The notes under the pieces are model-generated. The model did not search any database. It saw only the letters and a list, made by a program, of their open reading frames with translations, and was not told the origin of the DNA. Below, piece after piece: positions 1 to 64,000 of a stretch of DNA of 64,000 bases. The stretch is from a virus (taxonomy: Duplodnaviria; Caudoviricetes), in IMG/VR virus record IMGVR_UViG_3300037183_000082, positions 16,635 to 80,634 of that record, one strand, 5' to 3'. Made by a program: the position numbers and the translations under genes. How positions within the stretch are numbered: the stretch's first letter is position 1; each line of letters opens with the position of its first letter.

Positions 1-31
1 TGCACAGGTGCAGGTTGTTCGGTAACTCCAT
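1..31 (-). CDS. 5' end of a gene running off the window (MELPNNLHLC...)
   Basis: ATG at 31 preceded by the GAAAGGACAG start motif (39-48) used by many other genes here. Confidence 0.55.
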   Translation of the reverse strand, partial: MELPNNLHLC

Positions 32-689
32 GATCGCACTGTCCTTTCACCGCTGCGATCATCCCCCCGGCCACGCCGCACGGACTCCAGTTGACGCAAA
101 TCGCCTCTATTGATAGGTTCCAGGCGTTGCACATACGTCGCTCCCCCCCGAGAGTTGTGCGTGCGAGTGGTGGCGGGATGCAGAGACCCCAGATTCTGAG
201 CGGAATCTGGGGTCTCCTTTTGCGCAACCAATCAGTGGACCCTTGTAGCCTTTCGCCGCACGTCGGGGCAAGAGGCTGCCTGAGTCGCCGCATACCTTTG
301 CAGGCAAGACCACTTGCGCAAGACTGCGGGCCCTCCGGGCCTTGCTTGTGGATCTCCGCAAACGACCTTGCGACGTAGGGGAGCGCCGACGGCCCAGCAC
401 ACCGAGCCCCGCTCTCTAGGGGGGCTCGACAGGCAAGGGAGCGCGAGACCCGACTCGCCAAGGGCTCGCCGTCGCGCTCCGCAAGGCCAAGGAAGGCCGT
501 TCCAGCCAACATGGCTACCACCCTAGCGGTTTTCGCTCTCGGCCCTGGAAGGCCCCTTCTAGAGAGCGGGGCGGCCGTTGGCAGGTTCGTCGGCGCTCCC
601 CTACGTCGCCTTTCAGCGTCGTTTGCGGAGAAAAGTGACCAAAAAAGGCCGAAGGCCCCCGAAATCTGGCTCAGGTTAGGTCGATTCAG

Positions 690-924
690 GGGTTTAGTTT
701 ATTGGGTCCCTACGTAATTACCAATACGTGCGCAAGTGCGCTTGCATGTACGGGCGATCGCGCCCCTTCGCGCACTCGTCAGAAGTAATGAAATAAAATA
801 ACTCAAAAAAACTTCTATGTCATGCGAGGCTTTGATACACACGTATCACACAAAGCGTGAAGTTCTTGCCACACCCGAGCACGAATTTGGATGTTTTGTA
901 GGGACCCCCTAATAAACTAAACCC
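690..924. repeat. 24-bp inverted repeat (690-713 / 898-924, 3-nt insertion in right arm) enclosing an AT-rich core
   Basis: GGGTTTAGTTTATTGGGTCCCTAC vs GTAGGGACCC-CCT-AATAAACTAAACCC, read directly. Confidence 0.85.
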
Positions 925-985
925 TAAAACTCGGCGAATCTTTTGCGTTGGCATGTACCGTGCAAGTAAGACGCCAGTAGCCAGC

Positions 986-1399
986 TCACTTGTGGTGTAT
1001 CCGTTCTACAACGGCTAGCTTGCCAACTTGTCCCACTTGCAAAATGGCGTTGTCAGATTGTCGCAGCACGTTTGGCAGCTCCGCAGGTAGCGGTTTCATC
1101 CCCAAACGGTGTAGCTGGACCACGATCGCTGTGATGCGCCGCTGGTAGACGAGGGACGCCTCCTGCAGCTCCTCGGAGACCTCCGCCCAGGCCCACGCCC
1201 GTCCAAGGGCGAACGCGACCTGCAGAGGGCTCTTGCTGCCCCCTGCGGCCTCGTGCACCGCCCCCTCGAACATCCGAACCGCGAAGCCTGGGGAGAACGC
1301 CGGCACGACTGGCTCAGGTGGTGGGGGTGGCGCCGCAGCCCGAGCGCGGAGGGTGGGTGGCTTGCGCCGTGCGGCGGGCTTGCGGGTCTGTGTGCTCAT
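986..1399 (-). CDS. hypothetical protein (basic Pro-rich N-terminus, helical body)
   Basis: 137-aa ORF with natural composition, divergent from the 1912 gene. Confidence 0.6.
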   Translation of the reverse strand: MSTQTRKPAARRKPPTLRARAAAPPPPPEPVVPAFSPGFAVRMFEGAVHEAAGGSKSPLQVAFALGRAWAWAEVSEELQEASLVYQRRITAIVVQLHRLGMKPLPAELPNVLRQSDNAILQVGQVGKLAVVERIHHK

Positions 1400-1433
1400 A
1401 GCAACACGGTGCCGTTTTGTTCTTGCCCAGACA

Positions 1434-1483
1434 AGACAGACCTGTCTAGATTCCGGTCTGCAACCTGACAGATCTGTCAGGTT
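1434..1483. promoter_or_regulatory. two related palindromes, putative operators
   Basis: perfect 22-bp AACCTGACAGATCTGTCAGGTT (1462-1483) and AGACAG-AC-CTGTCT (1434-1447) in a divergent intergenic region. Confidence 0.6.
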
Positions 1484-1911
1484 AGGGTGGCTTTGATGGA
1501 CGGAGGGTGTCTACCCGCCGCTGTAGCTCTGGCTCGACCAGAGCGTCCTAGCGGGCTGGGTGGTGCCTCCCTGCGAGGGGGTCGGGGTGGTGAAGCTCGT
1601 GGTGCGTGCGTCTCGTTCTGCTGACGCTGGAAGGGCCCACCCGCCTGGACGGTGCCAGTCGAATCTCGTGCGCACGTCCCGCGAGTGGAAGCGCCCCGAT
1701 TTGGTGCTGCCTGCGAAAGCGGTCGCGGTGGGCACCTTCGGTCCATTTAGGCTGGTGTGCGGAAGCGTGCGGTTTGCGATCACGATGGAAACGATCGGGT
1801 ATCGGTTCGGGGGGCGAACCGTGTCGGGCCTGCGTCGCAACGGCGAAGTGACGGCAATGGCTTGAAAGTGCGCTGAATCATGCCGACATTGGCATGTCTG
1901 AGGGGGCAAGT

Positions 1912-2412
1912 ATGACTGTGTGGATATGGGTGGGGGCGCTTGTGGGCTTACTCGCAGTATTTGGGCTCGCGGTCCGACTCGTGACGAAGCCGCGCTCGCT
2001 CGCGTTGCCGCCGCCAAAGACGCGCAGCTGCCAGAAGTGTGTGCACTGGGATCACGAAGAGGGACAGCGCGCACTGCGCAGAAATCCCGCGTTTTGGCAG
2101 GCCGCGCAGACGCTCTCTGCAAACAAGATGTCGCGCGGTGGTGTCGATGCTGAGGGTGTTCCGAAGCGCGGCCCTTCGCTCCCGCAAGTCGAGGATCGCT
2201 GGGAGTACATGGGTGCGTGTCTGAAGCGTGATGAGGTCCGCCATCGCACAGACACTTGCCCCAACTTTCGGTCGCCGCTCACCGCGAAGTTGTTCGGCAC
2301 AAGCGACGCGATCGTGCCGCCGCCGAGTCCGCTTGCAGACGCGCTGGAGCCTAGCGAGCGCGAGGGCACGCAGTACGTCAGCACCGAGGACAAGCGCGGA
2401 GACGCGCCGTGA
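1912..2412 (+). CDS. membrane-anchored Cys-rich hypothetical protein
   Basis: N-terminal TM; CxxCxHW...MGxC...CxxF; GAGGGG RBS before ATG 1912. Confidence 0.75.
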   Translation: MTVWIWVGALVGLLAVFGLAVRLVTKPRSLALPPPKTRSCQKCVHWDHEEGQRALRRNPAFWQAAQTLSANKMSRGGVDAEGVPKRGPSLPQVEDRWEYMGACLKRDEVRHRTDTCPNFRSPLTAKLFGTSDAIVPPPSPLADALEPSEREGTQYVSTEDKRGDAP

Positions 2413-2897
2413 ACCCGCACAATCCCTGGACAGAATGGCGCAAAAACCCGCGTTTGCGTGCGATCGCGTCGGCTGCAATGGCCAAGGTCACAGCGAAGCT
2501 CGCCGGCACTGAGAAGTCGATCGAGCAGCTGCAAGCCGAGGACGCGAACACGCAGGTTGTGCGTGGTGGTGTTCCTGTCGTGTGGAGCGATCCGAGCGGT
2601 CGGCGCCTTCGCGGCAAGGGCGCATCGATCGTCACGCCCGACGGCAAACAGGTGTCGAACTTCGCTGTGCCGCCTAACGCGACGTGCGCCGAGTGTGCGC
2701 ACTTCAACATCACAGAGGGTCGCAAAGAGATCGTTCGGCAGAAGTTCGCCGAGCGCCTTGTGCTCGAAGAAGAATGGGCGTTGCGCCACCTTGGGGGTTC
2801 GATCGACCACATGGGGCTGTGCGGGCGGGCGAATGGCGATCTCGCCACGCTCACGATGAGCCCCGCTTGTGACGGCTTCAAACCGCGGGGCAAGTGA
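2409..2897 (+). CDS. Cys-rich hypothetical protein, partial paralog of upstream gene
   Basis: GTGA coupling; CxxCxHF...MGLC...CxxF. Confidence 0.75.
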   Translation: MNPHNPWTEWRKNPRLRAIASAAMAKVTAKLAGTEKSIEQLQAEDANTQVVRGGVPVVWSDPSGRRLRGKGASIVTPDGKQVSNFAVPPNATCAECAHFNITEGRKEIVRQKFAERLVLEEEWALRHLGGSIDHMGLCGRANGDLATLTMSPACDGFKPRGK

Positions 2898-2898
2898 G

Positions 2899-3135
2899 AT
2901 GGGCATCCTCGACGCCATGATCGATCTCAAGATCATCGCTGCTGCGACGACGTTTACGCGCCTTGTGCGCGAGCAGCTCGACCAGGCCGGCACCGACAAG
3001 ACTGTGCGCGGGCAGATCGCCGTCGTCTTTGACAACGCCCTTGCGCGCTACGCCGAGGTCTCTGCCGATCAACCTACTGTCCAGCGGGTGATCCCGCGTA
3101 TTCGCGTGGAGGTGCGCCGATGTCTGACAGCGTGA
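2899..3135 (+). CDS. hypothetical protein
   Basis: ORF tightly packed in the operon. Confidence 0.65.
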   Translation: MGILDAMIDLKIIAAATTFTRLVREQLDQAGTDKTVRGQIAVVFDNALARYAEVSADQPTVQRVIPRIRVEVRRCLTA

Positions 3136-3458
3136 TCGTTCCGAAACAACACCTTGTGCTCATCGAGCAGCTCGGGCTCCCAATCGCGCCCATCGTGTGC
3201 GACTTCGAGACGCGCGAGGAAGCTGAGGCTGCCGCGCGTGCGTGGGCGGATGCGGGTCGCGTCGAGCATCGCGGGCACGGCATGGCGCCGCGCTCCGAAC
3301 CCATCCTGCAGCTCGTCGCGCTGAAAGCACCCTTTCGCGCGCTCGTCATGTCGCGCACCGAGCACGCGTCGCAGGTGCGTGAGCTGCAAATCAATCAAAT
3401 GCGCGCACACCAAGCTGCGTCGCTTGGCAACGTCCCTCCGACCCCGATTCGCCGATGA
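3120..3458 (+). CDS. hypothetical protein
   Basis: 112-aa ORF overlapping neighbours. Confidence 0.7.
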   Translation: MSDSVIVPKQHLVLIEQLGLPIAPIVCDFETREEAEAAARAWADAGRVEHRGHGMAPRSEPILQLVALKAPFRALVMSRTEHASQVRELQINQMRAHQAASLGNVPPTPIRR

Positions 3459-3802
3459 TCGCACTCATTCAATGGGCGCTCGTGGTGCTCGGCGTGATCT
3501 ACTTTGTCACCGAATCGGTGATCTTCGGGCCCGTGCGCGTGACCCTCACACGCGGCTCCGTTTTCCGTAGCACGCTGCTTTACTGCCCAGCCTGTATGGG
3601 CTTCTGGGTGGGCGTCGCGTCGGGCTTTTTGCAGCCGGCGCTCTGGCAAAACCCTGTGCAGAGCGGTCTCGCTGCGATGGCGCTCGGCCGCATTTGGGCG
3701 CTCTGCGGTGGTGGCGGCAACACGTTCGCGACCGAGCTGCACATGCTTCACATCGACACCGAGGAAACCCATGACACGCAGAAAGAGGCGCAAGATGTCT
3801 GA
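3455..3802 (+). CDS. membrane protein (DUF1360-like pattern, C..CMGFWVG)
   Basis: 2-3 hydrophobic segments, CPACMGFW motif, ATGA coupling. Confidence 0.65.
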   Translation: MIALIQWALVVLGVIYFVTESVIFGPVRVTLTRGSVFRSTLLYCPACMGFWVGVASGFLQPALWQNPVQSGLAAMALGRIWALCGGGGNTFATELHMLHIDTEETHDTQKEAQDV

Positions 3803-5561
3803 GCCACGTCCGAAGGTCGCAACGCACGAAGGTGTTCCGCACGCACAGATTCAGGACGCGCAGACCAAGTGGGAGCACGTCGTGGTTCGCATGCACCGCC
3901 GCGTTGCAGGCGGGAAGCTCGCCGCGCTCGGCAACAAGCAAATGACGCTCGGTGAACTGAGCGACATCGAAAACTACGTCAGGGAGTGTGCGGGCGGCGG
4001 CATTTTTCGGATCGAACCGCGCAACCCGCAGGATCTGCTTTCGTACGCAGACCCGATCCCGCCCTTCACCATCGAGATTGATGGGCCGCCCAAGCCCTCC
4101 AACGCGTTCGAGCACACCGGCAGTCAGATGCCGTTCGCGGGGGGCATCGCGCGCATGTCGAACCCGAGCGGTATGCACATCCCGCCCGAAGCGCTCGCGC
4201 AGATCCCATCCTGGGTGCGACCCGAGCATCGCGCCGCGTGGCTTGCGGCATCAGACCCTGTCGGTGTCGCCGCCGCGAACGGTTTGCCGATGCCTGCGTA
4301 TGACCCGCACATGCCGCGCGCGGCAGCCCCGGCCGCCGCGTTCTCCTCCGATCAGCTCGCCGTCAAACAGCTCGACGAGCTGCGTGCCGAGGTCGCAGCC
4401 GACCGTGCTCGCGCTGCGCAACGCGAGAAGGCTCTCACCGAGGAGCTGGAGCGTTCGCGCAAGGACATCGAGAAGCACAAGGACGAGGAGCGCAGCCTCC
4501 GCGAGAAGGGCGAGCGTGAAGTCCTCAAGCTGCAGCTCGAATCGCTGCGCGCGGAGCTGCAGGTGATTCGCGCGACACCACCGCCAGCTCCGCCCCCTGC
4601 GCGACCGGCGATTCCTGTGGAAGCGTGGATCGGCCTGGTCGGCGCGCTCGCACCCGTGCTCACAGCTGTCGTGACGAGCGGCTCGACGCGACAGGCATCC
4701 ATGGCCGAGCAGCAGGCCAAGGTCGCCGAGCTGCAGATGGCAGGTCTGAGCACGGTGCTCGGTGCCGCCAACAACAAGAAATCCGACCTCTCAGGACTCG
4801 CCGAGACGCTGCTCAAAGTCGCGCCGCTCGCGGTCCCGCTGTTCACCGAGTTTTTCAAGAACAAGAGCCCCGCTGCGCAGGCCAACCTGTTCAGCACGCT
4901 CATGGAAAACAACCTGACGACGCTGAGCACGATGGGCAGCTTCCTGCAGAGCATGCTCGAAATGCAGGGCGGCGACCCGTGGTGGAGGCCGATGGTTGAA
5001 AACGGCATCCAAGGTGTCGTCGCTGCCGCGCAGCAATACTCAGAGATGGCCGTGAAGCAGAACGGCGGGACTGTCGCGAACGAGCAGGCCAAGCCACCCG
5101 CACGTCAGGCGAGCCCCGGCACGACTATGGCCACCATGATCGTAAACAACCCGCAGTTCCCAAAGGAGCTGAAAAACGGCGCGTGGGTCGAGGTCATCGC
5201 AGCGCTGCATGACAAGGCCCCGCCGCCCAACGTCGCCGAGTTTGTGACCGAGGAGCTGGTCGCCATGCGCGACAAGAACGCGCTACCCGAGATCTTCGCG
5301 CAGGTGTTCGAGATGCCAGAGCAAGCTGTTGCGCAGCTCATCGCATTTCTACCCATCTACAAGGCCGATCGTCCCTACGCCGATGCTGTGATCCAAGCCA
5401 TCGGCCAGGCCGTGCGCGCCACGACCGTGGTCGAAACGAAGGGTGAACCTGCCGGCGACGATGACGACGGCGACGATGACGAGCCTGCAGCGCGCCCGCC
5501 GGCTGTGCCTTTCAACCTCAACGCAGCACGTGGCAATGCGCGTGTCCCGGTGCCGGCGTGA
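3795..5561 (+). CDS. large coiled-coil hypothetical protein (588 aa)
   Basis: long ORF with central coiled coil, hydrophobic segment and acidic tail. Confidence 0.8.
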   Translation: MSEPRPKVATHEGVPHAQIQDAQTKWEHVVVRMHRRVAGGKLAALGNKQMTLGELSDIENYVRECAGGGIFRIEPRNPQDLLSYADPIPPFTIEIDGPPKPSNAFEHTGSQMPFAGGIARMSNPSGMHIPPEALAQIPSWVRPEHRAAWLAASDPVGVAAANGLPMPAYDPHMPRAAAPAAAFSSDQLAVKQLDELRAEVAADRARAAQREKALTEELERSRKDIEKHKDEERSLREKGEREVLKLQLESLRAELQVIRATPPPAPPPARPAIPVEAWIGLVGALAPVLTAVVTSGSTRQASMAEQQAKVAELQMAGLSTVLGAANNKKSDLSGLAETLLKVAPLAVPLFTEFFKNKSPAAQANLFSTLMENNLTTLSTMGSFLQSMLEMQGGDPWWRPMVENGIQGVVAAAQQYSEMAVKQNGGTVANEQAKPPARQASPGTTMATMIVNNPQFPKELKNGAWVEVIAALHDKAPPPNVAEFVTEELVAMRDKNALPEIFAQVFEMPEQAVAQLIAFLPIYKADRPYADAVIQAIGQAVRATTVVETKGEPAGDDDDGDDDEPAARPPAVPFNLNAARGNARVPVPA

Positions 5562-5842
5562 ACAGCAAAGAGCGCATTCTCGCTGCGCTACAGGCGTTGC
5601 CTGACGACTGGACAGGCACGCCAACGCCGCGGCGTTTCCTCGAAGCGCGCCTTGCGCTCGATGCGCTCTCGCCAGAGGAGTTGACTCGTGTCGCGCGTTT
5701 CATGCTCGCGAGTGTCTGTGCTGGTGCGCAGATGGCGCAAGGTGAAGGGGTGTCGGTTTCGATGGATGCCGTGCTTGGGTTCGTGCTCACGGAATCCGCC
5801 GCGATGGAGCGCAACATGCTCCGACTCGTTCCTGATCTGTGA
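5558..5842 (+). CDS. hypothetical protein
   Basis: GTGA-coupled 94-aa ORF. Confidence 0.65.
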   Translation: MNSKERILAALQALPDDWTGTPTPRRFLEARLALDALSPEELTRVARFMLASVCAGAQMAQGEGVSVSMDAVLGFVLTESAAMERNMLRLVPDL

Positions 5843-6016
5843 TCGCGCGCGTACTCGCGCCAACATGCGATGCAACCAGCAATCTTACTGTTTGACTCAG
5901 AGTAACCACGCGATCGACTTACCTAGGTTTATGCAAAACACCTTGCGTGTGAAAGCGCATGGCGCTGCAGAAAACGTCTTGCACGACTGTGGTGTGACGA
6001 ACTAGTTTCGGCCTCG

Positions 6017-6114
6017 TTCGACAGGTTTGATTCTGTCTGCACCCGGGGGGGCCGCAGACAGGAGAAAGCTGCAGCGGCCGGGGGGTCTGGCTGTTGCGCT
6101 GTAAGCCTGTCGAA
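6017..6114 (+). ncRNA. candidate structured RNA, three-way junction
   Basis: stems 6017-6028/6103-6114, 6031-6040/6054-6063, 6067-6079/6089-6100 with G-U wobbles on the + strand. Confidence 0.55.
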
Positions 6115-6133
6115 TACCCAATAGGGGCTGTGA

Positions 6134-7801
6134 ATGACATCGCTGCGTTACCGTCTCGCGTCCAGCGCACGCTGGGCCTCGCTTATTTGGAGCGAGGAGC
6201 GGGGCCACTCCCAAGAGTTTCTTTTGGCGTGCGCAGCGGCACTTCCCATCCCCGGGGTGCGTGAGCACCCAAAGGCGATCGATGTTCCCGTAACGGCTTT
6301 CATGCTGCCGGAAGTACATCGGTTGTTTGCGGCAGCTCGGGTCGACATCCCTACCCCACGTTCGGATGTCGACCCGGGCAAGCTGTGGTCACCACAGCAA
6401 AAGCCCTTTGATCACCAAGTGGAAGGTGCGCGCTTCATCGTGAACGCGGGCTCTGCACTTGTCTGCGACGAAATGGGAGTCGGTAAGACTCGCACTGCGA
6501 TTCAGGCTGCGCAGTCTGCTCGACTTAGCTGGGGCGGACCTGCTGTCATTGTTGCACCCAAGTTCACCCGCGCGACTTGGTTGCGCGAGCTGCTCGCGAC
6601 AGGCGCCATCGAAAACCCCACCCAGTTCTGCGCGCTCGAATCGCGCGACCTCGGAGATAGCTCGTTTCGCGCCGGCTGCCACTACTACTTCGTGCACTAC
6701 GACGTCGTTTCGACGTGGTGGACACGCCTGCAGTCGTCTGAGCGCCCGACGGTGACCATCGTCGATGAGGCGCACTGGATCAAGAACGGCCGGGCCAAGC
6801 GATCCAAGGGCGCAGATCTCGCAACTGCCGGCACTCACATGCGGATTTTGCTCACGGGCACGCCGCTCGTGAACAGCCCTGCAGACCTCTGGTACCCGCT
6901 TCAATGCGTCACAGGAGCATCCACTTGGGGCAGTCCGCTCGACTTCAGGGTTCGCTACAACGGTGCGATACGTACGTCGTATGGTCATAAGGACCTAGGG
7001 CCAACCTACACGAACGAGCTGCGTCTGCGCATGGCGCCTTGGTACCTGCGCCGCACGACTGAACAGGCCGGCCTGCAGCTCCCTGCGCTCACGCGCACCG
7101 CAGTCGAGTGTGAGATGTCGCGCGCGCTTGCTCGCGAGCACAGCGGCATTCTCGGCAAGGTCGATCCGGCAGCCATCGTCACCGCGATCTTGGAAAACCG
7201 GATGGGGACCGAGACGCTCAAGATGCTCAATCGGCTGCGCCAGATCACGTCCGCGGCCAAGCTCGGCGACACCGCCGAGTACGTGAGCAACATCCTCGAC
7301 CAGGGCGACGCCGCGGTGGTGTTCGTCTGGCAGCCCGAAACCGCCCGCAAGCTTCGCGCGCGCATGGCCGAGCCTGACGCGCACGCTGAAATCACAGGTG
7401 ACCAGGACCAAGGCACGCGCGACGCGTTGATCGCAGCGTTCCAGGCCGGCGCGGGGCCCGCCGCTCTGTTCTGCACCTACGGCACCGTGCGCGAGGGTGT
7501 GACGCTGCATCGCGCGCGCCATGTTGTGCACCACGACCTCGACTGGACAGCCGTCACCATCCAGCAGGCTGAAAAGCGCATTCACCGCATCGGCCAGAAC
7601 CGCGCTTGCACAGCCACTTGGATGGTCGCGCGCAACTCGATGGACACCATTTTCGCGGAGGTTCTGCGCGCCAAGCTCGACGCCGCACAGCAGGTGTTCG
7701 GCGACGCGAACCCCTTCGAGGCATCTCTCGACACGATTTCGGTCGGCATGTCCCTGCAGGACAAGATGCGCGCCGCGATCGAGGAATGGCGGGCGTGGTG
7801 A
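6134..7801 (+). CDS. SNF2-family (SF2) helicase/ATPase
   Basis: DEMGVGKT Walker A, DEAH, LTGTP, QAEKRIHRIGQ motifs. Confidence 0.93.
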   Translation: MTSLRYRLASSARWASLIWSEERGHSQEFLLACAAALPIPGVREHPKAIDVPVTAFMLPEVHRLFAAARVDIPTPRSDVDPGKLWSPQQKPFDHQVEGARFIVNAGSALVCDEMGVGKTRTAIQAAQSARLSWGGPAVIVAPKFTRATWLRELLATGAIENPTQFCALESRDLGDSSFRAGCHYYFVHYDVVSTWWTRLQSSERPTVTIVDEAHWIKNGRAKRSKGADLATAGTHMRILLTGTPLVNSPADLWYPLQCVTGASTWGSPLDFRVRYNGAIRTSYGHKDLGPTYTNELRLRMAPWYLRRTTEQAGLQLPALTRTAVECEMSRALAREHSGILGKVDPAAIVTAILENRMGTETLKMLNRLRQITSAAKLGDTAEYVSNILDQGDAAVVFVWQPETARKLRARMAEPDAHAEITGDQDQGTRDALIAAFQAGAGPAALFCTYGTVREGVTLHRARHVVHHDLDWTAVTIQQAEKRIHRIGQNRACTATWMVARNSMDTIFAEVLRAKLDAAQQVFGDANPFEASLDTISVGMSLQDKMRAAIEEWRAW

Positions 7802-8817
7802 TCCTCGACATCCTATACGACCCGATGCCCGCTGCGAAGCGCCCGACCGAGCGGCGTGCGCTAGGCGAGGTCGGCATTCCGAACGAGGGGGCCTCGCCCA
7901 CGGGCAGCTCGTTCTACAAGACGTTGCTCGCGTGCCCGCGGGAGTTTGCGCTCGCGCACGTCGAGGGCATCCGGCCTGTGATCGAGCGCGACGAGCTGTC
8001 GATCGGGATCATCTTCCACCACGCGCTCATGGTGTACTACCGCGCGATCTACGAGCACCAACAGCGGTGCAAACCGGCCACGCGCTGTCCTGTCGGCAAT
8101 GAAAAGCTAGCGCCCGAGTGGCAGCACTTCTTCTGGGGCAACCAGCGCGAGGCTGGCCAGGCTGCGTTTGCGTCCGTGCTGCAGCTCGCAGCAGAGCCTG
8201 GCTACACGGAGATCTACGAGACCGTCGAGCGCTGCCTTGAAGCCTATTTCGAGACCTATTGGCGCACCGACCGCTGGATTGTCGTCGCGGTCGAGGAGAC
8301 GATCATTCGCAACGGGTTGCCGACGCCATGGAGCGCACGCCTCGATCTATTCATCCACGACATGAAAGACGACGGCCTGTGGATCTGCGAGCACAAGACC
8401 GCGAAGTTCATCAACGCCGACCTCATCGACAACTATGAGATGGACATTCAGATCCTCGGCCAAAAGTGGCTCGTGCAGCGTTGTGTTGATCTCACCGCGT
8501 ACCCGCACTTCAAGGGCGTGCTCATCAACATCGTGAGCAAGGCGAAAACACCCAAGCTCGTGCGCACCCAGGTAAGCCCGAGCCCCGCGCACCTGCGCGA
8601 GTTCGAGAACACGCTCGCGAGCCTTCCCGTGCAGCGCAAGGTCTATGAGCGCCTCGGTTGGCCGAAGTTCCTCGGCCACTGCTCGGGCTACGCGCGCGGC
8701 TACTCGCGGTGTCAATTCTATTCGCTTTGCCATGACTACCCGGAAGTCACGCCCGCGCAGTGGCGCGGCTTCGATTTGCCGGAGGAGTTTGAACGTAAGG
8801 AGGTTGCTGTGCCCTAG
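7798..8817 (+). CDS. PD-(D/E)XK nuclease (Cas4/RecB-like phage exonuclease)
   Basis: ARLDL..EHKT catalytic motifs, Q..G.Y-like motif, N-terminal Cys plus C-terminal C..C...C; GTGA coupling. Confidence 0.85.
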   Translation: MILDILYDPMPAAKRPTERRALGEVGIPNEGASPTGSSFYKTLLACPREFALAHVEGIRPVIERDELSIGIIFHHALMVYYRAIYEHQQRCKPATRCPVGNEKLAPEWQHFFWGNQREAGQAAFASVLQLAAEPGYTEIYETVERCLEAYFETYWRTDRWIVVAVEETIIRNGLPTPWSARLDLFIHDMKDDGLWICEHKTAKFINADLIDNYEMDIQILGQKWLVQRCVDLTAYPHFKGVLINIVSKAKTPKLVRTQVSPSPAHLREFENTLASLPVQRKVYERLGWPKFLGHCSGYARGYSRCQFYSLCHDYPEVTPAQWRGFDLPEEFERKEVAVP

Positions 8818-9001
8818 TGCTTTGTACGGCACGGTTTTGCGCCGCACGGTACTGCACCGTCAGGTAGAAAGATGGATTCAAAAAGTTTCTGCCGCGGTTC
8901 TGTCAATCGTGGTTCGGTAGCGTGGGGTTCTGTGGAGTTAGTTTATGCAGCGTGATGTCTCCTAGCGTCATGTTTGGCTCGGTTCGGCTCTAGTTCGGTT
9001 C
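8818..9001 (+). repeat. 5-nt-periodic NGY-NN array (two tracts), candidate guide RNA(s) for the adjacent RAMP protein
   Basis: tract 1 (8818-8867): 10/10 units start NGY; tract 2 (8896-8990): 16/19 units, plus 2 more after a 1-nt slip; non-coding. Confidence 0.85.
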
Positions 9002-9029
9002 GACAAGACGAAGAAAAGGGTGGTTTTCA

Positions 9030-9698
9030 ATGCAAAGAACAAGAATCAGTTTCGAGGGTGTGAGTCCGCTTCTACAGAATCGGATGTCAGAGGAACAGCT
9101 CATGGCGCTCTTTACGAAAGAGCCGAGCACGCGGCGCAAGTTCGAGGCGCCCAAGGACATTCGCGAGACGGCGCGAAGCAAAGTACACATGACCGAGGCA
9201 GGACTGCCCTACGTTCCGGCAGAGATGTTCATGTCGTGCTGCATCATCGCAGGTCGCTTTATCAAACTCGACGGCAAGCGGCAGATGTCGACAGCTAACT
9301 CGACGCTCCTGCCCGGCTTTCTCTCAGTCGAAGAGACGTTCTTCTACCTCGTGGACCCGCGACAGGGCGGCCCGGCCGAGTGGGCAACAGCTACGCAAAC
9401 AGCCCCGGCGCAGCCAAAACACCCAGCTGAGTGGGAATCCGACATTCGACGTGGTGTGAGCAACAACGCAGGTGGAAGCGCCGTTGCCATCGTACGCCCC
9501 CGCTTTGATCGCTGGGGTTTCACGGTGACGTGCATGCTCGACACCGATCAGCTCAGTGAAGCAACTTTCCGCGAGCTGTTCGATATTGCTGGCTCGCGCG
9601 TCGGGATCGGCGACTTCCGTCCGATGCGCAAAGGCATTTACGGTCGTTTCAAGGTCACAGGCTGGCAGCGCATGGACGAGCTGAAGTCCGCATCATGA
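9030..9698 (+). CDS. stand-alone RAMP / Cas7-like protein (Vipr-like)
   Basis: ISFEGVSPLL beta1, PYVPAE motif, hairpin ending in RPRF..W, C-terminal G-rich loop AGSRVGIGDFRPMRKGIYGRF. Confidence 0.8.
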   Translation: MQRTRISFEGVSPLLQNRMSEEQLMALFTKEPSTRRKFEAPKDIRETARSKVHMTEAGLPYVPAEMFMSCCIIAGRFIKLDGKRQMSTANSTLLPGFLSVEETFFYLVDPRQGGPAEWATATQTAPAQPKHPAEWESDIRRGVSNNAGGSAVAIVRPRFDRWGFTVTCMLDTDQLSEATFRELFDIAGSRVGIGDFRPMRKGIYGRFKVTGWQRMDELKSAS

Positions 9699-10435
9699 GC
9701 AGCTTGCTCGCCAAATGTCTGAACGCGCAGACGATCAACACCGATGGGCAACTGCCCTGGCTGCACTTCTTCGTGTATGGCGAGGGCGGAAGTGGGAAAA
9801 CCACACTCTGCGCGACCTTTCCGCGTCCGCTGCTCCTCGTGCCGAAGATTGAAAACTCGGTCACGACGCTTGCAGGACAGGACGTGCCCTACCTCTTTAC
9901 GGATGGCCGGAACGCGACCCTTCGCAATGGCTGCGGCGGCCTTGAAACCATCGTGGCGATGCTTGAGAACGAGTACACCGCGAACCCTCAGGCCTTCCCG
10001 TTCGATACGATCTGTCTGGAGTCGTTCTCGCACTACATCGAGATCTTCCAAGAGGAGCTGACGCAGGGCAACAAGACGGCCATGGACCAGCGCGGCTGGG
10101 GGTTGCTCGCCACCCACGTCCGCAACATCCAGGCCCGGCTGCGCGCGCTCGAAGTGCACGTGGTGTTCACGGCGCTCGCCAAGCTTGAAACCGACGCTGC
10201 CGGCCACACGCATGGCGGCCCGATGCTCCCGGGCAAGACGGCGGCGATGCTTCCGACCGCGTGTGACGTCGTTGCGTACTGCGAGGCCGGCACAGGCAAG
10301 GTGCCCATCTACAAGACGCACTTTCGCCGGCACAACCACTTCTTTGCGCGCACGCGCTTCAAGAGCCTGCCGGCTGCCATCGAAAACTGCACTTTCGAGA
10401 AGATGCGTCCATTCCTGGACGGATCTGCTCAGTAA
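9695..10435 (+). CDS. AAA_24 / Sak4-like ATPase (phage NTP-binding recombination protein)
   Basis: YGEGGSGKTT Walker A; next to DUF669 gene. Confidence 0.85.
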   Translation: MSSLLAKCLNAQTINTDGQLPWLHFFVYGEGGSGKTTLCATFPRPLLLVPKIENSVTTLAGQDVPYLFTDGRNATLRNGCGGLETIVAMLENEYTANPQAFPFDTICLESFSHYIEIFQEELTQGNKTAMDQRGWGLLATHVRNIQARLRALEVHVVFTALAKLETDAAGHTHGGPMLPGKTAAMLPTACDVVAYCEAGTGKVPIYKTHFRRHNHFFARTRFKSLPAAIENCTFEKMRPFLDGSAQ

Positions 10436-10449
10436 ATAGGGGGAAACAA

Positions 10450-11025
10450 ATGCCAGAGATTGAATTCAACGCAACGCAAGGAACCGTGTTCACGCCGCTG
10501 CCCAAGGGCTCCTACACGGCGCTGATCGAAAACATCGAGTTCAGCAAGACCAAGGAAAAGAACAACCCTCAGATGTGTCTCATCATGCGGGTGTCGGGTG
10601 GTGAGTACGACGGTCGCGAAGTTCGCGACTGGATGGTCACCGGCGGCGAGAACGCGCACAAGTCGGGCTGGCGCATCGCGAACCTGCTCGAAGCAACCAT
10701 CCCAGGCGAGTACGACGAGATCGAGACCGGGGAGCTGAACGAGAAGGGCAAGCCCCTTTACCGCTACAAGTTCAACACGGACCACCTGATCGGGGTCTCG
10801 GTGAGCTTCAAGGCGACCATCGAGGAAGACAACAAGGGCGAGGACCGCAACCAGTTCCGCTACATCGCCAAGACTGGCGCCACGGAGGCTGCCAAGGCTT
10901 CCGACGCCCAGACCCAGGCCGGCTTGCCCGCTGCGGTTGCGCAAACGCAGCCCGCACAAGCCGCGCCCGCCACACAGGCTGCGGCGCCTGCCACTTCGGG
11001 CCGTCGCGCTCGGCTGTCGGCCTAA
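10450..11025 (+). CDS. DUF669-family (SSB-like) protein
   Basis: FTPLPKGSY..IE pattern, Ala/Gln-rich tail, standard position after AAA_24. Confidence 0.75.
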   Translation: MPEIEFNATQGTVFTPLPKGSYTALIENIEFSKTKEKNNPQMCLIMRVSGGEYDGREVRDWMVTGGENAHKSGWRIANLLEATIPGEYDEIETGELNEKGKPLYRYKFNTDHLIGVSVSFKATIEEDNKGEDRNQFRYIAKTGATEAAKASDAQTQAGLPAAVAQTQPAQAAPATQAAAPATSGRRARLSA

Positions 11026-11036
11026 GGAAACACCCC

Positions 11037-11498
11037 ATGTCGAACCCCGAAGACGAGCCCGAGATGGACCTCACACCCGAGCAACAAGCCGCCTACGATC
11101 AAGGCGTCTTGGTGATTCGGCAAATCGCCGAGGCCATTTTGCCGTTTGCGCCCGAGATGACCGAAGCGCAGCTCAGCGGGCTCGCGATCGGGGCGCTCGA
11201 AGAACAGCAAAAGGTCATGCACGAGATCTTTCCAACGCTGTTCGGCGAGCAGGCGCACCACTACCCATCGATCCAGGTGTTGATCAAGGGCCCGAACGGC
11301 ATGGAAGGCGCTGTCACCGCGCCCAAACGCCTGGAAGGTGTCGAGGATCCGCAGCCTGGCCTGCAGTGGGCATTCATGCAGGCGCTTCTGCTCTCACCGA
11401 GTGTGCGCGCCATCCTGCGCGTCTGGGGCTTCACGTACTCGTTTGCCCAGGTGCAGGCGGACGTGTCGAAGCCGACCGGCATCATCGTCAAGCACTGA
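11037..11498 (+). CDS. hypothetical protein
   Basis: 153-aa ORF with AAGGA RBS. Confidence 0.75.
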   Translation: MSNPEDEPEMDLTPEQQAAYDQGVLVIRQIAEAILPFAPEMTEAQLSGLAIGALEEQQKVMHEIFPTLFGEQAHHYPSIQVLIKGPNGMEGAVTAPKRLEGVEDPQPGLQWAFMQALLLSPSVRAILRVWGFTYSFAQVQADVSKPTGIIVKH

Positions 11499-11511
11499 GA
11501 CCGCGTCGAGT

Positions 11512-11544
11512 CGGGGCCTCGCACAAGCGCCCCAAGTTTTTTTT
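11512..11544 (+). terminator. probable intrinsic terminator
   Basis: GGGGC...GCCCC stem followed by T8. Confidence 0.5.
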
Positions 11545-11558
11545 CTCGGGGGAATCCA

Positions 11559-11777
11559 ATGTCTCACACCTGCCATGCGCGCGGCTGCGTTCGGTCGTGC
11601 CTGCCTGAGTTTCTCATGTGCGGTAAGCACTGGCGCATGGTGCCCAAACAGCTGAAAGACGCTGTCTGGAAGCACTACCGCCCCGGGCAGGAGATCGACA
11701 AGGATCCGACACCTGAGTATTTGAAAGTCGCGCAAGACGCGATTGCTTGGGTTGCAGACGTCGAGGTCGGCGCGTGA
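11559..11777 (+). CDS. small Cys/His zinc-binding phage protein
   Basis: C....C...LMC..HW..VP motif. Confidence 0.7.
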   Translation: MSHTCHARGCVRSCLPEFLMCGKHWRMVPKQLKDAVWKHYRPGQEIDKDPTPEYLKVAQDAIAWVADVEVGA

Positions 11778-11959
11778 GATCGATATGGCTATTGCCCGGG
11801 GTGGCGCGCGTGTTCAAGACGAAGCGTGCGGCTTTGGCTTTCAAGCTTGCGTGGAAGATCCGCGGCGAGCCGTCCCAATATCTACGTGCTCCGCGATTTA
11901 TCAAGGATCCGCCCGCGCGCGTCGTGCGCCCGAAATATAGAAAGCCGGCGCCGGTATGA
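11774..11959 (+). CDS. small basic hypothetical protein
   Basis: GTGA/ATGA coupling on both sides. Confidence 0.5.
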   Translation: MRSIWLLPGVARVFKTKRAALAFKLAWKIRGEPSQYLRAPRFIKDPPARVVRPKYRKPAPV

Positions 11960-12477
11960 GCAACGAGCACATGCACGGCACCAACGACACGTGGTGCACG
12001 CCAGAGCCGATCTGGGGCCCGCTCGTCGAGCACCTAGGGCCGATCTCACTCGATCCCATGACGAATCCGCGCAGCAAGGTGCCTGCGAACGAGCGCTGGA
12101 CTGACTGGGACGGCAACGTTGCACGGTTCGGGCTGATCAAGCGCAACGCCTACGAGCATTCGTGGGATAGCTACCCGTTCGTGTTCGTAAACGGGCCGTG
12201 GTCTGTGATGGCGCCATGGTGCAAGCAAGCCGCCGAGCGCGTGCATTTCAACCACACGGTGCTCCTTGTGCCTGTGCGCCCGACGGGCGGCGCTTGGCAG
12301 AAGTGGATCTTTCCGAACTTCGCGGTGCTCTGGCTCAACTTCCGCATCCAGTTCGACGGCGCCAAGGATCCTATCCCAGGCCACTGCGCGCTCTGCTACC
12401 GCGGCGATTCGCTGCGAGTATTCAAGCGGGCTTTCAGGGGCAAAGGCACGATCACCTGCCAAAGCGAGATGCTCTGA
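11956..12477 (+). CDS. phage Dam-like DNA N6-adenine methyltransferase (variant motif NGPW)
   Basis: DTWCTP, LDP, FVNGPWS, LVPVR..WQ, RIQF motifs. Confidence 0.8.
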   Translation: MSNEHMHGTNDTWCTPEPIWGPLVEHLGPISLDPMTNPRSKVPANERWTDWDGNVARFGLIKRNAYEHSWDSYPFVFVNGPWSVMAPWCKQAAERVHFNHTVLLVPVRPTGGAWQKWIFPNFAVLWLNFRIQFDGAKDPIPGHCALCYRGDSLRVFKRAFRGKGTITCQSEML

Positions 12478-12956
12478 TGTCGCACTTCAACGGACCGGAC
12501 TACAACGCGCAGCTCGACGACGGGCGGCTGTCTGCGCAGCACGAGCGCGTCAAAGCGCTCATGCTCGACGGGGTTTGGCGCACGCTCGGCGAGATCGCCG
12601 CCGTGACGGGCGACCCGGAAGCCTCGATCTCGGCCCAGCTTCGCCACCTACGAAAGCGCCGGTTCGGCGCCTATGTCGTGCTGCTCCAAGCGCGCGGCGA
12701 GCGCGAGCACGGTTTGTGGGAGTACCAGGTGCTCCCGCCCACCGACGCCTCGATGCGTGCGGCGGAGGTCGCCGACATCGCAGACACCGCAGCGCGCGCG
12801 CTGTCCGTGAAAGAGCTGGAAGCCTCGCTGTTCATGCTGGAGGCGATCTATCCCATCGTGTGTATCGAACACCACGCGCACAAAGTCATCCTGGAGCGTC
12901 TTTTCTACTATCTCGAAGCGCGGTTCGAGCGCCGCACCCAGGTGAAAGCAGCATGA
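12477..12956 (+). CDS. winged-HTH DNA-binding protein
   Basis: WRTLGEIA..TG..EASISAQLRHLRK. Confidence 0.7.
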   Translation: MSHFNGPDYNAQLDDGRLSAQHERVKALMLDGVWRTLGEIAAVTGDPEASISAQLRHLRKRRFGAYVVLLQARGEREHGLWEYQVLPPTDASMRAAEVADIADTAARALSVKELEASLFMLEAIYPIVCIEHHAHKVILERLFYYLEARFERRTQVKAA

Positions 12957-13354
12957 CACCCGTCCAACTTGAGAGCCCTTACGCAGGCCACGTCCATCGC
13001 AACAAGGCCTACCTACAGCTCTGCATCCGCGATTGCTTTGAGCGCGGCGAGGCGCCATTCGCGTCGCACCAGCTCTATGTGGATGCGCTCGACGACGACA
13101 TCGCGATCGAGCGAAAGCAGGGCATCGAAGCGGGCTTGATCTGGGGCAAGTTCGCCGAACGTACGGTGGTCTACACAGACTTCGGGATTTCGAGTGGCAT
13201 GAAGCACGGAATCCTTGCGGCCGAGAAGCTTCGACGCCCGTGCATTTTTCGCACGCTGAAAGACTTCGACCGCGTCACGTTCTACACGGCGACTGACGAG
13301 CTGCAAGAGACAGACTGGCACGAGCTGCTCACACGCTGCCGGAGCGTGCGATGA
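12953..13354 (+). CDS. conserved phage protein (nucleoside deoxyribosyltransferase-like fold)
   Basis: ESPYAG..RN..Y..C.RD...GEAPFASH..Y; VVYTDFGISSGM..GI. Confidence 0.65.
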   Translation: MTPVQLESPYAGHVHRNKAYLQLCIRDCFERGEAPFASHQLYVDALDDDIAIERKQGIEAGLIWGKFAERTVVYTDFGISSGMKHGILAAEKLRRPCIFRTLKDFDRVTFYTATDELQETDWHELLTRCRSVR

Positions 13355-16300
13355 GCCCGAACCGCCCGACGCGTTTTCCGATCTACACCGAGGCGCACGC
13401 CAACTGCAGCAAGTGCGAGCTGCAACCAGCCTGCGAGGACGGCAAGGTCGTACAGGCCTACCAGCCGGCCAGCGACGCGCCTTTCAACGGTATCATGATC
13501 GTGGGCGAGGGTCCCGGGCATCACGAGGTCATCCAGGGCCGCCCGTTCGTGGGACCTTCCGGGCGCTTGCTCCGTGCGATTCTCAAGTCGCTCGGGGCTG
13601 ATCTCGACGCTTGCTACATCACCAACGCAACGTTGTGCCGACCGCCTATCACGGCATCGGATGACAAACGCTCGTTCATGCAGAAGTTCCCCCGCGCGGT
13701 GCACAGCTGCCTGCCGCGCCTGGAGCTTGAGATCACTGCTGTCCGCCCGCGCGTGATCCTCGCGCTCGGGGCACAAGCCCTGGCTGCGCTCACGGGCTAC
13801 GAGGAGCACTACACGAAGCTTCTGCCCGCGCCGCCGTGCGAGACGTGTAAGGGCGGCCATGTGCTGAAAGACGGTGGGGAGACGCCGCGCAGGGTGGTCG
13901 GCGTGCAGTGCTCCAAAGGTGAGTGCAAGCACCGCATTCTCTTGCCGCCCCAGTTCGAGGGAAAGAAGGTCAAAGGGCTCGATCTGCCCGATATCCTGCC
14001 CACGGATTGCCCCAAGTGCGGCGCGACCTTGCAGCGGCTCACGGTGCGACAGATCCCGTGCCCGACCTGCGGCGGCCTCAAGCGCGTCGAGACGCCACTT
14101 GTGAACTTTCGGTGGGACTACCAGCTCGGCGAGGTCGCAGGGGCTGTCATCGATGCGAGCAAGCACGGGTGGGAGACGTGTGGCGTGCGGTACGTGATCG
14201 CGACCTACCACCCCTCGTTCTTGCTTCGACCTCCGCCCAGCTCAGGCACGGGCGAGGACAAGGCCATGGGCGGCCAGTACGCGGCGCCTTGCGTTCAGAA
14301 GCACATGAAAAAGTCGCTGCGTCTACTCACCGAGGACGCGGACTGGTCCACAGGTTTTGAGGTCACAGACGAGTCGGACCACACAGACGCTGCGGCGCAC
14401 TTGCTCGACTACATCTACGGCGACCCGGCAGTCACCGAGTTCACATGCGATATCGAGAGCGAGGGCTGGGGCTCCGAATACGTCTGCCAGGTGTGCGAGA
14501 CGAAGTCTGGGATCATCCGCACCGCACCACCGACCGAGCTGTCCGCCGAGCTGCACCATTGCGAGACGTGCACAACCGCCGCGAACGCAGTTTTGCGGGC
14601 GGAGAACAAGGAAGAAACGGGCCCGCTGTTCACGCAGCACGTGCCGATCGTAAAAGAGCTGGACGCCCGCAAGATCGCCGAGGTGTCGAAGATCAAGATC
14701 CTGGGGTTCGCGAGCCGTAAGCGTGGCTATTCGTTGGTCACAGACACGCGCACGCTCGACCCTGACAATACAAGCGACCCGCTCTATCAGGCCATCGTCA
14801 AGGTGCTCACCGACACGACCTTGCGCATCTGCTTTCACCACGGCAACTACGACGTGCCGGCGCTGTACAAGCTCTGGGGCATTGAGGTCAAGAACTACAC
14901 AGACGACACGCTGATCCTGCACCACGATCTGTACCCGGACGAAAAGCACTCGCTGTCGCACGTCGCATTCGAGTTTACCGATGTCCACGCGTGGAAGCCG
15001 CCCAAGAAACTTCACAACCGACTCGCGCACGAGTCGTTCGAGGAAGAGTGCGCGTACAACGCACGCGACACGATGCTCACGGACGACTCGCTCCAACAGA
15101 TGAAGCTCAAGCTTGCCCCGAAGCACCTCGATAAGGTCTACGCCATCGACATGCAGCTGCAGCAGCAGGCTGTTGAGATGTGGCGCAACGGGATGTACGT
15201 CGACAAAGACAACGCCATCCGCATCGGCCAGGAGGCAGTCGACCGCGAGCTACGCCTGCAAGCCGAAATGCGCAAGCTGCTCAAGTGGGACAACTTCAAC
15301 CCGCGTTCTGCCACGCAGCTGGCTGAGGCGCTGTTCGATCGCTTTGGCTACACGCCCTCGAAGATGACTGAGGGTGGCGCGCGCTCGACCGCGAAAGAGG
15401 TCGTGCTGCGGCTCACAGACAGCCCCTTTAAGCGCCTCGTGCTCGACCACAAGGATGCCGTGGCCACGCTGGCTAACTTCTTCGAGGTGGTAGACAACCG
15501 CGCCTACCCGGGGCGCAGCCTGCGCATCTGGAACGACCAGCGCATCCGCGCGACGTGGAAAGCGTACGGCGCACGCACGGGGCGTTTCTCGTCCAATCCC
15601 AACTTTCAAAACTGGAAGGCGTGGCTCAAGGCACTCGTGACCTGCGCGCCAGGCCGCAAGATCGTGGGTGCCGATTACGACCAGCTGGAGCTGCGCATTC
15701 TTGCTGCCCTGAGCGGTGATCCTGTGCTCATGGAAAAGTGTCTGAACGCCGACGAGAACGACAAGCTCAACCCGGACAAGGACCCGCACAGCTACGTGGC
15801 GTTTTTCGCGTTCGGCAAGCTGTTCACGGATCTAGACAAGAACGACCCGGCGCACGACAAAAAGAACGAGCGCTGCAAGTGCCAGAAGTGCGAGCGCAAG
15901 GCCCTGCGCGATATCTGCAAGCGTGTGATCTACGGCATGAACTACGGCGCGGGCGACGAGACCGTGCTCGAAGCCATCTATTCAGGCGGGTACAACGGCC
16001 CGCCCATCTCGCTCGACATGATCGGCCGCGTCCGCAAGGCCATCTACACCGCGTTCAGTGGGATCAAGGCCTACCAGGAAAAGCTCTACACCGACGCCGT
16101 CAAGAACAAGGCGATCTTTTCGCCGCTGCTCGGCCGCCGTCGGATCTTCCCGCTCGGCGATGTGCCGTTCACCGAGATCCTCAACTTCCCAATCCAGTGT
16201 CTTACCGGCGCGACGCGCGTTCTCACTGATCGCGGCTACCAGACGCTCGAAAGTCTCAACGCGCTCACGCAAGCACATACGGGCAGCGAACAGGTGCAAG

Positions 16301-17625
16301 CACGGGTGCTCTCGAAGGGCGCGGAGCAAGTTTGGCGTGTGACGCTAGACAACGGGCAGCAAATCGAAACGAACGAGGGTCACTATTTGCTCGGCACGAA
16401 CGGCTGGCTCGCGACGGGTGAGCTGCAGCCTGACACACTGATCGCGCAACCACTTGCACGAGAGCAGCCAACGCGCCGTGACATGACGGCAGGTTTCGGG
16501 CGGGACCCGGACACGTTCTACTGGCTCGGCTACTACGTCGGCAACGGTTCTTGGGATACCGACGATGCGATCAAATTCGCGTTCGGTTCGCGTGTGAAGC
16601 GGCAACACCATAGTGAATACGCCACCAAGTTCCTGGAGTGGGCGCGCTTGCACGAGCTTGCACCGCAAAAGCCGCAGATCGAGCTAAACCTTACTTGCGT
16701 GACGTTGCAGAACCACGCGGCGCGCGAACTGTTCACAAGTCTCGGCGTTATGCCCGGGGCTGGCGCGCATCAAAAGCGGCTTCCGGAAGCTGCGTGGGCG
16801 GGCTCGATTGCGGAGCGCAAAGCCTTCTTGGTCGGGCTGCTCGATGCCGACGGTTCGCTTGCGACAGACCCGCCCAACATCACGTTGTGCAACCGCGCTT
16901 TGCTTCAGGACGTGCAGCTCCTACTGCGGACGGTCGGGATTCCGAGCCGCCTGTACGGGCCCTATGTCGCGGATCGTGCGGGTCACCTGGCGTGGCGTCT
17001 CACGATTCCAGGGACGCTGCTCACACGACTCGGGTACGGGCAAGCGCAGCGTGTGCGGTACCCGAATGACGTGTCACTGGATCCGACCTCTATTGCGGAG
17101 TTTCTGGATACGTTCCCCAAGAATCCGTTCAGTTTTTCGACACAGCAAAGCATGTACATGCTCTGGCGGCGGATCTCAGAGGGTGGTTTCACGAACCCCC
17201 ACACGCTTTTACGCATGTGGGAGGCGCTCGACGCAACACCGACCCAACCGATTTACGCTTTCCATGCGGTGCGCAGCGTCGAGCGTTTGGATCGCGCGGC
17301 GCCGATGTTCACGCTTCACGTTGACCACCCACTCCATCGTTACGACAGCGCTGGCGTGATCAGCAAAAACTCAGGCGGCGCAGACATCATGAACCAGCGC
17401 AATCTTATCTTCGGTGGCGAGGTGCGCAGCATCGATCCCACTGCGATGTACATCGCCCAGGTGCACGACGCCGTCTACTACGAAGTCGACGAGCAGCGCG
17501 CGCCCCAGGTCGCAGACCGTATGACCGAGGTCCTCACCTGGGATACCGCGATGTACGAAGGCGGCCCCGTGATGCACTTCAGTGCGCAGGCGTCCATTGG
17601 CGACACCTGGAAGGCGGCAGCATGA
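13351..17625 (+). CDS. polA: family A DNA polymerase with N-terminal family-4 UDG-like domain, 3'-5' exonuclease and an intein
   Basis: VGEGPG/RPFVGPSG/TYHP (UDG); DIES, FHHGNYD, YNARD (exo); TGRFSS.PNFQN, ADYDQLELR, K..IYGMNYG, QVHD (PolA). Confidence 0.95.
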   Translation: MSPNRPTRFPIYTEAHANCSKCELQPACEDGKVVQAYQPASDAPFNGIMIVGEGPGHHEVIQGRPFVGPSGRLLRAILKSLGADLDACYITNATLCRPPITASDDKRSFMQKFPRAVHSCLPRLELEITAVRPRVILALGAQALAALTGYEEHYTKLLPAPPCETCKGGHVLKDGGETPRRVVGVQCSKGECKHRILLPPQFEGKKVKGLDLPDILPTDCPKCGATLQRLTVRQIPCPTCGGLKRVETPLVNFRWDYQLGEVAGAVIDASKHGWETCGVRYVIATYHPSFLLRPPPSSGTGEDKAMGGQYAAPCVQKHMKKSLRLLTEDADWSTGFEVTDESDHTDAAAHLLDYIYGDPAVTEFTCDIESEGWGSEYVCQVCETKSGIIRTAPPTELSAELHHCETCTTAANAVLRAENKEETGPLFTQHVPIVKELDARKIAEVSKIKILGFASRKRGYSLVTDTRTLDPDNTSDPLYQAIVKVLTDTTLRICFHHGNYDVPALYKLWGIEVKNYTDDTLILHHDLYPDEKHSLSHVAFEFTDVHAWKPPKKLHNRLAHESFEEECAYNARDTMLTDDSLQQMKLKLAPKHLDKVYAIDMQLQQQAVEMWRNGMYVDKDNAIRIGQEAVDRELRLQAEMRKLLKWDNFNPRSATQLAEALFDRFGYTPSKMTEGGARSTAKEVVLRLTDSPFKRLVLDHKDAVATLANFFEVVDNRAYPGRSLRIWNDQRIRATWKAYGARTGRFSSNPNFQNWKAWLKALVTCAPGRKIVGADYDQLELRILAALSGDPVLMEKCLNADENDKLNPDKDPHSYVAFFAFGKLFTDLDKNDPAHDKKNERCKCQKCERKALRDICKRVIYGMNYGAGDETVLEAIYSGGYNGPPISLDMIGRVRKAIYTAFSGIKAYQEKLYTDAVKNKAIFSPLLGRRRIFPLGDVPFTEILNFPIQCLTGATRVLTDRGYQTLESLNALTQAHTGSEQVQARVLSKGAEQVWRVTLDNGQQIETNEGHYLLGTNGWLATGELQPDTLIAQPLAREQPTRRDMTAGFGRDPDTFYWLGYYVGNGSWDTDDAIKFAFGSRVKRQHHSEYATKFLEWARLHELAPQKPQIELNLTCVTLQNHAARELFTSLGVMPGAGAHQKRLPEAAWAGSIAERKAFLVGLLDADGSLATDPPNITLCNRALLQDVQLLLRTVGIPSRLYGPYVADRAGHLAWRLTIPGTLLTRLGYGQAQRVRYPNDVSLDPTSIAEFLDTFPKNPFSFSTQQSMYMLWRRISEGGFTNPHTLLRMWEALDATPTQPIYAFHAVRSVERLDRAAPMFTLHVDHPLHRYDSAGVISKNSGGADIMNQRNLIFGGEVRSIDPTAMYIAQVHDAVYYEVDEQRAPQVADRMTEVLTWDTAMYEGGPVMHFSAQASIGDTWKAAA
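16198..17370 (+). mobile_element. intein with LAGLIDADG homing endonuclease (391 aa)
   Basis: junctions FPIQ|CLTG...ISKN|S; WLGYYVGNGS and LVGLLDADGS motifs. Confidence 0.92.
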
Positions 17626-18020
17626 AAGGCGCATGCCGCGGTTGTGGTTGCCAAGTGAGCCACCCTGACGATGTGATCTGTGCGGCTTGTGAGGGTCGCC
17701 GGCTCGCCTCCAAAGCTCAGATCGATGCGCTCATGCGCAAGGACACGGACGATGAAAACAAGAAAGATCGAGTGCAAGAACGCGCAGGCGCGGAAGAAGT
17801 ATCAGGTCGTGGTCGAGTACAAGAGACGATCCTCGTCGGCCACACCGGACAGTACCTCACCCGAGACAAAGGGCCCTTCGCCGCAGTCGTCATCTGCGTT
17901 CATGAGGACGGATCCTTCGACCTCCAAGTGACTCTGCCGTCGCGCAAGCAAAACCGGCACTTCTTCTACGCCGAGCGGGTGCGCACGACCGGCGAGTTCC
18001 ACCACTTCAGGAGGGTTTGA
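17622..18020 (+). CDS. hypothetical protein (N-terminal CxxC...CxxC)
   Basis: ATGA-coupled ORF. Confidence 0.6.
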   Translation: MKGACRGCGCQVSHPDDVICAACEGRRLASKAQIDALMRKDTDDENKKDRVQERAGAEEVSGRGRVQETILVGHTGQYLTRDKGPFAAVVICVHEDGSFDLQVTLPSRKQNRHFFYAERVRTTGEFHHFRRV

Positions 18021-18022
18021 TC

Positions 18023-18250
18023 ATGAGTCACTACATCGTTTCACTACCAGTCGTCGGGCGCATTGAAGCTGTCATCGAGGCGGAGAACGCAGACGAAGCT
18101 CGCGCCGCAGCATGGGCGTTGTTCGAGGCGGACGGCGAGGACGGCTTCGAGGAAGTCGAGGTCAAAGCCCAGGCGATGCTCGGCGCCACGGTCACGATTG
18201 CAGACGTCGGGGTCGAGTTGACCGAGATCGACGAGGGCGACGATGACTGA
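18023..18250 (+). CDS. small acidic hypothetical protein
   Basis: GGAGG RBS, acidic composition. Confidence 0.65.
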   Translation: MSHYIVSLPVVGRIEAVIEAENADEARAAAWALFEADGEDGFEEVEVKAQAMLGATVTIADVGVELTEIDEGDDD

Positions 18251-18578
18251 CACCTGCCAGGAGTGCGGTGCGGCCGTGCCCGCCGGGCTTGCGGTATGCG
18301 AGGCCTGTTTCCGGGGTCGGGGCCTGTACCGCATCGATGAGCACGGCGAGGGTAAGCCGCCGTGGGATGTGCAGCGCAAGGCCCAAATAAAGCAGCCCCC
18401 CGGCGACCAAACCGAGGGGCTCAAGGACAGACATCCCACTGAAGCGATGCCAACGGAGCCTACCAAAGCTCTGCTGTCGCCGCAATGGCGCCAAGAGGTT
18501 ATCGGACTTCTGCGCGCGCAACAGCTCGAAATCACACTCTTGATCGCAAAGCTCGAAGGGATGGACGCCCATGTTTGA
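18243..18578 (+). CDS. hypothetical protein (CxxC...CxxC)
   Basis: overlapping operon ORF. Confidence 0.6.
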   Translation: MTDTCQECGAAVPAGLAVCEACFRGRGLYRIDEHGEGKPPWDVQRKAQIKQPPGDQTEGLKDRHPTEAMPTEPTKALLSPQWRQEVIGLLRAQQLEITLLIAKLEGMDAHV

Positions 18579-20004
18579 AGACGAAGAAACGGACGAGCTG
18601 CAGCTCGACGACCCGGAGCCTGTTGAAAGCCCTGCCAATCTGGCGTTTTCGCCGAAACAGAAGGCCGCGCTCGATGTGCTCTTGAACACCCGAGACAACG
18701 TGCTTCTCACGGGCGTCGCAGGCTGCGGTAAGAGCACCATCATCCGCGAGTTTTTGCGGCAGATGGCTTTGCGCAAGGCGGAGACAGGCACGGGGCGCCT
18801 GCCCGTGGTGTGTGCACCGACCGGCATCGCGGCCCTCAACGTGGGCGGCACGACGATCCACAAGCTGTTCGGGCTCGGCATCGACTTCGACGTGACGCGG
18901 CCCAAGCTCAGCAATCGCGCGCTCGGGATCCTCGGCTACATCGACACGATCATCATCGACGAGATCTCGATGGTCCGCTCGGATCTGTTTCACATGATGG
19001 ACATCGCGCTCAAGCGCGCGAACAGCAACACGCGCCCGTTCGGCGGAACGCGGATCATCATGGTGGGCGACCCGTACCAGCTGCCGCCCGTCGTAAAGCG
19101 GCAAGAGGCGCAGTTTCTAGAGACGAACTACGGCACCGCGGCGGGCTGGTGTTTTCTCTCGCCGCAATTCGAGACGCTCAACCCTCGGGTGTTCTACCTG
19201 CAGGACTCGTTTCGACAGGCCGATACAACGTTCGTTGACCTGCTCAACCGCGTGCGAGACAAGGACCTGAGCGCGGTCTCTGCGCTGAACGCCATCGCGC
19301 GCAGCCACGAGCTTGCGCCTGAGACGGTGCCCTGGCTGTGCTCCTACAAGGCGGACATGGACGTCCGCAACTACAAGATGCTGCGCGCGCTTGACGAGCA
19401 AATCGGCACCATCCGGCCGGATCTGGAAGGCGACACTAGCTCGGCGCCGAAAGAGATTCTCGAACCCGTCGAGCTGGCCATCGGCGCGCGCGTCATGATT
19501 ACCAAGAACGCACAGGGTTGGGAGGGTGCGCCGCCGGAGTACGTGAACGGCTCGCTCGGCTGGGTCGAGGACTTTTCGGCGACCGCCTACGTCTGGAAGA
19601 AAGACGATGACGGTAACTGGGCGAAGTCGCCCAAAGACGCCATCGGTGTGCGGCTCGACAGCGGCGTGGTAGTGAACGTGCCTGCGTTCGAGTACGAGCT
19701 GACGAAGCTGGAGCCGAACAGCAAGACGGCTGAGCTTGAAAAGGTTCGCGTCGGCGCTGTGCGGCAGTACCCGTTGACGCTGGCCTGGGCCATCACCATC
19801 CACAAAGCCCAAGGCATGGGCTTCGATGCCGCAGTCGTGAACCTCGGCGAGCGCGGCGCCTTCGCACACGGGCAGGCCTACGTCGCGCTGAGCCGACTCA
19901 AGAGCGCGCAGGGCCTGTACTTGCGCCACCCGCTCATGAAGCGCGACCTTCAATGCGACGCGAACGTGCCGAAGTTCCTGGCCCCTTACGCGGTAGGTGC
20001 GTGA
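18571..20004 (+). CDS. PIF1/RecD-like SF1B DNA helicase
   Basis: GVAGCGKS, APTGIAA, IDEISM, GDPYQLPPV, YPLTLAWAITIHKAQG, GQAYVALSR. Confidence 0.93.
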   Translation: MFEDEETDELQLDDPEPVESPANLAFSPKQKAALDVLLNTRDNVLLTGVAGCGKSTIIREFLRQMALRKAETGTGRLPVVCAPTGIAALNVGGTTIHKLFGLGIDFDVTRPKLSNRALGILGYIDTIIIDEISMVRSDLFHMMDIALKRANSNTRPFGGTRIIMVGDPYQLPPVVKRQEAQFLETNYGTAAGWCFLSPQFETLNPRVFYLQDSFRQADTTFVDLLNRVRDKDLSAVSALNAIARSHELAPETVPWLCSYKADMDVRNYKMLRALDEQIGTIRPDLEGDTSSAPKEILEPVELAIGARVMITKNAQGWEGAPPEYVNGSLGWVEDFSATAYVWKKDDDGNWAKSPKDAIGVRLDSGVVVNVPAFEYELTKLEPNSKTAELEKVRVGAVRQYPLTLAWAITIHKAQGMGFDAAVVNLGERGAFAHGQAYVALSRLKSAQGLYLRHPLMKRDLQCDANVPKFLAPYAVGA

Positions 20005-20219
20005 TGGCAAAGTTCGATATCACGGCGCACGTGACGATCTCGATCTACAAGACGGTCGAGGCCAAGAACGAAAAGCAAGCGCGCACCAAAGCGCTGGAGC
20101 TGGAGTTGCCGAACCTGTGCCACCAGTGTGCGGGGGCAGGCGAAGGCGATCCTGATGTCTGGGAGCTGACTGGCGAGCTGGACGGCGAACCGCAGATCCA
20201 GAAAATTGAGGCGATGTGA
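20004..20219 (+). CDS. hypothetical protein
   Basis: TGATG-coupled ORF. Confidence 0.65.
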   Translation: MAKFDITAHVTISIYKTVEAKNEKQARTKALELELPNLCHQCAGAGEGDPDVWELTGELDGEPQIQKIEAM

Positions 20220-20398
20220 TGCCGCCCACAACGCACTGCGCTTGCGGCGTCGAGCTGCCGACGCACATCGCCAAGCACGTGCCGACGCGCGTTCGCTACG
20301 AGCACACGTGTTCGTGCAGGCGGCGCTGGAAGTACGTCGATGCCGTCTGGGTACAGAAGATCGGCGAAGGCGGCCTGTTTCATGGCAACCGCGCATGA
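20219..20398 (+). CDS. small Cys-containing hypothetical protein
   Basis: TGATG-coupled ORF. Confidence 0.5.
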   Translation: MPPTTHCACGVELPTHIAKHVPTRVRYEHTCSCRRRWKYVDAVWVQKIGEGGLFHGNRA

Positions 20399-20892
20399 GT
20401 GACAAGTTGCGCGTTCGGCCGTGGACGGTGAAGCGTGAGCAAGCGCTCGCGTTTGTAGGTCAAGTTCACCGTCGCCGACCTCGCGTGCAAGGCGCGATGT
20501 GGTGCGTGTCTGTTCGATGCGGATCGGAGATTGTTGGTGTTGCACTCGTGGGCTGGCCAGCCATGGCGTGGACGGACGGTGAGATCGACACACTCTGCGT
20601 TCTGCGCGTTGCCGTCAAAGAGGGCTTCAAGAACGCGTGCTCGAAGCTCTACGGGTCGTGCTGGCGTGCCGCACGGGCGATGGGCGCAGAGAGTATGGTC
20701 ACGTACACAGACCTCGACGAGCCGGGGACGTCGTTACGCGCCGCTGGCTGGGTTGAGGATGGCACGACCGCGGGTGGTGAATGGACCAGGCCATCGCGTC
20801 GAAGGAAGGGCGCCGTAAACGCCGATCCGAAGCGCCGTTGGTGGGCGCCCGGGAGCGCGCGCATTCCGGCGCGTGTTGGGAGCAAAGCATGA
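20395..20892 (+). CDS. XF1762/Mom-like GNAT-family DNA-modification protein
   Basis: A.AFV..HR, GVALVGWP, RVAV..KNACSKLY..RAA.AMG..TYT..EPGTSLRAAGW. Confidence 0.75.
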   Translation: MSDKLRVRPWTVKREQALAFVGQVHRRRPRVQGAMWCVSVRCGSEIVGVALVGWPAMAWTDGEIDTLCVLRVAVKEGFKNACSKLYGSCWRAARAMGAESMVTYTDLDEPGTSLRAAGWVEDGTTAGGEWTRPSRRRKGAVNADPKRRWWAPGSARIPARVGSKA

Positions 20893-21425
20893 CTGCGCGA
20901 AAGCCCGTGCCCCTTCCGCCGCCGAGCGCGCACCACCCTGATGCGTGGTTGAAGCTCGCCGAGGCTGCGCCTTACTTGCGCATGACGCCCGGCGAGCTGC
21001 GCAAGAACGTGGCGAAGGGTCTGATCAAACCAGATGGTGTGGGATCACACAGCACGTGGCTTTTCAAGGTCCGAACGCTTGACCAGTTTGTGACAGACCG
21101 TCTGAAGCGCTACACCGACTCTATCCAGGAGTCGGACAGTGCGAATCAAAACGACCAAAACCCGGTTCTCGGGCGTGTACAGCGCGGACGAGCGGCCAGG
21201 GTTCTACCGAGTGTGGGGACAGACCGAGGACAAGAAAACGGGCCTGAAGCTGACGCTCGACAAGATCATCGAAGCGCGGAGCCCGCTCGACGCGAACCGG
21301 CAGCGGACAGAGCTGCTCGCAAAGCTCGACGTGCGGGAGCAAGAGAAGACACGAAAGCGCCTGTCCGATTACGTGGAATCGTGGCTGCGTACCAAGCTGC
21401 CAAAGGTAAAGGCGTCGACCGCTAG
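20889..21425 (+). CDS. excisionase-like HTH protein (3' part overlaps int; real domain within the first ~75 aa)
   Basis: WLKLAEAAPYLRMT..ELRK HTH directly upstream of integrase. Confidence 0.65.
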   Translation: MTARKPVPLPPPSAHHPDAWLKLAEAAPYLRMTPGELRKNVAKGLIKPDGVGSHSTWLFKVRTLDQFVTDRLKRYTDSIQESDSANQNDQNPVLGRVQRGRAARVLPSVGTDRGQENGPEADARQDHRSAEPARREPAADRAARKARRAGAREDTKAPVRLRGIVAAYQAAKGKGVDR

Positions 21426-22398
21426 CCTCTACGCGACCGTGATCGACGAGCACATCCTTCCCGTGCTCGGCGACTTCTACCTCGACGCCATCACGCGAGA
21501 CGACGTGCTCGACTGGCGCGACGCGATGAGCGCAAAGCAGCTCCTCGACCCGGTGGGCCGTCCTGTGTTCAACGTAGATGGCACGCCGCGCCTTCCGCAG
21601 CCCGTCACCGTGAACGGGCGCTACCGCGTGCTCAAGACGTTGCTGCTCGATGCTGTGGTCGATGAGAAGCTCGACCGCGACCCGACCTCGCGCGTGTCCG
21701 CCATTCGCGAGAACACCGCGACGGGCGAGGACACGGACGAGGGCGGCGGCAAGAGCATCACCGCGGCCGAGCTTGCCTCGCTGCTCACCCAAGCCCAGGC
21801 CGCGACGCCGGGGTGGTACCCGTTCTTTTTCGTGCTCGCGTTCACGGGCTTGCGCTTCGGCGAGATCACGGCGCTCAAGTGGCGCGACCTCGACGAGGAC
21901 GCCGGCAAGCTCTGGGTCCGGCGCGCGCAGTGGAAGGGCATCGTCGACACGGTCAAGAACAACAAGCCGCGCACGGTGCCCCTCATGCCCGAGCTGCTCG
22001 CCGTGTTCGAGCAGCACCGGGCGGCCCAGCATGCCGCGATGACCAAGCGCCTGAAGCGACAGCGCGTGCCCGACCTCGCGTCTGCCAACCCCGGGGACTG
22101 GATCTTCCCCTCGCGGCAGCCGGGCAAGCTCCTGCACAGCACAGCTCCCAGGAAGCCCCTCGCGCTCGCTACCTCAAAGGCGGGCGTCGAGCCAGGATTT
22201 ACAATTCATGGCTTCCGCCACACCTTCAACAACCTGGTCCGCCAGGTCGCCGAGCTGAACGGCCAGACCATCGTGCTGCAGGCCATGACGGGCCATTCGA
22301 GCGACCAGATGACCGAGCACTACAGCCAGGTGGGCATCGAGGAAAAGCGCCGTGCGGTGGGCGGCCTTCTGCGCCTGGTCCAGGGCGGCGCTCCGTAA
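21139..22398 (+). CDS. int: tyrosine integrase
   Basis: AFTGLRFGEI, HGFRH, GH..MTEHY catalytic residues; AGGAG RBS; adjacent attP. Confidence 0.95.
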   Translation: MRIKTTKTRFSGVYSADERPGFYRVWGQTEDKKTGLKLTLDKIIEARSPLDANRQRTELLAKLDVREQEKTRKRLSDYVESWLRTKLPKVKASTASLYATVIDEHILPVLGDFYLDAITRDDVLDWRDAMSAKQLLDPVGRPVFNVDGTPRLPQPVTVNGRYRVLKTLLLDAVVDEKLDRDPTSRVSAIRENTATGEDTDEGGGKSITAAELASLLTQAQAATPGWYPFFFVLAFTGLRFGEITALKWRDLDEDAGKLWVRRAQWKGIVDTVKNNKPRTVPLMPELLAVFEQHRAAQHAAMTKRLKRQRVPDLASANPGDWIFPSRQPGKLLHSTAPRKPLALATSKAGVEPGFTIHGFRHTFNNLVRQVAELNGQTIVLQAMTGHSSDQMTEHYSQVGIEEKRRAVGGLLRLVQGGAP

Positions 22399-22449
22399 AG
22401 TTTGGAACGGGTTTGGAACTTGGTGCTTTCGGGGGCTCGGCTGAAAAGC

Positions 22450-22476
22450 AAAAACCCCGCTTTTGACGGGGTTTTT
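22450..22476. terminator. bidirectional intrinsic terminator
   Basis: AAAAACCCCG-loop-CGGGGTTTTT between int stop and the tRNA-derived CCA end. Confidence 0.85.
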
Positions 22477-22521
22477 TGGTCGGGGTGACGGGATTTGAAC
22501 CCATGACATCTAGCTCCCAAA
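22477..22521 (-). other. attP core = 3' half of tRNA-Pro(TGG)
   Basis: minus strand TTTGGGAGCTAGATGTCATGGGTTCAAATCCCGTCACCCCGACCA has anticodon loop, T-arm and CCA; no 5' half. Confidence 0.88.
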
Positions 22522-22670
22522 TACTCCCGACGGCCCCAGAACCATTGCGAGTTTTCGAGCTAACTCCCGGGAATTTCGCGGTTCTGCTGGCCCAGTCTGC
22601 GCCGTGCTGTCCCAGGCTGTTCCAAGCGTTTCCGGTCAGAAGTTTGGAACTTTTTTGGAACGTCCAAGGG

Positions 22671-22862
22671 TCACGGCCTGTCGCCAGTGAGGTCGGGTTG
22701 GTACCGTGAGACGCCGCTCTTTGCGACCACGCCGACACGCCGCTTGAGGCCCATCTTCCGGGTGAGGAATCGAACGCGCACCGTCCTGTCGTTGACCGAG
22801 TCGAGGATCTCCACGGGGATCGCATTCACGCCTCGGTAAATCCAACCTTTGACCATTGTCAT
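22671..22862 (-). CDS. small hypothetical protein
   Basis: coupled minus-strand operon. Confidence 0.55.
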   Translation of the reverse strand: MTMVKGWIYRGVNAIPVEILDSVNDRTVRVRFLTRKMGLKRRVGVVAKSGVSRYQPDLTGDRP

Positions 22863-23053
22863 TGCACCTTTCTGTTGCGTTCCTGCTCGGCGACGATGTG
22901 CTGGCTACGTCCTGTGTCCTTGGCGATCTGCTCCCAGGTCGCGCAGCGGTCCTTGCACAGCCAGATGCGGCGCATGCCGTACTCGTCGCAGCTTTCGATC
23001 AGCTCGCCGATGGAGGCCCCGCACTTGTCGCAGCGCTTGGTGGTGCGCGTCAT
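22859..23053 (-). CDS. small Zn-finger-like protein
   Basis: CDKCG...C...C; ATGA coupling. Confidence 0.55.
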   Translation of the reverse strand: MTRTTKRCDKCGASIGELIESCDEYGMRRIWLCKDRCATWEQIAKDTGRSQHIVAEQERNRKVQ

Positions 23054-23256
23054 CGAGACAGCGATAGCGCAGGTCGCTGCGTCTTGGGAAGGGCAATGCC
23101 GCACCAAGGGCAGTACGCGATCAAGCGTTTCGTGCCGCCCATCTCCACCTGCCACGCCCAGTTGCCGGCGAAAGCTGTGACACGCAGGTGCGTGGTTGCA
23201 CCGGGGCAGCACGTGTGGGGGGCGGGCTTCGCAAGCGGGTTGGCGCGGGTCCTCAT
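23050..23256 (-). CDS. small Cys-rich protein
   Basis: CC...IAYCPWCG motif. Confidence 0.6.
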   Translation of the reverse strand: MRTRANPLAKPAPHTCCPGATTHLRVTAFAGNWAWQVEMGGTKRLIAYCPWCGIALPKTQRPALSLSR

Positions 23257-23465
23257 GCGTTGCCTGTGTGGCAGACGTTGAAAACGCTGGTTGGCGTCAC
23301 GACCGCAGTGGTACCCGGGCTGAGGGTCTCGCCCAGCCTGTGTTTGTGCTCGGTCCATGCGTGCGTGATGCTCGGCATGCCTTTCATGTCCGCGAGCGCG
23401 ACCAGCTCCTCGTAGGAGATGACGCGGCCCGCTTCGCACGAAACCTCTTTGCCGTTGATGCGCAC
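23253..23465 (-). CDS. stand-alone ubiquitin-like (multi-ubiquitin-domain-type) protein
   Basis: RINGKEV..ISYEELVALA..SIT..G.TL.PG..V..VFNV..T pattern; GTG start with GAGGGG RBS. Confidence 0.65.
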   Translation of the reverse strand: MRINGKEVSCEAGRVISYEELVALADMKGMPSITHAWTEHKHRLGETLSPGTTAVVTPTSVFNVCHTGNA

Positions 23466-23617
23466 TGGCTCGGGCCCCTCGCCCCCATTAGACCGAGGGC
23501 ACCTGGCAGCCGGGCGCACCGTCGGGGGTGGGGGAAGGGATTCCCGCCGACCACTTGGTGTTGCAAACAAAAGCCTAGGCCCGAAGGGCCCGGCCCGTCA
23601 AGGCTGCCCAGGTCTCG

Positions 23618-23626
23618 TGTTACTAT
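23618..23626 (+). promoter_or_regulatory. extended -10 box, probable leaderless promoter
   Basis: TG-T-TACTAT 6 nt before ATG 23633. Confidence 0.55.
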
Positions 23627-23632
23627 TGGAGG

Positions 23633-23902
23633 ATGTCGAACCCGCGCACGTTGAACTTTCGGATCGATGACGAGCTGTACCAACAGCTGTCGGATGCCGT
23701 TGCCGAGCACGGGGGCTCGCAGTCGCTCGTGGCACGGCAGCTCTTGCGGGCGGCGCTGAACACACCCAAGACGCGCGCTGTCGCAGCCGAGCTTACCTTT
23801 GCGACGGTCGCCGCACAGAAGCGCGCGCTCAACCGCGTCACCGAGATCGTGCAAGCGTACTTGCCCAAGCTGATCGCCGAGGAAACTTCTGGAATGGGTT
23901 AG
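23633..23902 (+). CDS. ribbon-helix-helix (CopG/Arc-like) regulator
   Basis: RTLNFRIDDELYQQL..A..S.SLVARQLLRAAL. Confidence 0.7.
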   Translation: MSNPRTLNFRIDDELYQQLSDAVAEHGGSQSLVARQLLRAALNTPKTRAVAAELTFATVAAQKRALNRVTEIVQAYLPKLIAEETSGMG

Positions 23903-23903
23903 G

Positions 23904-24263
23904 ATGGATCGTATGTCCCAGGCCGCCGTCCAGAGCCCGCCCCGCACTTTGCGCGTCAGCCCGAGCACGACTCTCGTGCCCGCCGCCGGTGCGCCGCGGA
24001 TGGTCTCTCGGAGCCCGGGACAACCCCTTCCTGCGCCGGCTTCCTTCAAAGGGATGCCGAGCGCTCCGTACCAGCTCGTGCAGGGCGTTCCCGGATCGTG
24101 GCGCGGCATTGTGCAAGCAACGTTGCTGCGCGGTGTGCTGATCGGGGGCGGCCTTTACATCGCGGGCGTGCGTTCGCCGACGCAACTCGGGCTCGGGGCG
24201 CTGGCGGCGAGCGGCACCCTCTCACTCCTTCAGGTGGCAAGTCATGCAGCAAGGGCTCGGTAA
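23904..24263 (+). CDS. small membrane protein
   Basis: C-terminal hydrophobic Gly-rich helices. Confidence 0.65.
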   Translation: MDRMSQAAVQSPPRTLRVSPSTTLVPAAGAPRMVSRSPGQPLPAPASFKGMPSAPYQLVQGVPGSWRGIVQATLLRGVLIGGGLYIAGVRSPTQLGLGALAASGTLSLLQVASHAARAR

Positions 24264-24657
24264 CGTCGTTCCGCTCGGTGCAGATGCTGCCGCGAACATC
24301 CCGGAGGGCTCGCCGCCGACGAGTTACGCCGCCTACGCGGTTGTGACGGGCGAGCGTGGTGCGTTGTTACGCTTCGCCGGCTTCACGCTTCTGCGCAGCC
24401 TGATCATCGCGCCCGGCGTGGCGCTCGCGGGCGTGCGCGGACGGCAGCTCGTGTGGGGCAGTCTCGCGGCGTCGGGCGTGATCAGCGCAGCTGCGCTCGG
24501 GTATGCCTACGCGAGTCGGAAGATGGCTCAGCCCAGCTCGGCGGACGTGTTGCAGCCGCTTCCGAATCCGCCGCCGCCCACGCCTGTCGACACGACTGGT
24601 GAGACGGTGTCGCAGCAACCTGCGGCCTCGACTCCGGGCGTCCAGGGCGCTTGGTAG
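24244..24657 (+). CDS. small membrane protein, similar in layout to upstream gene
   Basis: hydrophobic helices; N-terminal GLG motif. Confidence 0.7.
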   Translation: MQQGLGNVVPLGADAAANIPEGSPPTSYAAYAVVTGERGALLRFAGFTLLRSLIIAPGVALAGVRGRQLVWGSLAASGVISAAALGYAYASRKMAQPSSADVLQPLPNPPPPTPVDTTGETVSQQPAASTPGVQGAW

Positions 24658-24658
24658 C

Positions 24659-24892
24659 GTGGAGCACCTGCTCGACCAGCTGGCGTCGACAGGGCCGCTC
24701 GGGGTCGTGGCAGTCCTTGCGATCTGGACCTGTGGGCAGCTCTACCGGCAGCTGATCGCGTGCCAAGAAAAGCGCGTCACCGATATCGAGCGCGTCGTGA
24801 CTGTGGTGCACACTCTCACCGAGGGTTTGAATCAGAACACCGAGGTGATGCGTGACACGCTCAAAGAGCTGCGGGACCGCAGCCGGGGGTAG
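24659..24892 (+). CDS. holin-like small membrane protein
   Basis: single TM (GPLGVVAVLAIW) plus coiled coil; inference only. Confidence 0.5.
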   Translation: MEHLLDQLASTGPLGVVAVLAIWTCGQLYRQLIACQEKRVTDIERVVTVVHTLTEGLNQNTEVMRDTLKELRDRSRG

Positions 24893-24894
24893 TC

Positions 24895-25107
24895 ATGACC
24901 GAGCGCCCACCGCCGCCGCCCGAGAAGGAAAAGACGTCGCTGTGGCCGCTGCGCTTGCGCAAGGGCAGCTCGACGCACCCCGCTGTCGAAGCCGAGGCCA
25001 AGCTGGAGGAAGCGCTCGCGGCGCTCAAAGCGGCCAAGGACGAAAACGATGCGATGTACCGCGAGTTTTTCAGCGACGATGACGACTCCGGGGAGGGCAC
25101 CGCATGA
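24895..25107 (+). CDS. hypothetical protein
   Basis: 70-aa ORF in operon. Confidence 0.6.
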   Translation: MTERPPPPPEKEKTSLWPLRLRKGSSTHPAVEAEAKLEEALAALKAAKDENDAMYREFFSDDDDSGEGTA

Positions 25108-25274
25108 GCACGCTCGCGTTCGTGCGTCTCGTGCTGCCGGCGCTGTTCAGTCTCGCGGAAGATCTGTTCGCGCTCACCGAGGGTGACGCCACCGCAGCTG
25201 TGCTGGAGATCGAGGACTACCGAGCGCAGATCGCCACGCGTGTCGCGGCTCGAAGGAAGCCTCCACCCCCGTGA
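25104..25274 (+). CDS. small hypothetical protein (56 aa, not in ORF track)
   Basis: ATGA coupling; fills the gap exactly. Confidence 0.55.
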   Translation: MSTLAFVRLVLPALFSLAEDLFALTEGDATAAVLEIEDYRAQIATRVAARRKPPPP

Positions 25275-25280
25275 TACGAT
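25272..25280 (+). promoter_or_regulatory. extended -10 box, probable leaderless promoter
   Basis: TG-A-TACGAT 6 nt before ATG 25287. Confidence 0.6.
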
Positions 25281-25286
25281 TTTTCC

Positions 25287-25802
25287 ATGGCCAACATCGA
25301 CCCCAAAACCGTCTCCGACGCCGCCATCGAGACGTGGCGCCAAACCGCTCCCGGTGGCCCGGGGTATGACTCGGCGCGCAAGTGCTACTGCTGGGGCTTC
25401 CGGCCCGCGTACAAGGCCCAGCCGATTCAGATCATCGGTCTCGGCGCGCTTGGTGGCGACAAGTGGGGCTTTCTCGCCACGCAATGGTCGATCTGTCCTG
25501 ACAACACAGGGGCGTGCGCGTGCGCAGCGCCGCCACCCCCACCCAAGTGCCCGACCTGCCCCAAGTGCCCCAAGTGCGCAGCGCCGCAGCCCGCGGTGCA
25601 CTGCAAGACGTGCCCGGTCTGCGCAGCGCCGCAGCCTCCGCCGGCCCAGGCTGCGCCGCCCATGCTCGCACCCACGCCAGTCGCAGCGCCCCCCTCGAAG
25701 TGGGGCGTCACCATCGGTTGGCTCGTCGGCGCCGCGGTGGTTGGTGGCGGCGGGTACTTCATGTACAAAAAGGGCGCCTTCGGGAAAGGCAAGCGGCGAT
25801 GA
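25287..25802 (+). CDS. putative virion membrane protein (Cys/Pro-rich linker, C-terminal TM, basic tail)
   Basis: IIGLGALGG; CPxCPxC repeats; TM followed by KKGAFGKGKRR. Confidence 0.75.
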   Translation: MANIDPKTVSDAAIETWRQTAPGGPGYDSARKCYCWGFRPAYKAQPIQIIGLGALGGDKWGFLATQWSICPDNTGACACAAPPPPPKCPTCPKCPKCAAPQPAVHCKTCPVCAAPQPPPAQAAPPMLAPTPVAAPPSKWGVTIGWLVGAAVVGGGGYFMYKKGAFGKGKRR

Positions 25803-26017
25803 AACGCAAAAAACTCTGCCCTCACGGGGTGTCGAAGAAGACGGGTCGCTGTCTCAAACACAAGCGACGCGCGCCGGTGAAGCGTACACCTGTGCGACGC
25901 AGCTCGGGCTCGGGCTCGGGCTCGGGCTCGTTCATGACAACAGATCCAGATGTGATCGCGGCGTTGCAGAGCGCGGGCTGCAGCTACAATCGTGTCACGG
26001 GCATGTGGAAGTGCTGA
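25799..26017 (+). CDS. small basic protein
   Basis: MKRKKLCPHGVSKKTGRCLKH motif shared with 38001..38237. Confidence 0.7.
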   Translation: MKRKKLCPHGVSKKTGRCLKHKRRAPVKRTPVRRSSGSGSGSGSFMTTDPDVIAALQSAGCSYNRVTGMWKC

Positions 26018-26196
26018 AAACACGCGACAAGCGCACAGGGCAGTACGCGCACAACAAGATGGAAGTGCTCTGCGTGTGTGGCCATCCGCTCGCGGTTCAT
26101 GCAGCCGAAGTGGTCGGCGGCGCGCGCCCATGTTTCTCGGGCGATTTCACGGAAGAGGGGCACTGCGAGTGCGAGCGCTTCCGAAAGAAGCGCTGA
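26011..26196 (+). CDS. small Cys/His protein
   Basis: C.CGH...H...C...C.C pattern. Confidence 0.55.
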   Translation: MLKTRDKRTGQYAHNKMEVLCVCGHPLAVHAAEVVGGARPCFSGDFTEEGHCECERFRKKR

Positions 26197-26751
26197 TCAC
26201 TTCGAGGGCTTGGCGTTCGGGATTCGCGTCTGGTGCAGCTTGAGCTTGGTCTCGTGCACGGCGCCGACACCGAACAGCCGGTTGGGCGTGCCGCCCCGGC
26301 GCACAGTCCGTGCGACCCACCAAAAGCCGACGCCGATCGCGATCGTTCCTAGCCCCAGCAGACCCCAGAGCCACTTGCTTGACGTGCTCGTGTTCTCCCA
26401 GGTCGTGCCGAGACCTCGGAGCCCCGAGAACTTCTGGCCGTTGATTGAGCCGTAGTCGCCGGTGAGTGCGAAGACCCCCCGGCGCCAGGTCTGGAGCTGT
26501 TTGGCCAGGCCCTGCAGCGCAAAGGGGTTCGACTCGGCGGCCTCGATGTTCAGGTCGAGCTGGGCGCCCATGTTCTGCAGGCGCTGTTTGCCTGCAGCTT
26601 GCTCGTCACTCGTCGGGACGAACGCGGCCAGGCGCTGCAAGCCATCCGTAAAGGCTGCGCGCAGGGTGGCTGCGTCGTTGGGCAGAAGCTCGTTTGGCGC
26701 TGCCGCAGACGCGGGGAAGGTCTCGCTCGTGTTGCTGCGGTAGTCCGGCAT
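26197..26751 (-). CDS. putative virion membrane protein
   Basis: SGLRGLG motif, C-terminal TM; TAGACT 7 nt before ATG. Confidence 0.75.
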   Translation of the reverse strand: MPDYRSNTSETFPASAAAPNELLPNDAATLRAAFTDGLQRLAAFVPTSDEQAAGKQRLQNMGAQLDLNIEAAESNPFALQGLAKQLQTWRRGVFALTGDYGSINGQKFSGLRGLGTTWENTSTSSKWLWGLLGLGTIAIGVGFWWVARTVRRGGTPNRLFGVGAVHETKLKLHQTRIPNAKPSK

Positions 26752-26764
26752 GCCACCCAGTCTA

Positions 26765-27307
26765 CTACGCGACCAGGCGGTTTCGCTCGGCGATGGTCGA
26801 GCCCCGAAATGCTTGCTCTAGGCGCACGGGAACAGCCTGGGCGTGGGCCCAATCGTCCTTGTTCGAGAAGGTGTGCCCGGAGGTGAGCCCCTCCGCTTCG
26901 ACCGCAGCGATGAGGTCGCGCTTGAATGCAGCGCTCGCGTTCCAAAGGAGCTTGCGATCGACGATATCGACGGCGCCGCCGTACTCGTGCATGGAGTCGG
27001 AAACACCCGTACCGACCTGCACGAGGTGCGCCACACGCACAGGGCTGCGATACGCCTCGAACACGACTGCGTCATGCCCTCGCGCGCGCATGTACTGCAT
27101 GACGCGTTCGATCTTGTCTGCGAACGCGGGCAAGACACCTGACGGATCGCGGTAGATGCGATCGCCCCACTGATCGAGGCCGGGCGGCCGACCCCACGTC
27201 CAACGCGGTCCAGCTGCTTTGCGCCATAGCCACGTAGCAAGGGTCACAACCCCCACCATCCCTGCGATTGACCCGGCCCACAGCCAGCCGCTACGACGCG
27301 TCACCAT
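26765..27307 (-). CDS. M15-family peptidoglycan peptidase with N-terminal TM
   Basis: EAYRS, SMHEYGGAVDI, DWAH Zn-binding motifs. Confidence 0.8.
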   Translation of the reverse strand: MVTRRSGWLWAGSIAGMVGVVTLATWLWRKAAGPRWTWGRPPGLDQWGDRIYRDPSGVLPAFADKIERVMQYMRARGHDAVVFEAYRSPVRVAHLVQVGTGVSDSMHEYGGAVDIVDRKLLWNASAAFKRDLIAAVEAEGLTSGHTFSNKDDWAHAQAVPVRLEQAFRGSTIAERNRLVA

Positions 27308-27313
27308 GCTCCG

Positions 27314-27340
27314 AGGATACATGGCCGTCAGTGGTATTCT
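27314..27340. promoter_or_regulatory. back-to-back leaderless -10 boxes
   Basis: TATCCT (minus, 6 nt before ATG 27307) and TG-G-TATTCT (plus, 7 nt before ATG 27348). Confidence 0.6.
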
Positions 27341-27347
27341 GATGTCA

Positions 27348-28040
27348 ATGGTGAGTCAGGCCGCCGTCGACTTTCAGCCCGCGCAGATCACGACTGCGGA
27401 CGGTGCGACAGCCTATGCGCTCACGCCCGCGGATGTCTTGCTCGCAGCGCGCGCGGTCTCCTACGAGTCTAAAAAGGCGACCGATCCGGCAAAAGTCCTC
27501 TGGACGCTCACGCAGCGCTGGGTGCGCTGGCAGTGCATCGGCAAGCCCATGAGCTTCAAGGCTTCGACCGAGGGCTTTTCGCAGCCGATCAATCCTGCGT
27601 GGCGCGCAGGCGGCGCGAAATGCCAGCAGTACCCGGCCGACTGCAGCGCGGCGGCGCTCGCACGACGTGAGGCTGCCGCCGTAGCGACCTGGGACGATCT
27701 GCTCGCGCGCGACGATGCTGAGGGTCTCAACGCGGTCGCAGCGACCCGTCTTTGGGCGCAAGCACGCTTGCCGAACCCTGTGCCAACAGTGACCAACTTC
27801 GCCGTGGCCTCGGTCGCCGCCAATTACCTTTCTGCGAATCCGGCGAGCCGACTCTACGAGAAGGACGAAGACGGGCACTGGTACATCATCGACCCGCCTG
27901 CGACGCGCTGGCCGCTCAATTTTGTGACGATGGTGTCGCCGACAGGCGCGCGCGCAGGCCCCCTCGAAGGTCCTCGCACGATGCTGCGGCACGCGGCCGA
28001 TTCGTTCTGGGACGCGTTCAGTTTTCGATCCTATTGGTAA
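27348..28040 (+). CDS. possible SleB/Hydrolase_2-like cell-wall hydrolase
   Basis: DVLLAARAVSYES..VLWT..QR resembles the SleB N-terminal catalytic-Glu helix; weak. Confidence 0.45.
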   Translation: MVSQAAVDFQPAQITTADGATAYALTPADVLLAARAVSYESKKATDPAKVLWTLTQRWVRWQCIGKPMSFKASTEGFSQPINPAWRAGGAKCQQYPADCSAAALARREAAAVATWDDLLARDDAEGLNAVAATRLWAQARLPNPVPTVTNFAVASVAANYLSANPASRLYEKDEDGHWYIIDPPATRWPLNFVTMVSPTGARAGPLEGPRTMLRHAADSFWDAFSFRSYW

Positions 28041-28053
28041 AGGGGCCTGACGA

Positions 28054-28713
28054 ATGAAAAAGCTCACGGCAAAGCAGAAGCTTGCGCTCAAGCGTGTAGG
28101 GTGGGGCGCCTTCGCCGTCGGCACCGTCATGGCGGCGCGCGAGCTGTACCTCGCGCTCGGCCCGTGGCGGGATCAGCGTCGCGCGACCTTCGAGCAGGCC
28201 GCCGCACGTGCTTCCGCAACGCACAAGCAACTGATCGTGCTCGGGGACCCCGAGGGCACGCTCAGCTCTCGCATTCTGGGCCGATCGTGGCAGTGCGGCG
28301 CCATCTGCATCGACCCCAAGGGCTGCAGCCAGTGCGGCGGCCCGAGCGAGCATTCGATTCAGGGCCAGCCGCTCGATGTTTTGCGCACGATGGGCACAGG
28401 GAGCGCGGTCATCTACGACTCGGGTTTGTTCGCCAAGGCGGACGATCCCCAGGCACTCGCTGCCGAGATGGTGCGCGTGTCTGGCGGCGACATCTACATG
28501 TTCGACGTCAACAGGTTCTCGCTCACCTCCGTGTTCGAGCCCGGCCGACGCCGCATCATGCAGGCTTTGCCGCCGACCGATCCGCAGATCGCCTGGAAGC
28601 CCTTGTGGTGGCAGAAAGACCCGGGCGCCCACAGCGAGGCGCTGAAAGGTCTCGGAAGGGGCACCCGCGGTGCGCAGGGTCTCGGCACGGTGATCTGGGA
28701 ATACTACGAGTAA
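28054..28713 (+). CDS. membrane-anchored protein, possible degenerate SAM-MTase-like fold
   Basis: N-terminal TM; LIVLGDP..CG..CID..GC..C; EM.RVSG; two C-terminal GLG motifs. Confidence 0.5.
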   Translation: MKKLTAKQKLALKRVGWGAFAVGTVMAARELYLALGPWRDQRRATFEQAAARASATHKQLIVLGDPEGTLSSRILGRSWQCGAICIDPKGCSQCGGPSEHSIQGQPLDVLRTMGTGSAVIYDSGLFAKADDPQALAAEMVRVSGGDIYMFDVNRFSLTSVFEPGRRRIMQALPPTDPQIAWKPLWWQKDPGAHSEALKGLGRGTRGAQGLGTVIWEYYE

Positions 28714-28732
28714 CTCCCCGATCCCGCAGGGA

Positions 28733-29488
28733 TCAGCCTCCGCCGAACGCGTGCTCGGTCGCCAGCGGGTAGGCGTACTGCACATCGTACATTGCGCGCC
28801 CGAGCGGATCGGCGCCGCCGAGCGCCAAGGTGTACTGCGAGGTTGCGGTGCCCTCGTCGAACAGCGCACCGTCGAACTCGCGCGTCAAGCTCTGCGCTGT
28901 CCAGCAGTGCGATGTCAGTCCCGCGACGGCGTTGTGGATGTCCATCATGGAAGCTGTTTGTGCGAGCGCCTGTGCGTTCGAGATCGCGGCGTAGTCGAGC
29001 GTGATCGCGACGATTGCACCAGTAAACGGATCGTGACCACCCGCGTAGCCACAAAGCAAGGGCAGGGGGCTCGGCACGAACGGATCGCCCCCGCTGATCA
29101 CGGAGATCAATGTGCCGTTGCAGAATGAGGCGTAGTTGCCCGAACCGTCGTAGGTGAAATGCAAGATCAGGGGGTGGTTCGCGATGCCTGAGGCGTTGCA
29201 GTCGATACCGAGCTGCGCGCCGCCCGTACCTGTGCCCCAGGTCATGATGTACGAGGTGATCCTGCGATCGACGACGTTCTTGGTGAGCTGAAAGCCGGCG
29301 TCGACACCGGGATCGTTGCCGAAGATCCACTCGTCGTCGTCGGTGAGGTCGGTGCCGATCGGGAGGATGAAGGCCATGAGCGTCATCGCACCATTGCCGG
29401 GTACCGAACCTGAGCCTGCGGGGCCCTGCAGGAAGGCGCCAGATGCGAATTCCCCGAGCGTGATGAACTGCGTTTGTTGGGTCTGCAT
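28733..29488 (-). CDS. ConA/LamG-like beta-sandwich protein, paralog 1
   Basis: HFTYDG..Y..NG pattern, ~250 aa, aligns by eye with neighbours. Confidence 0.65.
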   Translation of the reverse strand: MQTQQTQFITLGEFASGAFLQGPAGSGSVPGNGAMTLMAFILPIGTDLTDDDEWIFGNDPGVDAGFQLTKNVVDRRITSYIMTWGTGTGGAQLGIDCNASGIANHPLILHFTYDGSGNYASFCNGTLISVISGGDPFVPSPLPLLCGYAGGHDPFTGAIVAITLDYAAISNAQALAQTASMMDIHNAVAGLTSHCWTAQSLTREFDGALFDEGTATSQYTLALGGADPLGRAMYDVQYAYPLATEHAFGGG

Positions 29489-29501
29489 GTTCGGGGTCCT
29501 T

Positions 29502-30260
29502 TCAGGTGATGTTGACGTAACGAGGGCTCGAATACGCCACGTCTGAGACGTAACGAATCGTGGGTAGTCCTGCGTTCGCGGTGAGGGTGATGGGCGATCC
29601 TGCGCCCGAGTCGGTGAGCGCGAGCGGGATGCCGCGCGTGGCGTTGTCGGCCGTCGACCACGCATGGTCGAAGAACCCTGCACCCGTAAACTGGTGCGCA
29701 GACATGCACGCGAGCGCGTGCTGCTCGACCTCGCTTGAGGAAAGTACAGCGTTGTTGAGCGCTGCACCGAGGATGGCTGTGTTGATGGTGGCTGCAGGGC
29801 CTGCGATGCCGCCCCCGAGCAAAATTGGCGATGCGCCCGCCGGGACGAACGGGTGCGCGAGCGTGAACGACACCGCAAGTCCGCCGTTCACAAAAGCCGC
29901 AAGGTTTGTACCCATCGTCAGCACGAACGTGAGCACGACGGGGCGGCCCGCCACGGTGCCGGCTTCGAGTGAGACGTCGAAAAGTTCGGCTGGGTGGGTG
30001 CCCTCACCCAACTGAATGGCGAAGTCGACATACCCATCGGCGACGCCGCTGCGCGCAACGAAAAGCCCGTCCGTTTGATCGTTGGTGATCGCTGCGAACA
30101 GAATCTCTGAAGTGGCGTTCGGTTGCGCTGCGACGCTTTGCAGCATAAGCGAAAGGCTGAAATCGCCGACGATGGCGCCCGCGCCAGCCGGGCCGGCGTA
30201 GCAGTCAGCGGTGCTCTGCCAGCCTGCGAGGCCGACGGTTTGCGTTTGCTTGGTCGACAT
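29502..30260 (-). CDS. ConA/LamG-like beta-sandwich protein, paralog 2
   Basis: shared GPAG, FVNG, M.AH..HAWS motifs. Confidence 0.65.
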   Translation of the reverse strand: MSTKQTQTVGLAGWQSTADCYAGPAGAGAIVGDFSLSLMLQSVAAQPNATSEILFAAITNDQTDGLFVARSGVADGYVDFAIQLGEGTHPAELFDVSLEAGTVAGRPVVLTFVLTMGTNLAAFVNGGLAVSFTLAHPFVPAGASPILLGGGIAGPAATINTAILGAALNNAVLSSSEVEQHALACMSAHQFTGAGFFDHAWSTADNATRGIPLALTDSGAGSPITLTANAGLPTIRYVSDVAYSSPRYVNIT

Positions 30261-30262
30261 GA

Positions 30263-30994
30263 TCAGCCCCCCTCGACGAGCACGGGGCTCGCGAATTGCA
30301 CGTCTGCGATGAAACGTTCGGCGCCGCCGAGGCCCACGCGCAACATCGGTACGTTGCCCACCTGGCTCAGATCTTTGAGGATCGCCGGGTTGTCGCGCGC
30401 ACCGTCTTGTTGGAACGACCAGAGGTGATCGTAGTTACCCGGGATGATGTCGTGTGCTGCCATCGATTGGCACACCTCGCTCTCGACGTCTTCCTGGGTG
30501 AGTGCAATGGATGCGAGCGCCGCGGACAGAATCACGGTGCTGCCGTTGGTGGGGGCGCCGATGCTGGCGCCGAGGCGCGCAATGGTCCCGGCAACGGGCG
30601 GGTTGGCGAGCGACAGGGAGCCGCATGGAGTCCCGTTGGCGTAGCCACTGAGCGCGCTTTCACCGTCGTAGACGAAGTGCAGAAACAGCCCCGCGCCGAC
30701 GACGCTGTTGCCGTAGAGGTTCATGGTGAAGGCCTCGACCGCACCCCCCTCGCCCACCTGACACTCGAATGCGGCTGCGTTGGTTGCCATCCGCGCGACG
30801 CGAATGCCGTCATTGCCGGTGAGCGTCGAGAAGATCGTCTCAGTGGTCTCCGAATCGGAGACCAGCCGGATGCAGCGCACGAATAGTGCGAGCGTCCAGG
30901 CGGCACTCCCAGGGCCTACGGGTGCCGCGGTTGCGTAGTGGTTGGCCTCGTCCGTAGAGCAGACCCCGATGAGTTTCGTCTGAGCAACTGACAT
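30263..30994 (-). CDS. ConA/LamG-like beta-sandwich protein, paralog 3
   Basis: HFVYDG..YANG, MAAH..HLWS; GGAGG RBS. Confidence 0.65.
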   Translation of the reverse strand: MSVAQTKLIGVCSTDEANHYATAAPVGPGSAAWTLALFVRCIRLVSDSETTETIFSTLTGNDGIRVARMATNAAAFECQVGEGGAVEAFTMNLYGNSVVGAGLFLHFVYDGESALSGYANGTPCGSLSLANPPVAGTIARLGASIGAPTNGSTVILSAALASIALTQEDVESEVCQSMAAHDIIPGNYDHLWSFQQDGARDNPAILKDLSQVGNVPMLRVGLGGAERFIADVQFASPVLVEGG

Positions 30995-31030
30995 TCGCAC
31001 CCTCCTCCAAAGCGCCGATCCTACCTCAAC

Positions 31031-31348
31031 TTGCCGCTTTACAGCCCGAGCCCGCGGCCGTACACACGCGACTGGGGGTGCGGTTTGGCGAAACGCAAGC
31101 GCGATGCGGACGAGGACGATGATAAAGCGGCAGGCGCGCCCGACCGCTGCGATGCTTGCGGCGGGCTCATGCGCCGGTGTGGGGGCTGGGAGCAAGCGCT
31201 CGCAGTGTGCGTGTGCTCGAAGCAATCGAGCTTCAAGCACGGGCCGCAACCAGTCCGGGGTGACGACTTCTCCGATGTGCTCACCCACGGCGGGCACCTC
31301 GCGCACCCGGGCAGCTTCGGTGCCTTTGCCGGCGCGCGCTCACGCTAG
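31031..31348 (+). CDS. hypothetical protein with CxxC...CxC
   Basis: ORF fills the gap; start uncertain. Confidence 0.4.
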   Translation: MPLYSPSPRPYTRDWGCGLAKRKRDADEDDDKAAGAPDRCDACGGLMRRCGGWEQALAVCVCSKQSSFKHGPQPVRGDDFSDVLTHGGHLAHPGSFGAFAGARSR

Positions 31349-31566
31349 GGCGGCGGTTCGGGCTCCTCTTTCGACGGCGGATCGGTGTCGCGGCCCTGGC
31401 CGTGCTTGATCCCCGCGTCGAAGGCCTTGGCGATGGCGGCGCGCACGATGTACTGCGCCTTTTGCGAGATCGGCAGCCCTTCGAGCGCATCCAGCTCGCG
31501 CACGGCACCCTCGATCAGGCGTCGCAGCACGGAAATGGCGCGCATGGTTCGTGTGTGGGGTGACAT
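31345..31566 (-). CDS. small hypothetical protein
   Basis: helical 73-aa ORF. Confidence 0.5.
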   Translation of the reverse strand: MSPHTRTMRAISVLRRLIEGAVRELDALEGLPISQKAQYIVRAAIAKAFDAGIKHGQGRDTDPPSKEEPEPPP

Positions 31567-31740
31567 CCGGGGACCATCGTACTTGACCGGCAGGCCCTTC
31601 GGGCCTTACGGTTTTCTGACAACCGCGGTGGCTTCTGGACTCCCCGTCCCTGGTGCCCCACCCCCGGACCCGCACGGTGACCCCGCGTGGGCCCTGGGTC
31701 TAGACAGGGGGCCCGCTCCTAGGCCATCGTCGCCACCACG

Positions 31741-32085
31741 GTGCTGCACGAGGCCTTCAACCTGTTCTGGTGCGTGGTGGGCTGGCTGCTCCCCTGTATC
31801 GCGGTGCTCTGGCTCGTCCTGCGCCCAGCCATCGACGCTGCCCTCAAGCCTGGGCAGTACGTTTACGGCGGCGGGTGTGCGCAAACCCCGTTCGATTCAC
31901 CCCGACACGCCTTGCCAAGTGTGTCGCAACACCACCCGCGCGTGCGCCACCTAACATCTGGTGTCGTTGCGCACATCCTACGTGGGATCGGCGGGACGCG
32001 AGGGATTGGACCTCGGACAGTCCGCAACCTTAGGCTAATTTGGCCAGTGCCCCGGGCGCGTTCACGTGCGTTCCGGGGTTTTTAG
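31741..32085 (+). CDS. possible small membrane protein
   Basis: N-terminal TM. Confidence 0.4.
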   Translation: MLHEAFNLFWCVVGWLLPCIAVLWLVLRPAIDAALKPGQYVYGGGCAQTPFDSPRHALPSVSQHHPRVRHLTSGVVAHILRGIGGTRGIGPRTVRNLRLIWPVPRARSRAFRGF

Positions 32086-32317
32086 TGTCCAGTGAGTCCC
32101 GAGAGAATTTGCGAAAAGCGATAGGGCTCCGTGGGGTTTTCCCGATCGCGGCATATAGGAGCTGTGGCAGCCTAGAACGTGCCGCAAGGCTTCTTGCTTT
32201 GAACTGGGCCCGCGGAGAATCGGCAAGGGAGCGGGGTTTTCCGCGGGCCTGGGGCTCTTTCCGATCTTGCGCAGGTGCGTGTCCTACAATAGTGTCACGC
32301 CCGATTGGGGGAACGAC

Positions 32318-32521
32318 ATGGACGATCGGGTCCAGGAGTTGTGTCGTGTGATTCACGACATGACGAATGCTTTTGCACGCCTAAATTTGGCCGCAGAGGT
32401 CGCGGTGAGTCGCATGCCCGGGGTGGACACCACCTCGCTCGTGCGGGAACGGCACGCGGCTCAGCGCGCCTTCATCGCAGCCTTTGACCGCGCAGCGACG
32501 GTTGTGTCGTGCCCGCCATGA
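32318..32521 (+). CDS. hypothetical protein
   Basis: TACAAT promoter box and GGGGG RBS upstream. Confidence 0.6.
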   Translation: MDDRVQELCRVIHDMTNAFARLNLAAEVAVSRMPGVDTTSLVRERHAAQRAFIAAFDRAATVVSCPP

Positions 32522-33096
32522 ACACGGCGAGCGCGGACCTGTTCGCGGTTCCGCTCCACTCGGCGCGCTTCAAGGGGTTCGAGCAGCAAGCACCTGCGCT
32601 GCTCTCGGACATCGCGCTCGTTGCAGGACAGCCGAGCCCTGTGCACGCGAGCAACCAGCACGCCTGGCACTCCGACCGCGAGTTTCACCTGCGCAATGGC
32701 ATGGCCTACAGCTGGCTGCGCAGCTCGATTCTGGCTTTCGCGCGAGCTGCAATGCCCAAGGGACCTCCGTTCCGCATCACCGAGTGCTGGGCCATCTCGA
32801 CACCCTTTGGTGGGTTCATGACCCCCCACACGCATTTCCCCTCGCCCTTGTCGGGCGTGCTCTACCTAGCCGCCGAGCGTGCGACGACACCCGACGTCGC
32901 AGACCGAGCGGGCAAGCTGGAGCTGTTCAACCCCGTCACCATGCCCGAGATGTTTGGGGCGCCGACGAGCGTGGTGATCGCACCGATCGATGGCGTCGCC
33001 CTGCTGTTCCCGGGCTGCCTGAGCCACATGGTGCACCCGAACCGCACTGACGAGGCCCGCGTCTCGATCTCTTTCAACCTGGGGTTTGCTGCGTGA
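32518..33096 (+). CDS. 2OG-Fe(II) oxygenase (TIGR02466-like)
   Basis: HTH..SGVLYL, LFPG.L.HMV.PN, RVSISFN. Confidence 0.85.
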   Translation: MNTASADLFAVPLHSARFKGFEQQAPALLSDIALVAGQPSPVHASNQHAWHSDREFHLRNGMAYSWLRSSILAFARAAMPKGPPFRITECWAISTPFGGFMTPHTHFPSPLSGVLYLAAERATTPDVADRAGKLELFNPVTMPEMFGAPTSVVIAPIDGVALLFPGCLSHMVHPNRTDEARVSISFNLGFAA

Positions 33097-33329
33097 TCTG
33101 GACCGACAAATGCAAAGAACACGTGTTGTACTTCGGCAATCGCGAGATCGTTGTGCATCGGCATATCGACTTCCCCGCCGACAAGTGGCTCCTGACTTGT
33201 CGGGACATTCGGCTCGTGCAGTACCCGCTGGCTTGCAAGGATCTGGACGCTGCAAAGCACGAGGCTGTGAGCGCGGTGCGCACACGCTTGCGGGAAGCGT
33301 TACATGACCTCGACGAGGCCTGCGCATGA
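33093..33329 (+). CDS. hypothetical protein
   Basis: GTGA-coupled ORF. Confidence 0.6.
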   Translation: MIWTDKCKEHVLYFGNREIVVHRHIDFPADKWLLTCRDIRLVQYPLACKDLDAAKHEAVSAVRTRLREALHDLDEACA

Positions 33330-33634
33330 TGAACACCTTTTGCACCTGCAAGTGGTGGCAGTATTTGCCGTTCTTTACGCCCTGTGCGTGCTGTCTCGAC
33401 AGGATCGCGCGCTACGTGCCGCCGCCCGAACCTACACCGCGGATCGATGATCCCGAGCGTGAGTTGCTCGACGACCTTGCAACGATCGCTGTGGGTGTCG
33501 TGGTCGGCAAGGCAGTCAGCTCGCTGTTTGATGACAATGGCAGCGGCTCGACTGAGGGTGATTCCAGCTCGCCGCCTGACATCGAGGGTGGTGGTGGTGG
33601 TTTTGGTGGCGGCGGCGCTAGCGGGGAGTGGTGA
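33326..33634 (+). CDS. hypothetical protein with GGGGFGGGGASGEW tail
   Basis: conserved Gly-rich C-terminal motif of TPM-domain-associated type. Confidence 0.65.
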   Translation: MMNTFCTCKWWQYLPFFTPCACCLDRIARYVPPPEPTPRIDDPERELLDDLATIAVGVVVGKAVSSLFDDNGSGSTEGDSSSPPDIEGGGGGFGGGGASGEW

Positions 33635-34014
33635 TGCCACGCGTTCCTGTTCAGTGGACCGCTGCAAGGGACTGCGAAAGGTGCCTTGGGGCAGGTTATT
33701 ACGAGTCGAGCGGTTTTAGTCTCGACCTGTGCCACTGCCTGCAAGCAGTGCGGTATATTTGTCCGCCGCCGCTGTCTGAAGTACCGCTGTCTGAAGCACC
33801 CACAAAGCATCTGGGGGCACACCTTCGCTACGATGAGCCCGACGAAACAGGCTCGCTCCTCGTGAGCACGCAAGAGCTCGCCCCTGCGCGCTTGTTTCAG
33901 GTGCCGGGCAGCCTCGATGAAGCGCTGGCCCTGCTCGACGCGTGCACGCGGCACCTGCGCGAGGCTCAGCGCGAGCTGCAGCGCGCCTTCGTGGCGCTCG
34001 GGAGGCGGACATGA
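33634..34014 (+). CDS. hypothetical protein (CxxCxGxG...CxC)
   Basis: TGATG coupling. Confidence 0.6.
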   Translation: MPRVPVQWTAARDCERCLGAGYYESSGFSLDLCHCLQAVRYICPPPLSEVPLSEAPTKHLGAHLRYDEPDETGSLLVSTQELAPARLFQVPGSLDEALALLDACTRHLREAQRELQRAFVALGRRT

Positions 34015-34121
34015 CTTTGCCGATCGGCCAACCACCCCCGACCCCTGATTGGGTCGCGTGGCTCGGCTGGGCTTTGATAGCCTTGTCGGTGGCATCTTTT
34101 CTGTGGGGGAAGCGCACGTGA
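34011..34121 (+). CDS. 36-aa single-TM peptide (not in ORF track)
   Basis: GGAGG RBS; ATGA/GTGA coupling on both sides. Confidence 0.55.
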   Translation: MTLPIGQPPPTPDWVAWLGWALIALSVASFLWGKRT

Positions 34122-34537
34122 ACTACAACCAACAGAAGCGCGCTGTCGTCGAAGCTTTGTTGCCCCTGTGCCCTTTCCTTGCGGTGGATGGGACGCATCC
34201 TGGCATGCTCCTACCGCCCGACCTGCACGTCGCGGACCTGGTGCTGCGTATCGGTTCGACCCCAACCGTGATCGACGTTCCTCAGCTCATTTTCACCGAC
34301 GAGGCTTGGACTGGGGTGATCAGCCAGCACGGGCGCTTGTCGACGATCATCGTGCCCTGGACGGCAGTCAGCAGGCTCTGGATCGGGCCGCCCTTCGAGG
34401 GCCCTGTGGTGCTTTGGCCTGATGCAGCCCAGGTCCCACTGCCCCCCAAACCTCCCAAGCTCGGCCTCGTGCATTCCGTGCGTGAGCCACTTGAGCCGCC
34501 GGCACCTCTTGAGCCATTTCCCGGCAAGAGCGCGTGA
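34118..34537 (+). CDS. SspB-like ClpXP adaptor homolog
   Basis: KR.VVE.LL..VDG..PG..LP..L..VPQL..D....IS..G....VPW.AV pattern. Confidence 0.6.
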   Translation: MNYNQQKRAVVEALLPLCPFLAVDGTHPGMLLPPDLHVADLVLRIGSTPTVIDVPQLIFTDEAWTGVISQHGRLSTIIVPWTAVSRLWIGPPFEGPVVLWPDAAQVPLPPKPPKLGLVHSVREPLEPPAPLEPFPGKSA

Positions 34538-34538
34538 C

Positions 34539-34973
34539 GTGGCCAACCAGTACACGACGCCTGTGCCTGTCGCCGAGCGCTTCGCGGCGTTCACGAAGCG
34601 GTGTGAGGTCACAGGCTGTCTGATCTGGACAGGGGCCACGCGGAAGGCATCGCGAGCGCGGCGCTACCGCGGAGGTCACACGCTGCCGCACGGGCGCTTC
34701 AACCTGCATGGCAAAGCACGCTCGGCTCACCGCGTTTCGTACATGCTCTATCACGGCTTTTCCGACTGCACGATTGCCGACTTCGGCTTGCTTGAGCACG
34801 GGTGCGACAACCCGCGCTGCGTCGAACCGACGCACCTTTTCGAGAGCGATCACAGCGCGAACCTGCAGAGTGCTTACGACCGGGGCCGGCGCAAGCCAGC
34901 ACCTGAGGTTGCGCTCGCAGAGCTGTTTGACTTCTTCGACTCGAATCCGATGTACGCGACTGCTGCCGAGTGA
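34539..34973 (+). CDS. HNH (HNH_3-type) homing endonuclease
   Basis: CLIWTG, AHRVSY, H.CDNPRCV.P.HL, N. Confidence 0.9.
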   Translation: MANQYTTPVPVAERFAAFTKRCEVTGCLIWTGATRKASRARRYRGGHTLPHGRFNLHGKARSAHRVSYMLYHGFSDCTIADFGLLEHGCDNPRCVEPTHLFESDHSANLQSAYDRGRRKPAPEVALAELFDFFDSNPMYATAAE

Positions 34974-34988
34974 AAGGACAGACCGACC

Positions 34989-35186
34989 ATGAGCATCACG
35001 AAGAACCGCGCCATTGCGCGCGGCCATCTGGAAGTCGACGCGCTGAGTGACATCTTGCGTGCGCTCGAAAAGCTCACCAAGAAAGAGCAGGCGCGTGTGA
35101 TCGCTTACGCTGCGGATAAGCAGTTTGGGTGGCAACTCTGGTCGGACGCTGCCACCGTGCGGGAAGAAGAGTTAGAACCACGATGA
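34989..35186 (+). CDS. hypothetical protein
   Basis: GAAAGGACAG start motif. Confidence 0.7.
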   Translation: MSITKNRAIARGHLEVDALSDILRALEKLTKKEQARVIAYAADKQFGWQLWSDAATVREEELEPR

Positions 35187-35500
35187 CCGCAGAGCCGCTC
35201 AAGATTCTGCAGCCGGACGACCTCGTTGAGGTCCCGCCAGGACGGCGCTTGTTCCTGGACATCACCCCGGGCCAGCGTCTCGCCATGACCACAAAAGACG
35301 GCGTGCTGCTCAACATCGAAGTGAGCATGCGCTTCAACGAAGTCGGCGGCGAGCGCCGGGAGTTCTGGCGCGGTGAGACGCCCTCGGGGCAGGTCGTGTA
35401 TTTCGAGCTGCGCCACGTGCAGGACATCGCTCCCACGCGCTCGACCTCGGGGCTGTTCAAAGCCCTGCGCGACCTGTTTCGGGGTCCCAGTGAGCGATGA
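35183..35500 (+). CDS. hypothetical protein
   Basis: ATGA coupling. Confidence 0.65.
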   Translation: MTAEPLKILQPDDLVEVPPGRRLFLDITPGQRLAMTTKDGVLLNIEVSMRFNEVGGERREFWRGETPSGQVVYFELRHVQDIAPTRSTSGLFKALRDLFRGPSER

Positions 35501-35705
35501 GGCGACGCCTGCGCAACCTTGCGAGGCCTGGGTCGCGCTCGGCCCAATGCGCATCCAGTGTGCTGGGCTCAAGGATCACGAGGGCCCGCACAGCGTGACG
35601 TTTCGCGGCATCTCGGACACCGACCACAAGCGCATCGATGGACAGATTGTTTGGACGCTCGTGCCCTACCTGCGCGCGCTCCCGAAAGTAAAGGACGGAC
35701 CATGA
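35490..35705 (+). CDS. small hypothetical protein (C...H.GPH)
   Basis: overlapping ORF; start uncertain. Confidence 0.5.
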   Translation: MSDEATPAQPCEAWVALGPMRIQCAGLKDHEGPHSVTFRGISDTDHKRIDGQIVWTLVPYLRALPKVKDGP

Positions 35706-35917
35706 CTTTTCTCGAAAAACTAAGCCTCACCTGGGCCTGGCTCTGTGGCGATCGCAACCTACGCCAGCTGCTCGACGAGGCGCTCTCGGCACTTGAGGAT
35801 GCGGAACGCGTCATTGAAGCGGCCAAGGCCTACTGCGAGGCGCCGGGCGGCGAGGACACCGAAGAACTTGGGGCACTTGCCACGGCCGTGGGCGCGTACC
35901 TGCAGAAACACCGATGA
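35702..35917 (+). CDS. hypothetical protein
   Basis: AAGGAC RBS, ATGA coupling. Confidence 0.6.
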   Translation: MTFLEKLSLTWAWLCGDRNLRQLLDEALSALEDAERVIEAAKAYCEAPGGEDTEELGALATAVGAYLQKHR

Positions 35918-36126
35918 AAGCGTGCTGCTGGAAGCTCGAAAACCGCCAGTACGAGACGCTGCCGGATGGCACGCTCGTGGTGCGCGAGAGTCGCAAAAAG
36001 CTCCTCTACCACTGGCGCTGCGCGGGCTGCGAGGCGGTCTACTCGACCGAGCAACGCCCGAAGGACGGCGCCTACACACCCTTGGTGCAGGCACAGCGCA
36101 GGCTCGCCACGCGCGTACGTCCCTGA
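35914..36126 (+). CDS. small hypothetical protein
   Basis: ATGA coupling. Confidence 0.55.
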   Translation: MKACCWKLENRQYETLPDGTLVVRESRKKLLYHWRCAGCEAVYSTEQRPKDGAYTPLVQAQRRLATRVRP

Positions 36127-36153
36127 AAGGGGGCTGTCCCACTATAGGGTGAC

Positions 36154-36474
36154 GTGGCTCGGCTTTTGCACACATACGCGCACGCGCAATACGCGCGCCT
36201 CCTGGGCGAGACACAACGCCCCGAACGTGAGCTTGAGGTACGCACAATGGGACAGATCAGCACCGACCACCAAAATCCACTGAACAAGTTCTTAGTGGGA
36301 CAGAACGCTGACGGGACGCAGGTCGCGATCTTGAAGCCGCCAAAGCTCCTTCGACCTGCAGACGCGCTTCTGCTCGCGGCGTGGCTTGTCGACGCAGCCG
36401 ACCCGAGCCCCGACCTCGGCTCGTTCAAGTCGATGTTGTACAGCGTGCAGGGGCGCGTCCGGCGAAGCGGCTAA
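36154..36474 (+). CDS. hypothetical protein
   Basis: 106-aa ORF convergent with next gene; start uncertain. Confidence 0.55.
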   Translation: MARLLHTYAHAQYARLLGETQRPERELEVRTMGQISTDHQNPLNKFLVGQNADGTQVAILKPPKLLRPADALLLAAWLVDAADPSPDLGSFKSMLYSVQGRVRRSG

Positions 36475-37172
36475 CCGCGGCGCGTCGTGCGCGAGGCTGC
36501 GAACAGCTTGCCGGGTTTCTTCCATTCGGGGTAGCCATCGGCGAATTGTTGTGAGACCTCGCCGTTGACCATGGTGATCACGTAGCCCCCTGCGTCCATG
36601 GTGAAGGGGGCTTTCAGCTTGCCCATGTAGTCGAAGCGCGCGCCGTGGGGTGGCTGCGCGTCGAACCAGGACGGGAGCAGGAAGTTCGACACGTGCACGG
36701 GGTGCGCGTTGAGCGCGGGCGTGATGGCATAGCCGTCGTTCTCGACCGCATCGCCCAGCTCCATGGCGTACATGGTGCCGTCGGCGGCCTGGCCCCAGTA
36801 GTTGATCGTGGGGTCGCCCCACATTTCGAGCACCTCATGCGAGAGGCACGCAGCGATGCCATTCAGGCCCAGGATGGTGCCGCCGTTGTCGAGGATCGTC
36901 TTGGCGAACACCCGGGCGTAGGGCTGCCCCGTCGGCGTCTCATCGTGGTAGCCGAGTGCGCCGGCCTGGTCGGCATCGTCGAACATGAACACTTGCCAGG
37001 CACCGGGGATCGTGTGCCTGGAGTCGGCGCAGAAGGTCACCGAGGCCGGCAGGCGATTCCACGCCGGGGCTGCGTGCTTCGCGACTTGCACCGAGCACGC
37101 GTTGCACATCGCCGCGAGCAGATCTTCATGCCCAGCGAGCGCCTTCGACTTGTTCGACACCTGGATTTGCAT
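36471..37172 (-). CDS. putative Zn-binding metallopeptidase-like protein (HExxE..DP)
   Basis: GALGYH, SHEVLEMWGDP, E.GD.VE, VSNF..P.WF. Confidence 0.6.
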   Translation of the reverse strand: MQIQVSNKSKALAGHEDLLAAMCNACSVQVAKHAAPAWNRLPASVTFCADSRHTIPGAWQVFMFDDADQAGALGYHDETPTGQPYARVFAKTILDNGGTILGLNGIAACLSHEVLEMWGDPTINYWGQAADGTMYAMELGDAVENDGYAITPALNAHPVHVSNFLLPSWFDAQPPHGARFDYMGKLKAPFTMDAGGYVITMVNGEVSQQFADGYPEWKKPGKLFAASRTTRRG

Positions 37173-37179
37173 GGCGTCG

Positions 37180-37188
37180 AGCGTATCA
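37180..37188 (-). promoter_or_regulatory. extended -10 TGATACGCT, leaderless promoter
   Basis: 7 nt before ATG 37172; identical at 37536-37544 and 39010-39018. Confidence 0.7.
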
Positions 37189-37198
37189 CGGCACCCGC

Positions 37199-37528
37199 TC
37201 AGGCCTGCGCGCAGGCGTCGAGGATCGAGATGCGCGTCGAGAGTGCCGTGGCCTTGTCCGCATCCGACATCGTTGCGATTGCAGCGTCGCTCGGGTAGCC
37301 CTGGGCGCTGAGACACGCACTGAAGCGCTGCGCTGTCTTCTGCTGCGCAGCGTTGCGCCACAGCACGAACGCGAGCGCTGCGACGAGCCCGCCACCGAGG
37401 CCGACAGCGGTCCCCACCAAGTGGTTCTTGCGCTTGCCGATCGTGAGCCCCGCGAGGCCACCCCCGGCGACGAGCATGGTGGGCACGAGGTAGGGGACGA
37501 TGGGGCTCGGCATGTTCGTGGTGACCAT
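37199..37528 (-). CDS. small two-TM membrane protein
   Basis: two hydrophobic helices; start fixed by the -10 motif. Confidence 0.75.
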   Translation of the reverse strand: MVTTNMPSPIVPYLVPTMLVAGGGLAGLTIGKRKNHLVGTAVGLGGGLVAALAFVLWRNAAQQKTAQRFSACLSAQGYPSDAAIATMSDADKATALSTRISILDACAQA

Positions 37529-37535
37529 GCCCAAG

Positions 37536-37544
37536 AGCGTATCA
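37536..37544 (-). promoter_or_regulatory. extended -10 TGATACGCT, leaderless promoter
   Basis: 7 nt before ATG 37528. Confidence 0.7.
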
Positions 37545-37978
37545 CGAGGGTCGTTTATGCCGACCTTTGGCGGTTTATCGAGGGCCCCAAAGACGCACGG
37601 CCCGAGCTTTCGCCCGAGCCGATTGTACAAAGCCTTCTCGCCTGCTGCAGACAGGTTTCTCGGCTTGGGGCGAAAGTGGCAACTTCGGTTGCAGGTGGCA
37701 AGTCGAAAAGCGCGCCGTTTGAATTCTCATCCGGGTGCGCGCGCCCCCAAAACGCGCTGGCAACGGGCTCGGTAGCTGGCCTAAGAGCTTGCACTGCGCA
37801 CCCTCGCGGGTGGCTCTGGGTCTTTCAGGGGTACTCGGCTGCCAGCGCCTACTACAACCCCTTGTTCGGTGGGCCCCTTGCCTGCCCCTCAGCATAAACC
37901 AACGGCCGGGCCGCGCGTGGCGGACCGTCCGGGGGTGGGGTGCCATTGCTGACGCCGCCTTCTTGTTGAACAACCAAA

Positions 37979-37994
37979 TAGGCCCGAAGGGCCC
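37979..37994 (-). terminator. GGCCC-TTC-GGGCC hairpin, probable terminator
   Basis: just after the 38001 stop and followed by a T-rich tract; identical 16-mer at 23576-23591. Confidence 0.55.
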
Positions 37995-38000
37995 CTCTGG

Positions 38001-38237
38001 TCAAGCGCTACAGCGACGTCGCGGAATCGACTTGCTCGAAACGAGCCTGTCGTTGCGCCAGCACTGTTTGTGACAGTACGTCCTGCCACCCGCTTTGATC
38101 TTCACCGGCTCGCAATGCAGCTTCGCCCGAGCCCGCTTGCGCGCGAGACGCCCGAGGCCACGCAAGCCCGACCGAGGGTGCTTGAGGCACTTCCCAGTCG
38201 TCTTGCTCACGCCACGTTTGCAGACACGCTTTTTCAC
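38001..38237 (-). CDS. Arg/Lys-rich basic protein (putative DNA-condensing core protein)
   Basis: C..GVSK.TG.CLKH motif, SGLRGLG, GTGA coupling. Confidence 0.7.
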   Translation of the reverse strand: MKKRVCKRGVSKTTGKCLKHPRSGLRGLGRLARKRARAKLHCEPVKIKAGGRTYCHKQCWRNDRLVSSKSIPRRRCSA

Positions 38238-38587
38238 AGCGTCTTGCATCCACTGGCGGCGGTGTTGCGCGTGATCTTGCCGCTGCGACCGCGGCAGATC
38301 TCACGACAACGGCGGTTGCCGTAGTGGCTCATCACCACTTTCTTGCAACCCGAGCCGTTGGTGCGCGAGATGGTGCGTCGCTTGGGGGCTGCGCGCTTGA
38401 TGCAGCGGCGACTGCCCGAGGCGCGCTTGACGCAACGCCCCTTGCGGGCTCCCTTGGAATGGCTCACGACCGGGCCACGCTTGCCGCCGCTCTTGCAGCG
38501 CACGAACTTGCCCTTTTTCGGGCCCCGCTCGTACTTGCACAGCTTGCCGCCCACGCGGACAAGGCCGAGCCCTTTCAGGCTCGCCAT
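38234..38587 (-). CDS. very basic Cys-punctuated protein (putative core protein)
   Basis: MASLKGLG start, repeated C-(basic)-C units, GAGGA RBS. Confidence 0.75.
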   Translation of the reverse strand: MASLKGLGLVRVGGKLCKYERGPKKGKFVRCKSGGKRGPVVSHSKGARKGRCVKRASGSRRCIKRAAPKRRTISRTNGSGCKKVVMSHYGNRRCREICRGRSGKITRNTAASGCKTL

Positions 38588-38591
38588 GTCC

Positions 38592-38687
38592 TCACCGCCC
38601 CTTGCGGCGAGACTTGCGCGACTTGCGCTTGGTGCCCGAGCACTTGGTGAAGCGCCCCTTGGCGGTACGGCAGATTCGTCGAGCCAT
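38592..38687 (-). CDS. 31-aa protamine-like peptide MARRICRTAKGRFTKCSGTKRKSRKSRRKGR (not in ORF track)
   Basis: GGAGG RBS; TG-A-TATCCT promoter at 38745-38753. Confidence 0.65.
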   Translation of the reverse strand: MARRICRTAKGRFTKCSGTKRKSRKSRRKGR

Positions 38688-38780
38688 GTTGTCCTCCCTG
38701 TTCTTGTCGGTGGGGCCCACCGACATTCGGAGGGCTTGCTCGACAGGATATCACGGTGCGTGCGGAATCCGCGCGCACGG

Positions 38781-39002
38781 TTAGCGGCGGGGAATTCCCG
38801 CAAAGATCAGGTTGTCGGAGCGCTCGCCCGCGTGCCCGAGCCCCACGACCTTCGGGCCGTTGCACCCGCAGTCGCCGAGCCCTGCTGTCGTGGCAGCTGG
38901 CGCGAGTGCGCGTGAACGCATGTAGGCGGCCCAGCCTACCCAGGCTGCGCCGCCGATTCCGAGCACCGTCAAAGCGCCCTTCAGGTTGGAGTTTTTCGCC
39001 AT
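38781..39002 (-). CDS. small single-TM protein
   Basis: TM plus two GLG motifs; leaderless -10 box. Confidence 0.75.
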   Translation of the reverse strand: MAKNSNLKGALTVLGIGGAAWVGWAAYMRSRALAPAATTAGLGDCGCNGPKVVGLGHAGERSDNLIFAGIPRR

Positions 39003-39009
39003 GCGTAGG

Positions 39010-39018
39010 AGCGTATCA
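39010..39018 (-). promoter_or_regulatory. extended -10 TGATACGCT, leaderless promoter
   Basis: 7 nt before ATG 39002. Confidence 0.7.
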
Positions 39019-39056
39019 CAGGCCTTTGCGGGCCCGGGCGCGCACCAACCTGTCCT

Positions 39057-39362
39057 TTACACGCCTTCCCAGAAATCGCCTAGGTTCCACACGTCTTGTA
39101 CAGCGCTCTTGATCGACGCGATCAGATCGTGTTCCGGCGCGGGGTGCGTCACGAGACCGTTTGCACGCTCGCGCCCGTACACAAAAACGCGCGTATCGCT
39201 ACGTTCAGCAAGCTCACACTGCACTGTGACGCCGGGATAGAGCCCTGAGAGGTACTCGACAACATGGCGACAGAAGTTCGCTTGATCGTTGTCACTCCAT
39301 TCACAGCCAGCGTCGGATGACGATTCGACCCGGATCGATCCGAGATTGTTGATAGCGGGCAT
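39057..39362 (-). CDS. hypothetical protein
   Basis: AGGACAGACC-ATG start. Confidence 0.7.
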   Translation of the reverse strand: MPAINNLGSIRVESSSDAGCEWSDNDQANFCRHVVEYLSGLYPGVTVQCELAERSDTRVFVYGRERANGLVTHPAPEHDLIASIKSAVQDVWNLGDFWEGV

Positions 39363-39427
39363 GGTCTGTCCTATCTGCACGCCCATGACGTGCGTTTTTG
39401 GCGCCGATCCAAGATCGGCGCGTCACT

Positions 39428-39625
39428 TCATACACGGCTGAACCTATCGAGAATGCCGCCCTTTACAGCGACCTCTTGACTCGCTCTAACGTAAGCAGTC
39501 TCATAAAGGTTGTGCTTCCGGGCAGCATCTACGCGGTACGATCCAGCCCACACGCCCGCCGAATCGTAAAGGGTGACGATTCCGCGAACTTTCGAGACTG
39601 TCTCAAGCTTCGCAGTGAACCTCAC
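39428..39625 (-). CDS. hypothetical protein
   Basis: GTGA coupling. Confidence 0.5.
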   Translation of the reverse strand: MRFTAKLETVSKVRGIVTLYDSAGVWAGSYRVDAARKHNLYETAYVRASQEVAVKGGILDRFSRV

Positions 39626-39843
39626 AGCGCGCTCGCTATCGGACGCACTTGGTGCGCGACAAAGCGAACCTCGCACCCGTCGAATGTACCGCCCACGTGC
39701 CGCACGATCGCGCAACCTGTAACAGGCGCCCACCGCACGAACGTGTAGCCAGTGGACCACGCCAACAGGGCGGGCGACGCGGCGACGACATGGCCGACCT
39801 GCACGGGCTCACCTTCCCGGTACGATACCGTGATGCTTTTCAT
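39622..39843 (-). CDS. hypothetical protein
   Basis: GAAAGGACAG start motif. Confidence 0.7.
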   Translation of the reverse strand: MKSITVSYREGEPVQVGHVVAASPALLAWSTGYTFVRWAPVTGCAIVRHVGGTFDGCEVRFVAHQVRPIASAL

Positions 39844-39897
39844 GGTCTGCTGTCCTTTCACTACAAGAGACGATCGGCGTGGTGGCGATCTGACACT

Positions 39898-40101
39898 TCA
39901 GGTGCGCGAGTAGCGGATCGTCAAACCAGCCTTTAGCCTTTCGATTTCAGCGCGTGTCAGTTTCCTGCAAGGGACACTCTGCTTTCTTGCCGCGCCATGT
40001 GATGCGCAGTAGCTGTAGCCCTTGTTGTCGATGTGAGTCACGGTGCAGGTGCAAGCCGTTGTCATATCGCACTGAAGCGCACCTGTTTTTTCATTGAACA
40101 T
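39898..40101 (-). CDS. small Cys-rich hypothetical protein
   Basis: GAAAGGACAG start motif. Confidence 0.7.
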   Translation of the reverse strand: MFNEKTGALQCDMTTACTCTVTHIDNKGYSYCASHGAARKQSVPCRKLTRAEIERLKAGLTIRYSRT

Positions 40102-40121
40102 GGTCGTGCTGTCCTTTCGAG

Positions 40122-40313
40122 CTAGCGCACCTTTACAACGGTGATCTGATACTCGGATCCGTCGCTCCCGTAGCGCACGACGATCCCGTCGTCTTCCGTG
40201 AGCAAGTTCGCTTCTGCGAACGTCCGAACGTGCACAGTCTGATCACCGTTCGGCAGTAGCTCTAGATCGACTAGCGCGTGGGCGAGCCGTTGCGCCATCT
40301 CGTAGTCGGTCAC
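40122..40313 (-). CDS. hypothetical protein
   Basis: GTGA coupling, GAGAGG RBS. Confidence 0.65.
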   Translation of the reverse strand: MTDYEMAQRLAHALVDLELLPNGDQTVHVRTFAEANLLTEDDGIVVRYGSDGSEYQITVVKVR

Positions 40314-40573
40314 GGTCCGTACCCCTCTCCCTCATAGGCGCCTGTAGCGCTTGCCGTGATCTCGTGGCGATCCGCGTCGTAAGCGCGGCGGGCGTCGCCG
40401 ATCCTTTCGAGCGCCTGATCCCAGGTGAGCGTCCCTTCGACGTCGCGCGCGCGCCTGATGTGGCGCAGCTCATCCTGAAATTCCGCCGCGCGGGCGGCCA
40501 GCGTGGTTTGTAGGTGGTTAGGCACGGTGACCTGCCTTTCGTGCGATTTCGCGGTCAAGGCGCCTACTTTCAT
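40310..40573 (-). CDS. hypothetical protein
   Basis: operon ORF; start uncertain. Confidence 0.5.
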   Translation of the reverse strand: MKVGALTAKSHERQVTVPNHLQTTLAARAAEFQDELRHIRRARDVEGTLTWDQALERIGDARRAYDADRHEITASATGAYEGEGYGP

Positions 40574-40745
40574 CGGCGCACAGCTCGCTTTGTCCGGCGT
40601 AGGCCTGTTGGGCTTGCCGACACACGCGCCCGTCGGGCCGATCGTGGTCGCGCATAAAGCCGGCGTAGTCTGTAGACCACGTGCGAGCCTTGCAGTGCGG
40701 ACACTGGATCCGCGTGTCGACGTTCAGGCGTGCCATGGCGATCAC
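40518..40745 (-). CDS. small Zn-ribbon-like protein
   Basis: CPHC...H...C. Confidence 0.55.
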   Translation of the reverse strand: MIAMARLNVDTRIQCPHCKARTWSTDYAGFMRDHDRPDGRVCRQAQQAYAGQSELCADESRRLDREIARKAGHRA

Positions 40746-41110
40746 CCGATCCTTTCGATCTTGCGTTCAGCGTCGGTGCCGTTGGCGACCAGCGACAGCA
40801 CGTAGGCTCCCGCGTCGAACAAGAAAGCGTGTTCAGCAATCGGTTCGTTGCCCGAACGTCGTGCGATCGAAAGGATCCCGATCGCGACGCCCATTTGACG
40901 CTCCGCACGGGCAAGCGTGATCAGTCGATCGCGAAAGGTGGCCGCGTCTAGGCAAGCGCGGTAGGCGCTAGCAGCCGTGGAAAGCGCTTCAAGATACTGG
41001 AACCACGCCGGTTCAAGCGAGCGTTCAAAGGTTTCGTTCTCGTAGACTTCTGCAATTTCGTTCAGCCTACGGATCAGATCGTGCGTCGACATGCTTGCAA
41101 CGGAAGTCAT
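40742..41110 (-). CDS. hypothetical protein
   Basis: GAAAGGACAG start motif. Confidence 0.7.
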   Translation of the reverse strand: MTSVASMSTHDLIRRLNEIAEVYENETFERSLEPAWFQYLEALSTAASAYRACLDAATFRDRLITLARAERQMGVAIGILSIARRSGNEPIAEHAFLFDAGAYVLSLVANGTDAERKIERIG

Positions 41111-41161
41111 GGTCCTACTGTCCTTTCGTGTCCAGATTGACGGGCAAGCTTGCCCGGGTAT

Positions 41162-41530
41162 TCAGTCGATTTTCGCGGATTCCGCCGCGCGCTTTGCGTT
41201 GTTACGCTCGAAAGTTGCGGTGTACTCCGCAGCGCGAACCCACGACGCAGCTTTCAGGAAGGCGACAAAAGCAGACTCGCCCATAGGAGCCATTTGCGGA
41301 AAGTCGCTGCAGCGGGGAATGCGGACACAAACACGAAACTTGCGTTTCTCTTCTGAGATCACGTGCGTCGCTTCGTTCAGATCGCGCGCGATCACGTCGG
41401 ACCAATAACCGTGAACTTGACTCGGGAGCACGCGCAAGTCCGCTTCGGAGAGGTACAGACGTGATGCAGACGCGTCAACCTTGGCTTGCCGGACGTACTC
41501 TAGAGCCGCTTCAATCGTTTCGAGCTTCAT
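41162..41530 (-). CDS. hypothetical protein
   Basis: GGGAG RBS; MKLETIEAAL start. Confidence 0.65.
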   Translation of the reverse strand: MKLETIEAALEYVRQAKVDASASRLYLSEADLRVLPSQVHGYWSDVIARDLNEATHVISEEKRKFRVCVRIPRCSDFPQMAPMGESAFVAFLKAASWVRAAEYTATFERNNAKRAAESAKID

Positions 41531-41579
41531 TGTCCGTACTCCCTGTGTTCTGTCCAGATTGACGCTAGAGTCTGTTCGG

Positions 41580-41783
41580 CTATTCAGCCTGCAAGGCGAG
41601 ATCATCGATCGCGATCTTGCGCCAATCGCCGATCTGCCGGTCCCACACAGTGACGCTAGGCGCGAATCCAAGCTCGACAAGCTCGATTGCGTACGCGTAG
41701 GCACGCGTTGCCGTGAAAAACTCGCGTCTATCGGCCTCATGCGTAGGATTCTCGACTTTGATTTCAGCTGTGCAAAATGACAC
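41580..41783 (-). CDS. hypothetical protein
   Basis: first gene of the leftward array. Confidence 0.6.
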   Translation of the reverse strand: MSFCTAEIKVENPTHEADRREFFTATRAYAYAIELVELGFAPSVTVWDRQIGDWRKIAIDDLALQAE

Positions 41784-41838
41784 GGCGCGCTCCTAGTTTG
41801 GGCCCGGTTCTACCCGGGTTTCATGTCAGACTTTGCCG

Positions 41839-41916
41839 TGTCCAGATTTATTCAAATCTTGTTGTGTTACTATGGTAACACAAAAGAACTTGGCTAGGAT
41901 TGAATAACTGTCCAGA
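41839..41916. promoter_or_regulatory. divergent control region with palindrome and TGTCCAGA boxes
   Basis: TTGTGTTAC-TATG-GTAACACAA (41862-41883) flanked by TATTCAA/TTGAATA and TGTCCAGA at 41839 and 41909. Confidence 0.65.
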
Positions 41917-41996
41917 CTGGCCCGTCTATCTTGCCGTAACGAGAACCTGGCACGGTCCTGAAACCGTGGCCACACGGAAGCAAGGCAAGCTGAACC

Positions 41997-42227
41997 ATGG
42001 ACATTCCGGTCATACCCGTAGCATCCACGGCAGTACGGATCCGAGTCACGGATCAGGGTCAGTACCTGGCCGTGATTCCGTGGACGTGGACCGACGATTA
42101 CGGTTCACCCCTGGCCGGCGTAGTGGACGCGATCCGCGATGCCCTTCGGATCCGTGACGTGCGTTGCCCGTGTCTCACGGTTTACGACTCGGCAGATAGC
42201 CGAGTCTTTGATCTCACCTTCGGTTGA
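41997..42227 (+). CDS. hypothetical protein
   Basis: first gene of the rightward array. Confidence 0.6.
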   Translation: MDIPVIPVASTAVRIRVTDQGQYLAVIPWTWTDDYGSPLAGVVDAIRDALRIRDVRCPCLTVYDSADSRVFDLTFG

Positions 42228-42242
42228 AAGGACAGAACGACC

Positions 42243-42605
42243 ATGGCTCCCAGAAAGTCTGCACTGACACAACGGCTTGAAACCGAGCTAGCTACCGCGA
42301 AGCACGAGCTTGCCGCGGCCCATGAATGGTTCACGTTGACGCAACGCGCGGCCCCTCCGATCTATCTGGCCATCACGCTGGACTGGACTGGAACGGGTGA
42401 CGATACGCGCACAATCCTTGTGACGGTCCTGGGGCCCGAACGTATGTGCGGTGGAGTCGCGATCGTGACTGACGCAAGCCCGGACTATCCTCGGTTTCTT
42501 GGCGGATTGATCGTGGACTGGCAACGGTCGCCCTACTGGGAGTTACGGGAAGCTGCGGTCAAGCTGCAACGGATTCAAACCGACGCAGTAAGCAAGGTCG
42601 GGTGA
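42243..42605 (+). CDS. hypothetical protein
   Basis: GAAAGGACAG start motif. Confidence 0.7.
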   Translation: MAPRKSALTQRLETELATAKHELAAAHEWFTLTQRAAPPIYLAITLDWTGTGDDTRTILVTVLGPERMCGGVAIVTDASPDYPRFLGGLIVDWQRSPYWELREAAVKLQRIQTDAVSKVG

Positions 42606-42609
42606 AGCT

Positions 42610-42879
42610 GTGGGCCCGACCTTCGATCCTACCGTCGCGATCTTCCGCTTGGCCGTCAAGCTCTCGGTTGGCGCAGTGATCCAGCTTCCCGACAGCACGG
42701 GCCAAGTTTTCAGCGTGGGCCCATACCTCACGGCATGCGGAGACTGGTCTACCCGGTTTGCTGCGTTCGTTGGGCCTGAGATCTGGCCTATCGCCGATGC
42801 CTGCGACGGGGCCCGGCTTGCCGCCCAGCTGGCTTGCCCGGTCGCCTTGCAGGCCTGGCTGAACGAGCATGCGGCCTGA
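42610..42879 (+). CDS. hypothetical protein
   Basis: operon ORF. Confidence 0.55.
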   Translation: MGPTFDPTVAIFRLAVKLSVGAVIQLPDSTGQVFSVGPYLTACGDWSTRFAAFVGPEIWPIADACDGARLAAQLACPVALQAWLNEHAA

Positions 42880-42956
42880 ACTTTCTTTGTCCAGACTTAG
42901 AATAGAGTCTGGCCAGTATCGTCTCAAGTAGCGAACCTGAACACGGAGCTAGGGCC

Positions 42957-43193
42957 ATGGAGTACGTCGCACGCAAGAATCAACACGGGCAGACCTGCAT
43001 CATTCAGGCACACACGGCAGATCTCCCCCACGTTTCAGTGAGTTTCTACGATGGTGGGATCTACATGGGCGGGGAATGCGCGGTGCTTCCCGGCGAGACG
43101 AACGAACAGGCAGCACTGCGCGCGTTTGGGCGCCGGATCGCTAACAAGTGGCTCGACACGTTGACCGTCACCCCGATCGTTTGGCGCAGCTAG
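42957..43193 (+). CDS. hypothetical protein
   Basis: GGAG RBS. Confidence 0.6.
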   Translation: MEYVARKNQHGQTCIIQAHTADLPHVSVSFYDGGIYMGGECAVLPGETNEQAALRAFGRRIANKWLDTLTVTPIVWRS

Positions 43194-43287
43194 TTCGCTT
43201 GATCCTCCGCCCTGCAAGCGAGCCTGCAAGGTTCGCGCGGTAGGTACGCACGATCACACGGTACGAAACGAAAGGACAGAAACGACC

Positions 43288-43863
43288 ATGGCACTGATTG
43301 AAGCGCTTGCGCGGGCCGTAGCTCGCGAGTTGTCTGCGGGCGACACGGAAACGTGGGTTGCGACCTGTCAGGCCGACCCGGAACGGGCCCGCATTCAGCG
43401 TGGCATGTCGACTTTCGCGGTACGCCTGTACCGTGAATGGGGCAGCAAGGGCCGTTTCACGGTCTGCGCAGACTTGCCGAGCAAGGGCCCCACGGGTAGC
43501 TCACTTTCCGTGCTCCGCTACAACGAAAAGCTTGCGGAGATCACGGTAGCAGATACGCGCACGCCGACGGCCATCGCAAACGAGATCCGGCGTCGCTTGC
43601 TCCCGACGGCACTTGTTCAGCACGATCAAGCCGTAGCGATTGTGCGCAACGCATGGGAGTACGCGGAAACCACGGATCGCGTGGCGCGCAAGCTTGCCAA
43701 GTTCGGCCACACGGGAAGCAATCCCGACGCGATCCACGTGACGGACGGGCCCACTGTGCATGTGCAAGGCAACTCGGTTCGGTTTGAAACCTTCTACGTG
43801 CCTGCAGACCTGGCAGAGAAACTCTTGACCGTGCTCGCAGCGGAGACTCGGAAGGCGAGCTAG
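43288..43863 (+). CDS. hypothetical protein
   Basis: GAAAGGACAG start motif; 191 aa. Confidence 0.75.
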   Translation: MALIEALARAVARELSAGDTETWVATCQADPERARIQRGMSTFAVRLYREWGSKGRFTVCADLPSKGPTGSSLSVLRYNEKLAEITVADTRTPTAIANEIRRRLLPTALVQHDQAVAIVRNAWEYAETTDRVARKLAKFGHTGSNPDAIHVTDGPTVHVQGNSVRFETFYVPADLAEKLLTVLAAETRKAS

Positions 43864-43946
43864 GTCTACCGCCCGCCCCTGCCCGTGAGCCGCAAGGCTC
43901 GCGCTACAGCTGCGAACGGTTCACCCGTTGAAAGGACAGATCGACC

Positions 43947-44483
43947 ATGGCCCCGAAGCGAACCAAAAAAGCCAAGTCGGACACGCGCGCGCAGCTCCAT
44001 GCGGCTCGGGTCGCGTTGCGGGAAGCGCGCAACGCCCATGCGCGGGACACCACGCGACGCACCTACGATGGCGCGACCTTGCGCGACGATATCGAGCTTG
44101 CGCGCGCGGCTGTAACGGACGCCACGAACGAGATCAAGACTGTGATCGATGGCTACCAGGCCTTGATCGCGCGCTACGCGAGCGCGCTAGATCTGTTCGG
44201 CACGGGTGAGCACTGCGAGCACCTGCTAGGTGTGGCGGCAGAAGCGCGGGGCCTTGCGGACTCGGCAGAGAATCGCTTGACTGAGTTGTCAGAAGCAATC
44301 GAAGCGCACGAAAGCGAGCTAGACGACACTCACAATCTGATCGCAAGTGAGCTTGACGCCGCGATCGCCCTTGCGCGTGCAGTCCAGGCACCCCAGCTGC
44401 GCCCTAGCACGTGGGAGACCCTTGAAGATCAGGCCTATCGCGTCGAGAACGAGCTGCGCGATCTGACAGTCGGGGTGTTGTGA
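43947..44483 (+). CDS. coiled-coil hypothetical protein
   Basis: GAAAGGACAG start motif. Confidence 0.75.
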   Translation: MAPKRTKKAKSDTRAQLHAARVALREARNAHARDTTRRTYDGATLRDDIELARAAVTDATNEIKTVIDGYQALIARYASALDLFGTGEHCEHLLGVAAEARGLADSAENRLTELSEAIEAHESELDDTHNLIASELDAAIALARAVQAPQLRPSTWETLEDQAYRVENELRDLTVGVL

Positions 44484-44773
44484 TGGCAAGCGAGCGCGAT
44501 CCAGGCACGAAAACGACCGTGCCCTTCCATATCTGGAAACATAACGTGCAGATCGCAGCGATCGCGCAAGGTGCTCCCGGCGAGCTTGTGATGCAGCTCG
44601 GCGACGAGATCACTGCGTGCGGGCAGCCGCGCCTGGCCCTTTGGTACAACACAGGGGAGCCGATCTGGATGGCTGCGCAATCGCTTGCGTTTCTCGCGAA
44701 GGGCCACGCGTTGCACGCGCGCGCCGAAAGCGATCTGAACTTCCGCCGCATGCTGGGGCGCAAAAAGTTTTGA
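44483..44773 (+). CDS. hypothetical protein
   Basis: TGATG coupling. Confidence 0.65.
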   Translation: MASERDPGTKTTVPFHIWKHNVQIAAIAQGAPGELVMQLGDEITACGQPRLALWYNTGEPIWMAAQSLAFLAKGHALHARAESDLNFRRMLGRKKF

Positions 44774-44779
44774 ATCTTC

Positions 44780-44829
44780 GTCAAGATTGCACGTCAGTCT
44801 TGACAACGAACAAACAACGGGGCTACACC
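44780..44829 (+). promoter_or_regulatory. sigma70-like promoter overlapped by an inverted-repeat operator
   Basis: TTGACA (44800)-18 nt-TACACC; GTCAAGA-N11-TCTTGAC. Confidence 0.5.
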
Positions 44830-44853
44830 AAGGGAGCCCAAAAGGACACGACC

Positions 44854-46014
44854 ATGCCCGCCGCGCCCATTCAAGCTACCGTCACACGCAGCGCCACGAC
44901 CAAAGCGACCACGCTCAATGCGGCCAGTCGGCAGTTTGCGAACCGTCCCGCAGACGAGCGTTACGCGACGCTCGACGCCCTGTTGACGGCGACGCGACGA
45001 CACGCGCGGGTGGCTGTGAGCAAGCCGATCAAGCTCAACCAGTGCGCGGCGGTTGTAGACCACGATGGCGCGCTGGCCGTGCGCGGGCCCCAGGGCGGAA
45101 TCGTCCAGCCGAACCATTGGGCGTTCGGACAGATCTGCGGCTTGACCGCAACGCCAGCCCACTACCTCCGCACGCTCCCGACGCTTCTAGCCGCCGAGTG
45201 CCTGAACAACGGCTTGAAAGCCGACGATGGCACCGATCGCCACATGCTGATCGACGTCGAGCACCGCACCTTGCGCGCGGTCAACGGCAAGGCCTACCGC
45301 CGGATCTGGAATTACGAAGTCGTCGAGCAGCTCGTACAGCTGCGCGAGCGCTGCCCGTCGTGGCAGTTTCCCGAACCGTTCCGCACCGTGGGCGGCAAGG
45401 CTGCAAACGCGTGGGGCCCGGCCGATGGGAAGCAGGTCCCGGTCGCTTTCGCCTCAGATCGCGACATGTTCGCCTTCCTCGTCGACTATGAACACCCGAT
45501 CGAGGTCAACGGCACGCCCCTCGCCCGCGGCTTTTTTGCCGAAAACTCCGAAGTTGGTGACGCTTCTTTCAAGTTGACCACGTTCCTTTTTGACTTCGTG
45601 TGCTCCAACATTCTCGTGTGGGGTGCTCGCAACGTGTGTGAGATCGCGATCCGCCACACGGGCCGCGCGCGTGACCGCGTGCTTGCAGCCGACAGCGACG
45701 TGATCGAGCACCTGCGCGCCTACGCAGCCACGCCGGCCAGCGTGCAACAGGCGCAGATCCAGAAAGCGCAAACGCTCGTGCTGGGCGACGATCGCAACGA
45801 TGTGATCGGCAAGCTCTTTGCCAAGCTCGACGTCTCGCGCACCAGCCTGGAAGCTGCGTACACGGTAGCCGAGCAAACGCCGCGCTACGGCGACCCCAGC
45901 ACCGCGTGGGCCATGGCAAACGGGCTTACCGAGGTCTCGCAACAGGCGCCGCACGCAGACGAGCGGATCAAGCTCGACCGCGCGGCGGGGGAGATCCTGG
46001 ACTTCGCTTTCTGA
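44854..46014 (+). CDS. DUF932-family protein
   Basis: WAFGQ, YRRIWN, ASDRDMF, RGFF..NSEVG, VCSN, RHTG motifs. Confidence 0.8.
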   Translation: MPAAPIQATVTRSATTKATTLNAASRQFANRPADERYATLDALLTATRRHARVAVSKPIKLNQCAAVVDHDGALAVRGPQGGIVQPNHWAFGQICGLTATPAHYLRTLPTLLAAECLNNGLKADDGTDRHMLIDVEHRTLRAVNGKAYRRIWNYEVVEQLVQLRERCPSWQFPEPFRTVGGKAANAWGPADGKQVPVAFASDRDMFAFLVDYEHPIEVNGTPLARGFFAENSEVGDASFKLTTFLFDFVCSNILVWGARNVCEIAIRHTGRARDRVLAADSDVIEHLRAYAATPASVQQAQIQKAQTLVLGDDRNDVIGKLFAKLDVSRTSLEAAYTVAEQTPRYGDPSTAWAMANGLTEVSQQAPHADERIKLDRAAGEILDFAF

Positions 46015-46105
46015 AAGGGTGCGCGGCTTTCCGCGTTGCCGCGTGCTGGGGGTGAGAGGCCCGGCACGCGGCAGATCGGAAGGGACGAAAGGACAGACCA
46101 AGACC

Positions 46106-46465
46106 ATGGCACCGAGAAAAAAGAAGGCTGTACCCGAGGTCTCTACAACCACCGCACACTGGCTTGAGCAAGCACGCGCGATCGCGAATGTGGCGCACAT
46201 TCTCGGGGAGGTCCCGGACCTATTCCGTGACGAGCCAAGTGGTCCACGCGGAATTGGTTGGAGCGACTGGGGCATCAAAATCACCTTCGATAGGGACGGC
46301 GCAGCCTTGCGCATCCTGTTCGACGAACCGCCCGAGTCCACGACCACGCTCGCGGTGCTGGGCTACGCCGCAAAGCAGCAGATCGCTGTCGTGATCTTCA
46401 ACAGCAACGGGCGCACCGAGATCACAACAACCGACGGGCCTACGCCCGATCGGAGCGCGAACTAG
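46106..46465 (+). CDS. hypothetical protein
   Basis: GAAAGGACAG start motif. Confidence 0.7.
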   Translation: MAPRKKKAVPEVSTTTAHWLEQARAIANVAHILGEVPDLFRDEPSGPRGIGWSDWGIKITFDRDGAALRILFDEPPESTTTLAVLGYAAKQQIAVVIFNSNGRTEITTTDGPTPDRSAN

Positions 46466-46493
46466 ACCGAATGACTGACAGGGGGACACGACC

Positions 46494-46724
46494 ATGGGGG
46501 TTTTTGAAGGCTTCACCCGCGATGAGCTGGCCGAAGCGGTAGTCGACTTGCTTGCGCTCGCAGCGGTAGCGCGTAGGCGTGCAGGGCTCACGGAAAAAGA
46601 AATCAGAGCACTCAGCCCGACGATCGCAGTGCGCGCCAACGATCTGGAGCGCACCGAGTGCCCACACTGCGTGGGCGCAGCGGAAATTCTGCGCGCGCCG
46701 GTCAAGGAAGGGTTCGACGCATGA
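46494..46724 (+). CDS. hypothetical protein
   Basis: GGGGGACACGACC-ATG start. Confidence 0.65.
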   Translation: MGVFEGFTRDELAEAVVDLLALAAVARRRAGLTEKEIRALSPTIAVRANDLERTECPHCVGAAEILRAPVKEGFDA

Positions 46725-46957
46725 CACCGATCCTAACGCTGTATCTGTGCGTGGCGGCTGTCTGGCGCCATCGGCTCATGCTGCGCCACAGCAAGCTGAG
46801 TCACACGGTTGTGGCGTCGCAGCGGGAGGGCTCCTATCGCTTCTCGACCATGGCGCACCGTGAACGCAGCGCCATCGCACGCACGATCGCGATCGTCGAC
46901 TTGAGTTTGTTCGCCGCTGCGGTGCTCGCAATTTGGCGTCTCGGGACGGGGCTATGA
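46721..46957 (+). CDS. small membrane protein
   Basis: ATGA coupling, hydrophobic ends. Confidence 0.55.
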   Translation: MTPILTLYLCVAAVWRHRLMLRHSKLSHTVVASQREGSYRFSTMAHRERSAIARTIAIVDLSLFAAAVLAIWRLGTGL

Positions 46958-47316
46958 TCGATCCCGCGCTCACCTTCGACTCGACCGATCTGGCCGTTCA
47001 GGCCCGGGAGCGCCTGTTGCGGCTCGGCGTGGCCTACACCGTGCGCGGCAATCTGATCCGCTACTGGTTGATCGGACCTTCCGCAATGGCGACCGAGCAG
47101 CTCGGAAAGACGTGGAGCGCGCGCTTGCATCGGCCGTTCACGCACTTGGCTGTCGGCCACATCCGGGAGACCGCGGCCCGGCAAGTGGCCGTCACGTTTC
47201 ACTTTCTGCACCTCCCACGCGATGCAGGCTTGTCCCGCCAGTGGGCGATCTTGCCGATTCGACACGAGGATCTGAATCCGAAAGACTTCGCGAAAGTCTT
47301 ACCACTCAGGAGCTAA
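46954..47316 (+). CDS. hypothetical protein
   Basis: ATGA coupling. Confidence 0.6.
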   Translation: MIDPALTFDSTDLAVQARERLLRLGVAYTVRGNLIRYWLIGPSAMATEQLGKTWSARLHRPFTHLAVGHIRETAARQVAVTFHFLHLPRDAGLSRQWAILPIRHEDLNPKDFAKVLPLRS

Positions 47317-47322
47317 CCCCCC

Positions 47323-48201
47323 ATGACAAAAACACTCGACAAGGCGGATATCCGCCGCTGGATGGCTCGGCGCCACTACCGCGAGGGCACCATCCGGCAA
47401 ACCGAGAGCAAAGCTGTTCTCGTGCACACCGCGTGGGAGGCCGACCCGAAGGCGCGGATCCCCGACGCCTACAAAGGGCCGCTCGGGCGCTTTGTCGCCT
47501 ACGCCGAGCAGACCGAGCAGCACGCAGCCTTTTGCGCGTGGCTCGCCGAGCAGGGGATCCATGCGCCAAGCTCGACCCCGCGCGAGAAGCCAAAGCGCCG
47601 CAAGCTCGAAGCGGTGTCGTTCGATCAGGGCGACTATGACAAGCTGTGCGACGCCTTCGAGGTCGGCACCGAGCCCGCAGATCGGGTGCTGCGCGTGATT
47701 GCAGCGACGGGGCTCCGCGTCGGGGATGTTCTGCGTATTCCAACCGAAGTGCTCGCCGCGGGCCTGGCCCAGGACGGCAAGGGCTTGCTGTCGCTCGAAA
47801 AGAAGGGCGGCAATACGATCACGATGCCCATTGAGGGCGCCCGGGACGCGTGGCAAGACTTGTACGAAAATCTTGCCGACGATGAGGCGGAGAGCGTTGC
47901 GAGCTGGCTCACCGACAACCCCTCGCCCGAGGCTGGCGACCCCGCCTACAAGTGCGTCTACAGGCACTTTCAGAAGGTCGCAGCCACCCTTGGGATCAAG
48001 GGACGTGTGCACCCGCACCGCTTGCGCCGAACCATGGCGACGCGTGCGCTCACTGCGACCGACCGCGATCTCGTGACTGTGGCGCAGCTCATGGGCCACT
48101 CGACGATCGCGACGACGCAGCGCTACGTCGATGAGCTAGACGCGGTGCGTGTGGCGGACGTGCAACGCAAGGTGCGCGGCGGAAGGCGGGGTGCGGCGTG
48201 A
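47323..48201 (+). CDS. second tyrosine recombinase (XerC/D-like)
   Basis: ATGLRVGDV, HPHRLRR, LMGH..TTQRY. Confidence 0.9.
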   Translation: MTKTLDKADIRRWMARRHYREGTIRQTESKAVLVHTAWEADPKARIPDAYKGPLGRFVAYAEQTEQHAAFCAWLAEQGIHAPSSTPREKPKRRKLEAVSFDQGDYDKLCDAFEVGTEPADRVLRVIAATGLRVGDVLRIPTEVLAAGLAQDGKGLLSLEKKGGNTITMPIEGARDAWQDLYENLADDEAESVASWLTDNPSPEAGDPAYKCVYRHFQKVAATLGIKGRVHPHRLRRTMATRALTATDRDLVTVAQLMGHSTIATTQRYVDELDAVRVADVQRKVRGGRRGAA

Positions 48202-48494
48202 TGCTCCCACGAACATGCAGCAACTGCGCACACTTCAACCTCGACCCCGATTCACCCGGACCTGAAGATCGCGAGGGTTTGTGCCTTCGCCACCCGCCGC
48301 GCGTGTTGAACGAGGACGGCCATAGCTTCTTTCCAATCACACAAACCACTATGCGGTGTGGCGAGCACCGCATGTCCGAGCCTGCGATCACAGACCGGCT
48401 TGAAGTTGTCTACGAAGTGCTCATCGAGGCGCAGCTGCATCGCGCGGCAGACGACGTCTGCAACGCGCTCAACCTGCGGAAGGCGCGGCCATGA
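48198..48494 (+). CDS. Cys-rich phage protein
   Basis: CSNCAHF..GLC.RHPP..CGEH. Confidence 0.7.
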   Translation: MMLPRTCSNCAHFNLDPDSPGPEDREGLCLRHPPRVLNEDGHSFFPITQTTMRCGEHRMSEPAITDRLEVVYEVLIEAQLHRAADDVCNALNLRKARP

Positions 48495-48724
48495 AGCTCC
48501 CCTGCGACTTGCGCGAGCCCTTGCGCGGCGGCACGTTCGTGAAGCTCACGCGCGACATGCCCCAGCTTGCGGGGCGATCTAGAAACATACCCAAGGGTGC
48601 GATCTGTGAAGTTCTGCGCGTAGAGCGCGTCCAGGACGGTTGCACCATGTACCGGGCTTTCCACAAGGCCACCCAGGAGATCGTCTACTTCCCTGACAAC
48701 GCTTGCGAACCTGCGACGAACTAG
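48491..48724 (+). CDS. small SH3-like hypothetical protein
   Basis: ATGA coupling. Confidence 0.6.
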   Translation: MKLPCDLREPLRGGTFVKLTRDMPQLAGRSRNIPKGAICEVLRVERVQDGCTMYRAFHKATQEIVYFPDNACEPATN

Positions 48725-48743
48725 CTCTCGAAAGGACAGACCC

Positions 48744-49097
48744 ATGACCATGACCTTACGTGTAGCGCCATTTTTGGCGCTGCTCGGGTGCGGTAGCGCA
48801 CCCCCTGACGTGCCGACCACCCCCATGGTCTGCGGAGTCTGCGCGCAGCCGCCTGCGTGCAATCCACGCAATCCGAACAGCACCGCGAACAACTCGGAAT
48901 GCCTCATGATCTACGGCGATCAGCTGGCCTGCTGGGACGGCTACTGGGAGCCGCTCTACGCGGCGCCTGGACGTCCGATGGCGCGGTGCACAGGCGGCCA
49001 GATGGGCGTCACAGATGAGGGCTTCATCATGTGCATCATCGACTGCACCGACGGGGGCGCACCGTGGTGGCGCGATGCCGACGGGGGTGCGCCATGA
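48744..49097 (+). CDS. Cys-rich lipoprotein
   Basis: lipobox LLGC; GAAAGGACAG start. Confidence 0.7.
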   Translation: MTMTLRVAPFLALLGCGSAPPDVPTTPMVCGVCAQPPACNPRNPNSTANNSECLMIYGDQLACWDGYWEPLYAAPGRPMARCTGGQMGVTDEGFIMCIIDCTDGGAPWWRDADGGAP

Positions 49098-49600
49098 GAG
49101 TCCTACCCCTCGTGCTCCTGGCAGCCTGCAGCGCCGACACGCACGGAATTACAATTTCCGACGCCGGACAGGTCTGGCAAGACGGTGGCGGCAACCATGA
49201 CAGTGCTGTCCAAAAAACGGACGGCGCCGAGCCAAGCTCGACCGTGGACAGCAGTGTCGGACCCAAGTCAGATAGTTCGATCCTGTCCCAGGACGGTGCT
49301 ACTGGCATGTCCCCGGATGGGGGCAGCTCCGATGCAGGCTTCGCAGCCTTTCAGGTATGCTCGCCATGCTCGGGCGGTGACCTCAAGGGGATCTGCGCCC
49401 TGGCCCCCAACGATCCGCTGTGCCTGAGCCCGTGCGGCAACGATCCACACCTGCGCTGCTATGCAGGCCGCTGTCAGCAGTACAAGGGCGGCGCGCGGAC
49501 TTTGAGCGAGGTGAACGCGTGCAAAGACATGGGGGGCATCGTGCAGTACCTACGCGGCAGCCAGCTCGACCCGAGCGTGTGTGAAGTGCCATGTCAGTGA
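49094..49600 (+). CDS. Cys-rich lipoprotein with DAG/DGG-rich linker
   Basis: lipobox LAAC; Ser/Asp/Gly linker; C-terminal Cys domain. Confidence 0.7.
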   Translation: MRVLPLVLLAACSADTHGITISDAGQVWQDGGGNHDSAVQKTDGAEPSSTVDSSVGPKSDSSILSQDGATGMSPDGGSSDAGFAAFQVCSPCSGGDLKGICALAPNDPLCLSPCGNDPHLRCYAGRCQQYKGGARTLSEVNACKDMGGIVQYLRGSQLDPSVCEVPCQ

Positions 49601-50079
49601 AGCGCGACGAGAGCCTTGCCGGGCCCTGCGGGCCTGGGCTAGGTTTGGATCTCCAAGCGCCTGCGGATCACTCCGAGGGGGCCACCGACGACCACGGGCG
49701 ACCGCTGGGCGTGGTTGGTTCAGGGGGCGAGGGGGCCAGCCCAGCCCGTCACAACAATCGCACGCTCTACCGCGTGGAAGAAAACGGGGTCATCACCATC
49801 GTGATGGCGTGGCGCCTCGCCGAGAAATCGTACCGAACCGCGGATGGCGTACAGCACAAGTACAGCACACACGGCGTGCACCACACGTTTAGGGATTACG
49901 ACGCTGCCGTGGCGTGTGTCGCACAGATGGCGTGCACCGCGATTGCGGGAGTGCTGCCGACGCTAGCAACGAGGTCTGAGTCAGACTTCCCGATTGCAGT
50001 CCTGCGACGCACACACGCGTTGCTGCAGCGTATCGCCGAGAGGCACATCAGGTATGCCGCAGAGGAAAGTGCGCCATGA
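49591..50079 (+). CDS. hypothetical protein
   Basis: operon ORF; start uncertain. Confidence 0.5.
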   Translation: MSVKRDESLAGPCGPGLGLDLQAPADHSEGATDDHGRPLGVVGSGGEGASPARHNNRTLYRVEENGVITIVMAWRLAEKSYRTADGVQHKYSTHGVHHTFRDYDAAVACVAQMACTAIAGVLPTLATRSESDFPIAVLRRTHALLQRIAERHIRYAAEESAP

Positions 50080-50384
50080 CCAGCCCCGATTGCACCTGCC
50101 ACCTGAAAGACGGGATCTGCGCTGCATGCGAAGCGGACGCATTCCTGCAGCTCTATTGCCCGCGCGAGAACGACAGCCTCGCCGAGCTGCACATCGCGAT
50201 CGACAGCTTCCAGGCCGTGCACAGCGAGCGCACAGCGCTGTTCATCGAGTGCGCACGCACAGCGATCGCAACGCTCGACGAAATCGTGCCCGAGCTGGAG
50301 TTGGTCGGGCATGCCGCCAACGAAATCGAAGATCTCAAGCGCGCCCAAGCACTTCTGCAACGCGTTGTGGAGGGCCGACGATGA
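50076..50384 (+). CDS. hypothetical protein
   Basis: ATGA coupling. Confidence 0.65.
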   Translation: MTSPDCTCHLKDGICAACEADAFLQLYCPRENDSLAELHIAIDSFQAVHSERTALFIECARTAIATLDEIVPELELVGHAANEIEDLKRAQALLQRVVEGRR

Positions 50385-50665
50385 CTCGTGACCCACGCCC
50401 GCGTCGCGCAGTCATAACCCTGCACCCCGTTTTTCTCGCAACGTATGCAGAGCTGCAGCCGCTGAAACAGGCCGCCGAGGCGCTCGACGCAGACCACCTG
50501 GATGATGTGCTCCGCATGCAGATTCTACCTGGCTCCATGCCCATATCGCAGTGGCGTGCGCTCGACAACTTTGTGCGCGCGCTCCGAAAGCTGAACCTTG
50601 CACTCGATGACCTAGGCGTCGAAGGCAACGCCATCCCAAGCCCCCATTCAAAGGACAGACCGTGA
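50381..50665 (+). CDS. hypothetical protein
   Basis: ATGA coupling. Confidence 0.6.
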   Translation: MTRDPRPRRAVITLHPVFLATYAELQPLKQAAEALDADHLDDVLRMQILPGSMPISQWRALDNFVRALRKLNLALDDLGVEGNAIPSPHSKDRP

Positions 50666-50973
50666 ACATCACAAAATCGGAAGCCATCCGAAACGTACTC
50701 GTCTCACACCCCGATGAGCCCGCCGCCGAAATCAAGCGACGCGTCAAGTACCAGTACAAGCTGGACGTCAGCACAGGGCACGTCCACTCGGTGCGGCATG
50801 ACGTGCGGCGCGCGACGCCGGCTGCGCCAGCCGCTGCCCCTCCACCCAAAGCAGGCGGGATCGTCACGATCCCGGGAGGTCGCGGCGAGCTGGACGAAAA
50901 GCTCGACGCCCTTGTCGAAGAGTTCGGGATGCGCGCGATCCACGCCTACCTCGCGGCAAGGGCGAAGCCATGA
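50662..50973 (+). CDS. putative DNA-binding protein
   Basis: HTH-like N-terminus; AAAGGACAG start. Confidence 0.65.
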   Translation: MNITKSEAIRNVLVSHPDEPAAEIKRRVKYQYKLDVSTGHVHSVRHDVRRATPAAPAAAPPPKAGGIVTIPGGRGELDEKLDALVEEFGMRAIHAYLAARAKP

Positions 50974-51182
50974 GCCGTTCCGACTCGAAAGTCGAGTTTA
51001 CATTCGCCGTAGGCAGGAAGACTGTGCTCGTTACACCCCGCGACGTCGCGACACTGGCCGAGGCTGAAATCCTTGATGGCGGCTCTTGCACAGTGATCAC
51101 GCTCCATACAGGTGAACGCATCGGTGTGCGGGGTACGGCCGTAGATGTTGCCGAAAAGCTCGGCATCGCGGTGACACCATGA
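50970..51182 (+). CDS. FlbD-like small protein
   Basis: TVITL.TGE.I.V..T..DV.EKL pattern. Confidence 0.5.
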   Translation: MSRSDSKVEFTFAVGRKTVLVTPRDVATLAEAEILDGGSCTVITLHTGERIGVRGTAVDVAEKLGIAVTP

Positions 51183-51403
51183 AAGTCTGGAACGACACGC
51201 TCGTGTGGAGCGAGCAAGACGCCAACGGCTTTCTGCTGGGCGTGTTTCGCACACGCACTCTCGGCTACCGCATGCGCGTGTCGGGGCCCTTCGGCGCCTT
51301 CGAGAAGCCAAGCTTCATCACAGCTGAGGAAGCGCAAGACTTCGCGCGACGCATCGCTGCGCACATGAAAGACTTCGACCCCACGAAAGGACAGACCGCA
51401 TGA
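51179..51403 (+). CDS. hypothetical protein
   Basis: ATGA coupling. Confidence 0.65.
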   Translation: MKVWNDTLVWSEQDANGFLLGVFRTRTLGYRMRVSGPFGAFEKPSFITAEEAQDFARRIAAHMKDFDPTKGQTA

Positions 51404-51789
51404 ACCGACGCATCGCGAAGAAGATCTACGAGAGCGCGGGTCGCTGGAGTGATCGCCAGCGGGAGACCGCAGACCGCATCTGGGAACGCTGGACGCAGCA
51501 ACATCCGCACCGATCGGTAATCGGCGACCCTGCAAGGGAGGCGGTGTTTTGGCGCAACTCCCACCGTCGCCAAAGAGACATCGATCTGCGATGGCGCAGG
51601 AATCGACCGCACTTCACATGGTGGGGCTTCATCCTCGAAGAACGCGAACGCGCGGAACGTGCTGCGCAGCCGCCCAAGCCCATGAGAATGCGCCTCCCGT
51701 CCGGCGAAGTCATCGAGTGCGAAGAATGGCTGCACTGGCCTTTGTTCGATCAGCCCGACGCGCTTGCGCTACACGAGGTCACGACATGA
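51400..51789 (+). CDS. hypothetical protein
   Basis: GAAAGGACAG start motif. Confidence 0.65.
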   Translation: MNRRIAKKIYESAGRWSDRQRETADRIWERWTQQHPHRSVIGDPAREAVFWRNSHRRQRDIDLRWRRNRPHFTWWGFILEERERAERAAQPPKPMRMRLPSGEVIECEEWLHWPLFDQPDALALHEVTT

Positions 51790-52169
51790 GCCCCGAGCTT
51801 GAACGCGACGTGCTCAAGTGCGCGCTCGTTGCCGCAGGCGTCCAAAAGCAGGCGTACGTCGAATACGGCTTGGCGCACGCATCGAGCCCCGCGCACCAAG
51901 CAGCTCTTGCCGAATGGAAAGCGCGCGTGGAGCGTCTGCGCGCCGCCATCGACGCGCTCGACACCGAGATGTGTCGCAGGACGCTCGGCGAGACGCAGCC
52001 TGCGCGAACGTCACAGCCGGGCGGCATCAAGAGGTGCGAGCGCTGCGGCGTCTTGTACATCGGCAGCAGCTGCCGCCAGTGCGCAGACTTAGCGCCGCGA
52101 TGCGCGTGCGGCGCCCAGCGCATCGAGCCGGGCGACTGCCGGTACTGCGGATCACCCGGGGAAGGGTGA
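51786..52169 (+). CDS. hypothetical protein with C-terminal Zn-ribbons
   Basis: ATGA coupling; several CxxC. Confidence 0.6.
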   Translation: MSPELERDVLKCALVAAGVQKQAYVEYGLAHASSPAHQAALAEWKARVERLRAAIDALDTEMCRRTLGETQPARTSQPGGIKRCERCGVLYIGSSCRQCADLAPRCACGAQRIEPGDCRYCGSPGEG

Positions 52170-52904
52170 GAGCTGCACGGTGGGGTGGCCGGTGCGCGTG
52201 GCGAAGGTCGCAGTGCCTGCGGTGCCGCCGATGCTGTCAACGACCGTACCGTCAGGCACCTGCACGTTGGTCGGGCCGACGACGCCGGCCAAGCCCTGCG
52301 TGAAGCTGTAGATCGTCCAGTTGGCGATGTTGGTCACGGGGCCGAGGTCGCCAGCCAGGGGCGTGTTCGCGCGGATGCCATCGGAGTCGGCTGTGTGGTC
52401 GCTGCAGTAGGCCACTGCGGCGATGCGCGTGCCCTCCAGAACAGGGCTCACGTTGCCGCCGTTCACGTCGATGCCGATGCTCGTCACGCCTGCGCCGGGC
52501 ACGTAGGCTGCACCGAGCGCGGTCGTGACCGTGGCGAAGTTGCCGATACCGATCGAGATGTTGGCGGCGATGATCGATGCCTGCAGCAGAACGCAGCGGC
52601 CTACGAGGTTGCTCAAGGGCACCGTGAGCAACGCGTTGTGCACGCCACCCGCCTGGAACGCTGCGAAGTTGAATTGCGCGTTGAGCCCGCTGTCAGTGAG
52701 ACGCTGCAAGGCCCAGCCTTTGTTGCCCGAGCCCGCGTTGCCGAAGATGTGCTGCGTGAGCGACGAGGGGCCGTCGATGTAGAGCAAAGCTGCGATGTCG
52801 GTGCCGTTGCCGGCGCCGGTGAGCGGGATCGTGGGCTCCACGACGCACGTGGTGAAGCCATCGACGAAAGCTGAAATCGAACGGACGGTGCGGACCTTGG
52901 GCAT
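52152..52904 (-). CDS. ConA/LamG-like beta-sandwich protein, distant paralog 4
   Basis: 250 aa; HIFGN..KGW.L matches WIFGN..GFQL of paralog 1; GGAGGAG RBS. Confidence 0.55.
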   Translation of the reverse strand: MPKVRTVRSISAFVDGFTTCVVEPTIPLTGAGNGTDIAALLYIDGPSSLTQHIFGNAGSGNKGWALQRLTDSGLNAQFNFAAFQAGGVHNALLTVPLSNLVGRCVLLQASIIAANISIGIGNFATVTTALGAAYVPGAGVTSIGIDVNGGNVSPVLEGTRIAAVAYCSDHTADSDGIRANTPLAGDLGPVTNIANWTIYSFTQGLAGVVGPTNVQVPDGTVVDSIGGTAGTATFATRTGHPTVQLSPFPG

Positions 52905-52948
52905 TTGTGCTCTCCTCCTCCAAAATAGTGCAGACAGCTTCCAGGGTA

Positions 52949-53191
52949 CTACAGCTGCGGAGGGAACTTGCGCGAGGGGTTCTTGTGCCTACCTGTCGGC
53001 TCATCGTCGAGGGGTGCCGTGTAGGTTGTGGGCTGCGATCCTGGGCGTGAAGGCGTCGAGAGGGGCGGCGGGGGCAGCGAAGTGCGCAAGCGCTGTAGCA
53101 ACCCGCGCAGCATGTGCAGACACCACACGTTCCAGGCTGTGAAAGGGATGGCCGCGACGATGACCCCCCACCAAAAGTCAGGGATCGTCAC
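52949..53191 (-). CDS. small single-TM protein
   Basis: N-terminal TM, Pro-rich tail. Confidence 0.6.
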   Translation of the reverse strand: MTIPDFWWGVIVAAIPFTAWNVWCLHMLRGLLQRLRTSLPPPPLSTPSRPGSQPTTYTAPLDDEPTGRHKNPSRKFPPQL

Positions 53192-53499
53192 GGTTTGAGA
53201 CCGAGCTTGGGCGTCGGCCCCCCGAGCAGCACTGAGACAGCGCCCACGGTGGCGGCCAGGAGCGCGCCCGTCACTGCGAAGGTGAGGGCCAGCGTCTGGG
53301 TGCGCTTGTTGGCATAGAGCAGGATGCCGCCAGCACTCGCGAGGCCCACCGCGAACGTGCCGGCCGCGAGCACCTTCTGCCGGCGGCTTGCAGCTGCGGG
53401 GGGTGCAAGCGCGTCTGCGTGGCCTGTGTTGTAGCCAGCTTGGTAAGCCTGGGCCACACGCAGATCGTCGGCGGCAAGGGCTGTGGTGGCGTCGGCCAT
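53188..53499 (-). CDS. two-TM membrane protein
   Basis: two hydrophobic helices; TAGAAT 6 nt before ATG. Confidence 0.7.
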   Translation of the reverse strand: MADATTALAADDLRVAQAYQAGYNTGHADALAPPAAASRRQKVLAAGTFAVGLASAGGILLYANKRTQTLALTFAVTGALLAATVGAVSVLLGGPTPKLGLKP

Positions 53500-53513
53500 C
53501 CAGCCATTCTACC

Positions 53514-53921
53514 TCACCCCGGCTTGGGCTCCCCCGCGACCATGAGATCCCAGCTCGACACCATCGTGCGCAGAAACTCGACGTAGTCGGCGGGCGTCAT
53601 GTTGTTGCGGCGGCTCAAGCGCACGATGTCTGCGAGCGCGGCGTCCTGTTCGGCCTCGGTGAGTGCTGGTGCGCGCGCTGTCACAGAGCTGTTTGCGGCG
53701 GGGCCTCCTGTGACACTGAGCACGCCGTTGCCGGCCTTACCGCTGCGACCGCGACGCCTGGGCTGCTCGACAGGCGGCGGGGCGACGTCGGCGAAGTCAT
53801 CAGGCTCGGGCGCCTTGTTTTCGTTCGCAGCGGCGTAGCCCGCCGCAATGCCCTGCTCGGCTTTCTTGAGCGTGTCGGTGTGGACGAGAGTTTGCTGTCC
53901 GTTCGGAGTGGCCATGGTCAT
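53514..53921 (-). CDS. hypothetical protein
   Basis: GAAAGG RBS. Confidence 0.65.
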   Translation of the reverse strand: MTMATPNGQQTLVHTDTLKKAEQGIAAGYAAANENKAPEPDDFADVAPPPVEQPRRRGRSGKAGNGVLSVTGGPAANSSVTARAPALTEAEQDAALADIVRLSRRNNMTPADYVEFLRTMVSSWDLMVAGEPKPG

Positions 53922-53963
53922 AGGGTTGCCTTTCGTCGCGCCAGTCTGTAGGACTATAGCAAC

Positions 53964-54653
53964 ATGAGCAAGATCATCTGGGATGGTGAGGAGCTGGATC
54001 TCGGCGATTCCGAGCTGCTGATCTACGACCCTACACCGTCGATGTGGTTTGACCCCTCAGACCCCGGGTGCGGCGTGCGTAAGGTCGAGCCCCAGCTGTT
54101 CGTCGGGCACTGGACCGGGGGCGAGAATGGCATCGCCGGGATCTACGCGACCTTGCGCGAGCGCGAGCTGTCGGTCGAGTTCGCGATGGACGCAGGGGGT
54201 GGCATTCAGCAACTCGCCGACCCAGGCAAGACTTATTGCGCCCACGCCCAGGGTGTGAACATTAGCTCGTTTGGGATGGAGATCCAGTGTCGTGGCGTCG
54301 TGCCAGGCGCGTTCACCCCAGCGCAGCTGAAAAAGCTGGGGGCGAAGGTCCCCCGCGGCACCTACAAGGCCCAGTACCACGGACACGACTGGTCGATCGC
54401 TTCCTTCACCGCCGACCAGATGAACGCGTGGGCTGCGTTCTGCGAGCTGCTCGTGCAGGCCAGGATCATCTCGAGGCAGGTCTACGGCGACCCACGCAAG
54501 AAAACGCCTTGCCTCGAAGTTCTGCCCCTGAAAAAGCTGCAGACGATGCAAGGGATCATCGGCCACCTGAACGTGTCGCCCGAGAAGCTCGACCCAGGCC
54601 CCCAGCCCTTCGAGGAGCTGATCGCCGATGGCTGGAAGGTCGTCGCGCCGTGA
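53964..54653 (+). CDS. N-acetylmuramoyl-L-alanine amidase (Amidase_2), endolysin candidate
   Basis: GHWTGG, SVEF, AHA..N..S.GMEI, IGH..V..K.DPG. Confidence 0.85.
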   Translation: MSKIIWDGEELDLGDSELLIYDPTPSMWFDPSDPGCGVRKVEPQLFVGHWTGGENGIAGIYATLRERELSVEFAMDAGGGIQQLADPGKTYCAHAQGVNISSFGMEIQCRGVVPGAFTPAQLKKLGAKVPRGTYKAQYHGHDWSIASFTADQMNAWAAFCELLVQARIISRQVYGDPRKKTPCLEVLPLKKLQTMQGIIGHLNVSPEKLDPGPQPFEELIADGWKVVAP

Positions 54654-54889
54654 CACTGCCAGAACCGTACGCGAGCTTTCCAGGACTGTCCTGCTGGTGC
54701 ATCTACGACAAGCCTCTTGACTTGCCGACCAAGTTCGTGGTGCGCGAATGGCGCGGGCTTGCTGCCGCCCTGCATGCTGACACCTTCGATACACTCGAAG
54801 CGGCACGCGCGTTTCTGAAAGCGCGCAACCTTGTCCCCATTCGTAGGCACACTGCGGATGACCCCGTCATCGTCGAGACGTGGATATGA
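54650..54889 (+). CDS. conserved small phage protein
   Basis: IYD.P.D.P.KFVVR.W...R...DDPVIVETW. Confidence 0.7.
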   Translation: MTLPEPYASFPGLSCWCIYDKPLDLPTKFVVREWRGLAAALHADTFDTLEAARAFLKARNLVPIRRHTADDPVIVETWI

Positions 54890-55359
54890 AAAAACCGAAT
54901 CGAATCAAGCACAACCGAGCGAAAGCTTACAGGGAGCGAAGAACCATGGAAATGACAGCCCAGGGCGCACTGAACATCGTGCTTGCCGTCACACGCGAAG
55001 CCACGTTGAAGGCCGCCGACTACGAGCAGTGCCAGCGCGCGCTGCAAGTCATCGCCGACCGCATGAACATCGCCAACAGGTTCGAGGTCGCGGCGAAAGC
55101 TGCGGGGTTACCGACGGTCCCGCCCGAGCTGGGCCCCGACGGGTTGCCTGCAGTTGCCGAACCGGCCGCGCCCGCGCCCGCGGCAGCCCCTGATGCGCTC
55201 GCGTCAGCGCAGGCACTGCTCGCACAGCTGCAAGCACAGACCGCCGCGCTACAAGCCCAAGCCGATGCGTTGGCGACAGCGCCGGTTGCGACCTCGAACG
55301 GGCCTGTGACACCCACGGCGCCAAGACCGCCGAAGGCGCCGCGAGCACCCAGCCCCTAG
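54886..55359 (+). CDS. hypothetical protein, Ala/Pro-rich tail
   Basis: ATGA coupling. Confidence 0.65.
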   Translation: MKKPNRIKHNRAKAYRERRTMEMTAQGALNIVLAVTREATLKAADYEQCQRALQVIADRMNIANRFEVAAKAAGLPTVPPELGPDGLPAVAEPAAPAPAAAPDALASAQALLAQLQAQTAALQAQADALATAPVATSNGPVTPTAPRPPKAPRAPSP

Positions 55360-58300
55360 ATCCCGGTACTGCGCACAACCCACCAGTTGGTGCCGTCGCA
55401 CTTGCACCTAAACTGCTCGTTGGCCGTGTTGGTGACGAGGATAGACGCAGTGCCGTTGACGTTGCCCGAGGTGTTCGAGTCGAGCGTGAATTGCCCCGAA
55501 GCGGGGCAGACAAACTCGATCGTCTGACCCGCGCAGTTGGCAGGGTTGGGCAGGTGCAGCGTGTTGCCTACCGTGAGCGTGACGTTGCTGAAAGACCCGA
55601 TGATGAGGGTCTGCCCTGTCGTGGTAATCGCAGTCGGAATGCGCTGTACAACGCTCGCACCCTGAGCTGCCGTGTTGCTCGGGATGCCGCCGACATAGAG
55701 CAACAAACCCGCAGCAATAGTGCCACCAAGAATGGTCGCATTGCCGCTCGATGGGTTGATGCCCACATAGCCGACGTTCGCGGTGCCGTTGTTGACGCCG
55801 TGGTTGAGGAAAATGACACCGCCAGCCTGACCCGAAGCGGCGCCATTGGTCGCAGTGAGTGTGATGCCCGCACCCGCATTCGATCCTGCGCTCGTGCCTG
55901 CGGAGATGTTGATCGCGCCGCCAAGGCCGCTCGCGCCTGCGTTGCCGCCTGAAAGCGTGATGTTGCCGCCTCGACCTGAGGTCGCACCACCTGCGCCGCC
56001 TTGGACAGACGCGTCACCGCCATGGCCTGTCGTACCGGGGACCCCCGCGACCAGGATAATCGCACCGCCGTTGCCGCTCGTGTTGCCAGCACCTGCAAAG
56101 AGCGAGATCGCGGCGCCGCTGATCGCCGCACCCGTGGCGTCTGCCGCTGTCAGCGTGATCGTGCCCGGAGCGCCTGTCCCGACGCACGCACCGCCATTGA
56201 TCGCGACGTTGCCGCCCGCCTTGTTGGTGCCGAACGCCGCACCGCCCTGGAGGGTGAGCAAACCGCCCGCACCGTTGCCTGTCGAGGTGTTGGCCGCACC
56301 GCCTGCGATCGTGACTGCACCGCCGTCGCCGGAAGTGCTACCCCCGACACCGCCTGCAAACAGAACAGCACCACCCGTGCCTGTCGCCCCCGCTGTACCA
56401 CCGACGACAGTAAGCAAGCCTGGTGTTCCGCTACCAGTGGCTGTTCCACCCTGTAGCGTGGCCGCGCCGCCGTTCTTGTTGGTGCCGAATGCTGTGCCGC
56501 CCTGAAGTGTCAGAGCGCCGCCGTTGCCGGAACCTGTTGCGCTGTTTGCGGCACCGCCTGCGACAGTGGTCGCACCACCATCGCCGGAGGTCGAACCGCC
56601 AACACCGCCCGCGATGAGAAGCCCGCCTCCGGTGCCAGTAGCGCCACCTGCGCCGGGGTTGAGGGTGATGAGACCGCCCGCACTCGCGCTCGAACCTGCG
56701 CCCGAGTTGAGAGTCAGCGCGCCGCCTGTCACGCCAGTGTTTGCAGAAGCTCCCGCAGTGATGGTGACAGCACCAGGCGTGCCGGTGCCGGTCGCCGCAC
56801 CCGCCGTGATAGTGATTGCGCCACCCGCTGCGCCAGTTGCCGCGCTCGAACCCGCAGCACCTGCGGTGATCGCGATCGCACCGCCCGCACCACCCGCTGC
56901 ACCTGTGCTCGCACCACCAGCTCCGCCTGCAATGGTGATGGCGGAACCTGCACCACCGACACCGCTTGTGCCGTTGGTCGCAGCACCGCCAGTGCCGCCA
57001 GTGAGCGTAACGGAGCCTGCGGCGCCGCCGATGCCTGCAGCACCGGAAGCTGCACCGCCGTTACCTACAGTGAGTGACCAAGCACCGCTCGCGCCCGCAG
57101 TGCCCGTGGTCGCAGTCCCGCCCGCACCTCCCGTGATGGTGATCGTGCCGCCGACACCGGACGTGCCTGCGATCGCACGATTGGAGCCCGTACCTGTTGT
57201 GAGCGAGAACCCGCCGCCAGTGCCGACCGTGCCGTTGGTCGTGTTGCCAGCGTTGCCTGTGACGAGGGTGAGCGTGCCGCCCGAGCCGTTCGCTGTGGCG
57301 TTGCTCGCGCCAGCGCCGGTCTGGATGCGAATGATGCCAGCCGTGCCACCACCTGTGTTGGAGGCGCCAGTCGGCGGCGCCTCAATGAGGATGGACTGCG
57401 TTCCTGCAACCGTTCCGAACGAAGAGTTGGGCGAGCCCGTACTCGACGAACCACCAAGAATATGCACACCACCCGCTGCGCCGCTGTCAGTCGTTGCGCC
57501 GCCTGTGATGATGACGCGACCACCTACGCCGTTGGCCGTCCCACCCTGACCGCCTGTGATCAAGACTTGACCACCTGCACCGCCCAATCCGGCAGAGGTT
57601 GCGCCTTGTCCGCCTACGAGACTGGCAGCACCGCCAACACCACCCGCCACAGAACCCGTTCCACCTGCGCCGCCCGTGGCAGAAACAGCACCACCAACAC
57701 CACCTGTCTGGTTAGCGCTTGCGCCGCCTGTGCCCGCAAGCACTGCGAATGCGCCACCCACGCCGCCGTTGCTGCCGGCGCCTGCGTTGGTGCTCGCGCC
57801 ACCCGTCCCTGAAGTGAGACTGAAAGCACCGCCCGCTCCACCAACGCTCGCGCCGCCTGTTGTCGAGCCACCCGTACCGCCTGTACTCGTCAGACCTCCA
57901 CCGCTGCCTGCGGTGATGCTGCTGTTGTTGCGCGGCGATCCGTTGCCCATCGTGATCGTGACCGCGCCGCCTGTCGCCGAAGCCAACGTAGCTGTCTGAC
58001 CTGCGTTGCCTGCAGTGAGTGTGATGCCGCCACCTGCGCCGTTGGCCGTAGTAGATGAGCCCAAGCCGCTCTGAATTCGGACAGTGCCGCCCGGGACCGC
58101 GTTGCCACCCGCCGCAGCAGGCGAACCCTCGATGAGCACCGATTGCGATCCAGACACCGTACCGAACGTGGGGTTGACCGAGCTTTGCGTGACGGCTGTA
58201 CCACCACGGACCCATGCGCCGCCTGCCGTCGCAGAGGTAGAACCCGCTGTGCCACCCTGGACAATCACATTGCCGGCAACGCCAGAAGTCCCGGAGGTAC

Positions 58301-59036
58301 CGGCTTGCAGGGTCGTGCTACCACCATTGCCGCTAGTGTCGCCCGTTCCTGCCTGAATCAGGACAGCGCCGCCCGCCGCTGTCGTGCCTGCACTCGTCGC
58401 ACCCGCCAAAATCGAAATGCCACCGCCTGTTGCAGCCGCACCGCCGTTGCCGCCGGTACCCGCTTGCAAAGTCAGAAGACCGCCGACCCCAAGCCCGGAA
58501 CCCGCGCCGGTGTTGATTGTGACCGCAGCGCCGGTAATGTCGCCACTGACTGCCGAGGCAGCCGTGAATGTGAGCGACCCCGGGACGCCGGAACCCGTAG
58601 ACGCTCCGCCAGCGACTGTGACAGCGCCGCCATCCCGGTTGGTCCCGACGCCTGCGCCACCCGTCAGCGAAGCTGCGCCACCCGCACCTGCGGTTGTGGC
58701 AGCGCCTCCGACGAGTTGCAGCGCACCGCCTGCGCCCGACGTGGCACCACCTGCACCGCCGCGCACGAGACACACTGCGCCAGCACCTGTTGCGCCGCCT
58801 TGGCCCGCTTGCACCGTGACTGCGCCGCCGTTGCCCGAGGTGTTGCCAGTACCACCCGAGATCGACAGCGACGAACCCAAGTTGGTCGCCGCGAGCCCCG
58901 TCGCCATCGTCAGTGTGACGGCAGAGGCGCCTGCGGTGAACACAGGCGCCGTCCAGATCGCAGCAACAGCCGGCGTCCCGCCATTGTTGCGCGTGAGCGT
59001 TACCGCACCGAGTGAATCGAGAGATCCAAATTGCAT
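55356..59036 (-). CDS. Gly/Ala/Thr-rich repetitive fibre/adhesin-like protein (1226 aa)
   Basis: dozens of ~17-18-aa GG(A/N)(V/L)T(I/L).(G/A)G.G repeats; distinct C-terminal domain. Confidence 0.8.
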   Translation of the reverse strand: MQFGSLDSLGAVTLTRNNGGTPAVAAIWTAPVFTAGASAVTLTMATGLAATNLGSSLSISGGTGNTSGNGGAVTVQAGQGGATGAGAVCLVRGGAGGATSGAGGALQLVGGAATTAGAGGAASLTGGAGVGTNRDGGAVTVAGGASTGSGVPGSLTFTAASAVSGDITGAAVTINTGAGSGLGVGGLLTLQAGTGGNGGAAATGGGISILAGATSAGTTAAGGAVLIQAGTGDTSGNGGSTTLQAGTSGTSGVAGNVIVQGGTAGSTSATAGGAWVRGGTAVTQSSVNPTFGTVSGSQSVLIEGSPAAAGGNAVPGGTVRIQSGLGSSTTANGAGGGITLTAGNAGQTATLASATGGAVTITMGNGSPRNNSSITAGSGGGLTSTGGTGGSTTGGASVGGAGGAFSLTSGTGGASTNAGAGSNGGVGGAFAVLAGTGGASANQTGGVGGAVSATGGAGGTGSVAGGVGGAASLVGGQGATSAGLGGAGGQVLITGGQGGTANGVGGRVIITGGATTDSGAAGGVHILGGSSSTGSPNSSFGTVAGTQSILIEAPPTGASNTGGGTAGIIRIQTGAGASNATANGSGGTLTLVTGNAGNTTNGTVGTGGGFSLTTGTGSNRAIAGTSGVGGTITITGGAGGTATTGTAGASGAWSLTVGNGGAASGAAGIGGAAGSVTLTGGTGGAATNGTSGVGGAGSAITIAGGAGGASTGAAGGAGGAIAITAGAAGSSAATGAAGGAITITAGAATGTGTPGAVTITAGASANTGVTGGALTLNSGAGSSASAGGLITLNPGAGGATGTGGGLLIAGGVGGSTSGDGGATTVAGGAANSATGSGNGGALTLQGGTAFGTNKNGGAATLQGGTATGSGTPGLLTVVGGTAGATGTGGAVLFAGGVGGSTSGDGGAVTIAGGAANTSTGNGAGGLLTLQGGAAFGTNKAGGNVAINGGACVGTGAPGTITLTAADATGAAISGAAISLFAGAGNTSGNGGAIILVAGVPGTTGHGGDASVQGGAGGATSGRGGNITLSGGNAGASGLGGAINISAGTSAGSNAGAGITLTATNGAASGQAGGVIFLNHGVNNGTANVGYVGINPSSGNATILGGTIAAGLLLYVGGIPSNTAAQGASVVQRIPTAITTTGQTLIIGSFSNVTLTVGNTLHLPNPANCAGQTIEFVCPASGQFTLDSNTSGNVNGTASILVTNTANEQFRCKCDGTNWWVVRSTGI

Positions 59037-59055
59037 GTCAAAGCTCCTGATTCAA

Positions 59056-60267
59056 TCAGCCGAAGCAAACACCCTTGAAGCCTGCGGGCAGCGTGCCGCC
59101 GTTGGCTGCGCGGTAGCTCGCGAGGTTGATCGTGATGGCGTTGCCCGACGTGAACGTGATGCTGTCCGGGATGACCTGCAGCGCGTTCTGATCCTGCAGC
59201 GCCGTATCGACGACCACGTTCGTGGTAAGACCGAAGTTGTGCGTCACCGTGAAGTTGTCCGAACCGGCCTCGGTGAGCGTGAAGCGAAACTCCTGCACTG
59301 AGCCTGCAGGCGTCGCCCAAGTAAGAACGCCCGAACCGTTGTTCTGCAAAAACGTGCTCGCACCACCCTGCGCAGTCGGCCAGGTCATCGCGTAGCTCGT
59401 CACTGCAGCAGGCGCTTTGATGTCGACCGTCGTCGCATCATCGCAGACGAAACGAAGCCGCGATGCGCGGTTGTCAGTTGCAGTGCGATCGATCTGGACA
59501 AAGCCGTCGTTCGCAAGAACGCTGCCTCGACCACCACGCAAAACGACGTTGCCGCCGACCGTTCCACCTGCGCCGAATGCCGCGCCTGCGACCGTCACCG
59601 TTCCGGGCAGCCCTGTCGTTCCAGGCGCACCGCCCGTGATGGTGACAGCACCGCCCGCACTGGTTGTCCCACCACCCTGACCACCGTCGATCGAGACTGC
59701 GCCGCCGACTTGCGTAGTCCCTCGACCACGACCACCGCGCATGGTCAACGATCCACCTGCACCTGCACCTGCGGCATTCGCATCACCGCCAAACAACGAT
59801 GCGGTACCACCATCACCTGTCGTCGCGCCGCCCGTGCCGCCCTGCACTTGAACAGCACCGCCATTGCTTGTCGTCGCCGCGGCTGTGCCACCTAGCAACG
59901 CGGCATCGCCACCATTTTTGGACACCCCAACCCCGGCACCACCCTGGACTGTGACGCCACCTCCTGCACCAGATGCGCCGCCCGACCCGCCCGCGAGCTG
60001 TGCGTCGCCACCCTTCCCGGTTGCGCCACCGACACCGCCGACGAGAGAGACCGCGCCGCCTAGACCTGATGTATTTCCAACACCACCTACGAGCGCGAGC
60101 GCCGAGCCTGCGTTCGTGGCAGCAAGGCCAGCCGCCGCCGTAAGTGAAACCGCAGCTGCACCCGCCGTGAACGTCGAAGACGTGAGTGTGAACGCGACAG
60201 TCGGCGTGCCGCCGCTACTCCGCGTGAGCGTGACAGGGCCGATGGAATCGACAGATCCGAATTGCAT
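59056..60267 (-). CDS. Gly-rich fibre-like protein, paralog (403 aa)
   Basis: N-terminus nearly matches 55356..59036; C-terminal VTHN.G domain shared with 60279..62435. Confidence 0.8.
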   Translation of the reverse strand: MQFGSVDSIGPVTLTRSSGGTPTVAFTLTSSTFTAGAAAVSLTAAAGLAATNAGSALALVGGVGNTSGLGGAVSLVGGVGGATGKGGDAQLAGGSGGASGAGGGVTVQGGAGVGVSKNGGDAALLGGTAAATTSNGGAVQVQGGTGGATTGDGGTASLFGGDANAAGAGAGGSLTMRGGRGRGTTQVGGAVSIDGGQGGGTTSAGGAVTITGGAPGTTGLPGTVTVAGAAFGAGGTVGGNVVLRGGRGSVLANDGFVQIDRTATDNRASRLRFVCDDATTVDIKAPAAVTSYAMTWPTAQGGASTFLQNNGSGVLTWATPAGSVQEFRFTLTEAGSDNFTVTHNFGLTTNVVVDTALQDQNALQVIPDSITFTSGNAITINLASYRAANGGTLPAGFKGVCFG

Positions 60268-60278
60268 GGGGAAAGCTC

Positions 60279-62435
60279 CTAGTTCACGACCACGTTCCAA
60301 GTGCCAGGGATGGCGCCGCCGTTTTCAGTTTGAAAAGCAGCGAGATTGATCGTGAGTGTGTTGACACCCGTGTCGACCGTCGTGGCTGCCGTGATCAACG
60401 TGTTCGTGTTGTCGTAGACCGCCACGTTGTGGTAGCGAACGCCGAGGTTGTGCGTGACTGTCAGAACACCGCCCGCAAGGGTCGCATCAGTAAAGGACGT
60501 GCGATACGCACTGCCGCCCGACACCGCGGCCCAGGACATGACGCCCGCAGTCGTCGAGGTGAGCGCGTAGCCGTTGACGGCGGGATACGCGCCAGGCCAA
60601 ACGTACGGGTTGTCGCCCGCCATCGTACCCGCGGCACGCAGCGAGAAATAGTTCGTGCCGGGAGAGTCTTCGCGGAAACGGAGCTCGGTGGCAGTGCCGC
60701 CCCCTGGCGCAAGGATGACGATAGCGCCCTGTGTTCCAGTGCCGACGCTGCCCGGCGAGAGCGTGACGCTGCCGCTGTTGCCGCTCGTGGCACCTCCGTC
60801 GCCGCCATAGATGGCAGCATCGCCGCCGTTGCCCGTATCGCCACCTTGCCCCGCTACAAGGATGGCATTGCCGCCCGAGAACGAACCTGCACCCGTGCCT
60901 GCAACGGACACGACACTGCCACCGGCACCTGCACTCGCAGCACTACCGCCCGTGACATTGACTGCGCCGCCCGCACCACTCGTTGCTGCGCTGCCTGCAG
61001 TGAGATTGATGGGGCCGCCGTCTCCGGATGTTGCAACTCCGCCGGTACCGCCTTGAAGCGTGACGGCGCCGCCCGTACCGACGGTGTTCGCGTTGCCGCC
61101 CGTGAGCGAAATGGCTCCACCGTCACCCGCGCGCCCATTACCACCTGTGAAAGCGAAAAATCCGCCCGCGCCGCTTACGGTTCCACCCTGGCCGCCGTTG
61201 AAACGCCCAAAGCCGCCGTCCTGGTTGTTGTCTGCGTCGCCTGCGACAAAGAACACACCGCCCGCGTTGCCGTCCCCTGCAGCGTTTCCGCACTGAAAGA
61301 ACACCTGGCCGCCGTCGTGATCGCCAGGTCCTGTCGCGTTGCCCGCGGTGAATTGAAGAAAACCCCCATCACCACTCGTGCCGGCAAGCCCTGCTGTGAG
61401 CGTGACGCTACCGCCGTTGCCCGCAGTGGGTGCGCCTGCGTTGAGAGTCACGCTACCACCCGCCCCCAACGTCGCACCGCCAGCATTGAGCGTGATGTCG
61501 CCGCCGTTGCCAGATGTGCCGCCGCCGAGGCCTGCATTGAGCGTGACAGCGCCACCCATCGCGGTGTCGAGCGCGTCGCCCGCGGTGAGCTGAATCGCTG
61601 CACCCGCCGCCGTGCCTGTACTCGCACCGGCGAACATGCGAATGAGGCCGCCAGAGCGGTCGACGCCTGCGCCGTCTGCAGCGGTGAGAATGATGCCGCC
61701 GCCGGTCCCATCCGTAGGGGTGCCGCCGTTGAGCACGACACCGCCGCCGGTGCCAGAGGTACCGCCCGCACCACCTTGCAGCGTGACCGTGCCGCCTGCC
61801 GCACCACCGCCGCCACCATCGCCACCGAACAGGTGCGCTGCGCCGCCGTTGCCGGCTGTGCCGGTGCCGCCGAGCACTACAACAGGCAGGCCGACGGCAG
61901 CAGAATCCGCCGTGAACGTCGGCGCGACGCTCGCAGTCAACGTCCCTGCAGGTGTGACACGAAACGCAGAACCACCTTCGATGACCTTGCCCGTGACTCC
62001 GTTGAACAGCGCAAGTTCGAGATTGATCGCGCTGCCGGGGCCGACGACATCGCCTGTACCTGCGACTGCACCCCACTTGACGCCTGTCGGCTGCGTCGAG
62101 TCCGCCATGAGCACGGTGCCGTTGGCGCCCACGGTCTCTGCAGAGAATGCGGCGACTCCTATGCCGACGAGAATGTCGCCCTTGGCTGTGAAGGCCGCGG
62201 TCGTAATCGCGTTGTCGAGGATCCAATCGGCGTTCGTGAGGCCCGCGCCGAGCAGATACGTAGCGGACGTGCCTTGCGTGAACACGACCATGCCGAACTT
62301 GCGTTCGTTGGCAGGAATGGCGTCACGTGCGGTGACGTCGGCGACTGCGCGATAGCCGCCCTTCTGGTAGACGTCCTCCAGAATGTAGAACGCGCCGAGT
62401 GGGTAGATGAAGTCGGTAAGTCCGATGCCGGCCAT
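60279..62435 (-). CDS. Gly-rich fibre-like protein (718 aa)
   Basis: KGGYR.V..RD.IP..R..GM.V and TAKGD..VG.NG.VL.ADS phage-fibre motifs; same repeats. Confidence 0.8.
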   Translation of the reverse strand: MAGIGLTDFIYPLGAFYILEDVYQKGGYRAVADVTARDAIPANERKFGMVVFTQGTSATYLLGAGLTNADWILDNAITTAAFTAKGDILVGIGVAAFSAETVGANGTVLMADSTQPTGVKWGAVAGTGDVVGPGSAINLELALFNGVTGKVIEGGSAFRVTPAGTLTASVAPTFTADSAAVGLPVVVLGGTGTAGNGGAAHLFGGDGGGGGAAGGTVTLQGGAGGTSGTGGGVVLNGGTPTDGTGGGIILTAADGAGVDRSGGLIRMFAGASTGTAAGAAIQLTAGDALDTAMGGAVTLNAGLGGGTSGNGGDITLNAGGATLGAGGSVTLNAGAPTAGNGGSVTLTAGLAGTSGDGGFLQFTAGNATGPGDHDGGQVFFQCGNAAGDGNAGGVFFVAGDADNNQDGGFGRFNGGQGGTVSGAGGFFAFTGGNGRAGDGGAISLTGGNANTVGTGGAVTLQGGTGGVATSGDGGPINLTAGSAATSGAGGAVNVTGGSAASAGAGGSVVSVAGTGAGSFSGGNAILVAGQGGDTGNGGDAAIYGGDGGATSGNSGSVTLSPGSVGTGTQGAIVILAPGGGTATELRFREDSPGTNYFSLRAAGTMAGDNPYVWPGAYPAVNGYALTSTTAGVMSWAAVSGGSAYRTSFTDATLAGGVLTVTHNLGVRYHNVAVYDNTNTLITAATTVDTGVNTLTINLAAFQTENGGAIPGTWNVVVN

Positions 62436-62436
62436 G

Positions 62437-63348
62437 TCACGTCACCACGAAGTTGAGACCCGCGCCCGTGAGCAAGTTCGTGCTCCGGTAGACCGAGTAC
62501 GTTGAGGTGATGCCGTTTATGTTCGTCACCGAGAGCGAATCGGGGGCGTTGAACGCAGCAGGGAAGCCGTTGAGCGTGAAGGTCGCAGCGCCGTACGCCT
62601 GCGGGAACGCGTAGTACACGTACTCATTGCTTGGTGAGAGCGTGAGCGTGCGGTTCTTGGTGCCCGACAACGCCGTGTTCGCAAGCGCTTTGACCTGCGC
62701 CTCCGTGAGCGGGCCTGCGTTCGAGCTGACACCCCAGTAGACGTCGCGCGTCCAAGTGATGATCGTGTTTGCGCTCTTGGCGGGCGGCTTGTTCACGTTC
62801 AGCGTGATCGTCCAAGTCGGGTCGGCGCCAAGATCCGCACCGTCGCGCTTCACGTTCGCAGGCTGTGAGCCCGCCGCGAACGGCGCCACGAACGTCCAAG
62901 CGCCGGGGTTGACGTCGCCACCGCCGACGCTGCCGCCGAGCGTATTGACAAGCGCACCCGACGTCGGGGGCCCAGAGACGTAGCTCGCCGCGATAGTGAT
63001 ACCGACGAGCTGATCACCGCGGCGGTAGGTCACGGTCCCGGGGTTCGGCGCGTTCTTGGCGAAGCTCGCGATCGAGAAGCCTGGGAGGATCTGGTCCGCG
63101 TTGATCTGCTCCCAGTTGCCGTCGGCGTTGAGGTACTTGAACGCCGCGGCATCGCCGGCAGCGGGGGCGGGGACAGCGCCGTTCGCACCACCTGCGCCAC
63201 CGTCGCCGGTGAAGTTGACAACGCCCGGGTTCGGGTAGGTGCCGTTGAGCTTGCCACCCGCAGGCCCAGTCGGGGGCCCTCCACCACCGCCGCCTTCTTC
63301 CCCGAGCTGTTGAGGGACTACGTTCCCAATTGCGTTCCAATCGGACAT
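62437..63348 (-). CDS. putative virion/fibre-associated protein
   Basis: GPAGG.L.GTYPNP motif; beta-rich C-terminus. Confidence 0.7.
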   Translation of the reverse strand: MSDWNAIGNVVPQQLGEEGGGGGGPPTGPAGGKLNGTYPNPGVVNFTGDGGAGGANGAVPAPAAGDAAAFKYLNADGNWEQINADQILPGFSIASFAKNAPNPGTVTYRRGDQLVGITIAASYVSGPPTSGALVNTLGGSVGGGDVNPGAWTFVAPFAAGSQPANVKRDGADLGADPTWTITLNVNKPPAKSANTIITWTRDVYWGVSSNAGPLTEAQVKALANTALSGTKNRTLTLSPSNEYVYYAFPQAYGAATFTLNGFPAAFNAPDSLSVTNINGITSTYSVYRSTNLLTGAGLNFVVT

Positions 63349-63358
63349 GAGGCCCCTT

Positions 63359-63997
63359 TCAGGTGTGGCGCGCGAAGGAAATCGAGATCGTGCCGAACGT
63401 GGGCGACATCTCGCCGACGCCTATCTCATAGAGCGCGAGCGAAAAGCGCTTGTAGCCACAGGCCTCAAAGTCGAGCGTGAGCACGATGGGGGTGTTTGCT
63501 GTGACCACCGTCGTTTGGAGTAGCGTCGGCAGCGTCGTGCGCGCAGCGAAGTCTTGCGTGTAAGGCTCGCCCGAGGCGGGTCCGCCTACGACCGTCACGA
63601 CACCGCGCACGAAACCGAGCGGGAACATCGGGCTTTCAATCCCGAGCTGCGTGATCAGATCGTCGTCGATGTTGCCACCGACCATCGGAATGATGCAGAG
63701 CTGCGAGGTGTCTGTGGCAGGCACGTAGCGAAAGAGCGTCGACACGACGCGAAAATCGTCCATGTCGATGGGTTCGAGCAGCTCGGCGCCGGCGGTGAGC
63801 GTGACGTCCCGCTCCCACAGCTGCAGAGGCTCCTGGAACGGCGGCGCCCAGATGTAGGGCGCATCGTCATTGCCTGAGTTGGACCGCGGCTCGCCGGCCG
63901 CGTTCGCGTGCGCACTGAGCGTGCCCGGGTTGGTGGTGCGGCGAATCGCGCGGATCGAGGCGTCCACCTGTCCGCGGTTTCGACTGGCTGTGCTCAC
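63359..63997 (-). CDS. beta-rich hypothetical structural protein, possibly 5'-truncated by the window edge
   Basis: frame stays open to the window end. Confidence 0.6.
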   Translation of the reverse strand: MSTASRNRGQVDASIRAIRRTTNPGTLSAHANAAGEPRSNSGNDDAPYIWAPPFQEPLQLWERDVTLTAGAELLEPIDMDDFRVVSTLFRYVPATDTSQLCIIPMVGGNIDDDLITQLGIESPMFPLGFVRGVVTVVGGPASGEPYTQDFAARTTLPTLLQTTVVTANTPIVLTLDFEACGYKRFSLALYEIGVGEMSPTFGTISISFARHT

Positions 63998-64000
63998 GAG

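Follow-up and report, generated by a model that had tools for sequence, protein, structure and literature searches.

A probable minimal VIPR locus, without a vap gene, in a high-G+C environmental phage

Introduction

The question raised by this locus is whether a single small gene and the five-nucleotide periodicity of the non-coding DNA in front of it together form an RNA-guided system and, if so, whether that system is of a kind already known. The locus lies in a phage record of 80,634 bp (IMG/VR; 63.9% G+C, with 127-bp direct terminal repeats), and the stretch of 64,000 nucleotides that was analysed is called the window here; positions are those of the window unless stated otherwise. An initial annotation of the window, made from its letters alone, had proposed a stand-alone Cas7/RAMP-like gene with an adjacent guide array and had noted a resemblance to the VIPR architecture of phages.

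VIPR (Viral Interference Programmable Repeat) systems were reported in April 2026, and the Vipr protein was proposed to be an ancestral RAMP (bioRxiv 10.64898/2026.04.26.720920,.720927). Their guides, the vrRNAs, consist of 9-16 GGY/NN units followed by a tail; the NN dinucleotides read DNA with one skipped base, and the effect is to silence transcription in competing phages, satellites and prophages (bioRxiv 10.64898/2026.04.26.720920,.720927). The published classification comprises 667 systems; there are seven types, the alternative repeat consensuses NNNGG, YNNNG and NNNNG occur, and internal degeneracy of the vrRNAs is frequent (bioRxiv 10.64898/2026.04.26.720920,.720927). Six vap genes are named for the seven types, most of which have one (bioRxiv 10.64898/2026.04.26.720920,.720927), so a vap gene is not required for membership. 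In Escherichia phage SUSP1, the vrRNAs are discrete species of ~100 nt that guide DNA binding, and cryo-EM revealed one protomer per repeat and an R-loop triplex, with R138, D177, W178 and R179 contacting G1, G2 and Y3 (bioRxiv 10.64898/2026.04.26.720920,.720927). The accepted threshold for a target is an NN match of at least 80%, and no self-targeting was seen in the clades checked (bioRxiv 10.64898/2026.04.26.720920,.720927). A third preprint concerns VIPR in phage-satellite competition.

Results

The gene that we designate vipr and the periodic DNA before it are set among replication and recombination genes, as follows.

6134-7801: SNF2 helicase gene, in the replication/recombination block
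ending at 8817: PD-(D/E)XK nuclease gene, in the same block
between the nuclease and vipr genes: gap of 212 nt, holding both 5-nt tracts
8818-8867, plus strand: putative vrRNA guide tract 1, directly after the nuclease stop codon; 10/10 units NGY
8868-8895, plus strand: spacer of 28 nt, non-periodic and A/T-richer, separating the tracts
8896-8990, plus strand: putative vrRNA guide tract 2; 19 units, 16/19 NGY
8991-9029, plus strand: leader of 39 nt, from tract 2 to the vipr start codon
9030-9698, plus strand: vipr ORF, 222 aa
9695-10435: gene for a Sak4-like AAA_24 ATPase, its start overlapping the vipr stop (ATGA)
10450-11025: gene for a DUF669 single-strand-binding protein, downstream of the Sak4-like gene

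A family-A DNA polymerase gene lies further along in the same block. The absence of CRISPR repeats, Cas1 and Cas2, initially noted for the window, extends to the whole 80.6-kb genome, in which we found no spaced repeats and no match to Cas1, Cas2 or Pfam RAMP. There is also no vap gene beside vipr, whose neighbours here are the replication and recombination genes. The only other contig of a close relative, L082, turned out to be the identical phage, from which no guide comparison can be drawn, and a search of viral contigs with the Sak4 protein returned no relatives of the phage.

Two further features of this region were observed in passing. The polymerase ORF (13351-17625, plus strand; 1424 aa) has an apparent in-frame insertion that starts with Cys and contains an LLDADGS-type motif, and it looks like an intein with a homing endonuclease. 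At 11956-12477 (plus strand), a gene call in the identical contig L082 matches Pfam PF05869 (Dam methyltransferase).

The 222-aa ORF is real, and every motif first quoted for it is present. Its product is a RAMP with one RRM, in which a thumb hairpin surrounds RPRF (156-159) and the G-loop reads GSRVGIGDFRP (188-198). Met25 is the start chosen by gene callers, giving 198 aa; the 222-aa start is supported because the first, N-terminal beta strand is conserved across the family. The product has no match in Pfam, NCBIfam or PADLOC, its sole match in PHROGs is phrog_4652, of unknown function, and ~229 homologs, all unnamed, occur in metagenomes. Searched as a single protein against the sequences of solved structures (phmmer), it matched PDB 36pp, the "SUSP1 Vipr protein", with an E-value of 4.5e-4 over its C-terminal 87 residues only; the full-length match needs a profile, and one built from 32 homologs aligned from end to end with the same chain (E 1.8e-7; profile positions 4-191, chain residues 4-189).

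According to the profile alignment, the SUSP1 contact residues R138 of the thumb and D177, W178 and R179 of the G-loop correspond here to R156, D195, F196 and R197, of which R156, F196 and R197 are invariant in 75/75 members of the clade and D195 is found in 73/75. The residue equivalent to SUSP1 H17, which contacts G1, is N17 in this protein and in 70/75 clade members. Given N17 and F196, the details of triplet recognition may differ from those in SUSP1.

The fold agrees with the sequence match. An AlphaFold model (pLDDT 88.5, pTM 0.85) returned from Foldseek only Cas7-family proteins as top matches (Csm3, type VII Cas7 and Cmr; best E 3.3e-6), which bears out the RAMP/Cas7 fold that had been proposed, and VIA-align gave Z 11.0 to Csm3 with 167 residues aligned. 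With the chain that the VIPR authors had used as their own query at a cut-off of Z 6, 6ifn_E, the score was Z 10.1. Because the fold library runs to 2026-04-08 and no VIPR entry is among the matches, the prominence of Csm3 is no argument against Vipr. The protein shares with class 1 Cas7/Csm3 (6ifn_E, 9g9g_I) the RRM core, thumb hairpin and glycine-rich loop (Z 10-11), and, as a class, one subunit per fixed number of guide nucleotides with pairing broken by the thumb. It differs in its low identity (~10-16%), in a periodicity of 5 rather than 6 nt and in a guide that would be read discontinuously; in contrast to class 1 CRISPR systems, the locus has no apparent Cas5, Cas6, Cas10 or Cas8 partners and no CRISPR repeats or adaptation genes.

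The gap upstream of vipr had been described as one array of 5-nt NGY/NN units; the periodicity holds locally, but there are two tracts out of phase rather than a single array. Tract 1, whose phase can be followed back to 8808, in the last part of the nuclease gene, carries the NN string TT AC AC TT GC AC AC AC CA AG. Tract 2 is offset from it by 3 nt and contains three degenerate units (ATC at 8906, GTT at 8941 and CCT at 8961); it may represent a single long vrRNA or a pair of shorter ones. As the tracts are out of phase with each other, a Fourier test at period 5 over the whole gap is unremarkable (p = 0.125, not significant). Counted in phase, this is the only place in 2 x 64 kb (both strands) with windows of at least 9/10 NGY units, and with p(NGY) = 0.18 the expected number of runs in the window is 0.0045 for 10/10 units and 8e-5 for at least 16/19. 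The entropies of the five positions over the 29 units are 1.79, 0.57, 0.89, 1.89 and 1.90 bits, with G2 kept in 26/29 units and Y3 in 29/29; this profile indicates that G2 and Y3 are fixed, that N4 and N5 are free, being near maximal, and that position 1 is almost free, though A is scarce there. G occupies position 1 in 12/29 units (0.41).

The gap as a whole has a G+C content of 51%, compared with 64% for the genome. A search of it for a sigma-70-like promoter or a terminator consensus found neither. No significant fold follows either tract that could serve as a structured 3' tail, there is no Rfam match, and no pseudoknot like that of SUSP1 emerged. A weak hairpin at 8863-8893 (-8.7 kcal/mol, z -1.5) is not significant, and the leader (8991-9029) likewise has no significant fold (z +1.1). 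The spacer (8868-8895) could be the 3' tail of a first vrRNA or a processing or promoter region. At the junction of tract 2 with the leader stands GGCTCTAG, which resembles the ends of arrays in the relatives L006 and L013 and may, by that likeness, represent a short tail. The ATG of vipr is preceded at ~7 nt by a ribosome-binding site, AAGGGTGG. We also observed that AGAAAGATGGATTCA, just after tract 1 (8865-8880), resembles the region of the ribosome-binding site before vipr, AGAAAAGGGTGGTTTTCA (9012-9029); the likeness may go back to the duplication of a module of array and leader, or be coincidental.

If the gene and the tracts belong together, relatives of the gene should be accompanied by similar tracts, and this is what was observed: among 80 IMG/VR loci with homologs at 28-50% identity, 78 carry NGY/GGY 5-nt tracts on the strand of the gene, directly upstream of it, downstream of it or both. 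These tracts often form several blocks totalling hundreds of bases, and in most homologs arrays are found downstream of the gene as well, whereas here they are upstream only. Across the clade, individual loci have G at position 1 in a fraction of their units between 0.05 and 1.0, and several relatives (e.g., L004, L010, L013, L014 and L041) are as relaxed at this position as the present locus. The relaxed NGY triplet had initially been taken as a possible sign of a divergent subtype, an idea that we abandon, since relaxed position 1 is common in the clade and YNNNG repeats have already been published; N-G-Y-N-N is YNNNG in another register. One large Vipr clade thus spans the range from strict GGY to an almost free position 1 with the known contact residues fixed. 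No single residue explains the relaxation of G1, for the best column associations follow clade structure only.

The surroundings of the gene vary. It stands after Sak4 and DUF669 genes in one locus and between terminase and portal genes in others; in L002 the AAA_24 and DUF669 genes are upstream. Across the 80 loci, none of the protein families beside the gene turns up repeatedly, which makes the gene with its arrays the conserved, mobile unit, without a vap partner. Sak4 and the nuclease were considered for the part of a vap partner and rejected, synteny being found in only 1/80 loci (at the tblastn level). A search for hammerhead ribozymes between arrays, at Rfam gathering scores in 18 loci and the window, found none. 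In L006, an identical GCGAGCC-GAAA-GGCTCGC hairpin follows each array block (~4686-4712 and ~4908-4934); it may be a vrRNA tail or processing signal peculiar to the clade, and the window has no equivalent.

The clade includes cultured phages. Mycobacterium phage Saal and 17 related records encode a homolog, 26% identical, that is annotated as a "hypothetical protein"; in Saal this is gp51, and the group includes Cheoctovirus relatives (Zizzle, ByChance, BobaPhett and others), with the identity extending over 94% of the query. As in the present locus, 5-nt arrays lie directly upstream of the gene: in Saal (L087; NC_023580.1 ~36570-36830), ~250 nt of GGC/NN arrays with 1-nt phase slips precede gp51, next to the immunity repressor and antirepressor genes. 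Saal differs in its strict GGC triplet, its 1-nt-staggered arrays, its gene neighbourhood and its lifestyle, being a temperate actinophage with a cultured host.

We searched for targets of the tracts under the xNN rule, scanning the large collections for exact matches only. In the phage's own genome, the best matches (15/20 and 23/38) were within the null of shuffled guides, so that no self-target stood above it, and no target above the null was found in the 80 related loci, their vipr genes included. Exact patterns for tract 1 and for the two halves of tract 2 had 0 matches in viral contigs, and tract 1 had 0 exact matches in metagenome contigs. In genome contigs tract 1 matched 2 times, once in a Promethearchaeota MAG and once in a Bacteroidales MAG; both matches were set aside, ~1 being expected by chance and neither organism being a plausible host. 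The units at 8911-8960 had 4 matches in metagenome contigs, which form 2 independent groups: one falls within a YcaO/ABC-transporter cluster, in an ORF of 307 aa whose wobble positions coincide with the skip bases, and the other is intergenic, after a hemA-like gene. We regard these as chance, as the flanking units match at chance level and the contexts are non-mobile; like those of tract 1, they are about as many as chance would give. A shared peptide, SSLYYP(D/E)PL, was rejected as a sign of homology, because a pattern that fixes two bases in three imposes it. Since an NN match of at least 80% is accepted for VIPR and the scans were exact, finding no target is no evidence against function.

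Discussion

The locus is very probably a minimal phage-borne VIPR system, in which a single vipr gene follows two vrRNA tracts on its own strand and no vap gene is present. On sequence evidence, it agrees with every VIPR criterion that can be tested at that level: the protein, its contact residues, the tracts, which at 10 and 19 units exceed the minimum of four, and the linkage of gene and tracts. The resemblance to VIPR noted at the outset was therefore correct, given the homology to SUSP1 Vipr, the fold and the linkage. The kind of system is already published, and the locus is a further example of it rather than a new system.

The nearest characterized relative for comparison is the type II system of SUSP1 (Vipr, vap1 and four vrRNAs; PDB 36pp). 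Both have a single-RRM RAMP of ~200 aa with a thumb arginine and a G-loop triad of Asp, an aromatic residue and Arg; both have 5-nt tracts of a fixed triplet plus NN beside the gene and on its strand; and both are phage-borne, with no CRISPR array or cas genes. The present locus differs in lacking a vap gene, in its triplet (NGY here, GGY in SUSP1), in two residues (H17 replaced by N17 and W178 by F196), in the position of its arrays, upstream only, and in having no recognisable pseudoknot tail. Published VIPR systems without a vap are likewise minimal, consisting of the gene and arrays.

By homology with the SUSP1 system, we propose the following course of events. The tracts would be transcribed, probably with or from within the replication-gene operon, as suggested by the shared operon strand and the lack of a consensus promoter or terminator, or else from a phage promoter that escapes recognition within the A/T-richer gap, and would then be trimmed. 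Vipr protomers would polymerise along the RNA, one per 5-nt unit, giving filaments of ~10 and up to 19 protomers, in which each protomer would sequester N-G-Y through the thumb arginine, the Asp-aromatic-Arg triad of the G-loop and helix 1. The NN dinucleotides would be presented to double-stranded DNA and read as xNN, with one base in three skipped. The arrangement first proposed for this locus, in which each subunit takes up one unit, hides its triplet and offers NN for pairing, agrees with the SUSP1 cryo-EM and would apply here by homology. The gene to which the filament binds would be silenced at the level of transcription, and it would most likely belong to a competing phage, satellite or prophage; because no nuclease or helicase partner is adjacent, repression rather than cleavage is to be expected. 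Position 1 might itself help to specify the target, only G and Y being flipped out and three bases being read per unit, which would differ from the xNN code. Such a reading is prompted by the variability of position 1, close to that of NN, and by N17 and F196 in place of SUSP1 H17 and W178; we consider it unlikely.

Of the explanations that do without working guides, the one that survives best is that the protein gene is intact and the guides are vestigial, so that relaxed and degenerate arrays direct nothing useful. The entropy of 1.79 bits at position 1, the three units of tract 2 that depart from NGY and the fact that AC makes up half of the dinucleotides of tract 1 could all be read as decay. 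However, frequent degeneracy of vrRNAs and YNNNG arrays belong to the published systems, and position 1 is just as relaxed in many clade members whose arrays are long. Within the tracts, moreover, G2 is kept in 26/29 units and Y3 in all 29, the contact residues of the protein are intact, and real targets at an NN match of at least 80% would be missed by exact searches. We therefore give decay of the guides little credence.

Alternatively, the tracts could be a cis-acting leader of the vipr mRNA, through which the protein controls its own translation or that of the Sak4-like and single-strand-binding proteins, without guides acting in trans. In favour of this, only 39 nt lie between the end of tract 2 and the start codon of vipr, on one and the same strand, the search of the gap revealed no promoter or terminator of its own, and vipr is translationally coupled to the Sak4-like gene. 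Such a leader would not explain the arrays that most homologs also have downstream of the gene, often in several blocks; the equivalents in SUSP1 are discrete RNAs of ~100 nt that guide DNA binding, and the Sak4/nuclease neighbourhood is not conserved. A role in cis alone is thus very improbable. That an unrelated, small, beta-rich phage protein happens to stand beside a gap of odd composition, as the lack of Pfam, NCBIfam and PADLOC matches and the non-significant Fourier test of the whole gap might suggest, has next to no probability, being already refuted by the full-length profile match to the solved Vipr, the Csm3 fold (Z 11), the run statistics of the tracts and the linkage of gene and tract in 78/80 homologous loci.

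A minimal VIPR system thus being the preferred reading, the locus adds a complete example without a vap gene, from a high-G+C environmental phage, to a family only months old, and it leaves the current picture of RNA-guided systems unchanged. Its clade is useful for asking which residues read G1. The Mycobacterium phages (Saal and relatives), in which the genes are still called "hypothetical", are tractable cultured members of the clade.

Two minor observations may be added. In Saal, the annotated start of gp51 (36823) is well upstream of the start of homology and near the arrays. In the present phage's own genome, outside the window, nine consecutive in-phase NGY/NN units lie on the minus strand (G000:C1:4937-4981; L086:1438-1482), within overlapping long ORFs; with ~0.01 such runs expected in the genome, they may be due to chance or may form a solo guide-like tract.

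What the first reader, a model, noticed from the sequence alone, without database searches (positions are those of the whole stretch)
8818..9001. Two separable guide-like tracts with decodable NN strings
Tract 1 (8818-8867): TGC-TT TGT-AC GGC-AC GGT-TT TGC-GC CGC-AC GGT-AC TGC-AC CGT-CA GGT-AG, 10/10 NGY. By my rough estimate (about 0.16 per unit) the chance is near 1e-8. An A-rich linker follows (8868-8889). Tract 2 (8896-8990): GGT-TC TGT-CA ATC-GT GGT-TC GGT-AG CGT-GG GGT-TC TGT-GG AGT-TA GTT-TA TGC-AG CGT-GA TGT-CT CCT-AG CGT-CA TGT-TT GGC-TC GGT-TC GGC-TC, 16/19, then a 1-nt slip and AGT-TC GGT-TC. The G and Y positions are held while position 1 and NN vary, which is not the pattern of a slippage microsatellite. 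Inference: two or three individual guides, with off-consensus units as boundaries or decay.
Basis: partly seen in the sequence, partly recalled or inferred. Interest (0 to 1): 0.85.

Follow-up and report, generated by a model that had tools for sequence, protein, structure and literature searches.

The report
VIPR guide-RNA array beside vipr gene
The five-base-periodic tracts are the guide-RNA array of a VIPR system (a CRISPR-related, virus-borne DNA-silencing system first described in 2026 preprints), sitting just upstream of its Cas7-like vipr gene; it is a genuine new example of a known kind, and its targets were not found.

Summary
At 8818-8867 there are 10 of 10 xGY-NN pentamers, the only such run in 64 kb on either strand (about 0.004 expected). 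At 8896-8990 there are 16 of 19. Both lie in the 212-bp spacer directly upstream of a 222-aa gene (9030-9698).

A profile of that protein's family matches the solved SUSP1 Vipr protein (PDB 36pp, E=1.2e-7). Its model has a Cas7/Csm3-type RAMP fold. The residues aligned to SUSP1's GGY-binding residues are conserved.

Of 117 related loci, 85 carry same-strand pentamer tracts within 150 nt of the vipr homologue. Between related loci the NN positions vary more than G and Y. Guides of this family match other loci under the published 1-nt-skip rule only.

So the "guide-like, decodable NN" reading is supported, but it was published in 2026 (VIPR: Vipr plus vrRNA). This scan has already reported VIPR loci on other DNA (106 findings, at least 94 genomes).

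Local peculiarities:
- The scaffold is relaxed (B-G-Y, the published "YNNNG" variant).
- The array lies upstream only.
- No accessory (vap) gene is recognisable.
- The 3' tail is unclear.

No target was found in its own genome, the IMG/VR viral contigs or the metagenome contigs. Guide number and boundaries remain inferred.

The parts
8818..8867 (+). vrRNA repeat tract 1: ten B-G-Y-NN pentamers. NN string: TT AC AC TT GC AC AC AC CA AG. It possibly extends 5' to 8808.
   Evidence: 10/10 xGY, unique in the window; phase composition; same strand as vipr and directly upstream of it, as in 54 of 117 related loci.
8868..8895 (+). A-rich linker. Candidate 3' tail of the first vrRNA: together with the last repeat unit it can form an 8-bp hairpin (GGUAGAAA/UUUCUGCC, about 8863-8893).
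   Evidence: Fold of 8858-8897: -10.2 kcal/mol, z = -2.06, 6 of 200 shuffles fold as well. No Rfam match. The role as a tail is inferred, not shown.
8896..8990 (+). vrRNA repeat tract 2: 19 pentamers, 16 of them consensus. NN string: TC CA GT TC AG GG TC GG TA TA AG GA CT AG CA TT TC TC TC.
   Evidence: Single tracts of 19-20 units ending in a shared motif occur in relative L013, so one long guide is as likely as two.
8991..9009 (+). 1-nt slip, then AGTTC GGTTC GACAA GAC. Probable constant 3' end of the last vrRNA.
   Evidence: Resembles the recurring ends '...GGTTC TGTAA GGAC/GGGC' of vrRNAs in relative L013 and the Y-G-Y-A-A + GG ends in L001-L014. This is an inference from resemblance only.
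9010..9029 (+). Leader with a purine-rich ribosome-binding site (AAAAGGGTGG) before the vipr ATG.
   Evidence: Sequence. Homologues align from residue 1, so 9030 is the start.
9030..9698 (+). vipr gene: 222-aa Cas7-like RAMP protein. Its stop overlaps the start of the Sak4-like ATPase gene (ATGA).
   Evidence: Family profile against PDB 36pp_D 'SUSP1 Vipr protein', E = 1.2e-7, over nearly the full length. AF2 model pLDDT 87, pTM 0.84. Foldseek top hits are type VII Cas7, Csm3 and Cmr4, E about 1e-5. R156, D195, F196 and R197 are conserved in 114-118 of 118 homologues.

Best explanation
This is a VIPR (Viral Interference Programmable Repeat) locus of a temperate, roughly 80-kb virus. It consists of a vipr gene (9030-9698) and, directly upstream on the same strand, an array encoding probably two vrRNAs (about 8818-8895 and about 8896-9010).

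Mechanism, by homology to the characterised SUSP1 system:
- The array is transcribed, most simply with the upstream operon, and processed.
- One Vipr protomer binds each pentamer. It sequesters the G-Y scaffold through the thumb arginine and the G-loop D-F-R, and a helical filament forms.
- The filament displays the NN dinucleotides, which pair with a DNA target strand while skipping every third target base.
- Binding represses transcription of a competing mobile element.

Shown here: the periodic array, Vipr homology, the family-wide array-gene association, and family-wide 1-nt-skip matches.

Inferred: expression, processing sites, guide number, the silencing outcome and the target.
For: (1) Periodicity far beyond chance.

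(2) The downstream protein's family profile hits the SUSP1 Vipr structure entry 36pp at E = 1.2e-7, aligned over residues 4-193. SUSP1 residues R138, D177, W178 and R179, which hold G1, G2 and Y3 (paper), align to R156, D195, F196 and R197. These are present in 114-118 of 118 family members.

(3) The model has a RAMP fold: Cas7/Csm3 top hits.

(4) 77 of 80 viral loci carry + strand tracts. 85 of 117 loci have one within 150 nt of vipr, with density 1.04 per kb near vipr against 0.11 per kb in the far flanks.

(5) Between related loci, identity is 0.88 at G, 0.77 at Y, and 0.57 and 0.49 at the NN positions, against 0.84 in the vipr coding sequence.

(6) With family guides searched against the other loci, 17 of 140 reach at least 18/20 at skip 1, against 3 for shuffled guides. 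Skips 0, 2 and 3 give 1, 1 and 2. Example: the L005 guide spells E-D-N-P-C-V-V-I-P-T-A-G-G-K of a helicase gene in L002 and others, 20/20.

(7) The paper's methods list 'YNNNG' repeats as a known alternative scaffold, which is this B-G-Y-NN unit.

(8) No self-target, as the paper reports for its own systems.
Against: - No target was found for either tract in its own genome, the related loci, the IMG/VR viral contigs or the metagenome contigs. The collection scans needed exact matches, so imperfect targets would be missed.
- The two 3' extensions are not alike and only one folds modestly, whereas published vrRNAs have an invariable structured tail.
- No vap gene is recognisable: the neighbours are not syntenic in 117 loci.
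- Three of 19 units in tract 2 are off consensus, and its 3' part is low-complexity (GGYTC repeats), so part of the array could be decayed.
- Similarity to the characterised SUSP1 Vipr is distant and detectable only with a family profile.
Confidence: 0.88

Rival explanations
1. The array is a decayed or repurposed vrRNA relic. It is still bound by Vipr but no longer guides to any DNA; for example it could act as an autoregulatory leader or sponge for the vipr mRNA that follows it.
For: Three off-consensus units and a low-complexity GGYTC run in tract 2. No target in any collection. The array abuts the vipr ribosome-binding site. There is no conserved tail.
Against: Tract 1 is a perfect 10/10 and the G/Y scaffold of tract 2 is 84% intact, which argues for ongoing selection. 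The paper notes frequent internal degeneracy in working vrRNAs. Missing targets are expected for an uncultivated virus with no sampled host pangenome, and the scans needed exact matches.
Confidence: 0.08
2. The period-5 tract is a binding array for some other oligomeric nucleic-acid-binding protein (in the manner of TRAP on spaced triplets), or a DNA-level iteron or origin element of the replication module, unrelated to the downstream gene.
For: It lies inside a replication and recombination module: SNF2 helicase, PD-(D/E)XK nuclease, Sak4-like ATPase and a DUF669 protein (weak PHROG matches to single-strand DNA-binding protein families). Tract 1 has a 15-nt internal duplication.
Against: Across 117 loci the tracts travel with vipr homologues and not with these neighbours. 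They are strand-specific with vipr. The scaffold letters are those contacted by conserved Vipr residues.
Confidence: 0.03
3. Chance composition or a slippage microsatellite.
For: The genome is GC-rich (63.6%), and weaker 7-8 of 10 runs occur in coding DNA elsewhere.
Against: About 0.004 expected against one observed for tract 1, and a second tract 28 nt away. The units differ in NN while holding G/Y. The same arrangement recurs in relatives.
Confidence: 0.01

Closest known systems
VIPR systems (Vipr protein plus vrRNA). The characterised type II examples are Escherichia phage SUSP1 and a Pseudomonas fulva prophage (PMC13142463; bioRxiv 10.64898/2026.04.26.720927; 10.64898/2026.10.15.759431).
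   Same: A small single-RRM RAMP protein with a conserved thumb Arg and a G-loop Asp-aromatic-Arg. Tandem pentamers with a held G-Y scaffold and variable NN, next to the gene on the same strand. Virus-borne. No self-target. At family level, the 1-nt-skip code matches conserved coding motifs of rival phages.
   Different: The first scaffold base is relaxed (G, C or T), which is the paper's 'YNNNG' variant rather than GGY. The residue aligned to SUSP1 H17 is Asn, in 110 of 118 family members. The array is upstream only. There is no recognisable vap gene and no invariable or pseudoknotted tail. The VIPR type (I-VII) could not be assigned because the paper's figures and type tables are not readable here.
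Class 1 CRISPR backbones (Cas7/Csm3/Cmr4 filaments on crRNA).
   Same: The RAMP fold is the best structural match. There is one protomer per RNA repeat unit, and a thumb flips bases periodically.
   Different: No CRISPR array or other cas genes in the 80.6-kb genome. The period is 5 nt, with 3 nt sequestered and 2 presented, rather than 6 nt with 1 flipped. The guide information is interleaved with the scaffold instead of lying in a contiguous spacer.
TRAP (trp RNA-binding attenuation protein) sites: 11 (G/U)AG triplets with 2-3-nt spacers. This comparison is from my own knowledge and was not tested.
   Same: A roughly 5-nt-periodic triplet-plus-spacer RNA read by an oligomeric protein, one subunit per triplet.
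   Different: TRAP spacers carry no information and TRAP is not a RAMP. There is no homology, and TRAP regulates its own operon rather than guiding to DNA.

Membership tests
VIPR | Vipr protein: small RAMP homologous to a characterised Vipr (RRM core, G-loop, thumb; no second RRM). | tested here: met
   Profile against PDB 36pp SUSP1 Vipr, E = 1.2e-7, nearly full length. AF2 pLDDT 87. Foldseek Cas7/Csm3 hits at E about 1e-5. 222 aa. No Pfam domain.
VIPR | Residues that hold the GGY scaffold (SUSP1 R138, D177, W178, R179). | tested here: met
   They align to R156, D195, F196 and R197, conserved in 117, 114, 115 and 118 of 118 homologues. H17 aligns to N17; the consequence is unknown.
VIPR | Tandem pentamer vrRNA tract of 9-16 YNNGG units, or a related consensus, adjacent to vipr. 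| tested here: met
   10/10 and 16/19 B-G-Y-NN units on the vipr strand, ending 29 nt before the ATG. The 'YNNNG' variant is named in the paper's methods. Tract 2 is longer than 16 units.
VIPR | Scaffold conserved and NN hypervariable among relatives. | tested here: met
   At family level only: identity is G 0.88 and Y 0.77 against NN 0.57 and 0.49 in 17 locus pairs. No close relative of this virus is available (nearest Vipr 54% identical), so it was not tested on this array itself.
VIPR | Invariable, structured 3' tail after each repeat tract. | tested here: inconclusive
   The linker hairpin has z = -2.06. The end of tract 2 is unstructured (z = +0.47). The two extensions align poorly. The end resembles the L013-type 'GGTTC YGYAA GG'. 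No hammerhead or other Rfam family was found.
VIPR | Target recognition by NN with a 1-nt skip. | tested here: inconclusive
   Met for the family: skip 1 gives 17 guides at 18/20 or better against 3 shuffled, and the other skips give 1-2. For this window's guides no match exceeds the controls and no seeded hit extends.
VIPR | Accessory vap gene next to vipr. | tested here: not met
   Homologues of the window's neighbours occur near vipr in 0-1 of 117 loci. No recurrent flank family has a member in this genome. The paper says loci 'typically' have a vap, so this does not exclude membership.
VIPR | vrRNAs expressed as roughly 100-nt RNAs that co-purify with Vipr. | not testable with these tools
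No sigma-70-like promoter was found in 8500-9200.
VIPR | Carried by a virus or provirus. | tested here: met
   The tool treats the genome as a virus record. It is an 80,634-bp contig with a terminal overlap and encodes an integrase, DNA polymerase and Dda-like helicase.
CRISPR-Cas (class 1) | CRISPR repeat-spacer array and further cas genes. | tested here: not met
   No 18-mer occurs 3 or more times, or twice within 25-120 nt, in the genome. The neighbours are replication and recombination genes.

The most novel reading that the evidence does not exclude
This clade's Vipr may read a minimal two-letter scaffold (only G2 and Y3 fixed) and tolerate very long guides (19 units or more). Tract 1 has a 15-nt internal periodicity (NN: TT AC AC / TT GC AC / AC AC CA). 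It may therefore be aimed at a 9-bp tandem DNA repeat, such as the iterons or operators of a rival replicon, rather than at a coding motif. That target class is not described in the main texts of the preprints I read.
Probability: 0.08. Interest if true: 0.5.

Novelty: new member of a known kind. Interest (0 to 1): 0.3.

Why it matters
It adds one more natural VIPR locus, in an uncultivated GC-rich temperate virus whose structural genes gave no informative PHROG matches. It shows the relaxed B-G-Y scaffold and has no accessory gene.

The session's family-level checks independently reproduce the published 1-nt-skip code and the NN hypervariability on environmental loci.

They also point to culturable Mycobacterium phages (Saal and relatives) that carry a 26%-identical Vipr homologue with an upstream GGC-NN array, which could serve as a bench model for this Vipr family.

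It does not open a new question by itself.

Tried and rejected
- **Rfam.** Evalue mode on 8500-9300 gave only noise. Gathering mode on 18 related loci gave no hammerhead or other ribozyme.
- **Whole-spacer fold.** No excess structure, z = -0.29.
- **Promoter and terminator scan.** Nothing usable.
- **blastn against cultured phages.** No match.
- **Self-target search at skips 0-3 against shuffled NN order.** Best 15/20 and 23/38, equal to the controls. The skip-3 hit is the array itself.
- **Exact 1-nt-skip patterns.** Tract 1 (10 units), tract 2 units 1-10, 4-12 and 11-19: 0 hits in viral contigs. Tract 1 and tract 2 units 1-10: 0 hits in metagenome contigs.
- **8-unit seeds.** 39, 9 and 13 viral hits. 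None extends beyond the seed, and the remaining bases match at about 25%.
- **Best local hit of tract 1.** 17/20 in a 662-aa ORF (function not checked) downstream of vipr in L027. This equals the best of 30 shuffles, so it was rejected as evidence.
- **Link between N17 (for SUSP1 H17) and the relaxed first scaffold base.** Rejected: N17 is also present in the GGC-type members.
- **The flanking nuclease, helicase and Sak4 genes as vap genes.** Rejected by lack of synteny.
- **A 9/9 run on the minus strand at genome 4937-4981.** It lies inside a 304-aa ORF outside the window and is probably chance.

Full report
**What is there.** The coordinates fall in a 212-bp non-coding spacer. It lies between the stop codon of a PD-(D/E)XK (Cas4-like) nuclease gene, which ends at 8817, and the ATG of a 222-aa gene at 9030-9698, all on the + strand.

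- 8818-8867 is ten consecutive xGY-NN pentamers.
- A 28-nt A-rich linker follows.
- 8896-8990 is nineteen pentamers, sixteen of which fit.
- A single extra T follows, then AGTTC GGTTC.

NGY occurs at 17.8% of positions in the window. A 10/10 run is therefore expected about 0.004 times on both strands of 64 kb, and it is the only one found. In the pentamer register, position 2 is G in 26 of 29 units and position 3 is always a pyrimidine. Position 1 is G, C or T and rarely A. Positions 4-5 are mixed. The whole 80.6-kb genome has no second array of this quality.

**What it is.** The downstream protein has no Pfam domain. It belongs to a large family of uncharacterised proteins: 229 hits, most of those listed about 190-230 aa.
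- A profile of 26 members matches one solved structure, PDB 36pp 'SUSP1 Vipr protein'. The match has E = 1.2e-7 and covers nearly the whole length of both proteins.
- The AlphaFold model (pLDDT 87, pTM 0.84) finds type VII Cas7, Csm3 and Cmr4 as its best structural matches. That is a RAMP fold.

The literature search turned up three 2026 preprints describing VIPR systems.
- VIPR systems consist of a phage-borne ancestral RAMP (Vipr) and vrRNAs made of 9-16 pentamers. A GGY scaffold alternates with hypervariable NN.
- One Vipr protomer binds each repeat and sequesters GGY. It presents NN for pairing with a DNA target strand in which every third base is skipped.
- The outcome shown for SUSP1 is transcriptional silencing of competing mobile elements.
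- The SUSP1 residues that hold the scaffold are thumb R138 and G-loop D177, W178 and R179. They align to R156, D195, F196 and R197 here. These are present in 114-118 of 118 family members that I collected.
- The paper's methods state that some clades use 'NNNGG, YNNNG and NNNNG' repeats. Y-N-N-N-G is the same unit as the B-G-Y-N-N seen here.

**Comparative evidence.** I fetched 80 viral and 37 prokaryote-genome loci encoding relatives.
- 77 of the 80 viral loci carry strictly called same-strand tracts.
- 85 of 117 loci have a tract within 150 nt of the gene. Tract density is ninefold higher near vipr than in the far flanks.
- The closest relatives (40-54% identical Vipr) show the same relaxed first position. 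Their tracts run to about 10-50 consecutive units, and many end in Y-G-Y-A-A followed by GG.
- In 17 pairs of related loci, identity is 0.88 at G and 0.77 at Y. It is 0.57 and 0.49 at the two N positions, and 0.84 in the adjacent vipr coding sequence.
- I took the guides of all loci and searched them against the other loci with 0-3 skipped bases, masking the arrays and excluding near-duplicate loci. Of 140 guides, 17 reached at least 18/20 at skip 1, against 3 for order-shuffled guides. Only 1, 1 and 2 did so at skips 0, 2 and 3.
- The hits are coherent. For example, a guide downstream of vipr in L005 spells, at codon positions 1 and 2, E-D-N-P-C-V-V-I-P-T-A-G-G-K. That is the Walker A region of a helicase gene in six other loci, matched 20/20. 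Other guides hit the 5' end of rival vipr genes.

This reproduces the published code in the wider environmental family.

**This locus in particular.** The neighbouring genes are an SNF2 helicase, the nuclease, a Sak4-like ATPase whose start overlaps the vipr stop, and a DUF669 protein with weak PHROG matches to single-strand DNA-binding protein families. Homologues of them are found near vipr in at most 1 of 117 loci. No recurrent flank family has a member in this genome. I therefore read vipr plus array as a self-contained cassette that has landed in the replication module, without a recognisable vap gene.

The carrier looks like a temperate virus. It has an integrase, a DNA polymerase, a Dda-like helicase and terminal overlap of the contig, and it has no CRISPR-like repeats.

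Guide boundaries are inferred, not shown.
- Tract 1 plus its linker would give an RNA of roughly 80 nt. Its 3' part can form an 8-bp hairpin (z = -2.06).
- Tract 2 may be a single long guide, as seen in L013. It would then end in the GGYTC run and GACAA GAC, which resembles the L013-type end.
- Alternatively, tract 2 may be two guides.
- The two 3' extensions are not alike, so the 'invariable tail' criterion is unresolved.

**Targets.** None was found.
- Its own genome gives only control-level scores, as the paper also reports for its systems.
- Exact 9-10-unit patterns gave no hit in the viral or metagenome collections.
- 8-unit seeds gave 39, 9 and 13 viral hits that do not extend.
- The best local match, 17/20 in a 662-aa ORF downstream of vipr in L027, equals the best shuffled score.
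- The collection scans accept only exact patterns and the host is unknown, so this is weak negative evidence.

**Verdict.** This scan has also reported VIPR loci many times on other DNA: 106 findings in at least 94 genomes. It is a new member of a known kind. Its minor peculiarities are the relaxed scaffold, the upstream-only array, the absence of a vap gene and the unclear tail.

Noticed in passing
L157:1570-1830 (Mycobacterium phage Saal, NC_023580.1, about 36584-36844): Eighteen records of cultured Mycobacterium smegmatis phages (12 named phages, e.g. Saal, Zizzle, BobaPhett, Florinda) encode a 26%-identical Vipr homologue annotated 'hypothetical protein'. In Saal, a roughly 270-nt GGC-NN pentamer array lies directly upstream, and the annotated start of gene 51 runs into it. 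This is a tractable bench model for this Vipr family.
   Followed up: partly
L005:3696-3790 against L002:4188, L003:3085, L045/L047:4087, L065:6143, L057:4411: [quoted passage not shown] Other guides hit the 5' end of rival vipr genes (L031:2909 on L046 and L057 at 3007).
   Followed up: partly
window 8821-8850: Tract 1 contains a 15-nt (three-unit) tandem duplication at 80% identity (TTTGTACGGCACGGT / TTTGCGCCGCACGGT). Its NN string is therefore partly 9-nt periodic when decoded.
   Followed up: no
window 9030-9101: The public gene call for this protein (P0001, 198 aa) starts at Met25. Homologues align from residue 1, including the conserved N-terminal strand and the G-x-x-P-L-L-x-N motif, so the call is truncated.
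   Followed up: yes
window 9360-9430 (protein residues about 112-134): The window's Vipr has an insertion of about 20 residues (…QGGPAEWATATQTAPAQPKHPA…) that is absent from nearly all of the 25 aligned homologues. It is modelled with low confidence.
   Followed up: no
whole genome G000 (80,634 bp); window 13351-17625, 18571-20004, 21139-22398: The contig ends repeat its first roughly 125 bases or more, which suggests a circular or terminally redundant complete genome. It encodes a family-A-like DNA polymerase, a Dda-like helicase and a tyrosine integrase. The 1226-aa ORF gave no PHROG match and the 718-aa ORF only an unknown-function one.
   Followed up: partly
genome G000 4937-4981, minus strand (outside the window): A 9/9 xGY period-5 run lies inside a 304-aa ORF. 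It is probably chance in GC-rich coding DNA and not a solo guide.
   Followed up: partly
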